Assembly: GCA_048938445.1 (NCBI GenBank)
Contig: JBHLME010000081.1
Span: 2,955-20,775 of the forward strand
DNA: 17,821 nucleotides
Direction: 5' to 3'
DNA from: Promethearchaeota archaeon
GTDB lineage: Archaea > Asgardarchaeota > Lokiarchaeia > Sigyniarchaeales > SOKP01
Position 1 is the first letter of the stretch. Every line of letters starts with the position of its first letter. Both the position numbers and the translations under genes were made by a program. Positions 1 through 17,821 of the stretch are shown here, in pieces. The notes under the pieces were generated by a model that was not told where the DNA came from, searched no databases, and worked only from the letters and a program-made list of their open reading frames with translations.

Positions 1-751
1 TTTTCAACTTTTCAATTACTTTATCCATTAGTTGTTCCCCATTTTCAACATTAAAACATGTTATAGAAAGTTCAACTTCCACAGAGAGCCCAATTCTCGG
101 GTGTGTTTTTATCCATAATTGAGGATATTTTTCTTCAAAATTTGAAACATAGGGGGCAATTTGAGATTCCCCAATACCCATAAAAATGAAACCTTTTTCT
201 ATAAATTTACCCTTTTTTTCTTTTAAAATAGGTAAAATCACATTATTAAACATTGCTTTTAATTCCATTGGTACACCTGGAAGACAGAATATTGTAGTGT
301 TTGTTACTGTTAATTTAATCCCTGGAGCAGTCCCCCTAATATTTGGTATTGGGATTGAACCTTCAGGTAAATATGCCATTTTTTCACGCTCAGGAGTCAT
401 TCCCTCCAATTTTAGAATTCCTCTTTTATATGCATTATCATAAGCTTTTTTAATTGAATTATAAGCATTATCATCTAATTTTAATTCTCTATTCAATGCC
501 ATTCCAACACTTTTTAAAGTTATATCATCATGTGTAGGTCCGAGACCTCCCGAGGTTATAATAATGTCTGGTTTACGAATTATGCAATCTTTTAAAGTGC
601 TTGAAATACTTTCAACGTCATCTGTAATAGTTGCTATTCTCGTTACTTGATGACCTTGTTTAGTTATTCTTTTTGCAAGCCAGTTAGAATTAGTATCTTT
701 AATCTTGCCTATTAAGATTTCATTTCCAATTATTATGATTTCAATTATCAT
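1..751 (-). CDS. cinA: CinA-like / molybdopterin-binding-domain protein (COG1058); 3' end runs off the window
   Basis: Absent from the ORF track. Manual translation from ATG at 751: MIIEIIIIGNEILIGKIKDTNSNWLA...IIITSGGLGPTHDDIT...KMAYLPEGSIPIPNIRGTAPG...IFCLPGVPMELKAMF...GIGESQIAP. GNEIL, DTN, GGLGPTxDD and LPGVPxE are signatures of this family. No stop before position 1. Confidence 0.9.
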   Translation of the reverse strand, partial: MIIEIIIIGNEILIGKIKDTNSNWLAKRITKQGHQVTRIATITDDVESISSTLKDCIIRKPDIIITSGGLGPTHDDITLKSVGMALNRELKLDDNAYNSIKKAYDNAYKRGILKLEGMTPEREKMAYLPEGSIPIPNIRGTAPGIKLTVTNTTIFCLPGVPMELKAMFNNVILPILKEKKGKFIEKGFIFMGIGESQIAPYVSNFEEKYPQLWIKTHPRIGLSVEVELSITCFNVENGEQLMDKVIEKLK

Positions 752-831
752 TATTAATAACTAAAATTTGAACAAAATAAAAAATTTTTATGAATCATTA
801 ATACTATGGTTAATTATACTTCTGGTTAAAT

Positions 832-1437
832 GTGGAGATAAAATTTTTGGCACAAACGAGTGAAAAAACTGGAAAAATCCTAATTGATGATGCCGGAACA
901 GGAGATCTTGTTGGAAATGCATTCATAGGATTTCTTAGAAAAGAAACAGGACAAATTATATTCAAAACCATTCCAGTTGAAATGTTTAATGAAGAAAATT
1001 GGAATAAAAGAATGCCTTACAAGGTTGTTGTGGATTTAGTTAAAGAAGGATTAAAAGAATTAAAATTTCAAAAGGATAAGGATAAGATTTTAATATGTAG
1101 GGGAAACATATTTGACCAAGTGAGAACATATTTCAATGAAGATGGTATTCAACATAAACCTGCAATTATTGAAGGAAAATTACAAGATGCTGTGGAAGGA
1201 AGGTTTATTTCCCACCTTCGAAATGACTTAGGGATTAAATCAAAAAGTCTCACTAAAAAAAGCGGAGCTAAAAGATATTTTGTATTATTTAACTGGGTTT
1301 CAAAAGATTTCTATAATCGAGAGAAATATGTTAAATCAGGATTTAAAAGATGGAGAACAATTTGGAGAGAAAAAGCTCTTGAGAAGTACAATAAAATGAA
1401 ACATCCAAAACATTCTCCACATAAAATATCCAACTAA
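832..1437 (+). CDS. Conserved hypothetical protein with RNase H-like (HII/HIII motif I-like) N-terminus; probable true start TTG at 847
   Basis: 201-aa ORF. ILIDDAGTGDLVG resembles the type 2 RNase H motif GxDExGxG. GGAGAT (834-839) overlaps the GTG at 832 and lies 7 nt before the in-frame TTG at 847. Confidence 0.65.
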   Translation: MEIKFLAQTSEKTGKILIDDAGTGDLVGNAFIGFLRKETGQIIFKTIPVEMFNEENWNKRMPYKVVVDLVKEGLKELKFQKDKDKILICRGNIFDQVRTYFNEDGIQHKPAIIEGKLQDAVEGRFISHLRNDLGIKSKSLTKKSGAKRYFVLFNWVSKDFYNREKYVKSGFKRWRTIWREKALEKYNKMKHPKHSPHKISN

Positions 1438-1441
1438 ATGG

Positions 1442-2068
1442 TTAAGCTAAATCAATTTTACAGCTTTTACATGTTTTTGCATTAGGTGGATTTTCGGTTC
1501 CACATGCGAAGCAAATCTTATTATTATCATCTCCAGAGCGTTTCAAACTAATTTTATCATCAACTTTATTCTCACTTTCACTTTCTTCACTATCTAACTT
1601 GTAAATTTTTCTAGCATCTTTAATAAGTTCCCCGTTAAGTTCCCTATGAGGAGTAAGAATTTTAAAATCATTTGATGCCTTGATTTCAAGAAATCCCTCA
1701 GGCATTCCTTTTATGTCAGAATCTTCAACAATTTTATGTGTTTTGGATGAAGGTGATTCTTTATCTATATCTTGATCATCTAGTACTTGATCATCAATTG
1801 GTACCTGAGGCAATTCAATTTCCGGAACTGGTTTAGGAATCACTAATTTTACTTTTAATTCTTTAATATGTTGAACGATTTGTTCAGTTTTATTAATTAG
1901 CATTGTTCTATAAGTACTTTCGATTTTAGGATCCTTCGAAGCTTTCAAAGTCATTTCTGTTATGACAATCCATGCATCTATTGCTTTTTTTAATTCATCA
2001 TTTTTTTCATGACTATTTGCAATAGCTACTTTTTTTGCTAATTCTCTATTAAATGATTCTATGTCCAT
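1442..2068 (-). CDS. MIT-like helical domain + MIM2-like proline motif + acidic linker + C-terminal zinc ribbon protein
   Basis: Residues ~5-72 have a three-helix MIT-like pattern (A...E...LKKAIDAW.....L....K......R..L..K..QI...I.ELK). IELPQVP at aa 84-90. C-terminal CFAC-x10-CKSC. Confidence 0.65.
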   Translation of the reverse strand: MDIESFNRELAKKVAIANSHEKNDELKKAIDAWIVITEMTLKASKDPKIESTYRTMLINKTEQIVQHIKELKVKLVIPKPVPEIELPQVPIDDQVLDDQDIDKESPSSKTHKIVEDSDIKGMPEGFLEIKASNDFKILTPHRELNGELIKDARKIYKLDSEESESENKVDDKISLKRSGDDNNKICFACGTENPPNAKTCKSCKIDLA

Positions 2069-2235
2069 AGGAGATAATTAATCAAATGAACTTTTAAATC
2101 TTTTATAAACCGATCTTAGAAATTGAAAAAAAAAAGGAGTAAAAATAATTATTTAAATTAGTATTAGTTTAATAAAAATAATATTAATACCTTCTTTCGA
2201 AAAATAAATATATTATTAAATGAAATTAACCTCTC

Positions 2236-4194
2236 ATGTCTATTAGGCCTTTCACTTCAAGTGATATAGAACAATTAAGAGAAATATTTGAAAAGAATGG
2301 ATGGAAAATTGAAGGTCAAATTAACGATACCTTTAGATATAGCTTAAAAAGAAGTAATCTCATTGTTTTAACTTTAAAGTTTCCTTTAATTATACCAAAA
2401 ATGCGTTTAAATATCCCTTATGAAGTAGCAAACTTTAAAGTATCAATAGTTTTTAAATTGTGGCATTTAAATGATAAAACTTTAAAAATAGTAATATATT
2501 TCATAAAAGCGTTTAAAGAATTAGCGGAACAAGTCTATTTAGAACCTAATATCTCATTAGAAGGAAAGATACAAGAATTGCTAAACTTGTTAAATCTTTT
2601 TATGCCTGAGACAATAAAAAACGAAAATGAAAGAAGCTGGTTAAATCGTATAAGAACATCATTAATGAATAAAAGAGAAAAATATTCAGAGCAATTCAAT
2701 TTATTTGATACAATAAAAACAAGAGATATGGTAGAGATCCTTAAAACATCAGGCCTTAATCCCACTTTTAAACAACCATGGGAATTAAAAAGGGGTTTAC
2801 CAAAAATTAGGACTTCAGAAACCTTACTCTTTTCTAATGAAGAAGAGAATTTTGATGAATTTTTTATTTTTGAAAAGGGTTATATTACCTATTTTAATGA
2901 TTTAGAATATGACAAGTTTTTTGTAAGGTCATTCTTCGAAAGTTATAGTCCTTACTTACTTTTTACGATTCTAAATTATAAACAAGATTATGACTTTAAA
3001 TTTGAAATTCATGTTAAAAATTGGATAAGATTATCTCGAATGTTTTTAAATTCAATTCTGGAAATAATAAATAATGCTAATTTCAATTCAAATGATTTTA
3101 TTACATTTAATCATAAAAAAGAAATTAGTAAGGAAGATTTTATAGGAAACTTCTGTAATTTTCCTCTTTCAGCTTTAAATTATGAAAGTTCAATTTCTAA
3201 AGAGTTATTCAACTTACATAATGATTTATTTGACTCGCCCCCTACTCATTTTGAAGTAATAGAATCAAGCCTAGAATATTATACAAAAGCTGAATCATTT
3301 ATTAGGAATTATCACTTTGAACCTGCTACTCGACTTCTAAATGAAGCATTAAAAATCTTTAATAAACATAGGCAGAAAAAAGCTGTTATTTCCGTCTTAC
3401 TATTGTTAAGAAAGATTGCATCATTATTAAACGACAAAAAACTTGAACAAAATTATTTACAAAATGCATTAAATATCATTAAATCTAAGGAAGTACCTGA
3501 ACATTATCTTGTTGACATACATTATAAATTAGGAAAAGTTTACTATAAATTAAAATTATTAAATGAATCACTAAATCATTTCAATACAGTAATCACGTCC
3601 TTAAAGAAGAAAGAAACGCCCTCAAAAAAAAATGAAAACTCAGAATTAATAGATAAAGAGCAAAATTACTTAGGGATGACTTATCTTTATATGGGATTAA
3701 TATATTTGGAACAAGAGAGATTTGCAGATGCTAAAATAAATTTTAAAAATGCATTCGAAATTGGTAAAAATTCATTAAGAATTAAATTATACTTTTATTT
3801 ATTCCGGGCTATCGCATATAAAAAACGAAAAAATGACTCTCAAGCAATTAAATTGTTAACAACGGGATTAAATTCCATAAACGAGGACAATTTGACCCTA
3901 TACCGAAATTTTATCCTTAAAATCTTTCTGGAATTAGTAGATATTTACATTTTCTCTCGAAAAAGTAAAAGTAAAGCGTTATTATACCTACAACAAAGTG
4001 AAGGTTATGTTTCGACAAAAACTATTCCTGAAATACACCTTGCAATAAGATGGAATCTGTTAATGAGCAATTATTACAAGTTTTTAGTTAAAGACCACGA
4101 TAATTATCAATATTATTCAAAACAAAGCCAAAATCTAATTGCTCAATTGCATAAAATTGGAGTTAAACAAATGTATGAATTAGAATCAGATTAA
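2236..4194 (+). CDS. Large TPR-repeat protein with uncharacterised N-terminal region
   Basis: 652-aa ORF. The C-terminal half has TPR-like helices (HYKLGKVYYKLKLLNESLNHF; YLYMGLIYLEQERFADAKINFKNAFEI; RAIAYKKRKNDSQAIKLLTTGL). Confidence 0.75.
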   Translation: MSIRPFTSSDIEQLREIFEKNGWKIEGQINDTFRYSLKRSNLIVLTLKFPLIIPKMRLNIPYEVANFKVSIVFKLWHLNDKTLKIVIYFIKAFKELAEQVYLEPNISLEGKIQELLNLLNLFMPETIKNENERSWLNRIRTSLMNKREKYSEQFNLFDTIKTRDMVEILKTSGLNPTFKQPWELKRGLPKIRTSETLLFSNEEENFDEFFIFEKGYITYFNDLEYDKFFVRSFFESYSPYLLFTILNYKQDYDFKFEIHVKNWIRLSRMFLNSILEIINNANFNSNDFITFNHKKEISKEDFIGNFCNFPLSALNYESSISKELFNLHNDLFDSPPTHFEVIESSLEYYTKAESFIRNYHFEPATRLLNEALKIFNKHRQKKAVISVLLLLRKIASLLNDKKLEQNYLQNALNIIKSKEVPEHYLVDIHYKLGKVYYKLKLLNESLNHFNTVITSLKKKETPSKKNENSELIDKEQNYLGMTYLYMGLIYLEQERFADAKINFKNAFEIGKNSLRIKLYFYLFRAIAYKKRKNDSQAIKLLTTGLNSINEDNLTLYRNFILKIFLELVDIYIFSRKSKSKALLYLQQSEGYVSTKTIPEIHLAIRWNLLMSNYYKFLVKDHDNYQYYSKQSQNLIAQLHKIGVKQMYELESD

Positions 4195-4256
4195 TATGAG
4201 AAATATTTTAGATATTATTCCTTATTTTTTTAAAGTATTAGAAAAAAAATATAAAA

Positions 4257-5705
4257 TTAAATGATTTGATTTGCTAAATCCGGATCATATTTCCATAGAT
4301 CATTTAACAGTCCATCTCCTCCGAATTCTGCAACACCATCACCTCCAAAAAGCCAGAGTTTATCTTTGGAATCTATCCAAGAAATGGCATCATATCTGGC
4401 TCCAGGTCGATTTCCTAAACCAAGAAAGCCCTTAGTACCAAATATGCCATAATTACTATATTGATCAACATATTTTTCACCCGCTACCCACGTCCAATTT
4501 CCCCCGTCAAATTTCCATAGATCATTTGAATGACCTGCCATATAACCATAATCATATTCTTTTAGAATTCCAAAACCGCCAAATAACCAGAAATTATTAT
4601 CAGAATCTGTCCAAGAGATAGCTCCATTTTTACTCCCAGGATAATTTTTTGGATCTGAAATGCCTTTGGTTCCATATACTCCGTATTCGTTAAGTGTTTT
4701 ATTTCCTGATATCCATGTCCAGTTTCCACCATCAAATTTCCATAGATCGTTCAATCTATCAGGAGAATATTGTCCTATAACGTAAATCACCTTGCCTCCA
4801 AATAACCAGAGATTATCTTCAGTATCAATCCATGAAATGGTGTCTGCTCTACTTCCGGGATTATTTAAGGGATCCGGCACTCCTTTTATTCCATAATTAC
4901 CAAGATAATTAATTAATTTATATCCAGACACCCACGTCCAGTTTTCTCCGTCATATTTCCAGAGATCCCTCAAATAGCCATCCTTTCCGGATTCAGAATA
5001 TCCTACTCCACCATAGAGCCAGAAATTATCGTCAGAATCGATCCAAGAAATGGAATCTGTTCTACTCCCGGGATAATTTACGGGATCTGGCACGCCTTTC
5101 GTTCCGTATACACCATATGCATTATATGTATTATTTCCCGACACCCATGTCCAATTCACACCATCAAATTTCCATAAATCATTTAAATATCCTAATTCTC
5201 CCGATTCGTTAAGTCCTTCACCTCCAAAAAGCCAAAGATTATCATCAGAATCGATCCAAGAAATAGAACCTCTTCTACCTCCAGGATGATTAGATGCATC
5301 TGAGATACCCTTTTCACCATATATACCATTGACATTTGTAATTTTATTTCCCGACACCCATATCCAAAAAAAACCATCAAATTTCCAGAGGTCATTTAAA
5401 TATCCAAGTCCCCCCCCTCCAAATTCTGGAAATCCCTCACCGCCAAAAAGCCATAGATTATCATTTGAATCAGTCCAGGAGATAGCACCTTCTCTACTCC
5501 CGGGATATGTTATCAGACCTGGAACACCTTTTGTCCCATATACTCCATATATATCAAGAGCATTATTTCCGGATATCCAAATCCATCCTATTTCGTTAGA
5601 TGGATTGCTAGATCTGTAAATCAAAAAATAGAACAGACCTAAAACACCAAGAGAAGATCCTGCTATGATAATGATTAAAATGATAACTTTATTTTTCTTT
5701 TCCGT
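4257..5705 (-). CDS. Membrane-anchored Kelch/galactose-oxidase-like beta-propeller, 6 long repeats; start extended to ACG at 5705
   Basis: Six ~71-75-aa repeats W(T/I)W(V/I)SG...GxYGxKG...PGxRxxxISWxDSxDNLWLFGG...LNDLWKFDG. The frame stays open 27 codons upstream of the track's TTG (5624) and encodes (T/M)EKKNKVIILIIIIAGSSLGVLGLFYFL, a basic plus hydrophobic anchor, behind GGTGAT. Confidence 0.8.
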   Translation of the reverse strand, partial: TEKKNKVIILIIIIAGSSLGVLGLFYFLIYRSSNPSNEIGWIWISGNNALDIYGVYGTKGVPGLITYPGSREGAISWTDSNDNLWLFGGEGFPEFGGGGLGYLNDLWKFDGFFWIWVSGNKITNVNGIYGEKGISDASNHPGGRRGSISWIDSDDNLWLFGGEGLNESGELGYLNDLWKFDGVNWTWVSGNNTYNAYGVYGTKGVPDPVNYPGSRTDSISWIDSDDNFWLYGGVGYSESGKDGYLRDLWKYDGENWTWVSGYKLINYLGNYGIKGVPDPLNNPGSRADTISWIDTEDNLWLFGGKVIYVIGQYSPDRLNDLWKFDGGNWTWISGNKTLNEYGVYGTKGISDPKNYPGSKNGAISWTDSDNNFWLFGGFGILKEYDYGYMAGHSNDLWKFDGGNWTWVAGEKYVDQYSNYGIFGTKGFLGLGNRPGARYDAISWIDSKDKLWLFGGDGVAEFGGDGLLNDLWKYDPDLANQII

Positions 5706-5710
5706 CTTTT

Positions 5711-5716
5711 ATCACC
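5711..5716 (-). promoter_or_regulatory. SD-like motif GGTGAT for the Kelch gene
   Basis: Matches part of the archaeal SD consensus GGAGGTGAT; 5 nt upstream of the in-frame ACG. Confidence 0.55.
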
Positions 5717-6238
5717 ATTTCTAAATTTCTTTTAATTTTCTGTTAAATATCTTATCCTTTTTAACTAAGACTTAGATTATCACATTAAACTATTTAATAT
5801 CTTATTTGGTTTAAATTAGTTCATAATTATATATAAAGATTAATTCTAACACTTCTTTCTGCTATATAGTTTTTTCTTTTTAAACAAGGATTATAATAAA
5901 CGAATAAACACTATTAACTAGGATTTAATAACAATAATAATTCAATTATGAGAATAGTTGATCAATAAGAAGGATTAGAAAAAAATGAAAACTCAGACGT
6001 CAAGATTTTATGTTGTAAATTTTTTTTAAGATAAATAAAAAGACTACTTGCTTAATATACTATTATTTTAGCATATATATTTAACAAAAACATAGAATCT
6101 TACAATTAAACAAAAATAAATTTTTACTAATAATAATGAATATTAAATTGATTCTTAAAGAATATTTTTTTTCTTGGAGCAAATTTATGCAGATTTCAAG
6201 ATGTATATTAGGTCTTAACCGAAAATAGAAAGCGATTC

Positions 6239-6442
6239 TTATTTCTGATATACTGCTCTTTTTGCGCCTAAACTATCACTTTGTCCACCATATTTCCCCT
6301 TTATAATCCTCTGATTGTAAAGTTCTCGAAACCTCATGCGAGGTGCCTTCTTTGAAGTTGAATTTCTTCCTGTTCTTGGTATTTTTGGAGTTTGTTGTCG
6401 TACTTTTCCAGCTTTAGTTAAACTTCCATGACTTCCGGGAAT
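6239..6442 (-). CDS. rps30e: 30S ribosomal protein S30e (eS30), ATT start
   Basis: Absent from the ORF track. Translation (I/M)PGSHGSLTKAGKVRQQTPKIPRTGRNSTSKKAPRMRFRELYNQRIIKGKYGGQSDSLGAKRAVYQK*, 67 aa. HGSLxxAGKVRxQTPK is the eS30 signature. In-frame TAA two codons before ATT. Confidence 0.93.
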   Translation of the reverse strand: MPGSHGSLTKAGKVRQQTPKIPRTGRNSTSKKAPRMRFRELYNQRIIKGKYGGQSDSLGAKRAVYQK

Positions 6443-6447
6443 GTTTT

Positions 6448-6455
6448 ATCATCTC
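6448..6455 (-). promoter_or_regulatory. SD-like motif GAGATGAT for rps30e
   Basis: 7/8 match to GAGGTGAT, 5 nt upstream of ATT at 6442. Confidence 0.6.
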
Positions 6456-6596
6456 GTTAAATATTTTTATAATCTAGAATCATTTTAAACTCTTAAATTT
6501 TATTGATTTTAAAGAATTAATATTTTAAATCATGATTGGTTTTAATAATGATAACTTCTTTATTATAGAATATCAAATCATTAATATTTCAATAGA

Positions 6597-7085
6597 ATGA
6601 TGGATTCGAGAAAAAAGACAGTAATTATTCTCTGGATACTGGTAATTACCGTATCTATCGTGCTTATCGTGGTTGATGTGTTGTTTTTTAACATGCATTG
6701 GCTAATTTGGATTCCCATTTCGATTTTAATTTTTTTAGGATGTGCTGTTTCTTTTAGTCAATATTTTATTGAGTCGAAAAAGCATTGCCCTCGTTGTAAC
6801 GCAACGCTCCCTTCCTTATATACTAAGAATTGCCCGAAATGTGGATTAAAAATTCTAACTAAGTGTCCTGACTGTGGAACCTTTCAAAACATGTATGTTG
6901 GTGGTAAACCTATAATGTATTGTAATCAATGTGGATTACAACTTGGAATAATAAAGGAAGAAGTTGAAGCAATTAAGAATCCTTATATTCAAACTGTAAA
7001 AGTTAAATTTTGTTCGAATTGTGGTGTTAAACTCGAAGAAGAGAATCCTAAATTTTGTAGCTTGTGTGGGGGTAAAATTGAGTAA
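6597..7085 (+). CDS. Two-TM membrane protein with multiple zinc ribbons (double-zinc-ribbon-like)
   Basis: Two hydrophobic segments at the N-terminus, then six CxxC pairs: CPRC, CPKC, CPDC, CNQC, CSNC, CSLC. Confidence 0.8.
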   Translation: MMDSRKKTVIILWILVITVSIVLIVVDVLFFNMHWLIWIPISILIFLGCAVSFSQYFIESKKHCPRCNATLPSLYTKNCPKCGLKILTKCPDCGTFQNMYVGGKPIMYCNQCGLQLGIIKEEVEAIKNPYIQTVKVKFCSNCGVKLEEENPKFCSLCGGKIE

Positions 7086-7175
7086 AATATAATAATATAT
7101 TTAAAAAGTACTTCTCCATTGAATTATGCTTTTATAGAGATAACGTAACAAAAATCGACATTAAAGGTTATATTC

Positions 7176-8471
7176 TTATCTAATTTGTATTTTTTTAATG
7201 AACACGATTATTGAGATGAATGCTAAAATTCCCGTAATAATAAGAATGATAGATTCAGAAATAATAATATAATTTCCATCAATAATTATATCTCGATCAA
7301 AGAGATAAACATTATAACCACATCCCGAGACGATATATTTTCCATTTAAAGACATGTCTAAACTTGTAGAGGGTTGAGGTCCTGGAGCACTCTCTAATAG
7401 GTATTTCCATATTGGTTTTGTTTGTTTAGTGTTAAATAAATAAACTTCTCTACCACGATTCTGAGCTACAATATATCCACCATTAAATGAAATATCAACA
7501 AGATATAATGGTTGTCCAATTGAGCTTGTCCAAATTGGAAATGAGAAAAATCGATTAAATAAAAAGATATCCCCATTCAAACAACCAACTACAATAAAAT
7601 TTCCTTCTGGTGAAAATTTAATAGATTCAATGGCTTGATTAAAATTATACATCCAAATTGGGATTGAACTTCCTCTATGAAAGAGATACATCCTCCCGTA
7701 GTTTTCATCAGCAATCACTATATAACTACCATCATCTGACATTGACAAACTTGTAATGCTTGCATCTATTATTGAAAAAGTCCATAATGGTGTACTGCTC
7801 ATCTTATTGAAAAAATATAGATTTCCAGCATTATCCGCTGCTGCTATATAATTCCCATCTGAAGAAATCTCTACTTTCAATGCTAATCCACTAGTTGGAG
7901 CCTCCCACAATGGTATGGAACTTGCATAGTTAAAAAAGAAAACTTTACTAGAGCCACTTGCAGCAGCAATATAACTCCCATCATCTGAGATTGCTATGCT
8001 ATAAATCCAACCATCAGTTATATTAGTCCAAATTGGAACAGATCCAGAATTATTAAAGAGATAAACACCTTTATCATCATAGCCACCCCCAACTGCGATA
8101 TATGAACCATTAGCAGATATAGCTATGGAAGAAAAAACCTCTGATATTGAATAATTCCACATTGGTCTTTTTAGTGTAGTATGAGTATTATTTAATACAG
8201 AAAGTGTTCCATCTATTCCGCTAAAACTTATATAGGATAAGGCTGAGATATGCGAACCATCCGATGATATGGCTACTTCATTAACGGATTGAGTTCCTGG
8301 TGAATAAGTCCATAATGGAATGGTTGTTGGAATTGGACTAGTAGTTAAAAGTAGATTAGCATTATCATGATCTTCTAATAATAATGTATTTCTAACTAAA
8401 AAAAATATGTTACTAACTATTAAAGCCGCACCTATTAAAATTAAAATGACTTTACTTGTTATTGATTTCAT
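7176..8471 (-). CDS. Cell-surface WD40/PQQ-like 8-bladed beta-propeller with N-terminal signal/TM and C-terminal TM anchor
   Basis: Eight ~42-aa repeats P(L/I/M)W...(I/M)SxDGxYI...VYLFN. Hydrophobic N- and C-termini, the latter followed by KK. Several N-x-S/T sequons. Confidence 0.8.
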   Translation of the reverse strand: MKSITSKVILILIGAALIVSNIFFLVRNTLLLEDHDNANLLLTTSPIPTTIPLWTYSPGTQSVNEVAISSDGSHISALSYISFSGIDGTLSVLNNTHTTLKRPMWNYSISEVFSSIAISANGSYIAVGGGYDDKGVYLFNNSGSVPIWTNITDGWIYSIAISDDGSYIAAASGSSKVFFFNYASSIPLWEAPTSGLALKVEISSDGNYIAAADNAGNLYFFNKMSSTPLWTFSIIDASITSLSMSDDGSYIVIADENYGRMYLFHRGSSIPIWMYNFNQAIESIKFSPEGNFIVVGCLNGDIFLFNRFFSFPIWTSSIGQPLYLVDISFNGGYIVAQNRGREVYLFNTKQTKPIWKYLLESAPGPQPSTSLDMSLNGKYIVSGCGYNVYLFDRDIIIDGNYIIISESIILIITGILAFISIIVFIKKIQIR

Positions 8472-8723
8472 CTTTAATAGTAATATTAGTATTAACTTAT
8501 ATTAAAAGATTATATTAACATGAATGTACAGTCTATTTATATTGAGTAATTTAAAGACTTGTTATGATATTAATGTGATCTGAAATCTAATACAACTAAG
8601 GATAATTTAAGCATCAATTTTTGGTTCATTTCTAATAATTTTCTAAAATTTTTTAGATAATATTTTCAAAAAAACTGAAATATGATCATTAATTTGATAT
8701 AGTATAAAATATTCTCAATAATA

Positions 8724-8730
8724 TTTTATA
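8724..8730 (+). promoter_or_regulatory. Putative TATA box (TTTTATA) for tRNA-Trp
   Basis: Lies 22-28 nt upstream of tRNA position 1 (8752). The AT-rich background lowers specificity. Confidence 0.4.
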
Positions 8731-8751
8731 CCAATTGGATTTAAAGGCCTT

Positions 8752-8887
8752 GGGAGCGTGGCGAAGATTTTGCTTAGTTTCTAGGCATGATCGTAACCCG
8801 GTATCGCGGCAGGCTCCAGATAATGGTTCGGAAAATATTTTCGAAGAAGAAACTTGTTGGTCGTCGGTTCAAATCCGGCCGCTCCCA
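8752..8887 (+). tRNA. trnW: tRNA-Trp(CCA) with two introns (8767-8796 at 15/16; 8820-8851 at 37/38)
   Basis: Acceptor GGGAGCG(8752-8758)/CGCTCCC(8880-8886), discriminator A. D-stem GCGA/TCGC with spliced loop AG|CCCGGTA. Anticodon stem GCAGG/CTTGT with loop CT-CCA-G|A. T-arm GTCGG-TTCAAAT-CCGGC. CCA end not encoded; T-rich tract follows. Confidence 0.9.
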
Positions 8888-8965
8888 TTCTTTTATTCTT
8901 AATATAGGTTATATAAGAGACAAAAAAAGAAACCTTTAAAGGGACAAATTTGTTAACGAATAAAT

Positions 8966-9187
8966 ATGAACCAAAAATTATTTTTCGGTATTGGTGGTAT
9001 TGTAGCAATAATAGGTGTATATTTATTCATGAGTGGTATATCCCTCCTAATTCAACACTTTGGCTCTTCTATTTCTATATATCTAGAATGGGCATTTGTA
9101 CGGTTATTGGTTAGTATCCCATTTTTATTCATTGGATGTTTTTTAATTATTATCATATATCTCAAGACTAAAGGTAAAAATACTTAA
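8966..9187 (+). CDS. Small two-TM membrane protein
   Basis: 73 aa, two hydrophobic segments, basic C-terminus (KTKGK). Confidence 0.65.
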   Translation: MNQKLFFGIGGIVAIIGVYLFMSGISLLIQHFGSSISIYLEWAFVRLLVSIPFLFIGCFLIIIIYLKTKGKNT

Positions 9188-9242
9188 AGCATTTAATGGG
9201 TAGAAATAATTTTATAGTTCGTAAAATTCTCTTTACAGTCAT

Positions 9243-10298
9243 TTAGACACTTCCCATAGTAATTAATGATTGAATTTTTATCAAATAATTGAACATATCA
9301 TCAGTAACATCATTAACATTATCAATTTCAAGTTTAATTAATCTATCTTTTAGCGTTCCATAAATTATTTCTTTAAAACTCTTAAAACTAATCCGTGAAA
9401 ATTGCTTAAAAACGCCAATTTGTTCTTGAATTGCCAATTTGATCAATCCTCTTGCAGCAGTAGGGCTTAATTTTATTTTTTCAGCTAATTTTTCCCCTAA
9501 ATACTTGATAATTTCAGTTAATTCTTCTTGAGATAAATCCTTATCTATTATAGGTTCATATTCCTTGCGGAGAATCTTTTTAATTCGTTCAGGCAATAAC
9601 CAAGCAAATAAAAAACCTATAGATGTTATTGCTGATATAATCGAAATAAGAGCGAATACAATATAACTTTCTATTGAATTGAAAGTTCCGAATCTTACAT
9701 CAATTGGTTGAAATATGAGGATTATTTGATGAAGAGGAGCAATAAATGAGACTAATGAGATTAATTTATATCTAAATGTTATACAAGGATCAATGTCTTG
9801 CTTTTTTATTTCTTTATAAGCATGATATGATGAACCACCTAACCAAAAGAAAACCATTATGGCGCTAAAACAATCATGAGCAACTCTGATATAATGTATT
9901 TCAAGTGACGAATTATCCACTAATTTTAAAACACTTAACATTATCATTATTATAAAATTTATAAGAGAAAATATTAAGAAGATAATGGGAAGATAAGATT
10001 CACGATCTTGATGCAATATTATCGATTTTTGTTCTTTATGAAATGTTTCATTTGTAAATATAACGACCAATATCATGGAAAGACCTGTAAAAATTCTATC
10101 GACTACAGCATTCAAATCAAATAATATATCCCCTAACTGTCCTATAAAAATTAATAAAAATCCCAAACCTGCATAGAAAAGATTAATTAATTTTGTTTTA
10201 AAACTAGAAATTAATAGGTGAATGCTCACAATTGGAAAAATTCCAAGATATAATAAGATAAATAGAAAAAAAGTTAAATATAAGATTTCCAAATACAT
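9243..10298 (-). CDS. Seven-TM membrane protein fused to a ~100-aa helical C-terminal domain
   Basis: About seven hydrophobic segments in aa 1-236 ending FAWLLPERIKK, then a soluble domain (IIKYLGEKLAEKIKLSPTAARGLIKLAIQEQIG...). Confidence 0.75.
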   Translation of the reverse strand: MYLEILYLTFFLFILLYLGIFPIVSIHLLISSFKTKLINLFYAGLGFLLIFIGQLGDILFDLNAVVDRIFTGLSMILVVIFTNETFHKEQKSIILHQDRESYLPIIFLIFSLINFIIMIMLSVLKLVDNSSLEIHYIRVAHDCFSAIMVFFWLGGSSYHAYKEIKKQDIDPCITFRYKLISLVSFIAPLHQIILIFQPIDVRFGTFNSIESYIVFALISIISAITSIGFLFAWLLPERIKKILRKEYEPIIDKDLSQEELTEIIKYLGEKLAEKIKLSPTAARGLIKLAIQEQIGVFKQFSRISFKSFKEIIYGTLKDRLIKLEIDNVNDVTDDMFNYLIKIQSLITMGSV

Positions 10299-10452
10299 TT
10301 TAAAAGAAAAATCTTTTACGATTTAATAAAAGAATTATTAATATTTGAATAATTAATAAAAGATTAATGAATTAATTTCTATTTAAACATTCTTAAAAAC
10401 TTATCATTCCAATTTAGTGTTCTTTTAAAATTTTATTACATAATATCCTTTT

Positions 10453-10701
10453 TTAAAATTTTAAGGGAATTTCTTCATGTGAATTTAAAAAAAAATCATT
10501 TACAATAATAATTCTTTTAACAATTGTTCTTTTTTTAGTTTCAACATCAATTTGATGAATTTCGATTATACCCTCCTCCTCATCATTAAGGTGTTCCATG
10601 AATTCATCCAATACTTCTTCCATTGAGTACCCAGTAATCTTCCATTTTTCTGCATGTCTTCCTATAAAAATACCTTTATATGCTTTTTTATAAAGCTCCA
10701 T
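10453..10701 (-). CDS. Small hypothetical protein (82 aa)
   Basis: ATG-started ORF filling an otherwise intergenic AT-rich gap, globular composition, no recognised motif. Confidence 0.6.
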   Translation of the reverse strand: MELYKKAYKGIFIGRHAEKWKITGYSMEEVLDEFMEHLNDEEEGIIEIHQIDVETKKRTIVKRIIIVNDFFLNSHEEIPLKF

Positions 10702-10866
10702 GATATTATGAAAAAAAATTTTTATAATTCTTATACTAATTAAATTATTTTCTTCTATATATTTAAAGGGATATGGTATGATAGTGAACTATTTTATTTT
10801 CCCAAAAATAATTTAATCAAAAATGTATTAATGTAATAACATTATGCATTTTCACTAGTATTATTA

Positions 10867-11664
10867 CTATAAAATCAGTCTTTCCTTACATAGTTCAATA
10901 GCTCTAGGATTATTATCCACGCCAATCCATTTTCTTCCTAAACGTTTAGCTATAGCTAAAGTGGTACCAGATCCACAAAAGAAGTCCGCTATTAAATCAC
11001 CTTCGTTTGAAGAGGCTAAAATTATGCGTTTTAATAATTTCTCTGGTTTTTGAGTAGGATACCCGAAATACTCTTTTGACCTCGTTCTTGTTTGATATGA
11101 ATAAATATCATTCCAAACATCACCAATTAATTTTCCTGGTTTTTCATCTAAATACTGTTTTCCCCCTCTTCGTTTTCTATAACGTCTTCCATCTTCATCT
11201 TTATATATAAACATTTTTTTAACATAATCTTTGCTATAGGGGATATATTGCTTGTTAAATGTGAATTCATCGGATTTTGTATAATATAAGATGGAATCAT
11301 GTTGACGTACCCAACCTTTCACTTGACTCTTGAATCCAGAAACACTTCCAACATTCCATACAATTTCTCTCCTAAAATTATTCTTGCCAAAAATATCATC
11401 ACTTAATTTTTTTAGTTCAAATAATGCATTACTATCACAATGACAATAAAAACTTCCTGAATTTTTAAGAATTCGGTGCATTTCCTTGATCCTAATCCTC
11501 ATGAATTCTAAATATTCTTCCATTGATGACCATAGATCTGAAAATTCTTTATAATCAACTCCACTGAAGAAAGGAGGATCAATATAGATTAAATCAATCA
11601 ACTCTGATTCTATCTCTTTAATAAAATCTAAATTATCTGCTAAATATACTTGGTTAAATTTCAA
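10867..11664 (-). CDS. Site-specific DNA methyltransferase (N6-adenine/N4-cytosine, beta-class motif order), orphan
   Basis: Motif IV LIYIDPPF near the N-terminus, YPTQKPEKLL, and motif I DFFCGSGTT near the C-terminus. Confidence 0.93.
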   Translation of the reverse strand: MKFNQVYLADNLDFIKEIESELIDLIYIDPPFFSGVDYKEFSDLWSSMEEYLEFMRIRIKEMHRILKNSGSFYCHCDSNALFELKKLSDDIFGKNNFRREIVWNVGSVSGFKSQVKGWVRQHDSILYYTKSDEFTFNKQYIPYSKDYVKKMFIYKDEDGRRYRKRRGGKQYLDEKPGKLIGDVWNDIYSYQTRTRSKEYFGYPTQKPEKLLKRIILASSNEGDLIADFFCGSGTTLAIAKRLGRKWIGVDNNPRAIELCKERLIL

Positions 11665-11701
11665 TGTGAGAATTTAATAGCATTGCAAATTAATAAATAT
11701 T

Positions 11702-12094
11702 ATGGAAAAAGAGCGATTAAATGATACCTTTTTGCGAGAATTTGAAAATTATGATTTTTTATGCATCAAAGAGGAAAAAATATTTCTCGTTGGGTCAAAT
11801 ACAAGAGCTAAAGATTATTTTATAAAAGTTGAATCAATATTACAAGTAAAATACAAAAAATTGGTTTCAATTTGTTCAATTGATGGGCTTTTACATAAAG
11901 ATGAGTTTTCAAATGAAGAATGGGAGATCCTTCAAGTAATAGCTCTTAATAAATTAAAAGACCAAGATGCAATATTAGTGTTAGATGTTGATAATTATAT
12001 TGGTGATCATTCGCGTGAAGAAATCGAATATTTTGGGAATAAACTTAAAAGAACCGTATATTATTTATCCGAATTACGTAAAATTGAAAAATAA
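11702..12094 (+). CDS. Hypothetical protein, nucleoside-deoxyribosyltransferase (NDT)-like fold
   Basis: IFLVGS...F...E..L at the start and KLKDQDAILVLDVDNYIGDHSREEIEYF...VYY at the end follow the NDT-like pattern (DAIxV....G...EIxYA). Confidence 0.55.
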   Translation: MEKERLNDTFLREFENYDFLCIKEEKIFLVGSNTRAKDYFIKVESILQVKYKKLVSICSIDGLLHKDEFSNEEWEILQVIALNKLKDQDAILVLDVDNYIGDHSREEIEYFGNKLKRTVYYLSELRKIEK

Positions 12095-12152
12095 TTAATT
12101 GTTAATTTAATGATATTTAGTAAGAATTTTAAAAAACATAGTTTAAGAGAGG

Positions 12153-12938
12153 TTGTATGCTATTTTATTGAATTATATCATCGGAAGTGCTGGAAGTGGA
12201 AAATCAACTCTCACGGGAAACCTGAAAGAATATATTTTAGATAGAAATCCTGAAACTTCTGCCATAACAATGAATTTAGACCCAGGAGTAAAGTCAATGC
12301 CCTATATTCCAGATATAGATATTCGAGATCACATAATATTAGATGAAGTAATGGAAGAATATGGATTAGGCCCAAATGGAGCAATTATTTTAGCTTCAGA
12401 TCTAATGGTCAATTACTTGGATGACTTAAAGGATGAAATAGATGAATACAATGCAGATTGGGTTATAGTAGATACAGCAGGACAACTGGAGCTTTTCGCT
12501 TTTAGAGAAACTGGGCCATTAATAGCAAGTTCATTAGGATTTGGTTCTATAAAAAAGTGCGTAACTTTTCTTTTTGATTCAAATTTTGTATTAAGGCCTA
12601 ATGGATTTATTTCCACTTTATTATTAGCCGCTTCCGTGCAATTTCGCTTCAGGAATATTGCTCAAATAAATTTATTATCAAAAATAGATTTATTAGATGA
12701 AGATCAAATAGAAATGATTGTGAACTGGAGCCAAGACTTTCAGGCACTAGAAGATTCTACAAGTGAAAGAGAAGCAGGATTAATAAGAGAGTTATCTATG
12801 TTAATCTCTGAAGTTTTTATTCAATTAGGTTCGACAGCAGAATTAATTCCTTGTTCAACAAGAGAAGAGAATGGTCTCTCATTTTTATTTGGATATTTAC
12901 AACGAATATTTGATTCTGACGAATCAAAATTTTATTAA
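12153..12938 (+). CDS. GPN-loop GTPase (ATP_bind_1 family); start uncertain (TTG 12153, ATT 12162 or TTG 12168)
   Basis: P-loop GSAGSGKST, NLDPG, GLGPNG signature, DTAGQ (G3), SKID (G4). Confidence 0.93.
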   Translation: MYAILLNYIIGSAGSGKSTLTGNLKEYILDRNPETSAITMNLDPGVKSMPYIPDIDIRDHIILDEVMEEYGLGPNGAIILASDLMVNYLDDLKDEIDEYNADWVIVDTAGQLELFAFRETGPLIASSLGFGSIKKCVTFLFDSNFVLRPNGFISTLLLAASVQFRFRNIAQINLLSKIDLLDEDQIEMIVNWSQDFQALEDSTSEREAGLIRELSMLISEVFIQLGSTAELIPCSTREENGLSFLFGYLQRIFDSDESKFY

Positions 12939-12994
12939 ATAAAATATTTTAAAATAATAAATAATCAAATTACGATAGAATTAAAATTTAAATA

Positions 12995-14095
12995 ATGAAG
13001 ATAATAGGTCCAATAGCAGGAATTGGCTCGAGATTACGTCCTTTTACGTTAAATAAGCCTAAAGCATTCTTAACTGTTGCTGGGAAGACCGTTTTAGATC
13101 ATATCCTTGAAAAATTTAAAGATACTTTTGATTCTAAAACAGAACTAATTCTTATTGTTGGATATAAAAAGCGTCAAATTATTAATTATTTAAAGGAAAA
13201 AGAATATGAAAAATATTTCAATCTAACTTTTATAGAACAAATACCTCGGGGTTATGAAGAAAATATTCCCTATTATTGGGGCCTTGGAGAGGCGGTATAT
13301 TTAACTAATAAAAGATTTAAAGGTAATGATATCAAAACTCCCGAAGACAATAAAAGAAATGGAGCAATTGTTTTCTTAGGAGATATGATACCCCTTGATG
13401 ATTATTCCTACTTATTGTATAAATACTATCAATCTGATATTGATGGGATAATCACGGTCATGAAGGTCCCAAAGGAGGATGCTAGTTCATATGGCGTTGT
13501 TGAAGTTGATAAAAATAACATTATTCACAAATTAGTAGAAAAACCAAAAAATTTTATCTCAGACTTAGCAATCGCAGGTATATACGTGTTTTCTAATAAA
13601 ACAATTAAAATACTCTTTAAAAACATTAAAAAATATTTAGATCAAAGGAAGGATGATGGAAGGGAAGTCTATTTAACAGAGAGTTTACAAGACTTGGTAG
13701 ATCAAGGATTTAAAATTGAAGCAGTCGAGTTAAAGAAGGGAATTCTTGATTTTGGGAGGCCTTCTGAGGTCTTGAGAGGAAATAAATATTTAATTGATCA
13801 AAAACCTATAAAAAAAGAGGAATTTGCACAACTCCATATTACCTTTGAGAAATCTTGGGTGAAAAATCCCGTTTATATAGGAGAAAATACAAAAATAATT
13901 AATTCTGTCATAGGACCTCACGTTTCAATTGGTAAAGGGTCCATCATTGCAAATTCAATTATTGGCAACTCCGTGATTGAAAAAAATGCGAGATTAAATA
14001 ATATAATTACAGAAAATTCAATTTTTGGGAGCAATGTTAGTATTGATGGGATTATAAAAGATAATTTAATAATTGGAGATAAAAGCGTATATTAA
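12995..14095 (+). CDS. Sugar-phosphate nucleotidyltransferase (glucose-1-phosphate thymidylyltransferase-like) with C-terminal left-handed beta-helix
   Basis: AGIGSRLRPFT..KPK, FLGD, YGVV, LVEKP, GIYVF, DFG, then hexapeptide repeats (PVYIGENTKIINSVIGPHVSIG). Confidence 0.9.
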   Translation: MKIIGPIAGIGSRLRPFTLNKPKAFLTVAGKTVLDHILEKFKDTFDSKTELILIVGYKKRQIINYLKEKEYEKYFNLTFIEQIPRGYEENIPYYWGLGEAVYLTNKRFKGNDIKTPEDNKRNGAIVFLGDMIPLDDYSYLLYKYYQSDIDGIITVMKVPKEDASSYGVVEVDKNNIIHKLVEKPKNFISDLAIAGIYVFSNKTIKILFKNIKKYLDQRKDDGREVYLTESLQDLVDQGFKIEAVELKKGILDFGRPSEVLRGNKYLIDQKPIKKEEFAQLHITFEKSWVKNPVYIGENTKIINSVIGPHVSIGKGSIIANSIIGNSVIEKNARLNNIITENSIFGSNVSIDGIIKDNLIIGDKSVY

Positions 14096-14259
14096 ATTAT
14101 TTTTTACTAATATTTATTGAAAAACTATAATTTAAAATTCAAAAAGATAATCATATATTAATAATAATAACAAGTTATTTAAGAAAAAATAGGAATGAAT
14201 AAAAGTATGAATTTTTTCTAATTATTTAAAAGTAATAAAAACCGGATGGATGAATAAAT

Positions 14260-15717
14260 TTGACTAATTATATTGCTTTCGATGGAGGCCATAAATGTAG
14301 AGGTAATATTGATGAAAACTATTCTCAATTAAAGGAGTTATTAAATTCAAATAATTTTGAATGTGTTAAATTTATTGATATGATCACTCAAAGCACGTTA
14401 AAACCATATGATATCTTGGTCTTTGCTTGCCCAGATTTTGCTAAAATCACGCCCCAAGAAATAAATGAAATGGAGGCTTGGGTCAAGAATGATGGGGGCG
14501 GATTGTTATTACTTTCTCATGCTGGTGGTGATAGGGGAAGAAGTAGCAATTTAAACGAATTAGCTGAACTTTTTGGGATTGCTTTTGAGAACGACCAAGT
14601 ATTAGATGACAAAAGTAATTTAGGACTAGAAAATTTACCTATAATCTATAATACAAATTTCAATCCACCGCATACTATAACAAATGATATAGACTCAATA
14701 TGTTATAGAGCTGGATGTTCTCTCAGTATAATTGGAGAGGGGGCTTTTGCAATTGCCACTTCTAATGAAACTTCTGATCCATTTCAAACACCATTAATAT
14801 GCATTTCCGAGATGGGAAATGGAAGAGTATGTGCAATAGGCAGTTATGAAATGTTTAGAAATAAAGTAGGAGGAGGACTTGGATATAAAGAACACACTAA
14901 TTTAGCATTGAATTTATTTAAATGGCTTGTTTCGGAAACTAGGTCTGATATAAGAATTAGCCAGGGGATTCAACCTCCATCAACTCAAGTTCGAGCGCCA
15001 ACTGAGCATTATCACGCAGCAGAACAACAAAATAGCCCAGGAAGGTCTGTAGACATTGATACCGCAAATATTAGTTATGATATTAGAATTTCAAAAAAAA
15101 GTGAATTAATGGCTCTTTTAAAACTCTTTTCTGATCAAATTCATACGATTCAAAAAACTATTGATGTTCTTATTGAAAAAGTAGCACTTGAAGATGATGC
15201 AACTTTTCAAGGGGCTTCTTATAGCCAAGCGACTTCTGATTATCAATACCAGCAAGAGGAATATCAAGATCAATATGAACAACAATATACCGATTATGAA
15301 CAGTATGATTCTAGTTATGAAGAATTAACTGGAGATGAAAGTTTTATAGACTATGAATACCAAACTCAAGGTAAACATACTTTATCTTCTCTTCCAGAAA
15401 GACCAAGTAGTTTAAAAGACGCAGAAGAACAATCTGAAACTTTATCAGCACCAAAATTTAAATCATCATCCAAATCTAAAGGAAAAAAAAGTGGATCTAG
15501 TGATGTAATTCCTGATACCGAATCACTTGAAGCAGAAAAGCAAAGTTTAGGGAGCAAGGTCAATTCTGTAAAAGAATTGATATCGTTTATTGATAAGAAG
15601 CATAAATCTGGGAAATTAGACGATAAATCTCATGATAAACAAATTAAAAAACTTGAGAAAGATCTTAACAAAGCCCAAAGTAGAATCGATGCGATTAATA
15701 AGATTCTTAAGAAATAA
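14260..15717 (+). CDS. GIFT (GldG/IFT52-like, GATase-I-like fold) domain protein with low-complexity linker and C-terminal coiled coil
   Basis: aa 1-~223: DILVFACP....TPQEI.....WV..GGGLLLL...GG......NLNELAELFGI.F.ND.V...GRV.AIGS.EMF......N...WL. Then Tyr/Gln/Glu-rich and Ser/Lys-rich segments and a charged helical C-terminus. TTG start after GGATGA. Confidence 0.7.
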   Translation: MTNYIAFDGGHKCRGNIDENYSQLKELLNSNNFECVKFIDMITQSTLKPYDILVFACPDFAKITPQEINEMEAWVKNDGGGLLLLSHAGGDRGRSSNLNELAELFGIAFENDQVLDDKSNLGLENLPIIYNTNFNPPHTITNDIDSICYRAGCSLSIIGEGAFAIATSNETSDPFQTPLICISEMGNGRVCAIGSYEMFRNKVGGGLGYKEHTNLALNLFKWLVSETRSDIRISQGIQPPSTQVRAPTEHYHAAEQQNSPGRSVDIDTANISYDIRISKKSELMALLKLFSDQIHTIQKTIDVLIEKVALEDDATFQGASYSQATSDYQYQQEEYQDQYEQQYTDYEQYDSSYEELTGDESFIDYEYQTQGKHTLSSLPERPSSLKDAEEQSETLSAPKFKSSSKSKGKKSGSSDVIPDTESLEAEKQSLGSKVNSVKELISFIDKKHKSGKLDDKSHDKQIKKLEKDLNKAQSRIDAINKILKK

Positions 15718-15809
15718 TAAGGAATTCTAAATTTTAAGCGAAATTTTTTATCTTAAATAAATTTATTTTATAATTTTATTTAAAAATCTTTACTATAGCA
15801 ATGAAATTA

Positions 15810-17177
15810 TTATTTAATGATTTCTTGTTCTCTTTCTTTATCGATTTGTTGATCCTGGTTTTTTGCTTTAGCTTTAAATTCATCGGGAAGATAAGGATAG
15901 GCATGTTTATAAGTTATTTCAAAAAAGTCTTTATCACTGATTCCTTTAGTTATCTTCTTTAGCTCCTCTTTAACATTATTAAAAGCGGTTCTGATTTCTT
16001 CTTTTGATGTAGATTCATGCTTGCTTTTCACTTCTTCAACGATTTTAGCAATAATTTCTTCAGGGATGTCCAGTCCTAATACTCCTACTCTCTCTTTAAG
16101 TGCATGAATAACAGATTTTTTTCCCGAAAACTTTCCTAAATAAAATTGCCTTCGTCTTCCTACGATTCGTGGATTGATTGGTTCATAAGTGAGAGGATGA
16201 GCCAAAATTCCTGCTATATGAAGTCCACTTTCATGACTAAACGCATAATCACCTACAATTGGCTTATATTGAGAAATAGGTTTGCAAAAATATTGTTCAC
16301 ATATTCCACTTAATTCAGTTAATTTGTTTAATTTTATTCCCGTGTTAATTCCCAAACGATGTAATATTAGAACCACTTCTTCTAAAGCAGCATTTCCTGC
16401 ACGTTCCCCAAAACCATTTATACATGTATGAGGGAAAGTACATCCTTCTATAACTCCTTGGATCGTGTTTGCAACCGCGAGACCAAAATCATTATGAGTG
16501 TGGATTCCCATCTCAGTGTTTTTCTTTAATGGTATCACTACTTCTTCTTTTATTTTATTCACTAAATACCGAGTGGAATGTGGCGTGAGTACTCCTACAG
16601 TGTCTCCTATAATTATTCTTTCTGCACCTGCTTTGATAGCAGTTGTAAAAACATTTTTTAGATGTTCAAAATCGCATCGAGTAGTATCTTCACTCACCCA
16701 ATTTACTCTTAAATTATTATCTATAGCATATTCAATTCCCGTTTTTACCATTTCAAGTTGCTGTTCTGCAGTATGCTTTAATGTTTTTCTGAAAATGGGT
16801 GATATTGGCATGAAAATTACAATTTCTTCGAGATCTGCCTCGATACAAGCATCAATATCTTGCTTTCTTGGTCGAGCAATACCCAAAATAGTAGAACGTC
16901 TTAAATTTTCATTTACGATGGTTTTTACAATTTTTTTTTCGGTTTCAGAAACTGCAGGAAAACCTACTGCAATGAGCTTTACTCCGATATCATCCATTCT
17001 TTTTGCTAAATCTAATTTTTCTTCAAGTGTCAAATATACCGTTGGACTTTGTTCTCCATCTCTAAGGGTTTCGTCCCAAATACAAACTCTTTCTGGAAGA
17101 TTCTTATTTTCTAAAGCAATTTTATTATAATCTGTAAGGAGGCTCTCAAGTTCCTCTTTAGAGAATTTATACGACAT
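15810..17177 (-). CDS. Homocitrate/2-isopropylmalate synthase family enzyme (DRE-TIM) lacking the LeuA allosteric domain; AksA/homocitrate-synthase-like
   Basis: DETLRDGEQ, HTHNDFGLAVAN, NGFGERAGNA, HESGLH, YEPI.P..VG, LGKFSG. The short helical C-terminus shows no LeuA regulatory domain. Substrate cannot be determined from sequence alone. Confidence 0.88.
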   Translation of the reverse strand: MSYKFSKEELESLLTDYNKIALENKNLPERVCIWDETLRDGEQSPTVYLTLEEKLDLAKRMDDIGVKLIAVGFPAVSETEKKIVKTIVNENLRRSTILGIARPRKQDIDACIEADLEEIVIFMPISPIFRKTLKHTAEQQLEMVKTGIEYAIDNNLRVNWVSEDTTRCDFEHLKNVFTTAIKAGAERIIIGDTVGVLTPHSTRYLVNKIKEEVVIPLKKNTEMGIHTHNDFGLAVANTIQGVIEGCTFPHTCINGFGERAGNAALEEVVLILHRLGINTGIKLNKLTELSGICEQYFCKPISQYKPIVGDYAFSHESGLHIAGILAHPLTYEPINPRIVGRRRQFYLGKFSGKKSVIHALKERVGVLGLDIPEEIIAKIVEEVKSKHESTSKEEIRTAFNNVKEELKKITKGISDKDFFEITYKHAYPYLPDEFKAKAKNQDQQIDKEREQEIIK

Positions 17178-17220
17178 GAATAAAGGATTAATCTTAAATT
17201 AATTGAATGTGATCAATTTG

Positions 17221-17243
17221 ATTAGTAAAATTCTATTACTAAT
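17221..17243. promoter_or_regulatory. Perfect inverted repeat ATTAGTAA-N7-TTACTAAT, candidate operator
   Basis: 8-bp arms with a 7-nt spacer, 44-66 nt upstream of the synthase ATG and downstream of an Lrp gene. Confidence 0.45.
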
Positions 17244-17435
17244 TTATTCTTTTTGTTTAATTTTTTTTTTTTCATAAATTTATTTAAATTAAAAATATTC
17301 TCTAATTATTTTATACATGCCCTTTAGGTTTATATAGTATATTTTGTGGGAATAATAAAATCCAAAAATACATTTTTTTAAAGGAAATAATCGTAGAAAT
17401 GAAAAGTTAGTAATAAGTTGTCCAAGAAAAACTTT

Positions 17436-17821
17436 TCATTTTATTACATCCGTTATGAAACAAGTCTCAACGATTTTAATACCTTTTATAGTTGAAATTT
17501 TTTCTTCTATCAAGGGATTGAATTGTTCAATTGAAGGGATTTCTACTTTCATAAAAAGCCCACAATCACCAGAAAGCCGCCAAATATCAGTAATTTCCTC
17601 TACTTCTTTTAATTCTTTCAAAATTCTTTTAATATCCTTAAAATCTGGTTCTATTTTTACTGTTGCCCGGGTTTGAGGTTTAGAATTTATGGAATAATCA
17701 ATGGTAAATTTTTTTATTATTCCTTCTTCAACTAATTTTTTTACCCTCCTGCGTACTGTAGCTTCTGTTTTACCTACCCTTTCAGAGATATCATTAAATG
17801 AAATTCGTGAGTCTTCTTTAA
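17436..17821 (-). CDS. Lrp/AsnC family transcriptional regulator; 5' end outside the window
   Basis: The frame of the track's 61-aa ORF is open to the window edge: KEDSRISFNDISERVGKTEATVRRRVKKLVEEGIIKKFTI (Lrp HTH), followed by a RAM domain (IWRLSGDCGLFMKV). Confidence 0.92.
   Translation of the reverse strand, partial: KEDSRISFNDISERVGKTEATVRRRVKKLVEEGIIKKFTIDYSINSKPQTRATVKIEPDFKDIKRILKELKEVEEITDIWRLSGDCGLFMKVEIPSIEQFNPLIEEKISTIKGIKIVETCFITDVIK

Follow-up and report, generated by a model that had tools for sequence, protein, structure and literature searches.

In a 17,821-nucleotide stretch of DNA from a Lokiarchaeial metagenome-assembled genome (MAG), here called the window, five genes have a Shine-Dalgarno (SD)-like element followed by a non-ATG codon, and 11 ATG genes have no such element. 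Does the SD decide which codon starts a gene in this organism? The original prediction proposed two modes of initiation: near-cognate starts for genes led by an SD, and ATG starts for genes that lack an SD and have leaderless mRNAs. Our analysis points to another answer, to which we give a probability of about 0.85: ordinary archaeal SD initiation that accepts an unusually wide range of start codons, and in which the strength of the SD would compensate for the weakness of the codon.

All five sites were located by sequence reading as first described. Duplex energies were calculated between the stretch from -20 to -4 and a 16S 3′ tail, GGAUCACCUCCU, and aligned spacing is the distance that separates the T of GGAGGT from the start codon. 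The tail was taken from relatives, since no 16S gene was found in the MAG; it is identical in five relatives of three families. On the forward strand, GGAGAT (834-839) is followed after 7 nt by TTG 847 (-6.4 kcal/mol), GAGAGGT (12147-12153) lies at aligned spacing 8 from ATT 12162 (-7.4 kcal/mol), and the degenerate SD-like GGATGGATGA (14244-14253) lies at aligned spacing 8 from TTG 14260 (-7.8 kcal/mol). On the reverse strand, GAGATGAT (6448-6455), which is GAGGTGAT with one mismatch, lies at spacing 8 from ATT 6442-6440 (-6.5 kcal/mol), and GGTGAT (5711-5716), an exact match of 6 nt, lies at aligned spacing 8 from ACG 5705-5703 (-8.8 kcal/mol). The 11 ATG genes range from +0.7 to -4.1 kcal/mol. 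The five elements (-6.4 to -8.8 kcal/mol, against -4.1 or weaker) are thus borne out, and so is the one exception named earlier, the SD-less TTG start of a DNA methylase (N6_N4_Mtase) gene at 10867-11664 on the reverse strand (-1.2 kcal/mol). The genes at 5705 and 6442 each have an in-frame TAA two codons upstream of the proposed start (TAA 5711-5709 begins with the T of GGTGAT), and sequence reading found no ATG, GTG or TTG ahead of the conserved N-terminus of either gene.

Within the window, the fit to two exclusive modes is perfect (5/5 against 11/11). Relatives of the gene at 847-1437 (forward strand, no assigned family and no match in a Pfam search) also fit, as they have an ATG ten residues further in and no SD, where the gene here has an SD, with GTG 832 inside it, and starts at TTG. 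Genome-wide, the strict split fails. In an ORF-based gene set that was built for this analysis and is not a curated annotation, 521 starts are led by an SD of at least 5 nt: 334 ATG, 101 TTG, 28 GTG and 58 ATT, ATA or ATC. With an SD of at least 6 nt, ATG is found at 100 of 192 starts. The original prediction had set an ATG majority among SD-led genes as its refuting test, and such a majority is what the census found. The claim that ATG genes lack SDs did not hold either, as 14-27% of them carry one, and 416 SD sites lie at spacing 5-12 ahead of 2828 first-ATG ORFs. Because -5 kcal/mol is reached genome-wide at 26.6% of the unambiguous ATG starts (compared with 54.7% for unambiguous TTG starts and 16.2% for control windows), the chance of 11 SD-less ATG genes out of 11 is about 0.03 by simple arithmetic. 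The clean split is a sampling extreme, confined to the window and not a property of the genome, and the earlier worry about circularity was justified: SDs were spotted where ATG was not on offer. TTG and ATT/ATA/ATC are enriched behind SDs, as exclusive modes would have it, but orthologues of three genes described below hold their SD with ATG and ATT alike, and we consider such modes highly improbable. Start codon and SD are statistically linked, but the two modes are not exclusive. At TTG and ATT/ATA/ATC starts, SDs are more frequent or longer than at ATG starts; for example, -7 kcal/mol is reached by 28.5% of TTG starts, 14.1% of ATG starts and 6.6% of control windows.

Genome-wide, the SD spacing peak is at aligned 8 before ATG, TTG and GTG, and also before ATT and ATA. 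The real SD word gives 620 edge sites, against 80-204 for scrambled words. SD users are a minority, with these 620 edge sites in 3918 ORFs of the MAG and 61 in 331 ORFs of a related genome (G020). Enrichment of G at -14 to -8 persists in ATG genes without an exact SD. Base and k-mer scans for a TATA element at about -27 upstream of SD-less ATG genes gave no clean positional signal, and selection for a nearby in-frame stop confounds these scans. The same selection confounds an A-rich peak at -26 to -15, and the k-mer scans returned SD-like or A-rich words only, which we count neither for nor against leaderless mRNAs.

Comparison with relatives indicates that ATT takes the place of ATG at 6442. 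The gene there encodes the 67-residue ribosomal protein eS30 (6239-6442, reverse strand; Pfam Ribosomal_S30 at residues 5-49). Across 29 aligned loci, the start column holds ATG in 20 and ATT in 9, including locus L028 of a closed genome (G041), and the swap recurs in four genera. The GPN-loop GTPase gene (12162-12938, forward strand) has Pfam ATP_bind_1 from residue 6; among 16 readable loci, its start is ATG in 10 and ATT in 4, and two of the four ATT loci have no nearby canonical codon. Its orthologues retain AGGT-type SDs at identical spacing. TTG 12153 and TTG 12168 were considered as starts of this gene and rejected in favor of ATT 12162. The original suggestion that ATT is a real start is borne out by orthologue alignment at both genes: on comparison of sequences, ATT 6442 and ATT 12162 are confirmed as the predicted true starts. 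A similar range is found in uS10, which starts at ATG in 9, GTG in 7, ATT or ATA in 5 and TTG in 4 of 30 loci; in two genomes of genus g8, a uS10 start codon of any accepted kind was not identifiable. Orthologues of eS30, the GPN GTPase and uS10 retain the SD whether the start is ATG or ATT. The gene at 14260-15717 (forward strand), which has an IFT52 GIFT / ABC_transp_aux-like domain by Pfam, starts at TTG; in its orthologues from the same genus, GATGA is conserved at spacing 8 ahead of a TTG (G004) or an ATG (G002).

We note that the ATT and ACG codons could in principle be assembly errors, or mark genes that are dying. The MAG consists of 256 contigs with 8% contamination, and the ACG gene at 5705 has only paralogues, and no orthologue, in the 20 relatives searched. 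However, among the contigs compared, those of X1 and X2 and that of X3, the last from another study, match with zero differences. Assembly error is rejected at ATT and ACG because the contigs of two studies are in agreement. The eS30 ATT is unchanged in diverged contigs of runs X3 and X4, the swap recurs in four genera, and the genes have unbroken reading frames and complete domains. We therefore regard this explanation as exceedingly improbable.

How common are such starts? At SD sites on ORF 5′ edges without a canonical start, the positioned codon is ATT, ATA or ATC in 85 of 157, and under a strict rule in 58 of 102, compared with 38 of 306 neighboring in-frame codons (Fisher p=3.9e-18). The remaining 44 strict sites have another codon. 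Three scrambled control words gave 11/42, 3/16 and 6/28, and a geometry control of TGA-bounded ORFs without SD gave 48/253. Among the 58 starts, 41 are at spacing exactly 8, and 34 have an SD of at least 6 nt, compared with 100 of 334 ATG starts (p=4e-5) and 46 of 101 TTG starts. ATT/ATA/ATC starts are detectable only where an SD is present, and because they are found only there, their SD dependence is assumed by the method. An energy-window count of their excess was dropped as not discriminating, because adjacent codons share one SD. The claim of relaxed starts behind an SD is supported for ATT, ATA and ATC, which are common there; for ACG it comes down to a few cases (3 of the 102 strict sites). 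A same-strand gene lies no more than 40 nt upstream for just 26% of the ATT/ATA/ATC starts, versus 43% of the ATG starts behind an SD, and ATT/ATA/ATC initiation is not mainly reinitiation. Operon-internal positions are more frequent among SD-led genes.

Protein domains extend into the regions ahead of the first canonical codon. Of 49 candidates with at least eight codons before that codon, 40 were searched against Pfam and 23 matched. For 14 of these 23, the domain starts ahead of that codon, and in nine Pfam-matched candidates the first profile positions map to residues 2-11. ATT/ATA/ATC starts lie a median of 10 codons ahead of the first canonical codon, and some distances exceed 100. The expectation that gene callers truncate such genes is correct for callers restricted to ATG, GTG and TTG. 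In eS30, the first in-frame ATG is residue 35 of 67, and therefore a gene caller would keep under half of the gene or drop it. There are also 168 ORFs with at least 20 coding-like codons ahead of the first canonical start. About one third of them have an SD with ATT, ATA or ATC; the 112 not so explained are a mix of fragments, weak-SD cases and unexplained ones. A control for non-coding heads had n=3 and is uninformative.

The ACG codon calls for a separate judgment. The gene at 4257-5705 (reverse strand) encodes a Kelch-repeat membrane protein by Pfam Kelch families, and its first canonical codon, TTG 5624, falls within the N-terminal membrane helix. The ACG may be unused, with the start further in (an ATC or ATT inside the helix, or TTG 5624) or recently lost. 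The search of 20 relatives returned only paralogues, so conservation of the ACG is unseen, and the genome-wide enrichment of ACG (8 cases at spacing 6-10, where 1.8 are expected) is built on few cases. Against this reading, the strongest SD of the window stands at exactly spacing 8 from the ACG, and the later candidate codons have no SD. The ACG (TEKK...) also aligns with the ATG (MEKK...) of a 72% identical paralogue on contig C24; three more Kelch paralogues begin at ATG ahead of the same helix, and a lysine-rich stretch before the helix is kept in all five. An identical contig carrying the Kelch gene is present in run X3 from another study. We believe that ACG 5705 is probably the used start, somewhat better than an even bet; an unused ACG is the lesser but still substantial prospect. 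More generally, ACG and CTG may serve as starts in a handful of genes.

These results are consistent with the following model. About one ORF in six of the MAG carries a match of at least 5 nt to AGGAGGTGATCC, held at a constant distance whose optimum is 8 nt. By base pairing to the 16S 3′ tail, this match would bring the positioned codon into the P site. At these sites the predicted start is ATG in about 52-64%, TTG in 19-24%, GTG in 5-6% and ATT, ATA or ATC in 11-24%. Isoleucine-codon starts are predicted in at least 58-85 genes (1.5-2.2% of ORFs), including those for eS30, uS10, DnaJ and the GPN GTPase. The initiator tRNA presumably tolerates a third-position mismatch when it reads AUH, which a stronger and more exactly spaced SD may offset, and SD-less genes overwhelmingly start at ATG. 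Alternatively, ATT, ATA and ATC could be read by an initiator-like tRNA of their own, or through a change in aIF1 or aIF2 particular to the lineage, in place of wobble by the normal initiator. Nothing direct favors this; in small samples, four genomes from other Asgard families seem to show the trait less strongly than the Loki order does. No initiator-like tRNA with another anticodon was found in the incomplete tRNA set of the MAG, and in bacteria the normal initiator tRNA suffices for AUU starts, which makes this alternative very unlikely. In the same incomplete set, ARAGORN, a short anticodon-arm pattern and Rfam tRNA matches identified no initiator tRNA; the sole tRNA-Met(CAT) sits in a tRNA array on contig C215.

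The ordinary SD mechanism with a wide codon set has parallels elsewhere. In bacteria, AUU, AUA and AUC starts behind an SD are represented by E. coli infC and pcnB, and NCBI table 11 includes ATT, ATC and ATA among its start codons. Shared with bacteria are a near-cognate codon with a third-position mismatch set by an SD at fixed spacing, swaps with ATG among orthologues, and neglect by gene finders. By this analogy, the mechanism would be one already known in bacteria. Here, however, initiation relies on archaeal, eukaryote-like factors (aIF1, aIF1A and aIF2, but not IF3), 11-24% of SD-led genes are involved rather than a few genes, and infC-type autoregulation is not in evidence in the MAG. 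Eukaryotes initiate at CUG, ACG, AUU and other near-cognate codons under the control of eIF1. The one-mismatch codon set is the same, but eukaryotes use scanning and sequence context at low efficiency, whereas in this MAG the SD sets the position. In the archaeon Haloferax volcanii, harringtonine ribosome profiling placed about 30% of putative alternative initiation sites at near-cognate codons, and these were set aside (PMC7261190). Near-cognate initiation is thus seen experimentally there, but at extra or internal sites of a mostly leaderless GC-rich organism, whereas in the Loki MAG near-cognate codons are the sole starts of conserved genes. Archaea in general mix SD-led and leaderless initiation. 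For Lokiarchaea, the portions consulted of two papers describe SD sequences as not prevalent, or rare (PMC7531240, PMC12993045). Those portions agree with our finding of SDs in a minority of genes, and do not mention ATT/ATA/ATC starts. Our literature search found no paper on such starts in Asgard archaea.

Relatives give an indication of how far the trait extends. In a small sample of the Loki order, strict sites have ATT, ATA or ATC in 11 of 37 versus 14 of 111 neighboring codons, with 107 canonical SD-led starts, and in four genomes of other Asgard families in 6 of 31 versus 8 of 93, with 148 canonical starts; these counts were summed by hand with no significance test, and two of the six are one gene counted twice. 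A broader proposal is that start-codon stringency in Lokiarchaeial ribosomes is lowered lineage-wide given a strong, exactly spaced SD, so that AUU, AUA and AUC (more rarely ACG and CUG) are the sole starts of at least 2% of genes, ribosomal protein genes included, with SD strength tuned to codon weakness, and that the low-GC Loki order has the trait in pronounced form, whereas other Asgard classes have it weakly or not at all. We consider this proposal tentative and, in its full extent, unlikely.

The mining of Asgard genomes for eukaryote-like proteins relies almost wholly on automatic gene calls from ATG, GTG and TTG. The genes of this MAG with isoleucine-codon starts (at least 58-85) would be shortened in such calls, with a median loss of 10 codons. 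This error would be inherited by presence/absence tables, predictions of N-terminal signals and membrane anchors, and structure models. The link between SD strength and codon weakness may offer a testable handle on start-codon fidelity in archaeal, eukaryote-type initiation.

Strong pairing to the 16S rRNA sets the five SD-led non-ATG starts of the window apart from its other starts. Since the 16S 3' end is GGAUCACCUCCU in five relatives from three families, the Shine-Dalgarno (SD) word is AGGAGGTGATCC; the MAG itself (4.63 Mb, 256 contigs) contains no 16S gene. Reading of the sequence located all five combinations of an SD and a non-ATG codon at 847, 5705, 6442, 12162 and 14260, with the positions and spacings originally described. 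Their upstream stretches (-20 to -4) form duplexes with the relatives' tail of -6.4, -8.8, -6.5, -7.4 and -7.8 kcal/mol, respectively. The 11 ATG genes range from +0.7 to -4.1 kcal/mol and the methylase TTG gives -1.2 kcal/mol, so these starts, described as SD-less, indeed pair at -4.1 kcal/mol or more weakly. Because the five sites pair strongly and the others weakly, the pattern is real and the observation in the window is confirmed.

The window corresponds to positions 2955-20775 of contig C226 in the MAG, which has a GC content of 29.6%, a completeness of 96.5% and a contamination of 8.2% (CheckM-type figures). Genes with Pfam matches on the minus strand are a MoCF-type gene (end 751), a Kelch membrane protein (4257-5705), eS30 (6239-6442), a WD40 protein (end 8471), a DNA methylase (end 11664) and a homocitrate/isopropylmalate synthase-like gene (end 17177). 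The other Pfam-matched genes are a TPR protein (2236), a zinc-ribbon protein (6597), a GPN-loop GTPase (12162), a nucleotidyl transferase (12995) and a GIFT-domain protein (14260). An AT-rich stretch of ~520 nt (5717-6238), with no ORF of at least 50 aa and no Rfam match at the gathering score, separates the Kelch gene start from the eS30 end. An Rfam tRNA match at 8752-8887 (+; 36 bits, E=2e-4) is overlapped by several short ORFs and is 136 nt long, and therefore an intron is probably inside. This tRNA was not called by a default ARAGORN run; the intron option returned Ser(AGA) with a 62-nt intron, a call that we do not trust. We note that another contig of the MAG, C215 (21.5 kb, GC 30%), carries a tRNA array at ~6484-15106, with 28 of all 50 Rfam tRNA matches in the MAG and the sole tRNA-Met(CAT) found there. 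This array is perhaps viral or mobile.

Sequence quality was assessed with assembled contigs, not raw reads. Contigs of two sequencing runs that may be the source samples (X1 and X2) are identical to the window sequence over 5300-6522. A 265-nt contig of a run from another study (X3) is exact over 5463-5727, so the ACG at 5705 is covered. Diverged contigs of X3 and a fourth run, X4, carry changes at 6437 and 6444-6447, and the ATT between them is unchanged.

For a genome-wide census, 4067 stop-to-stop frames of at least 80 codons were selected by codon-usage score, covering 86% of the genome. Exact SD matches of at least 5 nt are most frequent at an aligned spacing of 8 (counted from the T of GGAGGT to the start codon), and SD sites at spacing 5-12 number 416 for 2828 first-ATG, 109 for 723 first-TTG and 31 for 368 first-GTG ORFs. 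Among 620 SD sites at the 5' edges of ORFs, a canonical start lies in frame at spacing 3-15 for 463 (ATG 334, TTG 101, GTG 28). The remaining 157 have no such start, and 85 of them have ATT, ATA or ATC at spacing 7-9. Under a strict rule, which also excludes canonical codons upstream, ATT/ATA/ATC is found at 58 of 102 sites (ATA 27, ATT 24, ATC 7), compared with 9, 18 and 11 of 102 for the next three codons (Fisher p=3.9e-18) and 11/42, 3/16 and 6/28 for scrambled-word controls. When a start lies at aligned spacing 8 from GGTGA, the TGA of this word falls in its reading frame; the SD then terminates the frame two codons ahead of that start, as happens at 5705, and many SD-led frames therefore begin there. 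For this reason a geometry control matters, and TGA-bounded ORFs without an SD gave ATT/ATA/ATC in 48 of 253 cases. We note that an SD of the GGTGA type also blocks N-terminal extension by read-in. Support independent of the SD comes from a Pfam scan (E<=1e-5) of the 40 candidates with the longest SDs, out of 49 in which the first canonical codon lies at least 8 codons in. Matches were obtained for 23 of the 40, and in 14 of these the domain begins 5' of the first canonical codon. Profile position one or two falls at residues 2-11 in nine cases (ApbA, S10, ThrRS editing domain, CobS, Roc, NTP_transferase, TauE, DnaJ and CbiA). The nine matches beyond the 14 are uninformative, as the domain sits further in.

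The original prediction also proposed two modes, in which SD-led genes appear to start at near-cognate codons and ATG genes are SD-less, with upstream DNA compatible with leaderless mRNAs. This dichotomy fails on its own terms, because SD-led genes are mostly ATG-started (334/521, 64%). With an SD of at least 5 nt (n=521), the other starts are TTG (19%), GTG (5%) and ATT/ATA/ATC (11%); the shares of ATG, TTG, GTG and ATT/ATA/ATC are 52%, 24%, 6% and 18% at 6 nt or more (n=192), and 54%, 17%, 6% and 24% at 7 nt or more (n=71). What stands is a graded link, in which weak codons carry more or longer SDs. Duplexes of -5 kcal/mol or stronger precede 26.6% of unambiguous ATG (n=1279), 31% of GTG (n=74) and 54.7% of TTG starts (n=179), compared with 16.2% of control windows. 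SDs of at least 6 nt precede 34/58 ATT/ATA/ATC, 46/101 TTG and 100/334 ATG starts (p=4e-5 for ATT/ATA/ATC and p=0.005 for TTG, each versus ATG), and the spacing is tighter for ATT/ATA/ATC, being exactly 8 in 41 of 58. ATG genes without an exact SD show 20-24% G at -11 to -8 against a background of ~9%, with GATGAA and AGGTAA among the enriched words; weak SDs are therefore widespread. Degenerate words such as GATGAA, AGATGA, AGTGAA and GGATAA are enriched 4-8 fold at SD distance (-14 to -8) even without an exact SD, and the element at 14260 is of this degenerate kind. Operon-internal positions are commoner among SD-led genes: a same-strand gene precedes the start by at most 40 nt in 43% of SD-led ATG genes, compared with 18% of other ATG genes. 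The fraction is 26% for ATT/ATA/ATC starts, so reinitiation is not their main route. The interpretation is thus partly supported.

Comparisons of orthologues place ATT at the start position of two window genes. The eS30 frame opens two codons 5' of the ATT at 6442, and the next ATG lies deep within the protein. Across the Loki order (30 loci fetched, one unreadable), 9 of 29 orthologous loci have ATT immediately ahead of PGSHGSL, and the other 20 have ATG; the ATT loci are distributed over four genera and two families, and nearly all 29 have an SD-like element. One carrier of the ATT is the closed genome G041 (locus L028). In a phylum-wide sample of 27 readable loci, ATT occurs in three, all from the window's own family, and the other Asgard families have ATG, plus one GTG and one TTG. 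For the GPN GTPase (20 loci fetched, 16 readable), ATT is found in this MAG (G000) and in genomes G002, G010 and G008; at the aligned position, 10 other loci carry the ATG of an MLLNY-type N-terminus, one has GTG and one possibly ATC. In G010 and G008 there is no canonical codon near the ATT. An AGGT-type SD is kept at spacing 8, and the ATT at 12162, initially tentative, is confirmed. The first residue of uS10 is encoded by ATG in 9, GTG in 7, TTG in 4, ATA in 3 and ATT in 2 of 30 loci, and at three more a canonical codon lies one or two triplets further 5'. At L286 (G012:C7) and L287 (G046:C131), from two genomes of a single genus, the uS10 N-terminus aligns with TCG, with the SD CCGGTGAG just 5' and a frame open for 16 codons. 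No ATG, GTG, TTG or ATT/ATA/ATC lies at SD distance at these two loci, and no start can be named.

No canonical codon outside the SD precedes the TTG at 847. This gene has a 10-residue N-terminal extension with SD and TTG in this genome, compared with same-genus and same-family orthologues (L175-L187), which have an SD-less ATG ten residues inward, directly before IEIDDAGTGD. In same-genus orthologues of the 14260 gene, a GATGA-type element is retained at spacing 8; the start is TTG in genome G004 and ATG in G002. For the ACG at 5705, the sole canonical alternative would truncate the N-terminal membrane helix. The genome encodes four paralogues with an ATG ahead of the same lysine-rich stretch and helix, and that of the closest (72% identical) aligns with the ACG; no orthologue was found among 20 relatives searched. 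Genome-wide at spacing 6-10, ACG occurs 8 times where flanking spacings predict 1.8 and CTG 5 times where they predict 0.9, and AAG (17 vs 15.0) and AGG (4 vs 4.7) are not enriched. ACG accounts for 3 of the 102 strict sites, and contig C27 of relative G012 has an ACG behind a 6-nt SD at spacing 8, 57 codons ahead of any canonical start. The genome-wide signal and the relative's case are suggestive, and no more, of ACG and CTG serving as start codons.

In small samples of other genomes (100-400 kb each), ATT/ATA/ATC is found at 11 of 37 strict sites in the Loki order, alongside 107 canonical SD-led starts, and at 6 of 31 in four genomes of other Asgard families, alongside 148. One of these four genomes (G081:C1:1000001-1200000, L232-L241, GC 39%) has TTG at 18 and ATG at 19 of 40 SD-led starts, with no ATT/ATA/ATC candidate among the 40. 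Bacteria are known to use near-cognate start codons preceded by an SD. A full-text literature search found no publication on ATT/ATA/ATC starts in Asgard archaea. Two reviews describe SDs as not prevalent in Lokiarchaea (PMC7531240, PMC12993045), and a Haloferax ribosome profiling study describes near-cognate alternative sites that were seen and set aside (PMC7261190). The mechanism is of a known kind, in a new lineage and at an unusual scale, and its practical consequence is that Asgard genes are systematically mis-annotated.
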